Shown here: positions 1-64,000 of the stretch, piece by piece
Position numbering within the stretch: position 1 is the first letter of the stretch
Layout of the letters: every line of letters begins with the position of its first letter
Assembly: GCA_002269645.1 (NCBI GenBank)
Contig: NIVC01000850.1
Coordinates: 124,001 to 188,000 of the forward strand
DNA length: 64,000 nucleotides
Reading direction: 5' to 3'
DNA from: Macrostomum lignano
Lineage: Eukaryota
Notes under the pieces: model-generated
What the model saw: the letters and a program-made list of their open reading frames with translations, nothing else
The model's database searches: none
What the model was told of the DNA's origin: nothing
Translations under genes and position numbers: made by a program

Positions 1-172
1 ATGGCTGGCACAGACTCCAGAATAGATGGAGCATTGAGCAGGCCGTTAGCTGACGATTCACTGCGGCATAAGCAGGTGTGCAACAGGCGCAGGCGCTCCA
101 CACATTCGGATTCGATACTGCCGCTACCGCCACGCCTGGCTTTGTTGCTGTTGGCGGGATAAATGCCATAGA
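1..172 (-). CDS. Probable coding exon running off the window edge (unnamed gene; may continue the 4-13 kb gene)
   Basis: Acceptor cctatag| at 174-173, then an open frame (xYGIYPANSNKARRGGSGSIESECVERLRLLHTCLCRSESSANGLLNAPSILESVPA). Its phase-1 entry does not match the phase-2 exit of the 4257-4169 exon, so the linkage is unresolved. Confidence 0.45.
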
Positions 173-174
173 CT

Positions 175-528
175 ATAGGCGATTGCTTAGGGTGGAGGCG
201 ATTCCTAAGGGTGGTGACTGGTGGGGGCGATTCCTAAATGTGGGGTGGAGGCGATTCCTAAATGTGGGGTGGAGGCGATTCCTAAATGTGGGGTGGAGGC
301 GATTCCTAAATGTGGGGTGGAGGCGATTCCTAAGTGTGTGGGGTGGAGGCGATTCCTAAATGTGGGGTGGAGGCGATTCCTAAATGTGGGGTGGAGGCGA
401 TTCCTAAATGTGGGGTGGAGGCGATTCCTAAATGTGGGGTGGAGGCGATTCCTAAATGTGGGGTGGAGGCGATTCCTAAATGTGGGGTGGAGGCGATTCC
501 TAAATGTGGGGTGGAGGCGATTCCTAAG
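175..528. repeat. 24-bp G-rich minisatellite (GGCGATTCCTAAATGTGGGGTGGA)n
   Basis: Visible tandem array; the ORF track shows 8-aa periodicity (WRRFLNVG). Confidence 0.95.
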
Positions 529-2539
529 GAATCGGGTAGGGTTGCTCGCTTAACAACAATTAAGTAGAGAGAACTCAAAATTAACATTTTAGTTTTGCCA
601 ATGCATTTCGACCACAATCTCGTCAACTGCAAACTCAAATGCAAGGCTTCAAGACTTTCCTGAGAGCCCGCCTCGGACTAATCTCGTATGCAGCTCTCTG
701 GCAACTGGTCACTAAGAAAGCCAGAGAGAAGCTGCGTGCGGATGAACTGAGAATATACAAGAAACTCAAGAACCTATGGACCGAGCAAAAATCATCCCAA
801 GAAATAAAGGCCGTCACCAATCTATTTAAGCATGAGCTTTCGGTTCCCGAACTGAACTGCTTGCAACACTGCTTGCAACATAGCGAAATCCTATACTTCC
901 AAGAAGAATTAACAAATTTCAAATCGCGGCCGAGATTGAATCTGGGATTAGTAAGTGCCTTCGAGCTAAAATTGCTTTGAGTGGAGAGTTGCCAGATAGT
1001 TTTAGGATTTGTCTCATTGCTGAATTCGATAAGTTCATCTGCCGGGCTCGTGGGTATGTTGGTGCTAGACGTAATAGACTGGTCCATCAGACTCTGGAAA
1101 AGCTTAAGAAAAATAAAGAAATTAAGATTGTTAGCTACGACAAAGGCCATGGTGTTGCCATCATGGATAGCTCTGACTACTTAGGCAAACTTGACGAAAT
1201 TGTGCAGGACAAACTCAAATTTCATTGCCTTGGTGAGGCCAATGAGGTCACTATGATGCACCCCGTGCTTAAAAATGAGATCTTTACAAACTTTTCTTAG
1301 AACCTATGTGAAGTCGCACATTTGCCCTGATACTTTTCAACGGATTACTCTTTGTGGGAGCCAACCTGGCTAGCTGTATGGGCTGTGCAAAGTTCACAAA
1401 AGTGGCTACCCCCTCAGACCCATTGTGTCCATTTTCGACAATGAGGCAAAAAAGGAAGAGTTCTTTAATACCATCAATGCTACCCATAAGAACATCAGGT
1501 TTACTTCTAAGGGTGGTGCTAAAAGACTTCCCTTTCTGCACATTGACGTTGATACGAGTAAAGGTTTGATTCAAACTAGCGTGTTTAGAAAAGCTAGCTT
1601 CACTGGTCTCATGCTTAGGTTCGATGCCCTCTGCCCTAGGCAATGGAAAGACGGTTTGGTATGGTGTTTTCTGCAAAGAGCTTTTTTGATTTGCAGTTCC
1701 TGGAAGCTTTTTCATGAGGAGCTGGAACAGCTTACTCGGCTGTTCATGATGAATGGATACCCTCGTGACCATATTTCCGGCATAATTAATAGGTTTCTCT
1801 GCAAGAAGTTTTCTGGTCAAAATCATACTCAGAAGAATGATCTCAATGATGATCGTAGTCCCGTCATTGTGGTTCCTTATTTAGGCCTCTGCTCCATGGA
1901 GTTTGGGAAGAAAGTAGAAAAATTATTTAGAAGTCACATTGATTCCCAGCTCCAGGTTTTGTTCCGTACGGAAAAGATTGCTCAGTTTGTCTGCAGGTTG
2001 AAGTCCCGTGTTCCTGGACCACTTGTTGCAGGTGTCGTCTATAAATTTCATTGTTCTGTGGATCAGAACATCACCTACATTGGTAAAGCGACAATTGTAC
2101 ACAAGGGTTAAGGAGCATTGGATTAGAAATTCTGCCATCAATGAGCACCTTCTCACGTGCAACTCGATCCTGTTGCAATATGAACTGTTTTGATATGTTT
2201 AAAGCTATCGATTCCTGTAGCAAAGAAAACAAATTGAACATTCTTGAGGCGATGTACATCAAGGTTCAGAAACCAAATTTGAACAGCCAGTTAGCCATGG
2301 GGGGTGCAAGCCGCCAACTCAATGTGTTTTAGCTACGTTGGCAGTCTTGTTGAACTTTATTCAGGTTTTCTTTCTCTTGTTAACCAGACTAGACTGAAAT
2401 TGATTTGTACATGGCATTGTACAGTCTTCATTTCTTAAATAAAATATATAACTTGGTTCTGTGTGATTAATTGACGCGTCTGCCCTGAAGACGACCGATT
2501 GTGGTCGAAATGCATTGGCAAAACTAAAATGTTGATTTT
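529..2539 (+). mobile_element. Penelope-like retroelement (RT + GIY-YIG), frameshifted, RT core deleted
   Basis: Translates to PLE motifs DKGHGVAIMD..DY, LYGLCKVHKSGYPLRPIVS, HKNIRFT..LPFLHI..VFRK..FTG and MMNGYP, plus GIY-YIG VYKFHC...YIG and LNILEAMYIKVQKPNLNSQ. An inverted pLTR piece at 577-619 matches 2497-2539 (42/43). GCGATTCCTAAG flanks both sides (517-528, 2540-2551). Confidence 0.9.
2481..2520 (+). ncRNA. Minimal type I hammerhead ribozyme in the Penelope pLTR
   Basis: TGCC-CTGAAGA-C-GACC-gattgt-GGTC-GAAA-TGCAT-T-GGCA: stem I TGCC/GGCA, conserved core, 4-bp stem II, palindromic stem III ATGCAT, predicted cleavage 3' of 2516. Confidence 0.8.
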
Positions 2540-3085
2540 GCGATTCCTAAGGGGGGGGGCGATTCCTAAGGGTGGAGGCGATTCCTAAAGGGGGGTTCCT
2601 AAAGGTAAGGGCGATTCCTATACGTGGGGGCGATTTCAAAAGGTGAGGGAGGGGGCGATTTCAAAAGGTGAGGGAGGGGGCGATTTCAAAAGGTGAGGGA
2701 GGGGGCGATTTCAAAAGGTGAGGGAGGGGGCGATTTCAAAAGGTGAGGGAGGGGGCGATTTCAAAAGGTGAGGGAGGGGGCGATTTCAAAAGGTGAGGGA
2801 GGGGGCGATTTCAAAAGGTGAGGGAGGGGGCGATTTCAAAAGGTGAGGGAGGGGGCGATTTCAAAAGGTGAGGGAGGGGGCGATTTCAAAAGGTGAGGGA
2901 GGGGGCGATTTCAAAAGGTGAGGGAGGGGGCGATTTCAAAAGGTGAGGGAGGGGGCGATTTCAAAAGGTGAGGGAGGGGGCGATTTCTAAAGGTGAATGG
3001 GGAAGGGGCGACTCCTAAAGGGGAGGACGATTCCTAAAGGTGGGGTGGGGCGATTACTAAAGGTGGGGGCGATTTCTAAGGTAAG
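2540..3085. repeat. 25-bp G-rich minisatellite (GGGGGCGATTTCAAAAGGTGAGGGA)n, variant of the 24-bp array
   Basis: Period 25 seen (AGGTGAGGGA at 2641 and 2666). Shares the GGCGATT core with the 175-528 array. Confidence 0.95.
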
Positions 3086-3166
3086 AGCAGCTTTTCAGGG
3101 CGATATTCTCGAGGTCACTTCTAATTATACTAATTACTTTCTATTAGGCGTCGTATCCGACAGCTA

Positions 3167-3773
3167 TACTGTCCGTCAAAAGTTCCGGAACCCTTGCTAC
3201 GATGTCTTCTAGCGGACATAATTTCAGTCCGTTTCAATTGTAACTTGATTCAAATGAAAGCTGCGGATCTCAGCTCCATGATGTGGTCAAGAAAAAGTTT
3301 ATTCGAAGGAGCACGTGTGAACAGGCCAGTGTTATGTACATAAAGGTTAGAGAAAAAAGTGAGAAAAAGACAAACAAGCAATTGTCTATGGTTGCTGAGT
3401 CTATGGAGCAAAAACACATGGGAAGGAATCGGTTTGCGCGCAGTGTTCAGCCTGGCTAACATTAGTCTATGGCCAAAACTTGTGTTGAAATCAACAGGCT
3501 CTTATGGATTCTTGTGCAGTCAGCTTTCATGGGAGAGTAAAAAAGAGTAAAAAACAATTGCTTGTTTGTCTTTTCCTCACTTTTTTTCTCTAACCTTTAT
3601 GTACATAACACTGGCCTGTTCACACGCGCTCCTTCGAATAAACTTTTTCTTGACCACATCATGGAGCTGAGATCCGCAGCTTTCATTTGAATCAAGTTAC
3701 AATTGAAACGGACTGAAATTATGTCCGCTAGAAGACATCGTAGCAAGGGTTCCGGAACTTTTGACGGACAGTA
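3167..3773. mobile_element. Tc1/mariner-like non-autonomous foldback element (MITE), 607 bp, ~219-bp TIRs, TA TSD
   Basis: Arm 3167-3385 is the reverse complement of 3554-3773 with ~3 differences. TA at 3165-3166 and 3774-3775. Terminus TACTGTCCGTCAAAAGTT resembles Tc1-type TIRs. Confidence 0.85.
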
Positions 3774-3944
3774 TAGTTAGCTCTGCCTAATTTAAAGAGT
3801 TAAAACACTTTGAAAATGGAGCGTTTTAAAGGGTCCACTCGATTGTCAAAGCACCGCAGCACTTAGGCATCTTTTGAGGCAGATTCCGCGGACAAAAGAC
3901 GCACTTTAAGCGACATGGTCGCACAACCGGTGAGAGGCATTACT

Positions 3945-4128
3945 ACCTATTCCGCCGACTCCCCTTGAGCGCGCGGATACGAACGCAGTCCTACTTTATC
4001 TATCGTTAGGCATGTACACTTTACTGTGCCTTGGGGGTTGGCACTCAAGGCCGTTAATTGCACGAGCAGAGCCAAGCCGAGATTTTAATTATTGTGACTG
4101 CACTTAGAATCGAGCCTGGGCCGCTGGC
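3945..4128 (-). mobile_element. 5'-truncated copy of the tRNA-derived SINE seen at 19334
   Basis: Reverse complement aligns to ~19375-19575 (ccagcg.cccaggctcgatt...tctcggcttggctctgctcgtgcaattaacggccttgag...gtgtacatgcctaacgata...ctgcgt.cgtatccgcgcgc). Confidence 0.8.
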
Positions 4129-4168
4129 TTAAAGAGAACGAAGCCAACAGGAAAGAGGAACAGCATAC

Positions 4169-4257
4169 CTGGGCAGCAGAGACAGCAGAAATTGCCAGTC
4201 AGTAGAAAAGTTCAGTTGAGCAGAAAATTGCCACAGGATGCAGTTGCGAAGGCTCGG
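4169..4257 (-). CDS. Exon of unnamed multi-exon gene
   Basis: tttgtttcag|PSLRNCILWQFSAQLNFSTDWQFLLSLLP-AG|gtatgc; phase-0 entry fits the previous exon. Confidence 0.65.
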
Positions 4258-4582
4258 CTGAAACAAATTTCAAAGGGATTGAACACGAAACTGGGATTCG
4301 AAAACTCTGAGAGAGAAAGATTATAATTTTCTAATTTAAGCACGCTTGCTTTCACCTACAAATTGGCACGTTTGCAACGGCATAGAAAACTTTTGAAAGG
4401 AAAAAATGCAAAATAATATGGGATAGGATTGATGAGCAGATACTGAGGTCAAAGTTGGGGAAAGGCAAGTTCGATATCAACTCAATAGCATAGGCGCTTC
4501 AAGGACACTGCCTTGTGCATGCAGGATATTAATTTGTAGCGGGAAGCTAAATTAAACTCAGGCCATGAGTTGGAACTGAGTG

Positions 4583-5585
4583 TCCTGAATCTAAAATACC
4601 CATAGACTGCATCTGACATACCCCAGTGTCCTGAATCTAAAATCCCCTTAGACTGCATCTGACATGCCCCAGTGTCCTGAATCTAAAATACCCTTAGACT
4701 GCATCTGACATACCCCAGTGTCCTGAATCTAAAATACCCTTAGACTGCATCTGACATACCCCAGTGTCCTGAATCTAAAATACCCTTAGACTGCATCTGA
4801 CATGCCCCAGTGTCCTGAATCTAAAATACCCTTAGACTGCATCTGACATACCCCAGTGTCCTGAATCTAAAATACCCTTAGACTGCATCTGACATACCCC
4901 AGTGTCCTGAATCTAAAATACCCTTAGACTGCATCTGACATACCCCAGTGTCCTGAATCTAAAATACCCTTAGACTGCATCTGACATACCCAGTGAATCT
5001 AAAATACCCTTAGACTGCATCTGACATACTCCAGTGTCCTGAATCTAAAATACCCTTAGACTGCATCTGACATACTCCAGTGTCCTGAATCTAAAATACC
5101 CTTAGACTGCATCTGACATACCCCAGTGTCCTGAATCTAAAATACCCTTAGACTGCATCTGACATACCCCAGTGTCCTGAATCTAAAATACCCTTAGACT
5201 GCATCTGACATACCCCAGTGTCCTGAATCTAAAATACCCTTAGACTGCATCTGACATACCCAGTGAATCTAAAATACCCTTAGACTGCATCTGACATACT
5301 CCAGTGTCCTGAATCTAAAATACCCTTAGACTGCATCTGACATACTCCAGTGTCCTGAATCTAAAATACCCTTAGACTGCATCTGACATACCCCAGTGTC
5401 CTGAATCTAAAATACCCTTAGACTGCATCTGACATACCCCAGTGTCCTGAATCTAAAATACCCTTAGACTGCATCTGACATACCCAGTGTCCTGAATCTA
5501 AAATACCCTTAGACTGCATCTGACATACCCAGTGAATCTAAAATACCCTTAGACTGCATCTGACATACCCAGTGTCCTAAAATAC
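4583..5585. repeat. 46-bp intronic minisatellite (~21 copies)
   Basis: Unit CCCCAGTGTCCTGAATCTAAAATACCCTTAGACTGCATCTGACATA; a few units carry short deletions. Confidence 0.95.
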
Positions 5586-5607
5586 CCTAAGTTTTATTTT
5601 TTATTAC

Positions 5608-5733
5608 CTTGGTGAAGTCGGCAGACGACAATGGCAAAGACTGCCTGCTAGAGCCAGACGGCTTCAAAGGTTGCACCAGACTGCAAACAAAACGCATCGT
5701 GTCCACCAGAGCCTGCTGCACCGGCTGGTCCAA
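5608..5733 (-). CDS. Exon of unnamed multi-exon gene
   Basis: ctgtcag|LDQPVQQALVDTMRFVCSLVQPLKPSGSSRQSLPLSSADFTK|gtaata; 126 nt, phase 0-0. Confidence 0.7.
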
Positions 5734-5839
5734 CTGACAGGTCAATAAAACGGGGCAATATGAAACTGGATACATATTTTAAGCGTTAATTAGTTTTTTC
5801 CTAAGAAAGTAAAAACAGTGAAAGTAAGGTAGGGGTGGC

Positions 5840-6662
5840 TCAGCAACCGAGGATCTGGGAACCGAGGATCTGGGAGGCTGGCCCAGCAACTGACACTCTG
5901 GGAGGCTGGCCCAGCAACTGAAGATCTGGGAGGCTGGCCTAGCAACTGGGGATCTGGGAGGCTGGCCCAGAAACTGAGGATCTGGAAGGCTGGCCCAGCA
6001 ACTGAGGATCTGGGAGGCTGGCCCAGCAACTGAAGATCTGGGAGGCTGGCCCAGCAACTGAGGATCTGGGAGGCTGGCCTAGCAACTGGGGATCTGGGAG
6101 GCTGGCCTAGCAACTGAGGATCTGGGAGGCTGGCCCAGCAACTGAGGATCTGGGAGGCTGGCCCAGCAACTGAGGATCTGGGAGGCTGGCCTAGCAACTG
6201 GGGATCTGGGAGGCTGGCCTAGCAACTGAGGATCTGGAAGGCTGGCCCAGCAACTGAGGATCTGGGAGGCTGGCACAGCAACTGGGGATCTGGGAGGCTG
6301 GCCCAGCAACTGGGGATCTGGGAGGCTGGACCAGCAACTGAGGATCTAGGAGGCTGGACCAGCAACTGACACTCTGGGAGGCTGGCCCAGCAACTGACAC
6401 TCTGGGAGGCTGGACCAGCAACTGAGGATCTGGGAGGCTGGCACAGCAACTGGGGATCTGGGAGGCTGGCCCAGCAACTGGGGATCTGGGAGGCTGGACC
6501 AGCAACTGAGGATCTAGGAGGCTGGCCCAGCAACTGACACTCTGGGAGGCTGGACCAGCAACTGAGGATCTGGGAGGCTGGCCTAGCAACTGGGGATCTG
6601 GGAGGCTGGCCCAGCAACTGGGGATCTAAAGCATAGCGACTCCAACTGAGGATCTAGGAGGA
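5840..6662. repeat. 28-bp intronic minisatellite (GGGAGGCTGGCCCAGCAACTGAGGATCT)n
   Basis: Tandem array; the same unit recurs at ~33480-33955. Confidence 0.95.
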
Positions 6663-6685
6663 AACAACTCTGATTCGGCACTCAC

Positions 6686-7044
6686 AGCACCGCTACATCC
6701 GTCATCGACGTCGCCTCCGAGATCTGCAGCCGCGTCAACACTTGCAGCATCCAGCCTGGCCCCAATCAGGTCTATGATGGCGTCAGCGTGCCGAGTGCAG
6801 AACTGCCTAGCCGTCAAAGTATTATCATCAATGCGGCCATTGGAGTCCGGATCGATAGTTTTTGCAGCCGCAATGCCCGAGACAATATGAGCCAGTTTAA
6901 TCGAACACTTTCGGCTCATATAGGGACAGCGGCGCAGCTCTTCAACGAAACGAAGGTGTTTAGCCAGCGGCCGCATGGGGTCGGGCAGGGTGGCCAGCAG
7001 TAAGGCAGCCAGTGAGCAGCGACGCAGAGTGGTTTCAGAGAGGT
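6686..7044 (-). CDS. Exon of unnamed multi-exon gene
   Basis: gcactgcag|xLSETTLRRCSLAALLLATLPDPMRPLAKHLRF...DDGCSGA|gtgagt; phase 1 in, phase 0 out, consistent with both neighbours. Confidence 0.75.
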
Positions 7045-7149
7045 CTGCAGTGCATTTGGTTTGGTTTTCAGGTTACAGTGACTTGTATTCTCTATGCTTG
7101 AATAGTGGGATAGAACAAGAGAGAGCAGAGACGAGGAGGGAGAGAGCGG

Positions 7150-8030
7150 GGAAGGTGGAAAGAGCGGAATGAGAGGGCGGAGAGAAGAGGGAGGGAGCGG
7201 AGGGAGCGGAGGGAGAGGGCGGATAAGAGGGGGAGCGGAGGGAGAGGGCGGATAAGAGGGAGAGCGGAGGGAGAGGGCGGATAAGAGGGAGAGCGGAGGG
7301 AGAGGGTGGATAAGAGGGGGAGCGGAGGGAGAGGGCGGATAAGAGGGGGAGCGGAGGGAGAGGGCGGATAAGAGGGAGAGCGGAGGGAGAGGGTGGATAA
7401 GAGGGAGAGCGGAGGGAGAGGGTGGATAAGAGGGAGAGCGGAGGGAGAGGGTGGATAAGAGGGAGAGCGGAGGGAGAGGGTGGATAAGAGGGGGAGCGGA
7501 GGGAGAGGGTGGATAAGAGGGGGAGCGGAGGGAGAGGGCGGATAAGAGGGAGAGCGGAGGAGAGGGTGGATAAGAGGGAGAGCGGAGGGAGAGGGTGGAT
7601 AAGAGGGGGAGCGGAGGGAGAGGGTGGATAAGAGGGGGAGCGGAGGGAGAGGGTGGATAAGAGGGGGAGCGGAGGGAGAGGGTGGATAAGAGGGGAGCGG
7701 AGGGAGAGGGTGGATAAGAGGGTGTGCGGAGGGAGAGGGTGGATAAGAGGCGGAGCGGAGGGAGAGGGTGGATAAGAGGGTGTGCGGAGGGAGAGGGTGG
7801 ATAAGAGGGAGAGCGGAGGGAGAGGGTGGATAAGAGGGAGAGCGGAGGGAGAGGGTGGATAAGAGGGTGTGCGGAGGGAGAGGGTGGATAAGAGGGGGAG
7901 CGGAGGGAGAGGGTGGATAAGAGGGTGTGCGGAGGGAGAGGGTGGATAAGAGGCGGAGCGGAGGGAGAGGGCAGATAAGAGGGGAGCGGAGGGAGAGGCG
8001 GATAAGAGGGGAGCGGAGAGGACGGAGGGG
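7150..8030. repeat. 28-bp purine-rich minisatellite (GAGCGGAGGGAGAGGGTGGATAAGAGGG)n
   Basis: Tandem array; the long ORFs over it are repeat artefacts. Confidence 0.95.
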
Positions 8031-8172
8031 AGAGGGTGGAGAAGGAGGCGGTGAGCAAGCAGCAATAGATATTAGGCACAGAGTCAGTTACCAACAGATT
8101 GTAGAACAATTACACAATGATGCATGCAGAGGGCAAACAGTTAAAAATGGGAATTGGCCATCAGCAACGCAC

Positions 8173-8517
8173 CATCGCTAGTGACAATAGCGCCAATCCA
8201 GGCCTCCATAGGTTTACAAATGGACTAAGTTCGGCACAGATTAGCCAGAGGCAGCCACAGACTGGGCGCGTCCGGCCGCAGGCATTCGTCAAATCGGAAG
8301 CACTCCATACAGCGGACCAGACAGCCGAAATTGTCCGCCGCAGCTGCCGATTTATCTTGTGTTTGCAGTTCGGCAATTTCGCTAATCTGTTCGGGACCGT
8401 TCAGCTGAGCGGCGGCGAGCAATAGAGACAGCAGGAAGCTCTGCGAGGCTAGGCGGAACTTCTTGGAGAAGTAGGGCACGTGACGGGACACGGACTGGCT
8501 GGCGGCGGGGAGGGAGT
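8173..8517 (-). CDS. Exon of unnamed gene containing an in-frame TAG (8225-8227)
   Basis: aagacag|[20 protein letters not shown]...[25 protein letters not shown]|gtgcgt; 345 nt, phase 1-1, and the frame after the stop joins the 7044 exon. Confidence 0.55.
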
Positions 8518-8519
8518 CT

Positions 8520-9715
<1,196 letters not shown>

Positions 9716-10089
9716 GTAACGTTTTCCAACCGAACGTAAAAGTTCTACGATCGTAATAACGCACTGTACTTTCTCATTTATTTTAAGCAAGGTTCTGATT
9801 GACGATTTCTCGGTCAACATGGGCAGCTAGCGCGCGAGGAGGCGAGCCCCATTCCGCGCACTCTCAAGCATGAGTTACTCCCAATACTCCACACTATTCA
9901 GCTCAATAGCCCAGGGGAAAGATGACATGAAAAAACTAGCTATTAAAACAATGGAAAGCATACTAACTTATTCAGGTTAAAAAATGGCGCTTTCAATATT
10001 CTCATTGAACCGGTGTAGTGGGGGCGGGGGGTCAGAGAAGATAATAAAAAAGGCCATCTGAATCAATCGGTGATTCAAGCATCACCTAC

Positions 10090-10213
10090 CAGATGAGGCT
10101 CATAGCTGACCAGGGCAAGCCTGGCAGACAATGCGCTGCTTCAGCGCAGAATAGATATGCTGTAGAATTCCAGCTAGTGCCGGGAAAGTTGCGCAGAATA
10201 TTTGTCCAATTCA
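10090..10213 (-). CDS. Exon of unnamed multi-exon gene
   Basis: ccattgcag|(V)NWTNILRNFPGTSWNSTAYLFCAEAAHCLPGLPWSAMSLI-TG|gtaggt; phase-1 entry matches the 10822-10642 exon. Confidence 0.6.
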
Positions 10214-10339
10214 CTGCAATGGCAACAATTTATTAGAATTTACTATGTTACCTCCGTCTAATATAATAGCGCGCTATAATTGTGTTCTCTTCTAGAGGCT
10301 GCACACCTGCGATTATTGGTGGATTATGATGCGGCTTTT

Positions 10340-10590
10340 AAGGGATGGATAAGGGCGGTTATTAGCAATGGATTAGGGTGGCTATTAGGGATGCATTAGG
10401 GCGGTTATTAGGGATGGATTAGGGTGGCTATTAGGGATGGATTAGGGTGGTTATTAGGGATGCATTAGGGCGGTCATTAGGGATGGATTAGGGCGGTTAT
10501 TGAGGGATGGATTAGGGCGGTTATTAGGGATGGATTAGGGTGGCTATTAGGGTGGATTAAAGGCAGTCACAGTTGTTGATGGATTAGGAG
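10340..10590. repeat. 23-bp minisatellite with two TTAGGG motifs per unit
   Basis: Unit GATGGATTAGGGCGGTTATTAGG, period 23. Confidence 0.85.
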
Positions 10591-10641
10591 GAAATTATGG
10601 GAGGCTGTAACCATGGATAAAGGAACAGAATAAAAAATCAC

Positions 10642-10822
10642 CTTCAATACTGGCCAAGCTTCTCATAAACTTAGCTAACGATTTTGAAGGCTGACAAAAA
10701 TCTTCGACGCTGGAATCCGCAGAATTAAGAAGTGCGGCGGCGCCGGCGGAACTTCCGGGATCTTCGATAACATAGAACAGCGACGGATCGTTGAGCGTGT
10801 CCCACAGATATTGGGATAAAAA
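10642..10822 (-). CDS. Exon of unnamed multi-exon gene
   Basis: tatcccgcag|FLSQYLWDTLNDPSLFYVIEDPG...KFMRSLASIE-G|gtgatt; 181 nt, open. Confidence 0.65.
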
Positions 10823-10860
10823 CTGCGGGATAAAAACCATTAATCGTTAGTGGATTCTGC

Positions 10861-11570
10861 CTGCACCATGTACATTGGGAGTGACCAGATTGACTGGATT
10901 CTGCACCATGTACATTGGGAGTGACCAGATTGACTGGATTCTGCACCATGTACATTGGGAGTGACCAGATTGACTGGATTCTGCACCATGTACATTGGGA
11001 GTGACCAGATTGACTGGATTCTGCACCATGTACATTGGGAGTGACCAGATTGACTGGATTCTGCACCATGTACATTGGGAGTGACCAGATTGACTGGATT
11101 CTGCACCATGTACATTGGGAGTGACCAGATTGACTGGATTCTGCACCATGTACATTGGGAGTGACCAGATTGACTGGATTCTGCACCATGTACATTGGGA
11201 GTGACCAGATTGACTGGATTCTGCACCATGTACATTGGGAGTGACCAGATTGACTGGATTCTGCACCATGTACATTGGGAGTGACCAGATTGACTGGATT
11301 CTGCACCATGTACATTGGGAGTGACCAGATTGACTGGATTCTGCACCATGTACATTGGGAGTGACCAGATTGACTGGATTCTGCACCATGTACATTGGGA
11401 GTGACCAGATTGACTGGATTCTGCACCATGTACATTGGGAGTGACCAGATTGACTGGATTCTGCACCATGTACATTGGGAGTGACCAGATTGACTGGATT
11501 CTGCACCATGTACATTGGGAGTGACCAGATTGACTGGATTCTGCACCATGTACATTGGGAGTGACCAGAT
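10861..11570. repeat. Perfect 40-bp tandem array (~17.75 identical copies)
   Basis: CTGCACCATGTACATTGGGAGTGACCAGATTGACTGGATT repeated with no visible variant. Confidence 0.97.
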
Positions 11571-11989
11571 TAATTCAAGAGACCATCACTCGCTAATGTA
11601 GGAGACCATTAATCGTTAATATAGCGAACCATTAACAATTTATTAAACAACCAATTACTCGTTGATTCAAGAGGCAATTAATCGTTCATTTAAGAAACTA
11701 TTAATCGTTATTTTAAGGAGCCAAGTGTAGTTAATTCAACGGACTATTATTCGTAATTTAATTATTGTTAACCAATTATCGTCAAGTTAAGGGCCAATTA
11801 ATCGTTAATTTCTAAGAGACCATTAATCGTTAATATATGAGACCATTAATCAAAAATTTAATGGACAGTTATTCATTAATTAAAAGACAATCAATCATTA
11901 ATTTAGGAGACTATTATTTATTAATTTAAGGCCCATTAATCGTTTATGTAAGGGACCATTATTCGTTAATTTAAGGCCTATTAATCGTT

Positions 11990-13112
11990 ACTTCAAGAAG
12001 CTTTACTCTCTCCCTCAAGAAGCCTTACTCTCTACTTCAAGAAGCCTTACTCTCTCCCTCAAGAAGCCTTACTCTCTCCTTCAAGAAGCTTTACTCTCTC
12101 CCTCAAGAAGCCTTACTCTCTCCCTCAAGAAGCCTTACTCTCTCCCTCAAGAAGCCTTACTCTCTACTTCAAGAAGCCTTACTCTCTCCTTCAAGAAGCT
12201 TTACTCTCTCCTTTAAGAAGCCTTAATCTCTCCCTCAAGAAGCCTTACTGTCTGCCTCAAGAAGCCTTACTCTCTCCTTCAAGAAGCTTTACTCTATCCC
12301 TCAAGAAGCCTTACTCTCTACTTCAAGAAGCTTTACTCTCTCCCTCAAGAAGCCTTACTCTCTCCCTCAAGAAGCCTTACTCTCTCCCTCAAGAAGCCTT
12401 ACTCTCTACTTCAAGAAGCTTTACTCTCTCCCTCAAGAAGCCTTAGTCTCTCCTTCAAGAAGCCTTACTCTCTGCCTCAAGAAGCCTTACTCTCTCTCCT
12501 TTAAGAAGCCTTAATCTCTCCCTCAAGAAGCCTTACTCTCTCCCTCAAGAAGCCTTACTCTCTCCCTCAAGAAGCCTTACTCTCTCCCTCAAGAAGCCTT
12601 ACTCTCTACTTCAAGAAGCTTTACTCTCTCCCTCAAGAAGCCTTACTCTCTACTTCAAGAAGCCTTACTCTCTCCCTCAAGAAGCCTTACTCTCTCAGTT
12701 AAGAAGCCTTACTCTCTCCTTCAAGAAGCCTTACTCTCTCTCTCAAGAAGCCTTAATCTCTCCCTCAAGAAGCCTTACTCTCTCCCTTAAGAAGCCTTAC
12801 TCTCTCCCTCAAGAAGCCTTACTCTCTCCCTCAAGAAGCCTTACTCTCTCCCTCAAGAAGCCTTACTCTCTCCCTCAAGAAGCCTTACTCTCTCAGTTAA
12901 GAAGCCTTACTCTATCCCTCAAGAAGCCTTACTCTCTCCCTCAATATGCCTTACTCTATCCCTCAAGAAGCCTTACTCTCTCCCTCAATATGCCTTACTC
13001 TCTCCCTCAATATGCCTTACTCTCTCCCTCAATATGCCTTACTCTCTCCCTCAATATGCCTTACTCTCTCCCTCAAGAAGCCTTACTCTATCCCTCAAGA
13101 AGCTTTACTCTC
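11990..13112. repeat. 22-bp minisatellite (TCAAGAAGCCTTACTCTCTCCC)n
   Basis: Tandem array of ~50 copies with point variants. Confidence 0.95.
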
Positions 13113-13118
13113 TCACAC

Positions 13119-13175
13119 TAAGGAGGCTAAGGAGTCTCCTCCTTCAAGTGTGAATTGCCGACGTTTGAACCGACA
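13119..13175 (-). CDS. Possible upstream exon of the unnamed gene
   Basis: gttttaag|CRFKRRQFTLEGGDSLASL|gtgtga; phase-0 exit fits the next exon; short, with a weak donor. Confidence 0.3.
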
Positions 13176-14692
13176 CTTAAAACATGAAACACGCACAAAA
13201 TCTATTTACATAACACATGATGCATAGTAAGAATTACTAGAACTGGGTCGAACGAGATTAAGACTAATATTGGAAAATGTTATCCACGAACGAACCTGAC
13301 GATCAGATTAGGGTAGGGAAAAATTAATTCATGAAAATTAATTACCGAGTGCGTCAGGTAAATCAACCTTAAAAGCAGATGGATCGGAATATGGTAATCT
13401 TTGTGTCATTGCGAATTAAGTAAGTAATTAAGCACTTAGGCACAGACGCTTGCCAGTAGTGTATCTGCCCTCTACATTTGACAAATGAACGATTCCTAAT
13501 TAACAAACTGGCTAGCTTTTTCAATTACCAGAGAAAGAGGCTTTTACCCTCTGTGGAGAGCATTTTTGACTTGCTGAGGGGAAATTTTTCACTTTTTGAG
13601 GGGAGAATTTTCCTGTTGCTAAGAGGGAGTCTTTCACTTTCTGAGGTGGGATTTCTACTTGCTACTCGTTTAAACGGAGGGAATTTTTTATCACTATTAG
13701 GCTTACCGTTTGGCAGTACTACCAACTAACAAGAATTTACACTGCTTTATACTAATATAGCCATTGAAATTAAACTGACAAAATAAGAATAAGATCCAAT
13801 CCCACATTTTAATTGTACTCATTACACGTGGCATAATACAGCAGAAACTTAATAACTTCAAAGCTGCTGTACCTGCAATAAAGAAGCAAATGCTTATTTT
13901 TTATTTTTAAACAGTTTCCGATGATTAGACAATGCATACATACATCGGATTCAGAATTAAACAAAAGAGAGAATAATTGCTAAACAAGTATAGTTGACGA
14001 TATTACGTCTACCTTTTGAAAGTTACTCTCAAATTGGATAAAATGTTTTAAAACCTTGGATAAATTTAATAAGTTTACTTTTACTTTATTGCTACCTTGA
14101 ATGACTCAAAATATACAAGTTTATTGGTTTAAACATTGAGTCGGGTCAGGACTTTCGCTTTTACAGACCCGAAAAGAGCCGTTTTCCGACACTTCAAGCA
14201 TATTTATCTTTTAAACAATGTTTAAAATGTTTTCTTAACAGTTTTAATTCAATAAGCCCTTAAATGTGCCGTTTTACAGCTGTTATGCTTATCTTTTTTC
14301 AGCCCTTAAAAGGGCCTTTACATGTCTTTTCACTAGCCCTTAAAAGGGCCATTTTACAACTATTACGGTTGTCTTTCTACTAGTCTTTAAAAGGGCCGTT
14401 TTACAACAATAACAGGCCGTTTGACAACAATAACAGGCCGTTTCACAACTATTACAGTTGTCTTTCTACTAGCCCTTAAAAGGGCCGTTTCACGACTTTT
14501 GTGCTTGTCGTTTTATTAGCTACAAAGAAGGGCGATTTACATCTGTTTTGTTTGTCTTTTTATTAGCTCTTAAAATGACCGTTTCCCCCCAAAAACAAAG
14601 TTATTTAAATTAAACTAAGCTAAGCGGAACAGCTTATAAAAACGAGTTCAGTGAGAGAAAAGAGAATAAATCCTTAGTCATTAATAAACTTG

Positions 14693-16249
14693 TTACTTCT
14701 TTCTACCGCCGCGCTCCTTCAACTGCAGCGAGACAGGCGTCTGGGCTGTAACATTATAATAAGCCAACGAGTTCGCGTCCTTCATAAACAGACCGTCGAT
14801 GCTGAGTTTCTGTTTAGCCACCGGCAGCTTGCAGGCGTCGGCTATGGCCGATTTCAAGCTGGCTACAGAAGAGGTGAGCGGCAGGCTGAGGGTGAGGGTC
14901 TGCCCGGTCAGGCCCAGCTCCGGCCGGTCCGGATGGCTCGGAGCCGCAACCCGGACCGTGGCGGCGCCCTGCGGCTGGGTGCGCAGAAACGCATCCTCGG
15001 GCATCAGGTCCGCCTCGGTGCGAGCTCGCTTAGCCGGCGGCTCGTCCGACGCTGCCGCCGACGAAGCCGTCGTGGTGGCCGACGCCGTCGACACGAAAAC
15101 GGCAACCGGCGGCAGCAGCGCCGACTGCGGCGGAGCTCCGCCCGGCGGCAGGAGGCCGCCAGCAAAATGATGGCTCCCAGCGCCAATGCCGGGCGGATGC
15201 TGAGGAGGCTGCAACATCATCAGGGGCCGGCCGATGCCAGGCGGCTGAAACGGCTGCTGTTGAGTGAAGTGAGGAGCGTGAGGATGAGGATGAAGATGCT
15301 GAGGCGGCGCCGGCGGATGCAGCGGCTGGGCCGGCATAGCGATGGGCCTTGGCGCCGGAGGCTGCTGCAGCGGCTGCGTCGATACAGCCTTCCCGATGGG
15401 CACCTGCGAAAGAGGCGCCGGCGGCGGCGGCTGCGAACTAGCCGAAGAAGTTGTCGAAGAGGCAGCAGAGGAAGCTGCGGCAGTAGATGAAGTTGCTGCT
15501 GTAGCAGACGCGGCAGCGGTGGAAGCAGCGGAGGCCGTCGAAGTGGCCGATTGGGAATCCTCAGTCTGGTCATCGCTCACTGGCTGGATCTTCCGCCCGA
15601 TCAGCGTCTCCTCCTGGCCAACGCCGAAGATGTCCGTGCGGCGCTCGGCGAGCTGCTTGAGCGTGTCATCCACGGCGACACCGACGCCCGGCGTGTAGAC
15701 GGCGTCGCCTTTGGCTCGCTCGGCGGCCTCGCGATCGCGCTGCTCCCGCCACTGCCGATTGAGCAGGCCGATGTGCACGTGCTTGCCGACCTCGGAGTCC
15801 GGTATGCGTTCCCCGGTGATTGGCGACACCAGGTAGTGCGAGCTGGACGCGTCCTTCGGCCGGCCGGACGGATTGGCTTTGGGATCGTAGTTGCGCACGA
15901 CCACGGGAGCCTGGCCGGGGATTGGGCCGGCCGACGTCGCAGGCGGCGGCGGTGGTGGCGGCGGCGGCGGCGGAGGCGGCGGTGGCATAGCGGCCGAGTT
16001 CTTAGTTGCCGGCTCCTTCGGCGTACCACCGGCCGCGTCTTCCCCGACTTCCCCGGCGGCGGCAGTTTCGTCCGAGTCGTCGCGATCGAGATCAACGTCC
16101 GGCTGCTGAGTCTCGCCATCCGCAGACGGCGGCTGCTTCTGCTGTTGCGCCTGCGGCACAGTGATGTCCACGCCGCGTTTCTCTAACAGCATCCGCTTGC
16201 CGACCTCCTCTGGCGTTGTCGGCGGAGGGAAATTTCCGGTTTCGTGCGG
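14693..16249 (-). CDS. SF3A1: Splicing factor 3A subunit 1, exon 2 (PRP21-like region, Pro-rich region, C-terminal ubiquitin-like domain)
   Basis: cattgcag|PHETGNFPPPTTPEEVGKR...YLVSPITGERIP...HVHIGLLNRQWREQRDR...LAERRTDIFG...KQKLSIDGLFMKDANSLAYYN...LQLKERGGRKK*, hallmark SF3A1 sequence. Confidence 0.95.
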   Translation of the reverse strand, partial: PHETGNFPPPTTPEEVGKRMLLEKRGVDITVPQAQQQKQPPSADGETQQPDVDLDRDDSDETAAAGEVGEDAAGGTPKEPATKNSAAMPPPPPPPPPPPPPPPATSAGPIPGQAPVVVRNYDPKANPSGRPKDASSSHYLVSPITGERIPDSEVGKHVHIGLLNRQWREQRDREAAERAKGDAVYTPGVGVAVDDTLKQLAERRTDIFGVGQEETLIGRKIQPVSDDQTEDSQSATSTASAASTAAASATAATSSTAAASSAASSTTSSASSQPPPPAPLSQVPIGKAVSTQPLQQPPAPRPIAMPAQPLHPPAPPQHLHPHPHAPHFTQQQPFQPPGIGRPLMMLQPPQHPPGIGAGSHHFAGGLLPPGGAPPQSALLPPVAVFVSTASATTTASSAAASDEPPAKRARTEADLMPEDAFLRTQPQGAATVRVAAPSHPDRPELGLTGQTLTLSLPLTSSVASLKSAIADACKLPVAKQKLSIDGLFMKDANSLAYYNVTAQTPVSLQLKERGGRKK

Positions 16250-16369
16250 CTGCAATGTGGAATGCGTAGGGCGGTGGGGATTTTAATTCGCTTCATTATA
16301 TTCTAATCTCTCCTCCGTCCCAGTCCTTGTATTAGTCTCGTCTCGACTATACTTGAAGCATGGGCTCTG

Positions 16370-17170
16370 AAGCATAATCTCCATTACCTCTACCCTAATC
16401 TCCAATCCCTCTACTCTAACACCCTAATCTCCACTCCCTCTACTCTAACACCCTAATCTCCACTCCCTCTACTCTAATACCCTAATCTCCAATCCCTCTA
16501 CTCTAACACCCTAATCTCCACTCCCTCTACTCTAATACCCTAATCTCCACTCCCTCTACTCTAACACCCTAATCTCCACTCCCTCTACTCTAATACCCTA
16601 ATCTCCAATCCCTCTACTCTAACACCCTAATCTCCACTCCCTCTACTCTAATACCCTAATCTCCAATCCCTCTACCCTAACACCCTAATCTCCACTCCCT
16701 CTACTCTAATACCCTAATCTCCACTCCCTCTACTCTAATACCCTAATCTCCACTCCCTCTACTCTAATACCATAATCTCCAATCCCTCTACCCTAATACC
16801 CTAATCTCCACTCCCTCTACTCTAATACCCTAATCTCCAATCCCTCTACCCTAATACCCTAATCTCCATTCACTCTACTCTAATACCATAATCTCCAATC
16901 CCTCTACCCTAATACACTAATCTCCAATCCCTCTACTCTTAATACCCTAATCTCCAATCCCTCTACTCTTAATACCCTAATCTCCAATCCCTCTACTCTA
17001 ATACCCTAATCTCCACTCCCTCTACTCTAATACCCTAATCTCCACTCCCTCTACTCTAATGCTCTAATATCCTAATCTCCACTCCCTCCACTTTAATACC
17101 CTAATCTTTACTCTCTCTACTCTAATACTCTAATCTCCATTCCCTTAGCTCTACACTAATACCCTAATCT
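16370..17170. repeat. 29-bp minisatellite in the SF3A1 intron (CCCTAATCTCCACTCCCTCTACTCTAATA)n
   Basis: Period 29 (CCCTAA at 16451 and 16480). Confidence 0.95.
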
Positions 17171-17214
17171 CTGAGCCCTAAGCCAAGAACAGATTCAATA
17201 AGCCGCCTGTTCAC

Positions 17215-18117
17215 CTGGAAATCCACCGATTCCACGATAACAAAATCGTGCCAGTCAATCTGCGCGTAGGCCAGCCGCTCCCGTTCGATAGCCTCCTGCT
17301 CGAGTCTCTTCTCCCTGTCCTGCCACCGCTCCCAGTCCAGACGGTACTTGGCCTGCTTGAGCACCTCCTCCGAGCTGACAGCGTCTTTAGCCAATTTTGA
17401 CAGCAAATCTTTTGGCGGAATGAGCACTTTAGTGTACTGCTCAACTAGCTTAGTGAAATATGAGAACAGCGAGTGCTGCGGGCGTAAGAAATCAAACTGT
17501 GGATTTCTCTGCTCTCTGAGCATCAATTGAGTCAGGAACTGTCGGCCATTTCTAGCTACAAACTGGGCAGCGATCCGAACAATATCCAATTCCATAGCAT
17601 TGATGCTGGTTGGCTCGGCCGAGAATTCGAACTCAGGCGGCGGCTCTTTCGGTTGGAACTGTTCGGCTAGCTTCTTCTGCACGTCAGCTTCGGCGCCAGG
17701 CGCCCGAGCGGCGCTAGGCGCGGAAACTTTCAGCGCGTCGGATTCTTGCGCGCGACCCTCGGAAAAATCGGTGACCTTCTGCCTATAGTAGGCGTGATAC
17801 GGATCCGACGGATTTAGAAAATTAAATTTCGCATTGGAGATTTCGTTCTGCCGAATACGGGCCTCGAACTCGGGACCATTGCGAGCGACAAACGAGGCAG
17901 TTTTGTCGACAATGTTGCGCACCTCCGGCGGAGGATAGATGATGCCAACTACAGGCTTCTGAGCCTCGTCCGAAGCGTTCTGCTGGTTGGAGTCGGCGGA
18001 ATCACCGGCCTGCTGGGAATCGGCACCTGTAGCGCCATTTGACCCGTTTGTGCCGGCATTGGCTAAAGCTGCGGCAATTTCTTTTGCTTGCTCTTGAAGC
18101 AGAGTTGTAGAAGACAT
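17215..18117 (-). CDS. SF3A1: Splicing factor 3A subunit 1, exon 1 (two SURP/SWAP domains)
   Basis: GIIYPPPEVRNIVDKTASFVARNGPEFE, AQFVARNGRQFLTQLM..EQRNPQFDFLRPQHSLFSYF, AYAQIDWHDFVIVESVDFQ|gtgaac (phase 0); spliced CDS is 819 aa. Confidence 0.95.
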
Positions 18118-18259
18118 GCTTGCCGAGTTGGGGGCATGAAGTGCATTGTGCGTGCAGCGATAAAACTTTGCAAATATTAAATTGAAACAACACCAAGTAA
18201 ACTGACGGGCAGAGAAGCGAGGGGAGAGACATAGGAATGAAAGTTAGGGAAGCAAATAG

Positions 18260-19100
18260 AGAGGGCTGACGAGATTGAATAGACGCGAGATTGGAGACGT
18301 GAGATTGGAAAGACGCGAGATTGGACACGTGAGATTGGAAAGATGCGAGATTAGAGACGTGAGACTGGAAAGATGCGAGATTGGACACGTGAGATTGGAA
18401 AGATGCGAGATTGGAGACGTGAGATTGGAGAGATGGGAGATTGGAGACGTGAGATTGGAGAGATGGGAGATTGGAGACGTGAGATTGGAGAGACGCGAGA
18501 TTGGAGACGTGAGGTTGGATACACGTGAGATTAAGAAGACGCGAGCTTGGAGACGCGAGATTAGAGACGTGATACTGGAGAGACGCGAGATTGGAGACGT
18601 GAGATTGGAGAGACGCGAGACTGGAGACGGGAGATTGGAGTGCCGTGAATTTGGAGAGACGTGAGAGATTGGAGACACGTGAGATTGAAGAGACGGAGAC
18701 TGTAGAGACGGGAAATTGGAGACGCGAGATTGTAGAGACGTGAGAGTGGAGAAGGGAGCTTGGAGAGACGTGAGACTGGAGAGACGTGAGAGTGGAGAAG
18801 GGAGCTTGGAGAGACGTGAGACTGAAGACTGGAGATTGGAGAGACGTGAGAATGGAGAGACGTGAGAGTGGAGAGACGTGAGAGTGGAGAGACGTGAGAA
18901 TGGAGAGACGTGAGAGTGGAGAGCCGTGAGAGTGGAGAGACGTGAGAATGGAGAGACGTGAGAGATTTGAGACACGCGAGACTGGAGACGTGGGATTGGA
19001 TAAAGTGAGATTAGAGACGCAAGTCTATAGATACGTGAGATTGAAGAACATGAGACTGGGGACGCGAGGTTGGAGACAAGAGATGCGGGAGGTGAAGTTA
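18260..19100. repeat. Degenerate (GAGACGTGAGATTGGA)-type minisatellite upstream of SF3A1
   Basis: Recurring GAGACGYGAGA motifs at ~14-16 bp spacing. Confidence 0.9.
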
Positions 19101-19333
19101 AGAGAGAAATGTGAGTTGGGAGATTTATGACAGTGCGAGTTGTGAGGCAAATGAGAGAGTGATGAAGCACAAATCAAAGAACAGAACGCGCAGTTTTGGC
19201 CCAGAACTAGCAAAGCAGCTTAAAAGAAAGTAAGCTATCAATTTGGATTCTGTCCATCCCAAAAGAGCCATAATTACGGTCAGAAAGTCTTACTAATAAT
19301 GTATAGCCTATTTAATAAGTAACTTTATGCTAA

Positions 19334-19600
19334 GGGGAGCCGTAGCCAAGCGGTAGCGCAGCTGCTCTGGTGTGCCAGCGACCCAGGCTCGATTCCAAGT
19401 GCAGTCACATTAATTTGGGGCTGAATTGGAATCTCGGCTTGGCTCTGCTCGTGCAATTAACGGCCTTGAGAGCCAACCCCCCAAGGCGCAGTGAAGTGTA
19501 CATGCCTAACGATAATATAAAGTTAGGGCCGCTGTACACTCCTGTGTGAGTGTGTGCCTGCGTACGTATCCGCGCGCTTGTGTGCCTGCTCAGGGCAAAA
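19334..19600 (+). mobile_element. tRNA-derived SINE (family copies at ~3945-4128, 40481-40515, 63844-63935)
   Basis: A-box-like TAGCCAAGCGG (19343-19353) and B-box-like GGCTCGATTCC (19386-19396), followed by a body repeated elsewhere in the window. Confidence 0.7.
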
Positions 19601-20319
19601 AAGTACTTCATGTTTGTCAACAGCATAATTACTATGAAAAATAATTAATGAACAATAACTTGATGATTGCAAGCATAACAAAAAGCATACATTAAAGATG
19701 GCATTTACTTTATTTTATTTATACAAAAGCTGGCTCTTACTTTTACTCATCAAAGCATACAAAATATTCTAGGGAAAAAACGACAATGAAAAAGCAGACA
19801 AAAAGCACTCAACTGGAACTAGTTATGCGATTAACTAAAGCTTAAGCCAGTACAGTAGACAAGCATAATAACTATATCTAGGAATAAATTATTAATGAGA
19901 TTTAAAAACAACCAGATTATTTCACTATTGATTAGGAAATAATAAACTTTTAAATCTCAATACATTCCTACATTATTTATCTTCTTACTACAAGTTAGTA
20001 CAAGCCTGTTCTAAGAAAAATTAGTCAAATTAAAAAAATAACTAACTTTGTTAATCTATGCAATAACATGAAATTTTGTTTTAAGTAAAAAATTTCTTCT
20101 TGAAAATCCCAACAACAAAACATAATTCATACTGGCCAAGATTACTGCACCATCATAACATCATTATGGCTGAGTCTTTGATTCAATGCGATTTTACGAG
20201 AACTAGTTTTGTCGATTTCTGAGACGACTCAGACGATATTAAGATGATTTATTGGACGATTTTAGAACGAATCAGGGTGGCGATTCTTGGCATGACTTGG
20301 CCGCGATGGCACGATGATT

Positions 20320-21180
20320 CAGAAAGTGATTTATGATGATTCAGAGGGTGATTTATGATGATTCAGAGGGTGATTGTGATTCACGATGATTCAGAGGGTG
20401 ATTCAGGATGATTTAGAGGGTGATTCAGGATGATTTAAAGGGTGATTCAGGATGATTCAGAGGGTGATTCAGGATGATTCAGAGGGTGATTGTGATTCAC
20501 GATGATTCAGAGGGTGATTCAGGATGATTTAGAGGGTGATTCAGGATGATTTAAAGGGTGATTCAGGATGATTCAGAGAGTGATTCAGGATGATTCAGAC
20601 GGTGATTCAGGGTGATTCAGACGGTGATTCAGGATGATTCAGAGGTGATTCAGGACGATTCAGAGGTGATTCAGGATGATTCAGACGGTGATTCAGGATG
20701 ATTCAGACGGTGATTCAGGGTGATTCAGACGGTGATTCAGGATGATTCAGAGGTGATTCAGGATGATTCAGACGGTGATTCAGGATGATTCAGACGGTGA
20801 TTCAGGATGATTCAGACGGTGATTCAGGATGATTTAGAGTGTGATTCAGAGTATGATTCAGAGGGTGGTTCAGGATGATTCAAAGGGTGATTCAGGATGA
20901 TTCAGACGGTGATTCAGGATGATTCAGAGTGTGATTCAGAGTATGATTCAGAGGGTGATTCAAAGGGTGATTTAGGATGATTCAGAGAGCAATTTATGAT
21001 GATTCAGAGAGTGATTTTTGATGATTCCGAGAGTAATTCAGGATGATTCAGAGGGCGATTTATAATGATTCAGAGAGTGATTTTTGATGATTCCGAGAGT
21101 GATTCAGGATGATTGAGAGGGTAATTCAGGATGATTCAGAGTGATTCATCATGATTCAGAGAGTGATTTATGATCATTTA
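20320..21180. repeat. 11/22-bp minisatellite (GATTCAGGATGATTCAGAGGGT)n just 3' of the GPCR stop
   Basis: Direct inspection. Confidence 0.92.
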
Positions 21181-21183
21181 GGA

Positions 21184-21558
21184 TCAAGCGGCAAATTCGA
21201 ATTCCTGACAGCACTGACCGAAGGTGAGACAGCGCCCGATTTTCCGTAGAAATCTGGTGAACGCCACGCGGTACTGCTTATTAGCATAGGCATAAATCAA
21301 CGAATTAGTAGAGAAATGAGCAAAGTACAACAATTGAGCGATAGACCTGGCCAAATTGAATGCTTCAATATGTTGCTGATCGTGGGGAAACTTAATTAGG
21401 GCGGACAATAGGCAGATGTAGTGCGGCAGGCTCAACGCCAGATAGGCTACGCAGAAGATTAGCAGCATTCTTGTGATGTGGTACTGCTGGCGCATTAAAT
21501 CGTTCAAACAGCCGGCCCAATGCAGATTGGCGTTGTTATTGTCGCAGGCGACTGGAAC
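21184..21558 (-). CDS. Rhodopsin-class (peptide-type) GPCR, exon 2 (TM6-TM7, helix 8)
   Basis: ccttatcag|VPVACDN...ITRMLLIFCVAYLALSLPHY...AQLLYFAHFSTNSLIYAYANKQYRVAF...*; phase-0 join with exon 1. Confidence 0.85.
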   Translation of the reverse strand, partial: VPVACDNNNANLHWAGCLNDLMRQQYHITRMLLIFCVAYLALSLPHYICLLSALIKFPHDQQHIEAFNLARSIAQLLYFAHFSTNSLIYAYANKQYRVAFTRFLRKIGRCLTFGQCCQEFEFAA

Positions 21559-21689
21559 CTGATAAGGAGAGACGCGATAGGGTGTCGGTTAGGCGATAGA
21601 TGTACAGTTGAGATTCCAAATACACCGACAAGTGAAAGACTAGAGTCAGTAGGGTATCTATCTACATTTAAAAGAAACGAGTAGAAGCC

Positions 21690-22120
21690 ATAAAACTAGG
21701 CCCTGGGTGTACATTTAAAAGGGACGAGAGGAAGCCATAAAACTAAGCCCTGGGTGTACATTTAAAAGGGACGAGAGGAAGCCATAAAACTAGGCCCTGG
21801 GTGTACATTTAAAAGGGACGAGAGGAAGCCATAAAACTAAGCCCTGGGTGTACATTTAAAAGGGACGAGAGGAAGCCATAAAACTAGACCCTGGGTGTAC
21901 ATTTAAAAGGGACGAGAGGAAGCCATAAAACTAAGCCCTGGGTGTACATTTAAAAGGGACGAGGGAAGCCACAAAACAAGGCCCGGGTGTACATTTAAAA
22001 AGAACGAATGGAAGCCATAAAACAAGGCCCCGGGTGTACATTTAAAAGGAAGGAGTGGAAGTCATAAAACAAGGCCCGGGTGTACATTTAAAAGGAAGGA
22101 GTGGAAGCCATAAAACAAAC
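21690..22120. repeat. 47-bp minisatellite in the GPCR intron
   Basis: Unit CCCTGGGTGTACATTTAAAAGGGACGAGAGGAAGCCATAAAACTAAG, period 47, ~9 copies. Confidence 0.93.
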
Positions 22121-23389
22121 GTTTGATTTGAAGAACTCTGTCAAAGCTTTTGAATCTTGGTGTTGAGCGGGTTGTTTCACAAAATATTATGCTGCGGATG
22201 GTAGCGATGCAGACAGAGAGAAGCTAATAAATATCTTCTTAGCAAAGGATGGATCGTATTACAATGCCTAATGCAAGGAAAGCTAACTGATTATCTGAGC
22301 TTTGCCAACATGGCTAAGGTTGCTAGTGGAGTAATATTCAAGTATTTTTTCTACATTTTTGACTTTCAAAAATCGAAAACTTACGGGATGCTACACAATG
22401 TTTTTTTCGCATCGGAAAATTTTAGTCTCGCATACTAGCAGTAGTTTTACATGCATTGTCCTATAAATTTGAAAACAAATATGCCCACAATACCTAAAGC
22501 AATGAAGGTTGCAACTATAAGAGCGCAGCAACTGCCCGTGGGAATTCCCATGGCCCAGCCTTTCAAATGAATGGGAAAATCAGACTCGCATTTAGAGGTA
22601 ACTATGCATTCGATAAAACCGGCTTAAGTCACGACTTGCATACACAAGATTTGGAAATGTTGTTACAAGGAAATCGCTTTATAGTCTCTCTCGTCTGTCT
22701 TTTACAACTTTCAAGCGTGTTGTATTCAAATATAACCAACGATTTTTAGAACACATGACGCCAATGCAAAGCTACCAATGTTGCGGCAAAGCCTCCAAAG
22801 GTCGCATTCAGCAGGGTTCAGGAATAACATCGACTTTAGGGAGTAGGAAGCAGTCAAAATGACACGCACAATATTGGAATATATTTAAGAGTCTCAGGAC
22901 TTTGTTTATACAAGGTTTAAGGAGGTCAGAATTGAAAGCGAAATGTTTAAATTACCTGCACTAGGATTTACCGCAGCAAAGCAATGCAGGTTGTTATTGC
23001 TAAACTTCAATTACGTGTTTTTTTTTACATGCACAAGCCTGCAACCTTAAGAAATTTCTTCTTGAACCAAGATTTTTTTCACGAGAGTCATGTGTCACGT
23101 TCTGCTAAATAAATACACGACCCGAAAACTCTGTTCCTATTCCATACAGCTATTATCTGCTAAAACGCAGATACAATTATAGAAGAATTTAAAGCATTTA
23201 AATTAAAAGCTACAAATACGAGCGTATAGTGGCCAATCATCAGGCCGGAAGTAGCTTTGAAGTCTGTCTTAGCTGCCTTAATTGAATTGATATGAGTTGA
23301 TTGAATTGATAACCGACAGCTCAGCCGCAGCTATTGCGCGGCGCATCTGAAGGCTGCGTACGGCTGTTCAGTCCAAGGACTGGTGGGGG

Positions 23390-23575
23390 GGGGGGGGGTC
23401 GCCACACGCACCCTCAATTACCGCAGCTAATGCTGGAACCCATTTTACAGCTGGGTGAACTGAAGCAATGCAGAGAGTTAAGTGTCTTGCTCAAGGACAC
23501 AAATTGTTCCGAGTGGATCGAGAATCGAACCCTCGACCTTCAAGTCCGACGCTCTGACCACTAGGCTACAACCCC
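23390..23575 (-). mobile_element. tRNA-derived SINE with CORE(MIR)-like central domain
   Basis: Minus strand GGGGTTGTAGCCTAGTGGTC (A box)...GGTTCGATTC (B box), then GTGTCCTTGAGCAAGACACTTAACTCTCTG...CAGTTCACCCAGCTGTAAAATGGG, similar to the recalled MIR core consensus. Confidence 0.75.
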
Positions 23576-23680
23576 TAGTTTCCTTAATAACAACTCTAAC
23601 CAACTCTAACTAACCAAGTGTAAGCTAAAATTGACTTGGAAGTCATCAACGAAAGTAGTTAAACACAGCTCAAAGAGTAC

Positions 23681-24556
23681 CTCATCAGCATTTCCATTGG
23701 CGTAAATTGGTTCAGGCGGCTGGCCGCAGTGCAACGGCAGTCGAACGCAATTGGAATCTTTGGCTGTATTATTAGTATTGGACGATGCGTCTAAGGAAGA
23801 AACCGCTTGAGCTTGATCAACTGCAGACAATTGAACAGCCTCCTCAATCTCTAATGCGTTATTATTTCCAGAGGCTAGTGGATTAGAATTGCCGTAACGA
23901 ACTCTGTGATAAAAAGATCGCACAGCCCAACAGATGTAGATGTTCATTAGGCTGACTAGTAGGCCAGGTAGCAAAGCGGTAATAATGCTATCCGCCACTG
24001 ACCAAGCGATTCGTTGCGCTCGAATTCGACAAAAATGACCCTTTGAAAGTATCGGCTCGGGTTTGTAGTCGATCAATACGAACACGTGACAGCTCCAGAG
24101 TAGGCCTAAGAGCAGCACAGTCAGTATAAGATGTCGAGCTTTCTGTTCAGCTATACGCCTAGTATAGCAATGCGGCAAACTGATGCACAGGAACCGGTCT
24201 AGACTGAGACCAATTATAAGCCAAGGACTAAGGAAAGTCAACAGGCTGTAGGAATAAGTAATCATGTAGCAGCTGAGCAGGTGACTATCATGTAGCTGGG
24301 TGAGGCCGGTAAGAAGGTAGCTAAATAATAGCAGAAGATCGACAGCGGACAATAGGCGAAGCACGCGGGAGAGATAGTGCTTGCGTACCGGACTGTTGCA
24401 GAATACACAGAAATTAATTAGATTGATAGCAATGCCCAGTCCAGAGACTATTGTGCTAGTTTTAAGAATCACGCTGAAGGCTTGGACCAGCAGATACTGA
24501 GGCTGCTGTTGTTGCGAGTCGGCAGTCGAGTTTTCGAGCGTCAAGTTAGTATCCAT
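23681..24556 (-). CDS. Rhodopsin-class (peptide-type) GPCR, exon 1 (N-terminus to ICL3)
   Basis: MDTNLTLENST (N-glycosylation sequons), TM1 GIAINLINF, TM2 LSAVDLLL, TM3 LSLDRFLCI, TM4 LWSCH, TM5 LLPGLLVSLMN; donor GAG|gtactc; spliced CDS is 416 aa. Confidence 0.85.
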
Positions 24557-25074
24557 TGATAAGCTTTCGGTTTTAAAGCCGGATGTTTCGACAAGATGCA
24601 ATAAAGCAGACGATTGAAGTGGCAAGTTTATTGATGAAGGCAACAAAAGCTGTCAGCCGGATGGGACTTTTATATAAAGTTTAGATGGGACTGGAAACTG
24701 CAGTAAAGCCACTTCTTCATCTCATTGGATCATGTCTCTGTCCAACAGCAGGCCGGCTAGTGCATTAGAGCGCATCCCCAGTGCAGTCTAGTGCAGTAGA
24801 CAAATATACCTGCTCTGGGGACTAGCTAAGCTCACTGATCAATTCAGATCCGACAAGGCCAGCGCTGCCGACTGGACAGCCCTTTGGCAATCAAACAGAG
24901 CAGGCAGATGCCTGGGACCAGTTAATAATTGTGAAAGCGAATGTGCACTAATAAGAGAGAAGATAAACTACGGTGCATGCATTGCACTATATACTCGTAA
25001 GTAGCTGCTGCAAGCTACATTATAGATTAGTAAATGATTTTCTACGAAAATTTATCATAATTCTATATCACAGA

Positions 25075-25635
<561 letters not shown>

Positions 25636-26354
25636 AGACAAGCTACCTAAAGCAGCATTAACACTCCAGTTTGAGGTGATCCCTTTGCACTTCACGCATC
25701 ACGCGTTAAAAATCTGAATTTATTTCACGATTCTATTTCAATTAACGAAGATTAAATGAAGATTTGCACAAAGGCCTTCGCTACAATACAATACAATAGT
25801 GAACAATGCAACCCCCTATTGAAGATTACGAATCTGAATCGCGGCTTCTGAGCAGCACACAACGCATAATAGCAGACTTGTTAAGAGACGCGATTATTAG
25901 TTCGTTAACTTATTCAATTCAATGCCTTTGACAAACAATGCTTTTACTCGTAATTAATTAAACATCCAACAAAAGCAACGCAGCTCGAACGAGTTTATCT
26001 ATCTTCGGCAAGCTATTCGGCAAGCTAATTACTATAAATGCTCACCCAGTCGAATTATAGACAATATAGATCCGTCTCTGACTGGCCCAGTGCTCTGCGA
26101 TCATCTGCTGCTCAGCGCAGCTTGTAATTATGCCTAACTAAGACTTATCTCGAGTCGATATCTGTAATGCTCAGAAATATGCCTACAGTATAACTATGCT
26201 CAAAGTCAGTAGCAGTCAGTCAGTAGCAAGCAAAGTCAACAAGAAGTAAAAGTTTACTAGAAACAGGACTCAATTAGTGAGCTAATGCCAACGACTGATG
26301 AGTCTGCGTGAGCAGCAGTGCATTCCGTATCAATCATCAAAAAAATAATGAGTC

Positions 26355-26780
26355 GATTTTGACAATAAGTTGAAGTCGACAATGAGCTGATTTTGATAAT
26401 GAGCTGAAGTCGATAATGAGCAGAAGTAGATAATGAGCGGATGTCGACAATGAGCTTTGATAATGAGCTGATGTCGATAATGAGCTGAAGTAGATAATGA
26501 GAGGATGTCGATAATGAGCTTCGATAATGAGCTTCGATAATGAGCTGAAGTAGATAATGAGCTGATTTCTACAATGAGCTGAAGTCAATAATGAGCTTCG
26601 ACAATGAGCCGATTTTGATAATGAGCTGATATCGATAATGAGCTGATGTCGATAATGATCCGATGTCGATAATGATCCGATGTCGATAATGAGCTGATGT
26701 CGATAATGATCCGATGTCGATAATGAGCTGAAGTCGATAATGAGCTGATGTCGATAATGAGCGGATGTCGACAATAATAA
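26355..26780. repeat. ~17-bp degenerate minisatellite (GATAATGAGCTGATGTC)n
   Basis: Direct inspection. Confidence 0.88.
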
Positions 26781-27554
26781 TGAGTCATTCTAAGGTAAAG
26801 TCGACAGAAGTCATAAAAACCTAACAGATTATGTAGCTAGAATTTCGCTTAAAAATAGTACCTGCGCGTCGCAGTAAAAGCATAATAAGGTTTTACGCCG
26901 CAGCACGACTAGGCAGGCTATCAACAATATCCTGAGAGCTTCACCTCTTCTCCAAAGCCGATAATGAAACTCTTTGACAATGCCTTATCACAGAATAGAG
27001 CTGTACAACTAAGTATTGCGCTATTGCAAGCAACCCGGAAGCTAACATGCTGGGTAAAGATTGATACGGGAAAAATAGAGCAGCGACTGGACATGGCGTC
27101 TCGACCAAGCGATCTCAAACGACAATCTGCATTAGCAGTTGAAATTTAAATTTATTATTGATAAATAAATTTATTGATAGCTGAGGGTTTCGAGGAAAAG
27201 CTAGCAGCTTCGCCAGCAGACTCTTTTGTGTCGAAACCGCCTCGACCAGGCCCCACATCGGATAGCGATAGAGACAGGAAAAGAGAAAAAAAGTTTTTTT
27301 ATGACCCCGCATCAACTGATGCATGCTAAGCCCCGCTGCATAACAAACAACTGAATAGTTCAATTCAGGGGTTGGGGCCGCACATGCGGAAATGAAAAAT
27401 ATGGGAGAAAACATCAATTTGCATGAGTAAAAGCAATAAAGCAATTTAATAGCCAACAAGTAAATGGGAAACAGAGCTACGGTATTGTTTCAACCCAACC
27501 AAAGCCTCATTGGCCAAAGAGGACACAGCAGGAGAAAAACCCTAAGCGTTAGAA

Positions 27555-28190
<636 letters not shown>

Positions 28191-28264
28191 GAGACAGGCA
28201 CGGCAAACTCACCGATTTGGCACGCGAGTAAGTGTGAAGGCGGCAGAGACACAGGGAACGGCGC

Positions 28265-28735
28265 TCAGATGTCGAGAATAACAAAGACTTCGTGCTGCTC
28301 GGGCTCGTCATAGATCTGCATATTGGAGTAGGTGATGGCCTTGACCTCAGTGCCCTGCGGATGCTTGCCAAGCTCGAACGGCTCCCCGTAGCCCACAGAT
28401 CGAATCCGAAAATTAGCGGCGTCGAATTCGACAATTCGAACTATTCGAGGAAAAAAGAAATCGTCGGCGCTAAACGCGAATAGCCATTCGTCGAGAAAGT
28501 GAAATAACAAAGACTGCAAGTCGTCGCCCTCGGCTGACACCTCCAAGCGATGCGTCAGAGACACCGAGCTGTAGTCGGTTGTCATGTAGTTAAACATCGC
28601 CATGGCAACCTGCTCGAATGTCTGCGCCAGACTGTTACCCCAGGCGTGCAGCTGGACATCGGCTGTGTGGTCCAAGTATTCGAATTGGCACTCGGGCACT
28701 GCGGGTGGACATTCTGAATCGGTGAGCTGCTCCAT
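28265..28735 (-). CDS. ZBTB8OS: Archease (tRNA-ligase RtcB cofactor), single coding exon, 156 aa
   Basis: FEYLDHTADVQLHAWG, LFHFLDEWLF, GEPFELGKHPQGTEVKAITYSNMQI and C-terminal ILDI*, all canonical archease motifs. Confidence 0.95.
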   Translation of the reverse strand: MEQLTDSECPPAVPECQFEYLDHTADVQLHAWGNSLAQTFEQVAMAMFNYMTTDYSSVSLTHRLEVSAEGDDLQSLLFHFLDEWLFAFSADDFFFPRIVRIVEFDAANFRIRSVGYGEPFELGKHPQGTEVKAITYSNMQIYDEPEQHEVFVILDI

Positions 28736-28779
28736 GCGGCTGGCTGGAAAAGAGATTGGCTTGAACTGTAAGGGAATTC

Positions 28780-29310
28780 CTGTATTTACCATAGACTAGA
28801 TTAGCAATTCATTCTATTCCTGTATTTACCATAGACTAGATTAGCAATTCATTCTATTCCTGTATTTACCATAGACTAGATTAGCAATTCATTCTATTCC
28901 TGTATTTACCATAGACTAGATTAGCAATTTATTCTATTCCTGTATTTACCATAGACTAGATTAGCAATTCATTTTATTCCTGTATTTACCATAGACTAGA
29001 TTAGCAATTCATTCTATTCCTGCATTTACCATAGACTAGATTAGCAATTCATTCTATTCCTGTATTTACCATAGACTAGATTAGCAATTCATTCTATTCC
29101 TGTATTTACCATAGACTAGATTAGCAATTCATTCTATTTCTGTATTTAACATAGACTAGATTAGCAATTCATTCTATTCCTGTATTTACTATAGACTAGA
29201 TTAGCAATTTATTCTATTCCTGTATTTACCATAGACTAGATTAGCAATTCATTCTATCCCGGTATTTACCATAGACTAGATTAGCAATTCATTCTATTCC
29301 GGTATTTACG
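28780..29310. repeat. 40-bp minisatellite upstream of archease (~13 copies)
   Basis: Unit CCTGTATTTACCATAGACTAGATTAGCAATTCATTCTATT. Confidence 0.95.
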
Positions 29311-29904
29311 ATCAAATGAAATGGCGCCCCCTATCCAATGAAATGGCACCCAATATCAAATGAAATGGCACCCCCTATAAAATAAAATGGCACCTCCAAG
29401 AAGCACCCCCTTCCGTAGAATTACTTTTTAAACCCTCGATTTAATCTATCAAATTTGAATTTCACTAATCTGAAAACCACCAGGGGGAATCAAGGATTAT
29501 AGGGATCTTATCCAATTTAATCATTGATAATACAATATACTTTAATTGTGTCATTTGCCATCACAAAAATTAATCAGTTCAATACCTGAAAAAGTCATTG
29601 AGTAAGTTTTTTTTACAGACCTGCAGACGTAAACAAGGCAATTAGGGCATGAAGTACTTTCTTTAGTATAATAGTACTGCATATATCTCAGCGCCTTTGG
29701 GGGGTTGCTTGTCAAAGAGTCTAAATTACACCGCAACACGGAATAGAACCCGACATTTTTGATGGGTAAGTCACGTCAGAAACTTCTAATGCTGTTTTTT
29801 ACCTTGATAATAGTCTTGCTTTTTATAGAATAATTACAACTTATAGGTTTTGACATATCTGAGCTAAATAATAACTCAACCTATCAATCAATTACCTGAA
29901 CATT

Positions 29905-31705
29905 TAACTAAACAGCTAATTAATCAAACAGTTCATCAATCAAACAGCTCATCAATCAAGCAGCTAATCAATCAAACAGCTCATCAATCAAACAGCTCAT
30001 CAATCAAACAGCTCATCAATCAAACAGTCCATCAATCAAACAGCTCATCAATCAAACAGTCCATCAATCAAACAGCTCATCAATCAAACAGCTCATCAAT
30101 CAAACAGTTCATCAATCAAACAGCTCATCAATCAAGCAGCTAATCAATCAAACAGCTCATCAATCAAACAGCTCATCAATCAAGCAGCTAATCAATCAAA
30201 CAGCTCATCAATCAAACAGCTCATCAATCAAACAGCTCATCAATCAAACAGTCCATCAATCAAACAGCTCATCAATCAAGCAGCTCATCAATCAAACAGT
30301 CCATCAATCAAACAGCTCATCAATCAAACAGCTCATCAATCAAACAGCTCACCAATCAAGCAGCTCACCAATCAAGCAGCTCATCAATCAAACAGTCCAT
30401 CAATCAAACAGTCCATCAATCAAACAGTCCATCAATCAAACAGCTCACCAATCAAACAGTCCATCAATCAAACAGTCCATCAATCAAACAGCTCATCAAT
30501 CAAACAGTCCATCAATCAAGCAGCTCATCAATCAAACAGCTCACCAATCAAACAGTCCATCAATCAAGCAGCCCATCAATCAAACAGCTCATCAATTAAA
30601 CAGCTCATCAATCAAACAGTCCATCAATCAAACAGCTCATCAATCTAACAGCTCATCAATCAAACAGCTCATCAATCAAACAGTCCATCAATCAAACAGC
30701 TCATCAATCAAACAGCTCATCAATCAAACAGCTCATCAATCAAACAGCTCATCAATCAAACAGCTCATCAATCAAACAGCTCATCAATCAAACAGCTCAT
30801 CAATCAAACAGTCCATCAATCAAACAGCTCATCAATCAAACAGCTCATCAATCAAACAGCTCATCAATCAAGCAGCTCATCAATCAAACAGTCCATCAAT
30901 CAAACAGTCCATCAATCAAACAGCTCATCAATCAAACAGCTCATCAATCAAACAGTCCATCAATCAAGCAGCTCATCAATCAAACAGCTCATCAATCAAA
31001 CAGCTCATCAATCAAACAGTCCATCAATCAAACAGCTCATCAATCAAACAGTCCATCAATCAAGCAGCTCATCAATCAAGCAGCTCATCAATCAAACAGC
31101 TCATCAATCAAACAGTCCATCAATCAAACAGCTCATCAATCTAACAGCTCATCAATAAAATAGCTCATCAATCAAACAGCTCATCAATCAAACAGTCCAT
31201 CAATCAAACAGCTCATCAATCAAGCAGCTCATTAATCAAACAGCTCATCAATCAAACAGCTCATCAATCAAACAGTCCATCAATCAAACAGCTCACCAAT
31301 CAAACAGTCCATCAATCAAACAGCTCATCAATCAAGCAGCTCATCAATCAAACAGCTCATCAATCAAACAGTCCATCAATCAAACAGCTCATCAATCTAA
31401 CAGCTCATCAATAAAATAGCTCATCAATTAAACAGTCCATCAATCAAACAGCTCATCAATCAAGCAGCTCATCAATTAAACAGTCCATCAATCAAACAGC
31501 TCATCAATCAAACAGCTCATCAATCAAACAGCTCATCAATCAAGCAGCTCATCAATCAAACAGCTCATCAATCAAACAGTCCATCAATCAAACAGCTCAT
31601 CAATCAAACAGCTCATCAATCAAACAGCTCATCAATCAAACAGCTCATCAATCAAACAGTCCATCAATCAAGCAGCCCATCAATCAAACAGCTCATCAAT
31701 CAAAC
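29905..31705. repeat. 16-bp satellite (ATCAATCAAACAGCTC)n, ~110 copies
   Basis: Direct inspection; lies between the PRMT3 stop and archease. Confidence 0.97.
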
Positions 31706-31943
31706 CAATCAATCACTAATCTGAATCCAAGTTTTATTAGCTTTTAACCAGCGGACTGAATTTTCCTAACAACCTAAACTAAAAAATACAATTATTTAAA
31801 AGTAAAAAGTAATTTGATAAACTTAAAAAACGTTATTCTGTCCAGAAAAATAAAAATGCACTCAAATTTCGTTCTCATTATCTGGATCATTCCTCTCACA
31901 ATAGATTTATCAGCCAAGTCACATAAGTCAATGATTAGCTAGG

Positions 31944-32114
31944 CTAATCCATTCTAAACTCGCTCCGGGTTCCGTTGCTCCAATCGAATTCGACCAGAAG
32001 ACTTCGCGGGCTGTCATGGGGCGGCAAAATGCTGACGTAGAATTCCAAGACTTGCCCGCTGGACAGACTGATTGGCGAACGGAGATAGAATACCGTCTGG
32101 CCCCAGTGCGTTAC
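31944..32114 (-). CDS. PRMT3: Protein arginine N-methyltransferase 3, exon 6
   Basis: gacgcag|VTHWGQTVFYLRSPI...SEFRMD*, carrying the PRMT THW loop. Confidence 0.9.
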   Translation of the reverse strand, partial: VTHWGQTVFYLRSPISLSSGQVLEFYVSILPPHDSPRSLLVEFDWSNGTRSEFRMD

Positions 32115-32159
32115 CTGCGTCAGGGTGGGTTACGCGACAGCTCTGGGATTTATAATCAG

Positions 32160-32822
32160 GCATCTAGGATCAGGGATCTAGGACCAGGGATCTAGGATCT
32201 GGGATCTAGGATCTGGGATCTAGGATCTGGGATCTAGGATCTAGGATCTGGGATCTAGGACCAGGGATCTAGGATCTGGGATCTAGGACCAGGAATCTAG
32301 GATCTGGGATCTAGGATCTGGGATCTAGGACCAGGGATCTAGGATCTGGGATCTAGGATCTGGGATCTAGGATCTGGGATCTAGGATCTAGGATCTGGGA
32401 TCTAGGACCAGGGATCTAGGATCTGGGATCTAGGACCAGGAATCTAGGATCTGGGATCTAGGATCTGGGATCTAGGACCAGGGATCTAGGATCTGGGATC
32501 TAGGATCTGGGATCTGGGATATAGGATCTGGGATATAGGATCTGGGATCTAGGATCTGGGATCTGGGATATAGGATCTGGGATATAGGATCTGGGATCTA
32601 GGATCTGGGATCTAGGATCTGGGATCTGGGATCTAGGATCTGGGATCTAGGATCTGGGATCTAGGATCTGGGATCTAGGATCTGGAATCTGGGATCTAGG
32701 ATCTGGGATCTGGGATCTAGGATCTGGGATCTAGGATCTGGGATCTAGGATCTAGGATCTGGGATCTGGGATCTAGGATCTGGGATCTAGGATCTGGGAT
32801 CTAGGATCTAGGATCTGGGATT
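32160..32822. repeat. 7/14-bp microsatellite (GGATCTGGGATCTA)n in PRMT3 intron 5
   Basis: Direct inspection. Confidence 0.95.
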
Positions 32823-32914
32823 TCACATTGCCGCTAAATAAGAAGACGAAAAACTGTACGCTAACTTCCACTAGCACTAATGAGCCCTCAATCATGAGAT
32901 TTGCAGAACCTCAC

Positions 32915-33052
32915 CTGACTCAAAGGCCCCGTGCTAAAGCTGACATTAACGCCGGCGTCTCCATTACCGAGAAAATCAACATCAAAGTAGCCCACAATCG
33001 CGTGCAGCTTGCAGTCGCGCAAAGCCGTCAGCTGGACAGGCACTGACTCAAC
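32915..33052 (-). CDS. PRMT3: PRMT3 exon 5
   Basis: cccag|VESVPVQLTALRDCKLHAIVGYFDVDF...SFSTGPLSQ|gtgagg; phase 0-0. Confidence 0.9.
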
Positions 33053-33479
33053 CTGGGAGGAAATAATTTCGCAATAATATGCAGAATGTAGAATGGCATG
33101 CGATTGTGCACTACTAGCAGTAGAGCGAATAGGATCTTTCTGTTGAAAACGAAGGTTAATCTTGAAAGTAAATTAGCTAAAAGTAACTTTTGGTTGGTCA
33201 ATTTACCGCAGTTGAATTTTCGAAAAAGCGAATTTACGTTAATTAAAAACGGACACTTCGTAGGTTAATTTCGGTAACAAACTGGTAAATTAAAGTAAAT
33301 TTACCCTCCGTAAAGTAACGTTTATTTACCCAAAATTACGTTAATCCACCATCAGGCTATTAGTTAATTAACCCCCCAATATTAACCCTCGTTTTCAACG
33401 GGGTACATTATACATAAATTAATGGAGGATGTGGGAGGGCAACCAACAAATGGGGATCTGGGAGGGCACCAGAAAATGG

Positions 33480-33955
33480 GGGTCTGGGAGCATCTAAGAG
33501 ATCTAGCAATCAAGGATCTGCGAGGCTGGCCCAGCAACTGATTGTCTGGGAAGTTGGCCCAGCAACTGACACTTTGGGAGGCTGGCCCAGTAACTGAGGA
33601 TCTGGGAGGCCCAGCAACTGAGAATCTGGAAGTCTGGCCTAGCAACTGAGGATCCGGGAGGCTGGTCCAGCAACTGAGGATCTTGTAGGCTGGCCCAGCA
33701 ACTGAGGATCTAGGAGGCTGGCCCAGCAACTGAGGATCCGGGAGGCTGGCTCAGCAACTGACACTCTGGGAGGCTGGCCCAGGAACTGAGAATCTGGGAG
33801 GCTGGCCAGCAACTGACACTCTGGGAGGCTGGCCTAGCAACTGAGGATCTGGGAGGCTGGCCTAGCAACTGAGGATCTGGGAGGCTGGCCCAGCAACTGG
33901 GGATCTGGGAGGCTGGCCCAGCAACTGACACTATGGGAGGCTGGCCCAGCAACTA
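33480..33955. repeat. 28-bp minisatellite in PRMT3 intron 4, same unit as 5840-6662
   Basis: GGGAGGCTGGCCCAGCAACTGAGGATCT units. Confidence 0.93.
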
Positions 33956-33973
33956 AATGCCTGAGAGGCGCAC

Positions 33974-34235
33974 CTTAGCGGAGGTGTAGGCACTGGCTGT
34001 TAGCATGTCGATGCTGCACACCAGAGCAGAACTGGTGGCCACCCAATCCGATTGTAAATCGTAGGCCACGTGAGGCTCGCTAAGGCATCGCTCTTTCAAG
34101 AAGGACACCCGTACGCCATAGACATTGTCAAAATATAGAGCGTTGCGCTGGTACAACTCCTCAGAATCAATGCCGCACAATAGTAGATTGCAAATCCGAG
34201 GGTAGACTGCACCGCCAGGTTTGAGACAATGGTCT
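33974..34235 (-). CDS. PRMT3: PRMT3 exon 4
   Basis: acaccag|(R)DHCLKPGGAVYP...YFDNVYGVRVSFLKERCLSEPHV...TSAK|gtgcgc; phase 2 in, phase 0 out. Confidence 0.9.
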
Positions 34236-35280
34236 CTGGTGTAGTAGGAAAGGGAGGGAGTAGATTATATCACAGAATATTCTGTGAGATAATATAAGCT
34301 GTTTCAAAGGAATCACAATATCACACAAATTTTAGACACTGTTCGTCATTTTTAAGTAAAAACATATAATCTATTTCATTTTGCCACTACTTGAGTGATT
34401 AGAATACACACTACACATCGGCGAGTGGCTTTTGACAGTCTAACTATCAAGTAGCATAACGAAAATATTAATATTTTTAAAAAGAATAAGCAGTGAGATA
34501 ATGGCAAGACTTTTTAAAGGAATACGACACCCCATTCTCTCACATTATCGCAAGATACTCGGCACATCGCTACAATCAAAGATCGTGTAATATTGGAGGA
34601 TAATTTCTTGAAAAACTTCAATGCGGAGATAGGGAAAATCATTTTTTTTTCATCACAAATCAATTGATTGAATTTGACCTGGTGTAGTGAAGACGACCAT
34701 TTTTTATTTAGCACGTTACATGTCACATGTTACTACTCTGCTGTATTTTATATAGTTGTGCAGCGAAAGGTTTATCTTCATATTGTTTTCTTTTTTATTT
34801 CATAAGCCCAAGCCTAAGTTGTACGAGTAATTCAATACTCACAAGTTATTTTTTTGTGTTTTGTTCCTTCTTGACTCAAAATTTGTGATAACACTGTTGC
34901 ATGTAGCTATGTTGCAATTTTCCCTAAGCTAAGCCTTGGATTCAAAATTTATATAGCTTTCGAAAGATACTATGAAAAAATGGTATTGGTAAAGATTGTC
35001 TACATTTTATTATTTATTTTGTGATGAAAACAATTACAAAGTAAGACGTAGTACTACAGTGGTCCTTGGATGGAAACTTGGAAAATAAGTTGCTAAGTGT
35101 AAACAATGGCCACTGCAAAAGGCTGAGGAGGATTTGCCTCGTTTCCAAGCTCCTGTTTATCTGCTCTATAGCTTCTAAGCAGCAGCCAATCACAAGAGCG
35201 ACTTGATTTCTATACAAAAATGTGTGATTAAATGGATTTTCGGCAAGAATTATTTTGAATCTATTTTACCAGAGCTAGTC

Positions 35281-36036
35281 ATGAAATTATCACTAATATT
35301 ATTAATACTAATAAATCTTGGAAGCTCCAACGGCCAAAATCAATGCTTAGTAAGAAGTACTTTTACTGAAATCGATGGATATCTCTGCATTAATAGTCGG
35401 TACAGACAGGTATACGGCCTAGTAACTCTGCAGTTAGGTTGCGCAATTCTATGTAGCCACAACCGGCGCTGTCAGGCGTTCAGCCTGGCTGACGGTCCGT
35501 GCCAGCTGTTCGTGTTCGACAAGTGCAGCAAGTCGGTGAGGGACTGCGGCTGCTCCAGGAGAGGCCGGGTGTTTGTGAAGCAGCAGCCGGGACTCGAGGC
35601 GGGCGCGCTGTGTCCGTCTGGCTACGGAGACGACCTGTGCGGAGTGAAGTACAAGGTGTACAGCGGCATCGGAGACTGGTCGGTGAGCAGGCAGAAGTGC
35701 GAGTCGGAGAGCGGCCTGGTGATCATGGCCGACGTGGTGGACGCCACCGAGATGAGCCACGTGGACTATATTTTCTCTGAAGGCAGCCCGACGAATTCCT
35801 TCTATCTCGGAGGATTTCAGCCCAATGGCAGCGCTGAGCCCGCCGGAGGCTGGTACTGGGTCGGCTGCAACATCACCCTGGACGGCAGCGTAGTCTGGGC
35901 TACTAATGAGCCTGACAACGGCGGAAACGAAAATGTCGTGTCTCGCTATCTAGGCAAAAACAAGCTGGTCGACGTCAGCGAAAACAGTTATTTGGTTTCC
36001 GCAGTGCTGTGCGAGTGCCTGTCGCCATTCAACTGA
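35281..36036 (+). CDS. Secreted PAN/apple + C-type lectin-like protein (251 aa, intronless), nested antisense in PRMT3 intron 3
   Basis: Signal peptide MKLSLILLILINLGSSNG; PAN-like CAILCSHNRRCQAFSL...CQLF; CTLD-like CPSGY...W..SRQKCE...FYLGG...WYW...WATNEPDN...CE. Confidence 0.8.
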   Translation: MKLSLILLILINLGSSNGQNQCLVRSTFTEIDGYLCINSRYRQVYGLVTLQLGCAILCSHNRRCQAFSLADGPCQLFVFDKCSKSVRDCGCSRRGRVFVKQQPGLEAGALCPSGYGDDLCGVKYKVYSGIGDWSVSRQKCESESGLVIMADVVDATEMSHVDYIFSEGSPTNSFYLGGFQPNGSAEPAGGWYWVGCNITLDGSVVWATNEPDNGGNENVVSRYLGKNKLVDVSENSYLVSAVLCECLSPFN

Positions 36037-36194
36037 CCATTTAACTATCTTGGAGCCTGACATAGAATACTTAAAAGAGTTCTCAAATAAATAAAAATCT
36101 TTAAACCCTATATTTAGAAAAGTTCGTCTCGTTTTTCTCAGTTTTTTCGCAGTCTCAACTGTACACAATGTAACAGCGCCAATAACAAATACAA

Positions 36195-36530
36195 CTTATC
36201 ACACACAGTGATTACTCCACACAGAGTATCACACACAGTGATTACTCCACACAGAGTATCCCACACAGTGATTACTCCACACAGAGTATCACACACAGTG
36301 ATTACCCCACACAGAGTATCCCACACAGTGATTACCCCACACAGAGTATCCCACACAGTGATTACTCCACACAGAGTATCCCACACAGTGATTACCCCAC
36401 ACAGAGTATCCCACACAGTGATTACCCCACAGAGTATCCCACACAGTGATTACTCCACACAGAGTATCCCACACAGTGATTACCCCACACAGAGTATCCC
36501 ACACAGTGATTACCCCACAGAGTATCCCAC
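36195..36530. repeat. 30-bp minisatellite (CACACAGTGATTACTCCACACAGAGTATCC)n
   Basis: 10-aa periodic ORFs (VITPHRVSHT). Confidence 0.93.
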
Positions 36531-36974
36531 AAATCATCGAAAGCCAAGAACAATTACAGTTTCAAACAATGCAAATATTGCCATACTATCAATCAGAGAA
36601 AAAAAAGTTTAAATTGTCAACAGGACAATTACCTGCTGAATAGCTATGGAAAATCAATACCCAATGAGGAATGAATTCTATTGTTTTGCAGTCATGGCAG
36701 ATTATACCAGAGATTAAATTGAAACAGTCGATATAGATTATATTTAGGCGCCGAAAAATGGTAAAAAAGCATTATAATCCTTTCGGAAATCGAATGCATC
36801 TCAGAAATGTATTGCAACGCAACACCTATACCTGCATTGTTATCGATTCAACTGACTGACTAGAGTCAGGATTCCGTTATTTCTTTCTATTGTTCTTAAC
36901 AACCAGATCAGAACCATCCGGCTCGAAAAATTTTATCTTAAATAATAATTTTCATTTTGCTTTTAATTAGCTGC

Positions 36975-37995
36975 CAAGGCTTAAACAGGGAATTGCTGAG
37001 ATGCCATTGCTAACTAGCGGGGATTGCTGAAATGCCATTGGTAACTAGTGGGGATCGCTGAGATGCTAATGCTTACTAGGGGAGGATTGCTGAGATGCTA
37101 ATGCTTACTAGGGGAGGATTGCTGAGATGCTAATGCTTACTAGGGGAGGATTGCTGAGATGCTAATGCTTACTAGGGGGATTGCTGAGATGCCAATGCTA
37201 ACTAGGGGGATTGCTGAGATGCCAATGCTAACTAGGGGGATTGCTGAGATGCCAATGCTAACTAGGGGGATTGCTGAGATGCCAATGCTAACTAGGGGGA
37301 TTGCTGAGATGCCAAGTCTCACTAGGGGGGATTGCTGAGATGCCAATGCTAACTAGGGGGAATTGCTGAGATGCCAATGCTAACTAGGGGGGATTGCTGA
37401 AATGCCAAGTCTCACTAGGGGGGTTTGCTGAGATGCAAGTCTCACTAGGGGGGATTGCTGAAATGCCAAGTCTCACTAGGGGGGTTTGCTGAGATGCAAG
37501 TCTCACTAGGGGGGATTGCTGAAATGCCAAGTCTCACTAGGGGGGATTGCTGAAATGCAAGTCTCACTAGGGGGGTTTGCTGAGATGCCAAGTCTCACTA
37601 GGGGGGATTGCTGAAATGCCAAGTCTCACTAGGGGGGATTGCTGAGATGCCAAGTCTCACTAGGGGGGATTGCTGAGATGCAAGTCTCACTAGGGGGGAT
37701 TGCTGAAATGCCAAGTCTCACTAGGGGGGATTGCTGAGATGCCAAGTCTCACTAGGGGGGATTGCTGAGATGCCAATGCTAACTAGGGGGAATTGCTGAG
37801 ATGCCAATGCTCACTAGGGAGAATTGCTGAGATGCCAATGCTCACTAGGGAGAATTGCTGAGATGCCAATGCTCACTAGGGAGAATTGCTGAGATGCCAA
37901 TGCTCACTAGGGGGCATTGCTGAGATGCCAATGCTCACTAGGGAGAATTGCTGAGATGCCAATGCTCACTAGGGAGAATTGCTGAGATGCAAGTG
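36975..37995. repeat. ~30-bp minisatellite (GGGGGATTGCTGAGATGCCAATGCTAACTA)n with variant blocks
   Basis: Direct inspection; a degenerate relative occurs at 46615-46860. Confidence 0.93.
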
Positions 37996-38115
37996 CCAAA
38001 AGAAGACAAGATAAATACCCTTAAACACAGAAATAAACGCATTCATACACAAAACTAGCAGCAATAAGAAAGACTCAGCATGCACAGCAGGCAAAAGCCG
38101 CTGGTCAACACTCAC

Positions 38116-38459
38116 CTAGCATAGAGCACACTCTCCAGCATGCCCTCGTACAGCAGGCAGTAGCCCATCCATTCGGATACAATCGCGTCAACTTTGACTC
38201 CAACTTTGAGCTCATCTAGCTGCTCCAATTTTCCCCGATAGAAGCTAATCCGATTTTCGAGTCCATTTTCTGCGGCCGCCTCTTTAGCGCGCGCGATCAC
38301 CTCGGCGCAGTCGACTGCGAGCACTTTAGCGGCGCCGGCGCGGGCGGCGAACATGCTCAGAATGCCGGTGCCGCAGCCGACGTCCATGACAACGCGTTCG
38401 TTAAATAGCAACGGATTACCGGCGATGAAATCGTAATAACCGCCAGTACGAATGCGGTC
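38116..38459 (-). CDS. PRMT3: PRMT3 exon 3 (SAM-binding core)
   Basis: cacacag|DRIRTGGYYDFI...VMDVGCGTGILSMFAARAGA..V.AVD...[27 protein letters not shown]|gtgagt: motif I, post-I and the double-E loop. Confidence 0.95.
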
Positions 38460-38509
38460 CTGTGTGACAGTTGCGTTAGTTTTTTAGTAAGGGTTAGGTT
38501 TATATTTTT

Positions 38510-39785
38510 CCTCTCTCCTATTCTCTTCTCTTTCCTCTCTTCTTCTCTCATCTCCCTTCTTTCCTCTCCTCTCCTCTCCTCTCCCTTCTCTTCTCTCCTC
38601 TCCTCTCCTCACCTCTCCTCTCCTCTCCTCTCCCTTCTTTCCTCTCCCTTCTTTCCTCTCCCTTCTTTCCTCTCCTCTCCTCTCCCTTCTTTCCTCTCCT
38701 CTCCTCTCCCTTCTTTCCTCTCCTCTCCTCTCCCTTCTTTCCTCTCCTCTCCTCACCTCTCCTCTCCTCTCCTTCTTTCCTCTCCTCTCCTCTCCCTTCT
38801 TTCCTCTCCCTTCTTTCCTCTCCTCTCCTCTCCCTTCTTTCCTCTCCCTTCTTTCCTCTCCTCTCCTCTCCCTTCTTTCCTCTCCCTTCTTTCCTCTCCT
38901 CTCCTCTCCCTTCTTTCCTCTCCCTTCTTTCCTCTCCTCTCCTCTCCCTTCTTTCCTCTCCCTTCTTTCCTCTCCTCTCCTCTCCCTTCTTTCCTCTCCC
39001 TTCTTTCCTCTCCCTTCTTTCCTCTCCTCTCCTCTCCCTTCTTTCCTCTCCCTTCTTTCCTCTCCTCTCCTCTCCCTTCTTTCCTCTCCCTTCTTTCCTC
39101 TCCTCTCCTCTCCCTTCTTTCCTCTCCCTTCTTTCCTCTCCTCTCCTCTCCCTTCTTTCCTCTCCCTTCTTTCCTCTCCTCTCCTCTCCCTTCTTTCCTC
39201 TCCCTTCTTTCCTCTCCTCTCCTCTCCCTTCTTTCCTCTCCTCTCCTCACCTCTCCTCTCCTCTCCTTCTTTCCTCTCCTCTCCTCTCCCTTCTCTTCTC
39301 TCCTCTCCTCACCTCTCCTTTCCTCTCCCTTCTTTCCTCTCCCTTCTTTCCTCTCCTCTCCCTAGGCTTCTTTCCTCTCCTCTCCTCTCCCTTCTTTCCT
39401 CTCCTCTCCTCTCCTCTCCTCTCCCTTCTTTCCTCTCCTCTCACTTCTTTCCTCTCCCTTCTTTCCTCTCCTCTTCTCTCTCTTCTTTCCTCTCCTCTCC
39501 TCTCCTCTCCCTTCTTTCCTCCCCTCTCCTCTCCCTTCTTTCCTCTCCTCTCCCTTCTTTCCTTTCCTCTCCTCTCTCTTCTTTCCTTTCCTCTCCTCTC
39601 CCTTCTTTCCTCTCCTCTCTTCTCCTCTCCCTTTTTTCCTCTCCTCTCTGTTCTTCCCTCATCTCTCATCTTCTCTCCTCTTCTCTTCATTTTCTTCTCT
39701 CCTCTTTTCTTGTTATTCGTCTTTCGTCTCTCCTTTTCTCTCCCCTTCCCTTTTCTCTTCTCTTCTCTCCTCTCCTTTCTCTCCC
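38510..39785. repeat. 1.3-kb polypyrimidine/polypurine (CCTCT/CTT) tract in PRMT3 intron 2
   Basis: Direct inspection. Confidence 0.95.
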
Positions 39786-39961
39786 CTAGCTCGCAGTCAT
39801 GCGCTAGGTTCTTCAAAGTTTGTCAACCATTGACTTAGAAACACATTTTTTACAAAACTAAAATTCTTCAAAACATACTTTTCAACAAATCAATGCTTTT
39901 TAGATGGTTTCAGATTAAAATAAAAGAGAAAAACATTTAATACTTAAAAGCTAAGACTTAC

Positions 39962-40334
39962 CTGCAGCATCTCAGCGTGTATAGATGCGCCACTGTAGCT
40001 GTCAACATAGTAGCCATCTTCATCGTCCTTCAACTCGGCAATCGTACGCGAACTGGCAGCTGGAATGACGTCATCGCTGTTTCCACCCAGAGCGAATCGT
40101 CTAAGCACGGTTGACATGCTGACAATTTGAGTTTTCAACGATTCAACTTGCAACTCTAATTCAACTATGCGCTGGTCTTTGTCAATAGCCTGACTGTTAG
40201 AGTTTGACTTGCCAGCTGCTCTGAGATCAGCGGTGGCATGCAGTCCCTGCGATTGTAGAAGTTCTTCAATGTCGACTTCGTACATCAGCGGATCGTCAAT
40301 GTCACCAACAGGCGCTGATGGCATTGTGTTGTCA
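39962..40334 (-). CDS. PRMT3: PRMT3 exon 2
   Basis: aattcag|(G)DNTMPSAPVGDIDDPLMYEVDIEELL...TIAELKDDEDGYYVDSYSGASIHAEMLQ|gtaagt; resembles PRMT3 IADLQEDEDGVYFSSY..IHEEML. Confidence 0.9.
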
Positions 40335-40702
40335 CTGAATTAACCGAAAGGCGCAAAGAGAACCTTGGTTAGTATATATCGATCTGACTATTGCGTTACA
40401 ACCCCTGGTTTGACTTTGTGAGCGGCCACGTTAGTCTAGTAAGCCTTGTGTACTAAAATTGACCCAGGGCGACAAAAACAGCCGCTGTATACACCCAGGA
40501 GTCAGCGGAATAGGCACGTAGGACGATGTCGACTTAAGAGTTGCATCGGGGTGCACACAATCCTCCTACACACTTTATGGGCAGGGATGAACGGTGAATC
40601 GAATAGGCAGCGTGAAGGGATTGTGAATGGGCTCTTCACGGGGGGGAGCGCTGATAAAAGAAGCGTCATGTAAAAAATTCATTTGGGAATTGCTACGATG
40701 TC

Positions 40703-40989
40703 GCACGCGAAGGCGTATTCAGCATGCCAGTGAAGTATGAGACAGACTAGGCCCATGGGCTAAGGTCTGCGATGCTTCACGCCTGCCCCTATCTTCAGCA
40801 GGTCAAGGCTGGTGGGAGGTCTGCACCCTCTATTTGCCTCTGGCAGCCGCAGACCCCCCCCCCACGCTGTCTCGCAAGTCGACCCAGGGTACTCGTCCCC
40901 GCGTGTGTTCAAGGCAGTCCCTAGGGCTGCTGGACAGACTGGGCTCCGGCGCTGGCGACCCTATCCAGTGGCTTCGGCCGAATTTGGGT
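40703..40989 (+). ncRNA. HDV-like self-cleaving ribozyme at the LINE 5' end
   Basis: P1 GCACGCG(40703-09)/CGCGTGT(40900-06) with G.U at position 1; P2 ACCCA(40882-86)/TGGGT(40985-89); P3 GGG/CCC with L3 TACTCGT; P1.1 AC/GT; J4/2 C40979-GAA. Confidence 0.8.
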
Positions 40990-41221
40990 ATGCGGGTCTG
41001 GCTCGCCAACCTGCAGGCCGTGGTACTGCTCAACGTACTCTCTAATGCCTAAGGTGTTGACCGTGCCGATGGGCTGGAAGGCCGGGGAGTAGTCCGGTCG
41101 CAAGCGGTCCCCCTCCTGGTGTCGGGCCAGCCTTGAGGGTGCTATTGGCCTACTGCCCGGTCAGGTGGAGCGGCCGGGTGGGTACCGCGCCCCTTTGAGG
41201 GTAGCCCACCAACCTTTTATC

Positions 41222-42742
41222 ATGGCCTTCGAGCCGACTATGGATAAACAAGCTATTTCTAGGGATGGGGACCCTTCTAAACCCCAACCTCAGTCCGAAG
41301 GACCGGCCGGCCCTGCTGGCAGATCCCAACCGACTGATTCAACTGTGGCAAAGGAAGGACCGGCTGGCTCTGCTGGCAGATCCGACCAGAGCTACCAAAC
41401 TCAAAATACCCTAAGACCTGCCAGCTCCGCTGGTGGATCTAAGGGAACCGCGAGCTCTGAGCCTAAAGGACCGGCCAAATCTGGCAGATCCGATGAAGCT
41501 CAGCGGGCTCGGCTTGAGCGCAAACGCGCTAAACAACGCGCCAAAAGGCAGGCCAAGAAGGGAGCTGCGGGGGCCAAAGCGGCGGCGTCCACCATGGATG
41601 CTGAAGCGACTGGAGTCCCAAGGCAACCAGGCGGGCCGGCCGGTGGAAGCTCCAGTAGTTCAGCGGCGGCGCTCCCTGGAGCTGCTGCCGCGGCTGCTGA
41701 GGCCGAAACCACGGCGCAACAAATGGCCACTGCCAACAAGGAGGTTCCTTCGGGAGCTACCTTTGCGGCGAAGGCCAAGGCCAAAATCCCGGGAGTGATC
41801 ATCCAAGGTCGCGACCAGGACTGGACCACTGATCAGCTTCAAAAAGTGTGGAGTGCTGTTGACTCCTATCTGATTGAGCTGACTGTCGAGGAGGGAATCT
41901 CCATCGGCGTTGAGCGGATGGTGCTGCGAAGCACATTCGTTCTTATTGCTCCTAGCAGCGAGGAGGACGCTCGGCGGCTGCTCCAGCGGCTACCGACGGT
42001 CTCCTTGGATGCTGACCTTGGCGGAGCTCTTTTTCTTCGCGAGGGCCAGCGTCCAAAGACGATACCCTATGTGGTTTTCGTCCCTGCTAAGAGCACCGCA
42101 GCTGGACCAGACGTTATTCGCCGGGTCCTACTGCGTCTGAACCCCGACCTCCCTGCTAGTGGACTGGTGTATCACCGTAAAGTCCGCAGGGGGGAGACGG
42201 GCAACTCAATTGTCCTCGGCCTTTCCAGCACTTGGGCGAGTCGGTACCCTAATGGATCCTCTTTCCAGCTGGGTGCCCTCAAGCTCAAGTTGCGCCGAGG
42301 AAAGTCTGCCAAAGGGAAGGCTACTGCCAACCCCGGCATCTCCGGCAAGAGCGGGGCGCAGTCTAAGGCCCAAGGAAAGGCGCAAGCCGATCCCAAAGCC
42401 AAAGCTGCATCTCGCCCCTCTGCTAGCAGCAGTTCGGCGACCGCGGTAACGGCTCCGGCCGAGCCCCGGGAACCAAACCTGCCAGTCGGAGAAGGAGTTG
42501 AGGACGAGGCCGGGTCTTCGGAATCCGAGCTCTCCTCGGCCACCTTGGTGGGGTCTGAAGGTAAAGATGCAGGTGAGGAAGCTTCCTCCATCCTGTCATC
42601 GGAGCCTGAGGAGTCTGCTGGGGGGCCGGTGGGGGTGAGGAGGCCATGGACGTCGACCAACTCCCATCTCCCAGTCAAGCCCCAGCGGCCTGGGACGAGG
42701 ACGATCTGTTGTCCAAGTCTCCTTGATGACCCTGGGCTCTAG
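41222..42742 (+). CDS. LINE ORF1 (basic/Ala-rich, DUF4780-like core, no CCHC knuckle), 506 aa from the first ATG
   Basis: Long open frame just upstream of ORF2; RLERKRAKQRAKRQAKK and VLLRLNPDLPASGL...IVLGL...FQLGALKLKL resemble LOA-type ORF1 (from recall). Confidence 0.75.
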   Translation: MAFEPTMDKQAISRDGDPSKPQPQSEGPAGPAGRSQPTDSTVAKEGPAGSAGRSDQSYQTQNTLRPASSAGGSKGTASSEPKGPAKSGRSDEAQRARLERKRAKQRAKRQAKKGAAGAKAAASTMDAEATGVPRQPGGPAGGSSSSSAAALPGAAAAAAEAETTAQQMATANKEVPSGATFAAKAKAKIPGVIIQGRDQDWTTDQLQKVWSAVDSYLIELTVEEGISIGVERMVLRSTFVLIAPSSEEDARRLLQRLPTVSLDADLGGALFLREGQRPKTIPYVVFVPAKSTAAGPDVIRRVLLRLNPDLPASGLVYHRKVRRGETGNSIVLGLSSTWASRYPNGSSFQLGALKLKLRRGKSAKGKATANPGISGKSGAQSKAQGKAQADPKAKAASRPSASSSSATAVTAPAEPREPNLPVGEGVEDEAGSSESELSSATLVGSEGKDAGEEASSILSSEPEESAGGPVGVRRPWTSTNSHLPVKPQRPGTRTICCPSLLDDPGL

Positions 42743-42765
42743 CCAGATATTGCATTTAATACAGT

Positions 42766-45700
42766 ATGACTAAGCTCCACGCTGCCAAAGGAGCGACATT
42801 CTGTCTGCAAATAAATTTACAGCATTGCGTATCTGCGTCAGTAAATCTGATGAAGATTGCTGAGCTGTACAGGCCAGGCCTCATCCTGATCCAGGAACCC
42901 TGGATGCGCAACGGTAAGTTGCCCAACATTCCCTCTGGCTACTCTGATTTTTATGTGTGTGGCCCGGGGAACAGCCGCCCTAGAGCGGCTATCCTCGCTG
43001 CTAGCCATCTCCAGGCTTGGCTGAGGACTGATCTCTCTGATGGAGACCTTTGCGTCATCCAATCTAATCATTTCTCTCCGCGTACGTGTCTTGTTGCCTC
43101 GGTTTATATCCCAGGCGACAGAGACCCTGCTCCCGAGAGTTTACTGCGCCTTGCGCAGTACTGCGAGTCCCAGAACGCTGAGCTGTGCTTAGGGGGCGAC
43201 CTCAACGCGCACCACAAGCACTGGGGCAGCAAAGATACCAACACTAGAGGAGAGGAGCTTCTGGCCCTCATCTCTAACACAAACCTCATGCTCTGCAACC
43301 GCGGCAGCACTCCTACCTTTAATAATGGCAGATGGACCGAGGTCCTCGACGCCACACTCGTTACCCCAAGACTCTTTGACAGAGTCAAGGAGTGGAGAGT
43401 CTGGTCTGAGGAGCCCTCCCTGTCTGACCACTGCTTTATCGCCTTTAATATCGCGGACACTAAAACCCAGTCTCCGATCACTTGGAGACGCAATATCCGC
43501 AACACTGATTGGGCGGCCTACAAGGCTGCCCTTGATCTGCACCTGCAGGAACTCACGGACTTACGTCCGATTGAGACCTGCGAGGATGTGGATCATATGG
43601 CTGAGACGCTGACAGGTTGCATTATTGCAGCCTACGAAGCGGCTTGTCCTGCTCGCGCCTACAGAGGCAAGACCTCGGCGCCGTGGTGGAACCCGGAGCT
43701 GGGGAAACTCAGGCGGAAGGCCAAAAGCCTTCATCGCCGTGCCATGAAGACCGGAAACCCGGAGGACATGGAGCTTTTCCGGCAAGCCTCCCGCAATTTC
43801 AAATCTGAAGTGCGCAAGGCCAAGGAATGTAAGTGGCGCCAATTCTGCAATGAATTGGATCAAGACAGACCTACTTCTAGGCTTGTCAAGGCCCTTACAA
43901 TGGACAAAATGTCCAAATTAGCCATGATCAAAAAAGATGATGGCTCTCTTACTAAAGACCCTGAAGAAGTGCTTCAGCATATGCTTAGCACATTCTTCCC
44001 GAGGGTACCTACTGCTAGACCGGAGCCCAACCATTCGATGGATGGAGCCACCCTAGCGGCGGGCATTGTCACTGAAGACCTAATCGCTCGTGCGGTCAGA
44101 ACCTTCAAACCCTTCAAATCTCCTGGACCTGATGGTATCTACCCTGTTCTCCTTCGTGAAGCAGCCAAGATACCCTCGTTCCTGAGACTCACCCGCAATC
44201 TTATGCGGGCCTCTATCCAGCTGGGATACGTTCCCAAAAGCTGGACTGAAGCTCGAGTAGTCTTTATTCCCAAACCTGGGAAGGGTGACTACCAAAGCGT
44301 CAAGGCCTTCCGGCCAATTAGCTTAACGTCAGCAATGCTTAAGCTCACTGAGAGGCTTATTCTCTGGCGGCTGCTCTCCTGCGAGCTGACAGCGATGCCC
44401 CTCAGCAATAATCAGCACGCCTTCCGTACCGGGAGGTCGACTGACAGCGCCCTGCATGCGATTGTCGAAAAGATTGAACGGGCGGTACTGGGTGACGGTT
44501 ACGCCCTGGCTCTCTTTCTTGACATTGTTGGCGCCTTCGACAACGTTATCTTTGAAGCGTTTCAGAGGGCCCTTCAAAATCGCAAAGCTCATGCTACCCT
44601 CATACGGTGGATCATGTACATGATCTCCAACCGTACGGACACTGCCCAACTTCTTGGGCAAACTGCCTCCACCAGAGTCTGTAAGGGTGGACCCCAAGGC
44701 GGAGTCCTCACCCCGACGCTCTGGAACCTGGTCATGGACGCTCTTCTGAGTGACTCCCGACCTGACCCCGTCTTCAAAGTCGGGTATGCTGATGACGTCA
44801 CGGCCATTGTGGCAGGACCGTCTCCCAGCACGCTCAGGGATCTGATGCAGAGCTTTATCCGCAAAGCAGAATCCTGGGCCAATGACAATGGTTTGGAACT
44901 CTCTGAGCCCAAAACCGTTGCCATTATGTTTACCAGCAGACTACGCTGGAACATACGTCCTCTGCAGCTCTACGGCAGAGATATTGCCTTCGCGCACCAG
45001 ACCAGATGTCTCGGGGTCACACTTGACCACCGGCTCAACTGGTCCTTCCACGTGAAAGCAAAAGCTAAGCGTGCCTCAGCCATCCTGGCCCAGCTCCGAC
45101 GAGCACTTGGCACTTCTTGGGGTCTATCCCCAAAGCGGCTTTGGTGGATCTATACTTCCGTAGTTAGACCTGCCATTACGTACGCCTCTGTTGTCTGGGT
45201 TAGCGCTACCCAGGTCAAAAGCCATGCAGACCTGCTCAACACGATCCAAGGCAGAGCGTGTAGGCTCATCTGCAACGCCACCAGGTCCACGCCCTTTGCT
45301 GGCATGGGGGCCTTTCTTAATCTTCCGCCTCTTGACCTCTTCATCAGGGGTGAGGCGGCTAGAACGACGCGGCGTCTAATTGATGCCGGCGTCAAATTCA
45401 TTTACATGAGAGCACCTGCTAAGCGGAACCTTGTCCCGCATAGCGATCTGTGCCTCAACTTTCTCAACGAGTGTCAGGCCAATCGCGTCTTCACCGATGG
45501 CATTGCCTCAACGCTCAACCTGAGACAGCGCTACTCCGTAGCTATCGACTCGCGCGATAACATCAATGACCATTGGAACCCTGGTGAGCTTCATTGCTAC
45601 ACCGACGGTTCTAAGCAGTCAGCCAACACCGGCTTTGGTGTTGGAATCTTTCTGAACGGGAGGGTCATCGCTACCCACGCTCAATACACTGGGGTCAACT

Positions 45701-46506
45701 CCAGTGTTTTCCAAAATGAAGTTCTGGCCATCAGCTCCTGCACTGCAGAGCTTCTCGCCACTGGCGTTACTGGTAAGAACATCATTTTCCATTCGGACAG
45801 CCAAGCTGCCTTGCACGCCATCAGTGGCTGCAGCACCAACTCTGCTACAGTCCTTGACTGTATCAAACTCCTCAATGTGTTGGGTTCCGCCAACAAAATT
45901 ACCCTTAAGTGGGTTCCGGGGCATGTGGGGATCCGAGGAAATGAGTTGGCTGACACCCTTGCAAAAGTTGGTGCCTCCGGCTCCTCTCTCGGCCCCGAAC
46001 CTCTTGTCCCGATTCCTGGCTGTGTCATCGACTCGCGCATCAAAGCGTGGATCAGGACTCAGCACCGCTCGACTTGGGCGAACCGCACGAACTGCAGGCA
46101 ATCCAGAGGCGCTGTCCCTCAGCCCTCTCACCAGCTCCGGAAGCTCCTCTTGCGCCTCTCGCGCAGAGACATCCGGGCTGCCACCATGACCCTCTCTGGT
46201 CACGGCTGCTTCTCCAGGCACCAGTACCTGCAGGGCAACGCCACCAACGCCACCTGTAGTTTCTGCAACTCAGGTGACGAAACCGCTGAGCATTTCGTCA
46301 GCATCTGTCCCGCCTTCACGCGGGCCAGACTCACTTACCTCGGGCCACACACATCTATTACTGAAGCGTGCAAACCCGAAAACTTTAATCAGCTCATGCG
46401 CTACCTTCGGGCCACCCGCAGGGCTGAACTCTCCTTTCCAGAGAGCACCATAGCTGCTGGCGACACTGGGGGACCTCCCTGGGCGGCGCCAACCCTCCGT
46501 CCATAG
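42766..46506 (+). CDS. LINE ORF2: APE endonuclease - RT - RNase H - CCHC, 1246 aa, intact
   Basis: APE QINLQH, LIQEP, GDLNAHH, LDATL, SDH; RT KSPGPDGI, FRPISL, QGGVL, YADD; RNase H YTDGS, QNE, SDSQ, GHVGIRGNELAD; CSFC...EHFVSIC. Confidence 0.96.
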   Translation: MTKLHAAKGATFCLQINLQHCVSASVNLMKIAELYRPGLILIQEPWMRNGKLPNIPSGYSDFYVCGPGNSRPRAAILAASHLQAWLRTDLSDGDLCVIQSNHFSPRTCLVASVYIPGDRDPAPESLLRLAQYCESQNAELCLGGDLNAHHKHWGSKDTNTRGEELLALISNTNLMLCNRGSTPTFNNGRWTEVLDATLVTPRLFDRVKEWRVWSEEPSLSDHCFIAFNIADTKTQSPITWRRNIRNTDWAAYKAALDLHLQELTDLRPIETCEDVDHMAETLTGCIIAAYEAACPARAYRGKTSAPWWNPELGKLRRKAKSLHRRAMKTGNPEDMELFRQASRNFKSEVRKAKECKWRQFCNELDQDRPTSRLVKALTMDKMSKLAMIKKDDGSLTKDPEEVLQHMLSTFFPRVPTARPEPNHSMDGATLAAGIVTEDLIARAVRTFKPFKSPGPDGIYPVLLREAAKIPSFLRLTRNLMRASIQLGYVPKSWTEARVVFIPKPGKGDYQSVKAFRPISLTSAMLKLTERLILWRLLSCELTAMPLSNNQHAFRTGRSTDSALHAIVEKIERAVLGDGYALALFLDIVGAFDNVIFEAFQRALQNRKAHATLIRWIMYMISNRTDTAQLLGQTASTRVCKGGPQGGVLTPTLWNLVMDALLSDSRPDPVFKVGYADDVTAIVAGPSPSTLRDLMQSFIRKAESWANDNGLELSEPKTVAIMFTSRLRWNIRPLQLYGRDIAFAHQTRCLGVTLDHRLNWSFHVKAKAKRASAILAQLRRALGTSWGLSPKRLWWIYTSVVRPAITYASVVWVSATQVKSHADLLNTIQGRACRLICNATRSTPFAGMGAFLNLPPLDLFIRGEAARTTRRLIDAGVKFIYMRAPAKRNLVPHSDLCLNFLNECQANRVFTDGIASTLNLRQRYSVAIDSRDNINDHWNPGELHCYTDGSKQSANTGFGVGIFLNGRVIATHAQYTGVNSSVFQNEVLAISSCTAELLATGVTGKNIIFHSDSQAALHAISGCSTNSATVLDCIKLLNVLGSANKITLKWVPGHVGIRGNELADTLAKVGASGSSLGPEPLVPIPGCVIDSRIKAWIRTQHRSTWANRTNCRQSRGAVPQPSHQLRKLLLRLSRRDIRAATMTLSGHGCFSRHQYLQGNATNATCSFCNSGDETAEHFVSICPAFTRARLTYLGPHTSITEACKPENFNQLMRYLRATRRAELSFPESTIAAGDTGGPPWAAPTLRP

Positions 46507-47166
46507 CGACGCGTCGGCCGTTCAGGGACTAGCGGAATGGGCGCCCGCGCCTTCCCGCTGTGTCCCCTCCGGGACAGCCCTGCAGCTAAGTCAAGTAAGT
46601 CAAGCTACGATGTCAAGGCTTGGAGGGAATCGCTATAATGCTGTAATGCTATAATGACTCTTGGGGAGAACTACTAAAATTTCAAGGCTTTACGGTTAGG
46701 GTTAAGGTTAGGGTTAGGGGGTTTCAACGTTGACAGGGGATTTTTTAGATTGCAAGGCTTATGGGGGGCATCGCTGAGATGTCAAGGGGGGTGAGTAGAA
46801 ATGTTAAGGCTTATGGGGGGAATTGCTGAGATGCAAGGCTTACATGGGGATTGTTGAGGTTATTGCAAAGAGACGTTAGATGTAGTATATTAAAAAATAT
46901 TGTACTCCCAAGTTTTCGGCTCCCCAAACGGGGGGGGGCGCTGATTGCTAGTCATCTCTCACGGACTTAGCAAGTGCTGAATTTTGAATTTATTATATAA
47001 TAAATTGGCCAAATTCTGTATGCGTTGAATTTCAATATTGCTGGATTTTCTGAAAGTATCGGCAATTCGGAATTTGTCAATAATGATAATACAACTATAT
47101 TTTTAAGAGACTTGATGCAACTACACTACTAACCACACCTACAGAATCAGTAGTATAAAAACTCAC

Positions 47167-47522
47167 CCACTGCCATCCTGAACGGCACCAGCTGTTACTC
47201 GAAACTCGTCCAACAGCTGTTGGAGCCTACCATCCTCAGTTGTTGTTGCATTGAAATTCTTACTACGAACAAAAGCCACAAACTGTACCCAGGTGGGCTG
47301 ATCCTGCACACCAATGCTGACTAATAAACTGGCAAAATTGGCAATACCATGAGCAGCTGGCAAATGTTTATTGATTAAATCATCCAAATCAACTGAAGCT
47401 TGGTTGCGACAGAAAAGACACTGGAGACGAGACTGTCCTATGCTCATGTCAGTGTCTCCATCATTAGCTAGCTCAACATAATCATCATCATTATCATCGC
47501 TATCACTGCCGCAGTTATTCAT
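47167..47522 (-). CDS. PRMT3: PRMT3 exon 1 (acidic N-terminus + C2H2 zinc finger)
   Basis: MNNCGSDSDDNDDDY...CLFC...KHLPAAH...WVQFVAFVRSKN...G-GG|gtgagt; phase 2 joins exon 2; spliced CDS is 547 aa. Confidence 0.88.
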
Positions 47523-47760
47523 ACCAACAGTAGTATAGTCAGTCTGAAAGCATATTTTTCAAAATAAAATATCAAATATGTTTAAAAAACAATGGGTACA
47601 TACTATGGTTATTAAGCAACCTAAAATTAGTTTTAGTTTCTATACTATATCTAAATGAACAATCAATGAAAAACTGCGCATGCAATAACCAGATTTAATA
47701 ATACACAGAATGCATTTAAATGGAAATCTCAAGGCTCTAATCTAAGATATGTAGAGTCTA

Positions 47761-48113
47761 CAAGGGTCAGCAAACGCCGGCCTTCAAAGCCTCTCTATCC
47801 AGACCTTGGGGTCTTTTGAAACTTCACGATGGCTATCCCACCTGCTTAAGGTTTGTGTCTTGTCTTACCTACTCTTTTTTGTCTCCTCTCCTCTACTCTC
47901 TCCTTTTTGTCCCTTCTCCTCTCCCCTCTCTTATATCATCACTCCTATACTCTTGTCTCCTCTCTTCTTTATTCTTTCACCTCTCTTTTCTCTAATCTCT
48001 CTTTTCTCTAATCTCTCTTCTCTATTCCCTCTCCTCTTTCTTCCTCATCTGGCCCGCAGTCATGCGCTAGTCTCTATCTAGCCCTTAAGGCAACAAAGTT
48101 TGCTAACCCCTTA
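47761..48113. mobile_element. hAT(Charlie)-like MITE with an internal CT/GA-rich tract
   Basis: Ends CAAGGGTCAGCAAAC... and ...AAGTTTGCTAACCCCTTA resemble CAGGGGTCGGCAAACT-type TIRs; related ends at ~39785-39832 and 63938-64000; no clean TSD seen. Confidence 0.55.
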
Positions 48114-49269
48114 TGTAAAGAATCCTTTGGAATAGGTATTATTAGATAAGCAAAGTGCTTAATTCTTAATTTAAATGTTTTCAAAAGCATAACTAGGTGA
48201 TAGAAAAAATATAGTTTTAGTAGAAAAGAATTCAAAACTTTATAGAAATAGCAAAATTTAGAAATTTGCAATATTAAATATCAAAGATAATCCTATGATA
48301 ATAACATATATCTCTTTTATATGCTTATGTATAACTACTTTATAACATGAAATTTAGCCTAGTGAAGTTAATGGTAGACTTGTGAATAAAAGGCTAGGGG
48401 TAGATTCTTTAACATACTTAAAATAGTTTTTATCCTCAAGCAAGAACTTACTAAAGCAAGTCAAATGTAAGGAGCTACAATCTAGTCAAACTTAAAAATT
48501 TAACAATAATCAATAAAAACTAACTATATAACTTTCAATAGTATGATTATAAGATGTTCTAGCAATTAATTATAAGATGTTCTAGTATATTGAAAGTAAT
48601 GGTAAGAGGGCAGCTGCTATTGTACTTTCATTTACAGTTTACAAAATTGATGTTTCTAAGAATCATGATTTCCTTTACTTCAGATACATAGACCTATCCT
48701 TGCCATCTATCTGTGTGAGACTAGTTAGCAAAAAGGTTATTAGGAGTTAGGAATCCTCTGAGAGCTAAACTTAGACATGCTCAAGCATGGACAATTTTAG
48801 TCAGTGCCAAGACTGTGCCACTTAGGCCATTTGCAACCATTGAGTCCTGTCAATTAGACATTGAAATCTCTGAGACTAGTTGATAACTGTTCTAGCATTA
48901 TTTATTTGCATAGGACCCAAACAGGGCCTTTCATTGTGGATTTTATGGTACTTACACTGATAGCAACCTTTAATTTTAGATTTTTTCCTAGTTTTAGTCC
49001 TCATACACATCCTTGATAAGGTTGCTTTGGGCATCAGCAGTCCCTATCAACCCTGCAATAATAGTGAAAGCCAAACCCAAAAGCACAATACTAGTGGCAG
49101 CAGTAGAATAGACACCAAGGCCCTGAGCAACCAACTAGCCAGTACTATAGTGGTGGCAGCAGTGGGATTCTTGGCAATTTCATCATTGCCCATACAAGCA
49201 ACCAAGATCTAAAACATGTCAGTGGTAACAATGGTGGGATACAAACCAAACAACTAAAAAACCAAAACC

Positions 49270-49500
49270 TACAGTACATCACAAGCATATTCAATGGCAC
49301 AATGCAGCTCTGCAAATATTTTGTAGTAGATTCTTTTTTCAAATACTGCATTTTAGAAATCCAAGACATTCTTGATGGGATTTATATCTAGGGACTAGAA
49401 AGGTCAACAGAGTGCATAGCTGTATCATTAGCTTACAATAATAGCATGATCACCTTAGACAATCCCAAATTAGCAATGCACTCCAGGTGTACCATAAGAA
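49270..49500 (-). pseudogene. Highly decayed Tc1/mariner transposase relic
   Basis: Minus frame with stops F*SLDINPIKNVLDF*...RIYYKIFAELHCAIEYACD resembles the WP.QSPDLNPIEN.W...EL..AI..AW C-terminus. Confidence 0.35.
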
Positions 49501-49766
49501 GCACTTGTAATAAGTGAGTAAAATGTATCCCACTTGGAGGAAAAAACTTGACTGTTGCCGAGTATATTATACCAAATCTGAAATTTAAAACTAAACCTAC
49601 CTTAGTAAGTTTCAAAAATGGCTAGCTAGTCTAATAGATAATTAATTTCTTTTTCTTTCTGTAATCAATATAGTTTTTCATATTAAAAGTTGTTTTATAG
49701 TTGAAGACAATAAAAAAGTCAAAAATTTGTAAACAATGTTATAATATATTATTATATATTATTATA

Positions 49767-50320
49767 TCTTATATCTAAAGCTGAGTGGGTCGATCGATCG
49801 ATCAATCAACCGGCCGGGTTTAACGTGTATCTCCTCCTAGATGGCTGGCAACTCAAATGCGGGACTTATATATATCAATGCAGAATTTTCCTAAACAACA
49901 AATAGGCTATTTTAATGTTAAAAAATTAAAAGTTAAGTCCATTAAAAAAGCAGAAAACTGTTTTCTTAACCTTCTTTGGCCACTTTGCCTCTTCAGTGGA
50001 GGGGTAGTGGCATAAATTGTAAAAACAACCTCCCCAACCTCCCCCCGCGGGCCGCTGTGTATTGGAAGGGTGGGTGATGTGTGTTCTGGGTTCAATGCAA
50101 ATAAAACCCCGCGTGTTTGGGGTGCAGTTAAATTTAATGATTTCCCCGGCACGGGGGTTGCTTTTGGCTGAGTGTACATAGCAGTTGTACAGTGTAAACA
50201 GATAGATAGGATAGGACTGTGTCGAGATTCAATTGGTTTTATTATTGGCGCCTTTTTCCATAGGCAGCCCTGTGTATTAGCTTGGCAGTTGGCAGTGAAT
50301 AAACTTGCGAGCTTCTCTAG
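49767..50320 (+). mobile_element. Possible non-autonomous Helitron (5' end recognisable, 3' end uncertain)
   Basis: A|TCTTATATCTAAAGCTGAG followed by a (GATC)n microsatellite, typical of Lep1-type Helitron 5' ends; candidate CTAG ends at 50317-50320 or 50584-50587 lack the expected following T. Confidence 0.3.
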
Positions 50321-50989
50321 CAAACAGTCAGAAATCGGTAAATTTCAAACGCTAACTGTTCCTCGAGTTTTAAACTTTGAGAGGAGAGGCTTATATTTCT
50401 GGAAAGATCTTGCAACCTGAGTTCGGGGATATAAGTTGTTTGCTTTAAATATAAAAACTAAAAGCTCTGCATTGGGAAAACTATTTTCATACTTTTTACT
50501 TTTTGCAAAGATTGTACTCATTTTGGGGTTCAATGGGGGTTCGATTCGACGGACCCCCCCCCAACAGTTGGGCGGTTCAATTTCTAGCTGCCACTGCGTA
50601 TTGGAAGGGGGTCGGTCGCTGTGTATTGGACAGTTGATTTAGATTGCACAATCTTTTTGTTAACTTTACCTGAGGCTGAGAGTCTGAGACTGATTCTGAC
50701 TGACAGAAATAAACTGCGCAATCAATTATTGATTCAATTAGCTCAATTTTTTATTGGCCCCTTTTAACACGCAGCTGTGCAGCTCCAACCCTAACCCTAA
50801 CAAATTAATCTTGAGAGCTGATTCTTTTTGACGGAGAAAATTTCGATTGAGTCCAGTTTCATAAAGAGAATTTTGATGGTTTCAGAAATTCAGTTTCATG
50901 GAGAGGATTTCGGTTTCGCGGAGAGGATTTCTGTTTCCCTGAGAGAATTTTGATGGATTTGGCATCTTCAGTCAGTCAGAAAAGAGAGT

Positions 50990-51500
50990 AAAGAGAAGAG
51001 AGAAAAGAGAGGAGGGAAGAGATGATAAAAAACAGGCTAGAAATGAGAGAGGAGAGATTAGACATGACAGATGGGAGAAAAGAGGGGAGTAAGGTGGGAA
51101 CGAAGAGGGAGAGAGAAGAAAAAAGGAGGGAAATGAGAGGGAATATATGAGATAGCAGAGGGAGACAGGAGAGATGAGAGGAGAGAGAAGAGAGGAGCTT
51201 AGAGTAGAGGAGAAAGAAAGAGTGAGATGAGAGATGAGGGATGAGAGATGAGATAGGAGAGAAGAAAGAAGAGAGGAGAGAGTAGAAAACAGGGGAGAAA
51301 GGAGACAGGAGAGAGTATAGATGAAAGATGAGGGAGAAGAGATAAATAAGGTGGTAGAGATGAGAGAAGTGAGAGGAGAGAGAAGCGAGAGAAGGGAGAG
51401 AGGAGAGATGAGAGAATTAAGAGAAGAAAGTAGTGAGGAGAAGAGAGATAAGAGATGCGATGAGAAGAGAAGAGAGAAGAGATTAGACAGAAGAAGCTGA
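50990..51500. repeat. GA-rich low-complexity tract
   Basis: Direct inspection. Confidence 0.85.
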
Positions 51501-51771
51501 GTCTGGACAATTGCAGTCAGTTTTTGCGAACAGGGAAAATAAGATATGGTATTTGAAAGGCTTTACAGATGATGGAGATGATTTGGAAAATGGGATTGAA
51601 GTCATGTAGGAATTTCAGCTGATGGATTTCAGGGAATGGAATTCTGGTGATGGGAGTTCTTCCCCTTTCTCCTCCATTGGAGGAGTTGGCCTCGTATTGT
51701 CATATATGCCCAACCTCAAAATTTTGCTTATCTGGTATGACTTAGTTTTGTACAGATTTGCAACTTAGTTC

Positions 51772-54700
51772 TGTTGTGTATGCGGCTTGTACACTGGTTA
51801 GGGTTCTTGCGTTCTGATTGGCTGGGGGTTTTGTCTGTCTGCCCAGATCTGACTAGGCCAAGTGGGGGGTTTGCTGAATCATGCTGGTTAGTAGGTAAAT
51901 TATAATATAAGTGCGCACCAGCCTTTCAAGCCTTTGTTACTTTTCTACCTTGCAATCGCTTCTTGCATCTTATTCATTTGGCTATGCTGCCTCAAGGTAC
52001 AACATGGCGACAAGTCTAAGCATTTCCGAGCCACGCATGTTTCTTGCCCACCCAGGACAGCAACACATGCCTTAAAATTGTTGGATTGAAGGATTCAAGA
52101 TTTACCTGGAGGCCTTGGATCTAAATGAAGCATCAGATGCATGCAAGAAGGCAATTCTCATTCATCTGCTAGGTGAGGAGGGCCAGAGAGTCTACACACT
52201 GAGGAATCTGCCCGCGACAAGCGTTGATACGTTTGACAAGCTGGTGGCTGCACTGAAAACAATCTTTAGTCAGTCATACAGCATGATCAGCAACTGCTAC
52301 AAGTTCAAGTCATGCACCCAGATGCCAGGCGAACCAGTCAGCCAGTTTGTTGATGCCCTCTGAAAACTTGCAGCAGACTGCAAATATGGTGCTCTCCGTG
52401 ACCAAATTATCCGGGACCAGATCATTGAGAAGACCTATTTGCCACATATCTGAGAGTGACTACTCATGGAGAAGGAGCTTGAGCTGGATAGGGCTCGAGC
52501 TCGATGACATTTGTGGTTCAGGTTGAATCTGCAATCAACGACACCAAGAAGCTGTGTGATGGCAAGAGCGACAAGGATGAGTCCCGCATCCAGAAGGTCA
52601 GCCAGCGTACGCCATCATACAAGGGACCCAAGCATGCGGCATCGCAGAAATCCGGCACAGAGACATGGTGCCGCAACTGCGAGAGGGCTGGGTACGCCAC
52701 CTGCGCCTTAGAGTGTCCAGCAAAAGACAAGACCTGCTTGCACTGCCACAAGGTCTGACACTTCAAAGCTTGCTGCCAACAGCGACGCTAGGTTTGCGCC
52801 ATAAAGGACGAAGACAACGAGCCATTTGTATGAATATGAAGTGTTGCTCCTTAACTCCACAACATGCAGCATTGCTGACATCGACGTCAGGCTCCTATTG
52901 GACATGGGCTCAAGAGTCAACATCATTAATGAGAAGACTATGAAATGCCTGCCAAAGCAACCTGTCATCACACTGACTCTGAAGCAGCTGTTCTTGTACA
53001 GAGGCTCCGCAATTGACGTGCTCGAGACTGCAGAGCTGTGCATTGTGCACTGCGGCAAGTCCACCATCTGCCGCTTCTTCATTGCTGAACAAGGTGCCAA
53101 CATCCTCAGTCTCAATGGCATAGACAAGCTGGGATTCTCAATCCGAGCCAATGCAATCAGCAGCATCCATTACATCGCTGGAGAGTTCCCAGGAATCTTT
53201 GATGGCATTGGTATGACCAAGAAGTTTTGCCATCGACCATAGCTGCGCCAGGATGCGACACCGACAGTTGAGCCACTGCGCCGAATGCCGCTGGCATTTC
53301 AGGACCGCGTGAAGGACAAGCTAAGCAAGATGAAGGCTGCAGGTGTCATCGAGAAGACTGATGCCTCTCTCTGGGTTTCCAATCTAGTTGTATCCAAGAA
53401 TGGCGACCTGCAACTATGCATTGATCTGCACAACTGTAACCAAGGGATAAGTTTCCCATGCCAACCCAGGAGGAGCTGGCCGCAGAGTTTGCAGGCGCAC
53501 AGATCTTCAGCAAGCTAGACCTGAAGTCAGAGCTACCTGCAGATCCCACTGCACCCCAGCAGTAGGCAGCTGACTGCATTCATCACTCACTGTGGGCTTT
53601 ACCAGTTCATGAGGGTTCCATTTGACATGTCCAATTCCAGTGCCTGTTTCTAGAAAATCCTGTCAACCATTCTTGCCGACATCAAGGGTGTCTGGCACTT
53701 AGTGGACAACATCGTCATTCACGGCGTCAACTCTGATGAGCATGGCAAGCAGCTTCAGGCAGTACTTGAACATCTTAGTGAAAATGGGCTGACACTGAAC
53801 AAGGAGAAATGCCAGATTGGCATCTTAGAAATTGTGTTCTTGGGCTACAGGATCTCAGCCAATGTAGTTCGACCATCCAAGTCTAACATTGAAGACGTGC
53901 TCTGCATCCCAGCACTGATGACAGCATGGGGCATCTTGTCATTCCTGTCAACTGTCAACTACTTTGCCAAGTTCATACCCAATTTCGCTAAGACAGTGAG
54001 ACCACTGCGAAAGCTGCTCAAGAAGGACACTGTCTTCCACTGGATGAGTGAGTGGGATGCTGCTTTTGCCAAACTCAAGCAACAGCTGACGAGTCTGCTG
54101 GTGCTAAGCCACTTTGAATGCAATGCTGACACAATTGTTGAGTGCAATGCATCTGACTTTGCGCTTGGTGCAGTGCTGCTTCAATGCATAGGCGAGTCAG
54201 AGAAGCCGGTGGCCTACGCCTCGCAAGCACTGACACCAACAGAGTCCAGATACTCAGCTAGCAAGAAAAAGGCCCTGGTGTGTATCTGGGCTCTCAAGCG
54301 CTGGCACATCTACACCTACGGCAGATGGCTGACTTTGCGCACTGACCATTTGGCTCCCAAGGCACTGCTGTGTACCCAAGGCACTGGGCACAAGCCGCTG
54401 CGGATCTACCAATGGAATGACTGGCTCCTGTAGTACAACTTCAGCATTGAGTATAAGCCTGGAAAGGACAATGTTGTGCCAGACTTCCTGCCCCATTTCG
54501 AGCAACCACCCAAGTTGACAGACAGCAACGATAATGACGACAAGATCACCGACATCCACCAGGTGCTAGACGGGATTCTATTGGCCGAGCTGCTGGACAG
54601 GCACTTGCAGCCTGATCCACTCATTTGCAGTGTCTCCACAAAGCTTCAAGCAAACTGGAAGGAGCCACCAACAGATGAGGAGAAAATCTTCAAGCTCTGA

Positions 54701-56217
54701 GACGAGATGTCAATGGTTGGCAACTTCCTGGTTTGCGGCAACTGCGCGGTTGTGCCCAAGAGTCTATGCACCACTGCACTAGCGCTGATCCACTAGGGAC
54801 ATTGTGGCATTGTCAAGATGAAGCACTGAGCTCGCGATATGGTCTGGTGGCCAGGAATCGACACCCAACTGGAGGATCTGGCCAAGTCCTGTGTCAGCTG
54901 CTGCCTGGCAGAGAAGTGGAAGCGACCCGCTGCTCCATTGCAGACAACTGAGTGGACCAAAGAGCTGTTTAGCTAGATTTAGCTGGACATCTTTGGCAAG
55001 ATCCACGAAGCACCAGCCAGCAGCCAATTTGCAATTGTTGCCATTGACCTACACTCCAAGTGGCCAGAGATTTGGACTATGGCTTCAATGACGACCAAGG
55101 TCATCGCCAACTTCCTCAAGGACCTGTTTGCTCGATGGGACTTCCAGGCAAGATCATGACTGACAACGGACCACAGTTCACCAGCTACGCCTTCAAGGAG
55201 TTTCTAGTCAGCTACTGTGTGCAGCATGCGAGGACCTTGCTGTACCATTAGCAGTCAAACTCAAATGTTGAGTGCCTCAACTGCACCCTGAAGGAGTCGC
55301 TAAAGGTGCAACTCAAGGATGGCATCAGCTTCAAGGAAGCAATCTGCAAGTTTCTGCAATGCTACCGGTTGATAGCAAATGCAACCACGGGCCTGACTCC
55401 GGCTGAGCTGATAGTTGGTTGGCCATTTCAAGGACCTCTGAGCCAGTGGAACCGAGGCATCCACCCCCTGATTCCAATGGTGCCATCAGAGACCGAGCAT
55501 CGAGGCCAGGCCAACAAGGAGAAAGCCAGGCTGGCTACCGACCGGCGCTGAGGAGCCCGACCACTGCAGACTGGCAACTCCGTACACATCCGCAGGCCAC
55601 AGAGGGCCAACAAGCTGGCAACAAGGCTTGGCGAGACTCGAATGATTCCCCCGTGGCTGGGCCTGGAATCCTGGCAGCTAGACAGTGGCACGCGATGGCA
55701 CTCTGACAATCTGGTTCACGTTCCGAATACACTATCAGTGGATAGCCACACAACTGATGCCAGACTTAGTGCTCTGATGGCGCCAACACCGGTGCCAGTG
55801 CTAGTGCCGCTGGCAAGGGCGCCAACAAACAAGATGCTGCCAACTCCGCCAAGACAAAGCAGTTGAACCAGAAGAGCTCCGGTCCAGTTCAGCATGAGTT
55901 GATTTGGGAACTGAATAACTTTTGACTGTGCGCACTCTATGGACTGTTGTGTTCCCCATGCATTGCTTTTGTTTGATTTTTGAGGGGGGTGATGTTGTGT
56001 ATGCGGCTTGTATGCCGGTTAGGGTTCTTGCATTTTGATTGGCTGGGGGGGGGGGTTGTCTGTCTGCCCAGACTAGCCTAGGCTAGGTGGGGGTTTGCTG
56101 AATCATGCTGGTTAGTAGGTAAATTTTAATATAAGTGTGCACTAGCCTTTGTTACTTTTCTACCCTGCAATTGCTTCTTGAATTGTAATTCATTTGGCCA
56201 CGCTGCCTCAAAGTACA
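51772..56217 (+). mobile_element. Decayed Gypsy (Mag-like) LTR retrotransposon, both LTRs present, 5-bp TSD AGTTC
   Basis: LTRs 51772-52004 and 55993-56217 (diverged); PBS TGGCGAC; PPT GAGGGGGGTGA; double knuckle C..C...C / C..C.K..HF..C, LLDMGS protease, RT LVDN, RH ECNAS, IN TDNGPQF in PR-RT-RH-IN order; many stops and frameshifts; AGTTC at 51767-71 and 56218-22. Confidence 0.9.
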
Positions 56218-57159
56218 AGTTCCTCTCAATTGCGACTTAATTTTCATTTTGTATTTGACTTTTCTTGCCTTTTTTCTATTCTTCTCTTTTTGTTTCTCTC
56301 TCCTCTTTTTCCTCTATCTTTTTTTCCTTTTTTCTTTTCTTTTCCTCTCCTTTTTTTCTCCCATTTTTTGTATTTTCAATTTTGCAACTTACCTTGGCTA
56401 GTAGCCATTTTACCTCTCTAGTTTGGATGGGTCAGATGGGTATTAGGCATGTATGTATATTGCAGACTTTTGTAATATATAATATCTAGTGTATAATGCA
56501 AAAGGTTAATTAGGCCCCTAAGAATGAAAAAAAGCTATTAATATTAGTATTTATTGTAGCTATTTCTATAATAACTTTTTTTATTTTATTTATTACTCCA
56601 TATTAAACTTGTCTTTTTTATTAGTTTATATCATAGAAAAGCCCAAGATTAATTTTTCAAAGCATTTTAAAAAAGATTATATAATTTGTTATTATCTTTA
56701 CAAAAATTTGGCTTAATATTAGTTTAATTAACTTTTTATTAAAGTTTTTCTATTAAAATTTTGTGTTTTTAATGATAAAATATTTTTTATTTTATATAAC
56801 TTTTTTAAAACAATTATTAGAGCCTATTCATTCAAAAATTGATCAATAAACCAAAGGGTGAAAGGTCTAGTATTGCCATTAAAACTGGGTCTACTTTAGT
56901 ACTTTTGTTTATTATATTACTTGGTTGGGGCTTACAAAAGTGACTAGGCCCCTATCATGATTTTAGGGGCCTAATAGTAATAATAATCACAGAAATTATT
57001 ACTTATTATTACTTTAATTATTTAGTCATAAAAATCAAATATGATAATAGGCCTAATCTGCACAATAGATACATCCATTAAGACTTAATAGATAGGCCTA
57101 GCCTAGGCCTAGTAGAAATATATAATATGTAATTTTACCTATTTATAATGCCTTAGAAC

Positions 57160-58653
57160 TGTTGTGTATGTGTGCATATGCATGTGTGTGACACTGAAGC
57201 TTGGGCTATACTCGTATGAATATTACTGTCTATGTTATAAATACACGTGACGGCCTAGAGAGACGGCCACGCCCTCTGAGCTTTATTTTCATCAGACCGC
57301 GCGCTATAGAAGATATAACCCTCTCGGCTTCGCGATATATAACATGGCGTCGCAAGCAAGATGACTTTCTATTGAAAGAGAGAGCCAGAATGACTTTCTA
57401 TTGGCCGGGAATCGACAACGATATAGAAATGTCAGCCAGGAAGTGTATCCCGTGCCAAGAGACTTTGCCTAGTCAAGTAAAGGAGCCGATGGTTGTGAGA
57501 AAGGAACCGGAACGCGTCTTTCAAGAAGTCCATGCCGACTTGTTTCAATTTGCTGGGAAGATGTTCCTGGTGACTGTGGACGGAAAGTCTGGTTGGCCAA
57601 CACTAGACTACTTCGGAACTGATGCCTCAACGTACAAGGTGATCAACGTGCTGCGAAGACATTTCTGTGAGAAGGGCGCGCCGGAGGTGTTATGGTCAGA
57701 CAATGGACCGCAATTCACAGCCAAGCCATTTCTGGGATTCCTGCGTCGTTGGAATGTGGAGCAGAGGACATCATCCCCCACGTACGCTCAGAGCAATGGG
57801 CGAGCGGAGGCAGCCGTCAAGGCAATGAAAAAGCTGGTGCGTGGAAATTGGAATCACGGAGCCAGAGAGCCGAACTGGGACGATCTCTGCCAGGGGATAC
57901 TTATGTACTGCAACACTCCGCGATACAACGGCAGATCACCAGCACAGATGGTGTTCGGTCACAAGGTTCGCGATACCCTGCCAATTCACCGGAGAGCGTT
58001 CGCCAAGGAATGGCAAGCAGCAGCAGATGAGGTGGACAACAGGGCAGCGGAGAAGAGGGAGAGGATGGAGATGTACTACAATAGAGCAGCTCACCAACTC
58101 CCAGCCTTGCGAGTGCGAGACAGAGTTGCAGTGCAGGACGCCCAGACCAAGCGATGGGACAAATACGGCATGGTGGTCGAGCTAATGAAAAACAACGACT
58201 TTCTAGTCAAGCTGACCAGCGGCCGGGTTCTTCGGAGAAACCGAAAGTTCCTACGGAGAAGGTTTCCAGTACATGTGGCGGAAGCTTGCTACCAGCCCAA
58301 TACTGGCCCTGCGGACTCGCAAGGTACGAATGGAGCCAGAGGGCCGGAAGGACGATCAAGACCGTGGCATACGAGAAACCGTCGGCCACCCAACAGGCTT
58401 CAGATTGACCCCCGCAAAAGTTCGTACGACTGACTGACAAGAAGTCACATTGTAACTGAAGGGGGAGGTGTTGTGTATGTGTGCATATGCATGTGTGTGA
58501 CACTGAAGCTTGGGCTATACTCGTATGAATATTACTGTCTATGTTATAAATACACGTGATGGCCTAGAGAGACGGCCACGCCCTCTGAGCTTTATTTTCA
58601 TCAGACCGCGCGCTATAGAAGATATAACCCTCTCGGCTTCGCGATATATAACA
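57160..58653 (+). mobile_element. Young 1494-bp LTR element encoding only a Gypsy-type integrase, 5-bp TSD AGAAC
   Basis: 185-bp LTRs 57160-57344 and 58469-58653 differ at 1 position; PBS TGGCGTCGC; PPT AAGGGGGAGG; TSD 57155-59 and 58654-58; no gag/PR/RT/RH. Confidence 0.92.
57390..58433 (+). CDS. Gypsy-type integrase (347 aa from the first in-frame ATG), DDE intact
   Basis: FYWPGI...CIPC, VHADLF (D), WSDNGPQF (D), SNGRAEAAVK (E), C-terminal RVAVQD...RW..G.VV; the HH half of the zinc-binding domain is missing. Confidence 0.8.
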   Translation: MTFYWPGIDNDIEMSARKCIPCQETLPSQVKEPMVVRKEPERVFQEVHADLFQFAGKMFLVTVDGKSGWPTLDYFGTDASTYKVINVLRRHFCEKGAPEVLWSDNGPQFTAKPFLGFLRRWNVEQRTSSPTYAQSNGRAEAAVKAMKKLVRGNWNHGAREPNWDDLCQGILMYCNTPRYNGRSPAQMVFGHKVRDTLPIHRRAFAKEWQAAADEVDNRAAEKRERMEMYYNRAAHQLPALRVRDRVAVQDAQTKRWDKYGMVVELMKNNDFLVKLTSGRVLRRNRKFLRRRFPVHVAEACYQPNTGPADSQGTNGARGPEGRSRPWHTRNRRPPNRLQIDPRKSSYD

Positions 58654-59792
58654 AGAACAATAAAAACATACAAGTTTTTGGACCCTACAAAGTCTAATGG
58701 CCTCAAAATTCCAACATAGAACTTTTCCCACTAGGCACATACACATACAAAAAGAGGATAATCACAGACCTTACAAAAATTTAAGAAAGTAGAAGAGATC
58801 AATAAAATATGTTAAGTTAACACTTTACCTCCTACCTATAAATTCAAATAGGCCTAAAGTATTTTTGTCAAATTTGTGGTAGTTGGCACTGCATTGTTGG
58901 CACTGAGTCCCAATGGCATTTTCATTACTTTGCAAGTTTGCCCCTCCTGACCCTAGCCAAGCCAATGCTCGTTACTCCTACGTCTCCTATCAGCATCAAT
59001 CGTTATTAACAGTTAGTCGGGTCGGGGCAGGGCCTATAAATAGATCGCTGTCCATCTTCAGAGATTAGGCAAGCGCGGCTAATCCGCATCGCATCGCGCA
59101 TATGCCTAGCATAAGCATGATAAGTTTCCTTTCCTTCTGTCGTCATCGTGTCAGAATCAGAGTATTTAAGATTTTGGCAATTAATATATTTTACTGACCA
59201 ATCAGAGTTCCACTATTACACAACCACCATAGTCGCAAGCTTCCCTTTCAATTAATAAGGTGGTGTAGGTGACTATGCCCCCCTGATTCACCGGTATTCC
59301 ACTCACGAAGTTGCATGTGCAATGCATGCAGTTCGCAAGAGCGCGTGTCCGACTTGAATTTTTTTCTGCGAAACTACCATTTATTAAAACATCAGAAACA
59401 AATAACTGTACTTATATCTCATAAAAAGAAAAGTTTAAAAACTTTGTGTTCTTTTTCATTTTATTCACATTAACTTTGTAAAATATTTTATGGTTCTTTT
59501 AGAAATTTTCTATTGGGTGTGACACTTCTCTTTCAAAAATTCAACGTGGGTTTTTTGAACATTTATTAAGTCTGTAGACAAGCCCATGGATGATTACAGA
59601 TACTGAAACTAAAATAGTGAAGAAGACTCTTTACTAGGAAAAAGGCTGTAGGCCTATTTAAATTTTTTGCTTTTTAAACTCAACCGCTAATAGTTTTAAG
59701 AGAAACGATCCAAGAGTTAATATATTCTATCCTAACTTGTATGCTACTCATTATTTATTTTATTAATTATTTAAAGCATCTGAAATCTTAAA

Positions 59793-59858
59793 ATGACAAG
59801 TAATGTCAGTGACTTGCTTCCGGAGCAAATGGATGAGCTGGTTGCTACTTTTGAAACT
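59793..59858 (+). CDS. PLS: Plastin/fimbrin, first coding exon
   Basis: ATG...MTSNVSDLLPEQMDELVATFET|gtaagt; phase-0 join to LDSNGNG completes EF-hand 1. Confidence 0.75.
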
Positions 59859-60277
59859 GTAAGTTCAAGATTTTCTGTGTTGTCTCATTTATTACATTTT
59901 TATAAATAGACCTACTAGCACAATACTACTTTCTACTTATATAACTAAAAAGGCAAGCATGTAAGTGGCTATCAAAAATGCTTAATAAATTGCATTGTTT
60001 AGCTCCTTTACTTGGTTATGTTCATGTTCATCTTTATTGATTTGTTATTTTCATATGTACTGTCTTATTTTGAAACTTAGTTTCTAGATAAAATTTAACT
60101 TACCAAGATTATGAAATTAGCCATATAATGACCTACCCCTAAGCTTTACAATAAAAAATTTTATTTACTTATATATTTATTTATCTTTAGTCATATTATT
60201 ACACTCTGCTCATAAACGCTTTGAATTTTGTGTAATCTTATTGATTCTTTTAGTACAATGGTATTAGTCAATGTATT

Positions 60278-60923
60278 CCATAGTCAGGAAGGTGTCCGTA
60301 CGCCGGAATTTTCCGGCGTACATCAGCCCCCCCCCAAAATGGCGTACAGTTTCGCGTACACGCGGTCCGAAAAATGGCGTACAGAGTTCTTGGCGTACAC
60401 AACACAGTTTTCGCATGCAAAAATCTGTCCAAAAATCGGCCTACAATATTTGCATGTGATTGGCGTAAGAACAAACGTTTAAAAAACCTGCAAACAACCC
60501 AATTACTTCGACAAAGTATTGTATATCGTTCAATTTTAGTGAAATGGTAAATCTATTTTCATCTTTAAAACGCTGAAATTATGTAAATTTTGAATCTAAT
60601 TTATTGTTAACAAAACTTTACTAAAGTTTTGTGTAAGTCAGTTATTTATTTTAACTTATTAACTAATTCTGTACAATAATTACTTTAGTATTTTAGATTT
60701 CTTCACGTTACAACAGATGACATACAGGTAAGTTAAGATTTAAGTTGCAAATTTCGCGCATTTGCAGTTTTTTTGGGTCCTCAATTTTGGCGTACGCTTT
60801 TTTGGGCTATTCAATTTTGGCGTACGTCAAAAAGCGCTTTTTTAGGGCTTTTCAATTTTGGCGTACACAACATTTTTTCTTAATTTTCATTCCGGCGTAC
60901 ACTGGACACCTTCCTGACTATGG
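60278..60923. mobile_element. 646-bp MITE with 8-bp TSD (hAT- or P-like) in the plastin intron
   Basis: TIR CCATAGTCAGGAAGGTGTCC...GGACACCTTCCTGACTATGG; TSD AATGTATT at 60270-77 and 60924-31; ~10 subterminal GGCGTAC motifs. Confidence 0.85.
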
Positions 60924-60987
60924 AATGTATTATATTAGCTTTTCCATTTAATTGAGTTTGTTTCGTCCATTTTTTATTTATCCTGTG

Positions 60988-61320
60988 CAGGGGCGTCGCC
61001 ACCAGGGAGACAGGGGGGACATGTGTCCCCAAGTAAAATCTATGGGAGGACATGCCAATGCTTTGTCCCCCCAAACCATCTTTGTTGACCTGTTATAGAA
61101 ATCAATACATTTTCTTCAGTCCATCAAAACATAAATTGGTACGTGTGGCGCTAAAATGAATGCCTGCGACACTAAAATGGTCCCTGCATCGCTAAAATGA
61201 ATGCTGGCGGCGCTAAAATGAGTCCCTGTGGCGCCAAAATGAGTGCCTGCGGCGCCAAAATGATCCCTGCGACGTCAAAATGAGTGCCTGCGGCGCTAAA
61301 ATAATCGCTGGCAACACCAA
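60988..61320 (+). mobile_element. Probable truncated hAT-like end (CAGGGGCGTCGCCA) followed by ~21-bp GGCGCTAAAATG repeats
   Basis: Terminus typical of hAT MITEs; no matching opposite TIR found. Confidence 0.35.
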
Positions 61321-62419
61321 TTCTGAAAAAAAATGTGCATGTACTCGTAAAATTCCTGGCTTTGTCCCACGCACCATGAAATCCATGGCGATGTGTCCAA
61401 TCCTGTGTTTTTCAAATGTGCTTTCCAAGAAACGGTCATACATTCGTGCGATGTCCAGTTTATTTTGATCGAATGCCTTTTTTTCTATCAAATATCAAAT
61501 GGGCTTTAGTATAAAATCACTGCGAAAAAAATTCTAAAATGTTAAACTGCTCAAAATAGCACCAAGTGACCTTTAAGCTCAATTTCGTTCAATTCACGAG
61601 ACTTTAGCTATATAAAAGGCTTGTCGTCGAACAATTGTTTGATTTATTGGTTATTCCAGTGTTGATAACAGTGCCTAGGCTGCTAAAGAAAGACAAAGCT
61701 CAAAATTCCCTATAGGTGTAACAGTAAGGAATAATCTAAGTCATTAATAAGTGTAAAGATAAAGAAGATAGAGAGGATTTTTCCCTTCTCTATACTTTCT
61801 TTACCTCGCCGTCTAAGCTTACAAGTTTTCTTCCAAATGTGGCAATCAATTCTAGACGGCTGAGCAGTGTGCGGATTGATCAATACATATATATACAGTG
61901 ACCTGCGCGCGTCATATTCAACTCTTTAAGTTTAACCCAGCCCGAGCATTGCTGCCAGTTAGCTTATAGTTACTCTCTTCACTGAGTGAAAGCTTGGCTG
62001 GCTGAAGCAGTGTTAATATATTATATAGGCTTATATGCTGTGTACTAAGGGAGATCGAGGGTCTTCTCATGGGATATCTGGCCAGTGTTCTCTCGCTGTT
62101 TGGGCGGCTCTATCTGTGAATTGGCTGACTGTATAGGCTAAGCCTATTGAAGCATTGTCTTTCTTTGCAAGCGATCTATATACTGTATACTTAACGAACG
62201 GGGTTTATTGATCCAACCAATCGCTATTGGATTATATAAGGTTGCAGTTCGGTGCTGCATATCTTGAAAGTTTAATGCAATATTTTATTACCCATAATTT
62301 GTACTTTTCTTCATAGCCTCGGCTATGCACTTTGCTGTGATGCTCTGTTATGGTCATCAATAACATTAGGCATTATATTGTCAGAAAGAGATCGATAAGA
62401 ATTAGAGTCCGGGCTGAGT

Positions 62420-62930
62420 GGGTAAGAGAGTCAGAAAGTGTGAAGGAGAGTCTGACAGGGAAAAGGAAATTCAGACAGAAAGAGAGTCAGTCAGTCGAAA
62501 AGAGTCAGACAGTCGAAAATAGAGTCAGACAGTCGAAAATAGAGTCAGACAGTGAGAAAGCGAGTCAGACAGTGAGAAAGAGAGAGTCAGACAGTGAGAG
62601 AGTCAGACAGTGAGAAGAGAGATTCAGACAATGAGAAAGAGAGATTCAGACAATAAGAAAGAGAGATTCCGACAGTGAAAGTCAGACAGTGAGAAAGAGA
62701 GTCAGACAGTGAGAAAGAGAGAGAGAGAGAGTCAGACAATGAGAAAAAGAGAGTCAGGCAATAAGAAAGAGAGATTCAGACAATGAGAAAGAGAGATTCA
62801 GACAATGAGAAAGAGAGATTCAGACAGTGAGAAAGAGAGAGTCAGACAGTGAAAAAGTGAGAGTCAGACAGTGAAAAAGTGAGAGTCAGACAGTGAGAAA
62901 GTGAGAAAGTGAGAGTCAGACAGTGAGAAA
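62420..62930. repeat. ~20-bp GA-rich minisatellite (GAGTCAGACAGTGAGAAAGA)n
   Basis: Direct inspection. Confidence 0.88.
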
Positions 62931-63080
62931 GAGATAATCATACTCGTGAAGAGAGGGGTACAGAGAATCAGATCAGGCAGTGGGACAGGGAGGGAAGTTA
63001 TGATGACACACAGCCTCCAATAAGCTTCATCAGCTACAGGGATAATAGGCAGCCGACATGAATCCCCTCCTGCCTCGCAG

Positions 63081-63496
63081 CTGGACAGCAACGGCAACGG
63101 TGTGATCGAGTTCGAAGAGCTCCAAACAGCTCTGGAGATCTGCGGCTTCAAGATGGCGCGCTATCAGGTGCGCGATCTCGCTGAGAAATACGACGTCAAA
63201 CAGCGCGACGGCATAATCGATTTTGAAGAATTCCGCGCCCTGTACCGCGAACTGCGCCAGTCAGACTTTGGTTCGAATCTGCACCGGATGGTGAAATCTC
63301 GAAGCGATTTGATGACGCACGGCTCCAAGACTGGGTCGAACGATGTGAAACATTCGGTTCGGCTGGAGGAGCAGGTGGCCTTCGCCGATTGGCTCAACAA
63401 GAACCTGGCGGCAGACGAAGACTGTCAGAGGTATCTGCCGTTTGAAGAGGACGGCTCGGATTTGTATAAAAAATGCGACGATGGCATCATACTGTG
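63081..63496 (+). CDS. PLS: Plastin/fimbrin exon 2 (EF-hands and start of CH1)
   Basis: ctcgcag|LDSNGNGVIEFEEL...GFKMARYQVRDL...DGIIDFEEF...HSVRLEEQVAFADWLNKNL..DEDC..YLP...DLYKKCDDGIIL-TG|gtgagc; hallmark plastin sequence; the gene continues beyond the window. Confidence 0.92.
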
Positions 63497-63937
63497 GTGA
63501 GCTGGAAGCCTGGGGCTTATAATAGTAATAATATTATTTAATCACATGATCTGCATCAAACATGCGCAACTGCTGGCCGACCTGGCCGATCCGGCCACCG
63601 TAAATTGTGGTGGACCAGGAGTTAGTCGCAAAAATGCCCACCCAAAAAAATCCGGCGTAGTACTAATTAGATGACGAGGCGTTTAGCCTCAGTAAGACAG
63701 TGATAGTGACTCTTGCCGTTAAGCCCGAAATTTCGTTGAGCTTATAAGTTTCACAGGTAAGTCGTATTTTGGTGTAAATCAGGGGAGGGGTTGCACATGC
63801 ATGATATGCATCTTCCCCCAACCAATCAGCGTTGAGCCAATTCTGCCCATTCCGCTGACTCCTGAGCACACTGAGCACCTGAGGCACTGATACACACGTC
63901 ACGCATGTACAGTCTCTGTGCCTTGGGGGTTGGCAAT

Positions 63938-64000
63938 CAGGGGTTGGCAAACTTTTTCATCTCAATGGCGAGATAGAGAATCTAGCTTAGGGCTGCGGGC
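63938..64000 (+). mobile_element. hAT(Charlie)-like MITE left end, cut by the window edge
   Basis: CAGGGGTTGGCAAACTTTTTC...GAGATAGAGA...CTGCGGGC parallels the 48113-48050 minus-strand end. Confidence 0.55.

What the first reader, a model, noticed from the sequence alone, without database searches (positions are those of the whole stretch)
40703..40989. HDV-like ribozyme whose cleavage site coincides with the first base of an intact LINE
Seen: all five helices of the nested double pseudoknot can be drawn. P1 GCACGCG/CGCGUGU has a G1.U wobble; P2 is ACCCA/UGGGU; P3 is GGG/CCC around L3 UACUCGU (U and G in the U20/G25 positions). P1.1 is a compensated AC/GU instead of CC/GG, followed by UCAA as in genomic HDV J1.1/4, a branched P4, and C-GAA before P2. 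J1/2 is a ~170-nt insert with its own hairpins (GTGAAGTAT/ATGCTTCAC, GGTCTGC/GCAGACC). G1 is exactly the base after the 5' TSD, which is independent support. Established: HDV-like ribozymes define 5' ends of R2, RTE, L1Tc and some LOA elements. Inference: this element is released from read-through transcripts by self-cleavage; I know of no description of it in this lineage.
Basis: partly seen in the sequence, partly recalled or inferred. Interest (0 to 1): 0.85.

Follow-up and report, generated by a model that had tools for sequence, protein, structure and literature searches.

The report
HDV-like ribozyme capping a flatworm LINE
The first ~290 bases of an intact jumping gene (LINE) in a Macrostomum flatworm genome very probably fold into a self-cutting HDV-like ribozyme that would trim the element's RNA exactly to its first base, a trick already known from other LINE families, so this is a well-supported new example and not a new principle.

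Summary
The motif alone is not significant: a loose HDV descriptor expects about 0.6 matches per window. The evidence is position and comparison.

- **Closest relative (L001, ORF2 57% identical):** its contig starts exactly at the homologous G1. It keeps P1, P1.1 and P3 through four fully compensatory pair changes, a wobble-to-Watson-Crick change and a matched 1-bp shortening, with no broken pair.
- **J1/2 insert:** the 172 nt form a conserved, closed multi-hairpin domain.
- **J4/2:** the C-(G/U)-A-A segment is conserved.
- **Distant relatives:** four LINEs (about 35% ORF2 identity) carry HDV-like ribozymes with 52-160-nt J1/2 inserts at the same place.

P2 and P4 are less certain.

Verdict: a probable self-cleaving ribozyme and a new member of a known kind, alongside the R2, RTE, Baggins and L1Tc 5' ribozymes. 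No cleavage was tested. Interest is moderate (0.4), not 0.85.

The parts
40693..40702 (+). 5' copy of the target-site duplication CTACGATGTC. The predicted cut lies between 40702 (C, the -1 base) and 40703.
   Evidence: identical 10-mer at 46605-46614
40703..40709 (+). P1 5' strand GCACGCG. G40703 is both G1 and the first base of the LINE.
   Evidence: 7 bp with 40900-40906, with G.U at the cleavage site. L001 has GCCUGC/GCAGGC: two double compensatory changes, G.U to G-C, and a coordinated loss of pair 7.
40710..40881 (+). J1/2 peripheral domain, 172 nt. It has a closing stem (40713-15/40873-75 and 40720-23/40866-69) and hairpins at 40730-38/40772-80 (with an inner hairpin around 40743-40766), about 40781-40801, and 40818-24/40849-55. 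Short A-rich linkers join it to P1 and P2.
   Evidence: the same closed multi-hairpin fold in the window and L001; 34 shared pairs, 7 with changes on both sides. Precedent for a structured J1/2: PMC4908430, PMC3774820.
40882..40886 (+). P2 5' strand ACCCA, directly abutting P3
   Evidence: It pairs with 40985-89. Competing partners are 40940-43 and 40994-98.
40887..40899 (+). P3 (GGG/CCC) around L3 UACUCGU. A40891 and C40892 form P1.1. G40895 is the conserved L3 G.
   Evidence: L001 has GGG-UCUCCGU-CCC. The L3 G is reported as important in R2 ribozymes (PMC3774820).
40900..40908 (+). P1 3' strand CGCGUGU (40900-06) and P1.1 3' strand GU (40907-08)
   Evidence: P1.1 is A-U/C-G in the window and C-G/U-A in L001, so both pairs changed on both sides.
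40909..40978 (+). J1.1/4 (UCAA) and the P4 region. Hairpin 40913-40931 is flanked by U40909-A40934 and C40910-G40933. Further hairpins follow, ending in GGC-UUCG-GCC at 40970-79. There is no single closing helix.
   Evidence: Stability is not above shuffles. The homologous region of L001 forms two stable hairpins (z -3.9), and that of L002 one long helix (z -5.8).
40979..40984 (+). J4/2 CGAAUU with the candidate catalytic C40979. C40978 is the alternative.
   Evidence: aligns with L001 C270-UAA-ACC. Relatives have GC-UAA-AU (L002), GC-CAA-A (L012), GC-UAA-AC (L043) and GC-GAA-AU (L074). A catalytic C plus a constrained A is the conserved J4/2 feature in R2 (PMC3774820).
40985..40989 (+). P2 3' strand UGGGU, the 3' edge of the minimal ribozyme
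41000..41003 (+). Possible distal extension of P2: GGCU pairs with A40877-C40880
   Evidence: The homologous helix in L001 is A163-C167 with G285-U289. Both strands are conserved but there is no double change.
41222..42742 (+). ORF1, 506 aa from the ATG (an in-frame GTG lies at 41165). It matches no Pfam family.
   Evidence: It is 32% identical to L001 ORF1. ORF1 of more distant relatives carries DUF4780.
42766..46506 (+). ORF2, 1246 aa, uninterrupted: AP endonuclease, reverse transcriptase, RNase H and a C-terminal Cys/His motif
46587..46604 (+). 3' terminus of the element: two tandem TAAGTCAAG units and no poly(A)
   Evidence: L001 ends in one similar unit.
46605..46614 (+). 3' copy of the target-site duplication

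Best explanation
Window 40703-46604 is a young, intact non-LTR retrotransposon (AP endonuclease, RT and RNase H) in a Macrostomum lignano-type genome.

Its first ~287 nt (40703-40989, perhaps stabilised by pairing up to 41003) encode an HDV-like self-cleaving ribozyme.
- P1 pairs the first seven bases of the element with 40900-06, directly after the P3/L3 hairpin.
- L3 bases 40891-92 pair with 40907-08 (P1.1).
- ACCCA/UGGGU forms P2.
- A C in J4/2 (40979, or 40978) would act as the general acid/base.
- The 172-nt J1/2 insert is a self-contained, closed multi-hairpin domain that holds P1 and P2 together, like the P1.2 domain of the Agam-2 ribozymes.

When a copy is transcribed from any upstream promoter, the RNA would cut itself 5' of G40703. 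This discards the host sequence and leaves a 5'-OH RNA that starts at the element's first base, the template for full-length retrotransposition.

Shown here: the anatomy, the position, the covariation and the recurrence in relatives. Inferred: catalysis, the identity of the catalytic C, the exact P2/P4, and co-transcription as the RNA source.
For: 1. All helices are present as described.
2. G1 is the first base after a perfect 10-bp TSD. The per-position chance of the motif is about 5e-6, derived.
3. L001 was retrieved through ORF2 homology alone (57% aa identity).
   - Its contig begins exactly at the homologous G1.
   - P1 shows A-U to C-G, C-G to U-A and G.U to G-C, and both strands are 1 nt shorter.
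   - In P1.1 both pairs changed on both sides.
   - P3 and the L3 U and G are kept, and no pair is broken, although this segment is only about 62% identical.
4. The J1/2 domain folds alike in both elements, with 7 compensatory pairs.
5. J4/2 C-(G/U)-A-A plus the following GGGUA is conserved between the window and L001.
6. Four distant relatives carry HDV-like ribozymes at their 5' ends, with 52-160-nt J1/2 inserts, 6-10-bp P2 and GC-NAA J4/2.
   - L012, L043 and L074 lie 1.8-2.0 kb upstream of ORF2.
   - A high-stringency scan gave 3 sense loci against 1 weaker antisense locus in 556 kb.
   - A match as good as L002's arose in 5 of 3000 shuffles.
7. Published precedent:
   - 5' HDV-like ribozymes in R2, R4, Dong, Baggins, L1Tc and RTE (PMC3774820, PMC6765202, PMC3185411).
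   - P1-to-P1' distances of 23 to over 700 nt, and variable or absent P4, in R2 (PMC3774820).
   - Activation of the ribozyme by a structured J1/2 (PMC4908430).
Against: - No cleavage data of any kind.
- No Rfam family matches here or in the relatives. The models cannot span such inserts or pseudoknots, so this is weak evidence.
- P2 is only 5 bp. The homologous P2 of L001 is poor: 2 Watson-Crick and 2 G.U pairs, with a 4-nt spacer before P3.
- Two other P2 registers compete in the window: 40940-43(+40947-50), and 40994-98 continuing to 41003.
- The P4 region is not a closed helix and is no more stable than shuffles.
- C40979 can pair with G40970 in a UUCG hairpin.
- Only one close relative was available, so covariation rests on two sequences.
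- Most distant relatives with enough upstream DNA (about 25-30 loci) gave no canonical hit.
- A transcription start at G1 would explain the TSD coincidence and the L001 contig start equally well.
Confidence: 0.7

Rival explanations
1. It is a real HDV-like ribozyme with the core as described, but the 3' half differs from the reader's drawing. One option: P2 is formed with 40940-43 (plus 40878-81/40947-50), P4 is only hairpin 40913-31 and J4/2 is CAGAC. Another option: P2 is G40881-C40885 with G40994-C40998, continuing into 40877-80/41000-03. The catalytic C would then not be 40979, or J4/2 would be much longer.
For: - In L001 the helix homologous to the first option is by far the best P2: C170-A175 with U232-G237, plus G165-G168 with C241-C244, all Watson-Crick. 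One C-G to U-A change separates it from the window.
- The second option is the most stable duplex in the window (-16.8 kcal/mol).
Against: - The first option has no C-N-A-A before P2' in L001 (UGC or CUGC). Its 3' strand also lies inside a stable 11-bp local hairpin of L001.
- The second option needs a 15-nt J4/2.
Confidence: 0.15
2. It is a conserved structured 5' UTR without catalysis. The long-range 5'-end pairing and the J1/2 domain would serve as an internal promoter, an RNA-packaging or ORF-protein binding site, or a translation element. The 5' end would be set by transcription initiation at G1. The HDV likeness would be a relic or a convergence.
For: - The best-conserved stretch of the UTR is inside J1/2, not in the catalytic core.
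- The TSD and the L001 contig start fit a transcription start at G1 equally well.
- L1Tc shows that one 5' sequence can be both promoter and ribozyme (PMC3383444).
- The weak P2/P4 in the window and in L001.
Against: - P1.1 is a 2-bp pseudoknot specific to the HDV fold. It is kept by double changes in both pairs and is present as CC/GG in four relatives.
- The L3 U and G and the C-N-A-A J4/2 are kept.
- A mere closing helix would not need P3/L3 placed exactly before P1'.
Confidence: 0.12
3. It is a chance match of a permissive motif in GC-rich sequence.
For: The loose descriptor expects 0.59 hits per window. Core-level hits are at the chance level, 12 observed against 11.4 expected.
Against: - G1 falls exactly on the independently defined element start.
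- A relative found without the descriptor shows compensatory changes.
- In shuffles of the local 400 nt, a strict hit anywhere arose in only 9 of 3000.
Confidence: 0.02

Closest known systems
R2 (and R4, Dong) 5' HDV-like ribozymes (Eickbush and Eickbush; PMC3774820)
   Same: An HDV-like double pseudoknot at the 5' end of a non-LTR element processes it from a co-transcript. P1 is 6-7 bp and P2 at least 5 bp, often imperfect. J1/2 runs from tens to over 700 nt. P4 is variable or absent. Little sequence is conserved beyond the catalytic C and a few core bases.
   Different: R2 is a single-ORF, restriction-like-endonuclease, rDNA-specific element, and it often cleaves upstream in the 28S sequence. 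Here the element has two ORFs with APE, RT and RNase H, inserts outside rDNA, and would cleave exactly at its first base. Here the J1/2 is conserved and closed between relatives, whereas the silkmoth J1/2 loops share only small regions of identity.
drz-Agam-2 type large HDV-like ribozymes with a structured J1/2 (P1.2) domain (PMC4908430)
   Same: A stable base-paired peripheral domain sits between P1 and P2, joined by short linkers. A possible extended P2 is present. The published work shows that such a domain speeds cleavage by bringing P1 and P2 together.
   Different: Here the domain is larger (172 nt) and multi-branched, and P2 is short in the window. No kinetic data exist.
Baggins (LOA clade, by my own knowledge of Repbase classification) and L1Tc/ingi 5' ribozymes (PMC6765202, PMC3185411, PMC4035085)
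   Same: These are APE-type LINEs with RNase H in which an HDV-like ribozyme defines the 5' end at +1. In L1Tc the same sequence is also a promoter.
   Different: L1TcRz is compact (77 nt) with a short J1/2. I did not test whether the window's element belongs to the LOA, I, Nimb or another RNase H-bearing clade. The best solved-structure match of its endonuclease is TRAS1 of the R1 clade.
Twister-variant ribozymes of Schistosoma mansoni non-LTR elements (PMC8501958)
   Same: A flatworm LINE uses a small self-cleaving ribozyme in its retrotransposition cycle.
   Different: It is a different ribozyme class (twister, not HDV-like), a different LINE group and a different host order.

Membership tests
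HDV-like self-cleaving ribozymes | P1 of 6-7 bp whose 5' strand starts at the cleavage site and whose 3' strand directly follows P3' | tested here: met
   7 bp, 40703-09 with 40900-06. Kept in L001 through 2 double changes, 1 wobble change and a coordinated 1-bp shortening.
HDV-like self-cleaving ribozymes | P1.1: two pairs between L3 and the bases just 3' of P1', forming the second pseudoknot | tested here: met
   A40891-U40908 and C40892-G40907. L001 has C180-G196 and U181-A195, so both pairs changed on both sides. Four distant relatives have CC/GG.
HDV-like self-cleaving ribozymes | 3-bp P3 closing an L3 of about 7 nt with the conserved U at its start and G near its end | tested here: met
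   GGG-UACUCGU-CCC. L001 has UCUCCGU. Relatives have UCCACGU, UCCACGUU and GCCUAGU. The importance of the L3 G is reported in PMC3774820.
HDV-like self-cleaving ribozymes | P2 of at least 5 bp, with the 5' strand abutting P3 and the 3' strand at the 3' end after J4/2 | tested here: inconclusive
   Met literally in the window (5 Watson-Crick bp). The homologous pairing in L001 is weak and offset by 4 nt, and two competing registers exist. It is clear in L002, L043 and L074 (10 bp) and in L012 (6 bp).
HDV-like self-cleaving ribozymes | An unpaired catalytic C in J4/2, followed by a constrained A | tested here: met
   At sequence level only. C40979 (or C40978)-G-A-A aligns with C270-U-A-A of L001 and with GC-NAA in four relatives.
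HDV-like self-cleaving ribozymes | P4 helix between J1.1/4 and J4/2 (variable, and dispensable in some members) | tested here: inconclusive
   the window region forms hairpins without a closing helix (z +0.8). L001 forms two stable hairpins and L002 one long helix. PMC3774820 reports P4 absent in silkmoth R2.
HDV-like self-cleaving ribozymes | Site-specific, divalent-metal-dependent self-scission giving a 5'-OH at G1 | not testable with these tools
   Needs transcription and cleavage assays.
HDV-like self-cleaving ribozymes (Rfam covariance models) | A match to a curated Rfam HDV-type model | tested here: not met
   no HDV-type hit up to E = 10 (window 40500-41200) and E = 1 (five relatives). 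The models carry neither the pseudoknots nor a 50-170-nt J1/2 insert, so this says little.
Retrotransposon 5'-processing ribozymes (R2, RTE, Baggins, L1Tc type) | The ribozyme sits at the element's 5' terminus and the predicted cut equals the 5' end of full-length insertions | tested here: met
   The TSD ends at 40702. The L001 contig starts at the homologous G1. Only one insertion with both flanks was available.
Retrotransposon 5'-processing ribozymes (R2, RTE, Baggins, L1Tc type) | The element is expressed as part of a longer co-transcript | not testable with these tools
   No transcript data. Whether the element also has an internal promoter is unknown.
RNase H-bearing APE LINEs (I, LOA, Nimb, Ingi, R1-like group) | Two ORFs, with ORF2 = APE + RT + RNase H + a C-terminal Cys/His motif | tested here: met
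   Pfam; TRAS1 endonuclease is the best match among solved structures. The exact clade was not tested because no reference LINE set was on hand.

The most novel reading that the evidence does not exclude
The conserved 172-nt J1/2 domain and the three mutually exclusive partners for the ACCC(A) strand (40940-43, 40985-89 and 40994-98) form a co-transcriptional switch. In this reading the J1/2 module also serves as an internal promoter or as the binding site of the element's own protein. It would decide whether the ribozyme folds and cuts, so that cleavage is regulated and not constitutive. This would be a promoter-ribozyme dual system like Pr77/L1TcRz, but built from a large peripheral domain.
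Probability: 0.12. Interest if true: 0.6.

Novelty: new member of a known kind. Interest (0 to 1): 0.4.

Why it matters
It extends 5' HDV-like processing ribozymes to an active-looking two-ORF LINE family of Macrostomum, a flatworm used as a laboratory model. It also shows that the same layout, with a long structured J1/2, recurs in several distant relatives found in environmental assemblies. Together these add to the evidence that many LINEs rely on host read-through transcription plus self-cleavage.

It offers a natural test case for how large peripheral domains tune HDV-like ribozymes. It gives annotators a precise marker for the 5' ends of this family.

It contrasts with schistosome LINEs, which use twister variants.

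It does not change the established picture of how such ribozymes work.

Tried and rejected
- **Rfam:** gathering and permissive searches found nothing relevant in the window or in five relatives.
- **More close relatives for covariation:**
  - ORF1 protein searches returned only chimeric M. lignano gene models, or nothing.
  - Exact look-ups of the window's ORF1 and ORF2 found no record.
  - P0001's contig had no DNA available and lacks the UTR.
  - L004 lacks the UTR.
  - A 25-base J1/2 pattern found nothing in JGI metagenomes.
  - The ORF2-profile scan returned only relatives of 30-38% identity.
- **Other copies in the window:** none by blastn or tblastn.
- **First MAFFT alignment:** it misaligned L3 and put L001's J4/2 segment into a gap. 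A direct pairwise alignment corrected this.
- **'Model B' P2 (40940-43):** considered seriously and now ranked second.
- **Very relaxed descriptor:** useless, with 297 sense against 202 antisense hits.
- **L003, L005, L006, L007:** no convincing ribozyme.
- **Flanking minus-strand ORFs:** my guess that they are exons of a methyltransferase-like host gene was not confirmed by Pfam or PDB searches.
- **LINE clade:** not assigned, because no reference set was available. A literature search on DUF4780 gave nothing useful.
- **Ruminski 2011 and Webb 2009 papers:** not held.

Full report
**1. What is there**

Window 40703-46604 (+) is a complete non-LTR retrotransposon.
- It is flanked by a perfect 10-bp target-site duplication, CTACGATGTC, at 40693-40702 and 46605-46614.
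- The 5' UTR is 519 nt.
- ORF1 runs 41222-42742 and matches no Pfam family.
- ORF2 runs 42766-46506, is uninterrupted and encodes 1246 aa. It carries AP-endonuclease, reverse-transcriptase and RNase H domains and a C-terminal Cys/His motif.
- Among solved structures, the endonuclease is closest to that of TRAS1.
- The 3' end is two TAAGTCAAG units and has no poly(A).
- UniRef gene models of Macrostomum lignano contain fragments 96-98% identical to ORF1 and ORF2. The host is therefore that flatworm or a very close relative, and the family has several near-identical copies.
- No other copy or fragment lies in the window.

**2. The observation**

- P1: 40703-09 with 40900-06, with G.U at the cleavage site.
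- P2: 40882-86 with 40985-89.
- P3: 40887-89 with 40897-99, around L3 UACUCGU.
- P1.1: 40891-92 with 40907-08, followed by UCAA.
- C40979-GAA-UU lies just before the P2 3' strand.
- The two named J1/2 hairpins are at 40730-38/40772-80 and 40818-24/40849-55.
- G40703 is the base after the TSD.

**3. Chance**

I wrote a descriptor of the HDV-like fold with these terms:
- P1 of 6-7 bp starting with G;
- P3 of 3 bp and L3 of 7 nt;
- P1.1 of 2 Watson-Crick pairs;
- P2 of at least 5 bp abutting P3;
- C-N-R-A before P2';
- J1/2 up to 250 nt and P4 up to 120 nt.

Results:
- Shuffles that preserve local dinucleotide content give 0.59 hits per window, and 40% of them have at least one.
- The core alone is at chance level, 12 hits against 11.4 expected.
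- So a motif with this much freedom is not evidence by itself.
- What is improbable is the position. A chance hit with G1 on one named base has a probability of about 5e-6.
- In shuffles of the local 400 nt, a strict hit anywhere arose in only 9 of 3000.

**4. The closest relative (L001)**

An ORF2 search found a Logan contig (L001; ORF2 57% and ORF1 32% identical) that carries a whole element plus about 530 nt of 3' flank.
- Its first base is the homologue of G40703. It was found by protein similarity, so it is an independent test.
- P1 is GCCUGC with GCAGGC. Against the window, pair 1 goes from G.U to G-C, pair 3 from A-U to C-G and pair 4 from C-G to U-A. Pair 7 is lost on both strands at once.
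- P1.1 is C-G/U-A in place of A-U/C-G, so both pairs changed on both sides.
- P3 (GGG/CCC) and the first U and sixth G of L3 (UCUCCGU) are kept.
- No pair is broken, although this stretch is only about 62% identical.
- Four double compensatory changes in long-range and pseudoknot pairs are hard to explain without selection for this fold. P1.1 in particular is specific to the HDV-type double pseudoknot.

**5. The J1/2 insert**

- In both elements it folds into the same closed domain: a closing stem next to P1 and P2, and three hairpin arms.
- On the pairwise alignment, 34 pairs are shared and 7 have changes on both sides.
- Short A-rich linkers join it to P1 and P2.
- This is the layout that Webb et al. 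showed to activate Agam-2 ribozymes by bringing P1 and P2 together (PMC4908430).
- In R2 ribozymes P1 and P1' are 23 to over 700 nt apart (PMC3774820). The size of the insert is therefore not an objection.

**6. The 3' half is less secure**

- MAFFT first hid the homology. A direct alignment shows that window GUGGCUUCGGCCGAAUUUGGGUAUGCGGGUCUGGCUCGCC matches L001 GUUGCUUAGG-CUAAACCGGGUA-CCGGG-CUUGCCCG. The J4/2 C-(G/U)-A-A and the following GGGUA are therefore conserved.
A distal helix, A163-C167 with G285-U289, has a counterpart in the window (40877-80 with 41000-03).
- L001 has a much better helix with an upstream strand, C170-A175 with U232-G237 plus G165-G168 with C241-C244. The window has a weaker homologue, 40883-86 with 40940-43 plus 40878-81 with 40947-50. 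That strand is not preceded by C-N-A-A in L001, and it lies inside a stable 11-bp hairpin.
- A third register in the window, 40881-85 with 40994-98, is the most stable duplex but would make J4/2 15 nt long.
- The P4 region of the window is a run of hairpins with no closing helix and no excess stability (z +0.8). L001 has two stable hairpins and then C270.

**7. Distant relatives settle part of this**

| Locus | G1 | P1 | P1.1 | P3 / L3 | J4/2 | P2 | J1/2 | Other |
|---|---|---|---|---|---|---|---|---|
| L002 (ENA contig) | 116 | GGGCUGC / GCAGCCU | CC/GG | P3 4 bp; L3 enlarged | GC-UAA-AU | 10 bp | 52 nt | One long closed P4 (z -5.8); the P2' strand contains the ORF1 ATG |
| L012 (JGI contig) | 45 | GGUGAUC / GAUCACU | CC/GG | L3 UCCACGUU | GC-CAA-A | 6 bp | 160 nt | about 2.0 kb upstream of ORF2 |
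| L043 (JGI contig) | 3203 | G7 / C7 | CC/GG | L3 GCCUAGU | GC-UAA-AC | 10 bp | about 103 nt | about 1.8 kb upstream of ORF2 |
| L074 (JGI contig) | 706 | GGGCGCG / CGCGCCC | CC/GG | L3 UCCACGU | GC-GAA-AU | 10 bp | 150 nt | about 1.85 kb upstream of ORF2 |

(Sources.)

- A match as good as L002's arose in 5 of 3000 shuffles.
- A high-stringency scan of all 556 kb held gave these three JGI loci on the sense strand, against one weaker locus on the antisense strand.
- In all four, GC-NAA directly precedes a P2' that abuts P3.
- Because the window reads G40977-C40978-C40979-G-A-A, the catalytic C could be 40978 instead of 40979. Both should be mutated.
- Most of the other 25-30 loci with enough upstream DNA gave no canonical hit. 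Either the ribozyme is not universal in the group or it departs from my descriptor, as the window, L001 and L002 each do in one respect.

**8. Mechanism**

- By analogy with R2, R4, Dong, Baggins, L1Tc and RTE (PMC3774820, PMC6765202, PMC3185411, PMC4035085), the RNA would cleave 5' of G40703 when a copy is transcribed from an upstream promoter.
- This would yield an RNA that starts at the element's first base.
- Anatomy, position, covariation and recurrence are shown here. Catalysis, the catalytic residue and the source of transcription are inferred.
- A transcription start at G1 would explain the TSD coincidence and the L001 contig start equally well. It would not explain the P1.1 covariation or the conserved J4/2.

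**9. Comparison and novelty**

- The feature meets the structural definition of an HDV-like ribozyme for P1, P1.1, P3/L3 and the J4/2 C. It is inconclusive for P2 and P4, and activity is untested.
- It matches no Rfam model. Those models cannot span such inserts.
- Its role is the known one of 5' processing of LINE RNA.
- I found no paper that mentions both Macrostomum and ribozymes. The schistosome LINEs studied so far use twister variants (PMC8501958).
- It is therefore a new member of a known kind. It is well supported computationally and useful for annotation and for studying peripheral-domain control, but it is not a surprise for specialists. Interest 0.4.

**10.

I did not compare the motif letter by letter with the ribozymes of hepatitis delta virus itself. 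That would have meant writing a human virus's sequence from memory. L001, L043 and the other relatives have GCAA, UAAC, UUAA and UAAA at that place.

Noticed in passing
window 36988-37990, and 40650-40702 plus 46615-46870: A 31-bp satellite (unit GGGGATTGCTGAGATGCCAATGCTCACTAGG, 32.5 copies, 93% matches) lies 2.7 kb upstream. The LINE's insertion site (GGGAATTGCTACGATGTC|AAGGCTT) and its 3' flank are degenerate copies of the same repeat. Whether the element prefers this satellite is unknown; L001's 3' flank is unrelated.
   Followed up: partly
window 46690-46719: Five telomere-type TTAGGG units sit inside the degenerate satellite just 3' of the LINE.
   Followed up: no
window 38512-39782: A polypyrimidine (CT-rich) tandem array of about 1.3 kb, with periods of 5, 24 and 38 nt and strong strand skew. 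It accounts for the spurious Arg/Glu/Lys-rich ORFs on the minus strand.
   Followed up: partly
window 39944-40324 (-) and 47163-47522 (-): Two minus-strand ORFs flank the LINE and look like exons of a host gene. If so, the LINE sits antisense in its intron, and that gene could not supply sense read-through transcripts. Pfam and PDB searches gave no significant match, so this is unconfirmed.
   Followed up: partly
L002 116-312; L012 45-288; L043 3203-3398; L074 706-944: Four distant LINE relatives from environmental assemblies carry HDV-like ribozymes with 52-160-nt J1/2 inserts at their 5' ends. None matches an Rfam model. In L002 the L3 loop is enlarged to 15-17 nt by a small CC-UUAA-GG hairpin, and the ORF1 start codon (309-311) lies inside the P2 3' strand.
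   Followed up: partly
L003 759-1916, L006 927-2582, L007 1619-3400 (weakly L004 1-1161): ORF1 of several relatives carries Pfam DUF4780, a domain without assigned function. ORF1 of the window and of L001 does not reach it. DUF4780 may therefore simply be the ORF1 core of this LINE group.
   Followed up: no
window 41090-41105, 41140-41160 and 41170-41185; L001 450-470 and 520-555: Downstream of the ribozyme, the 5' UTR holds further blocks conserved between the window and L001: a CCGGGGAGUANUCCGG hairpin, UUGGCYUACUGCC and GGUGGGUAC just before ORF1. Their function is unknown.
   Followed up: no
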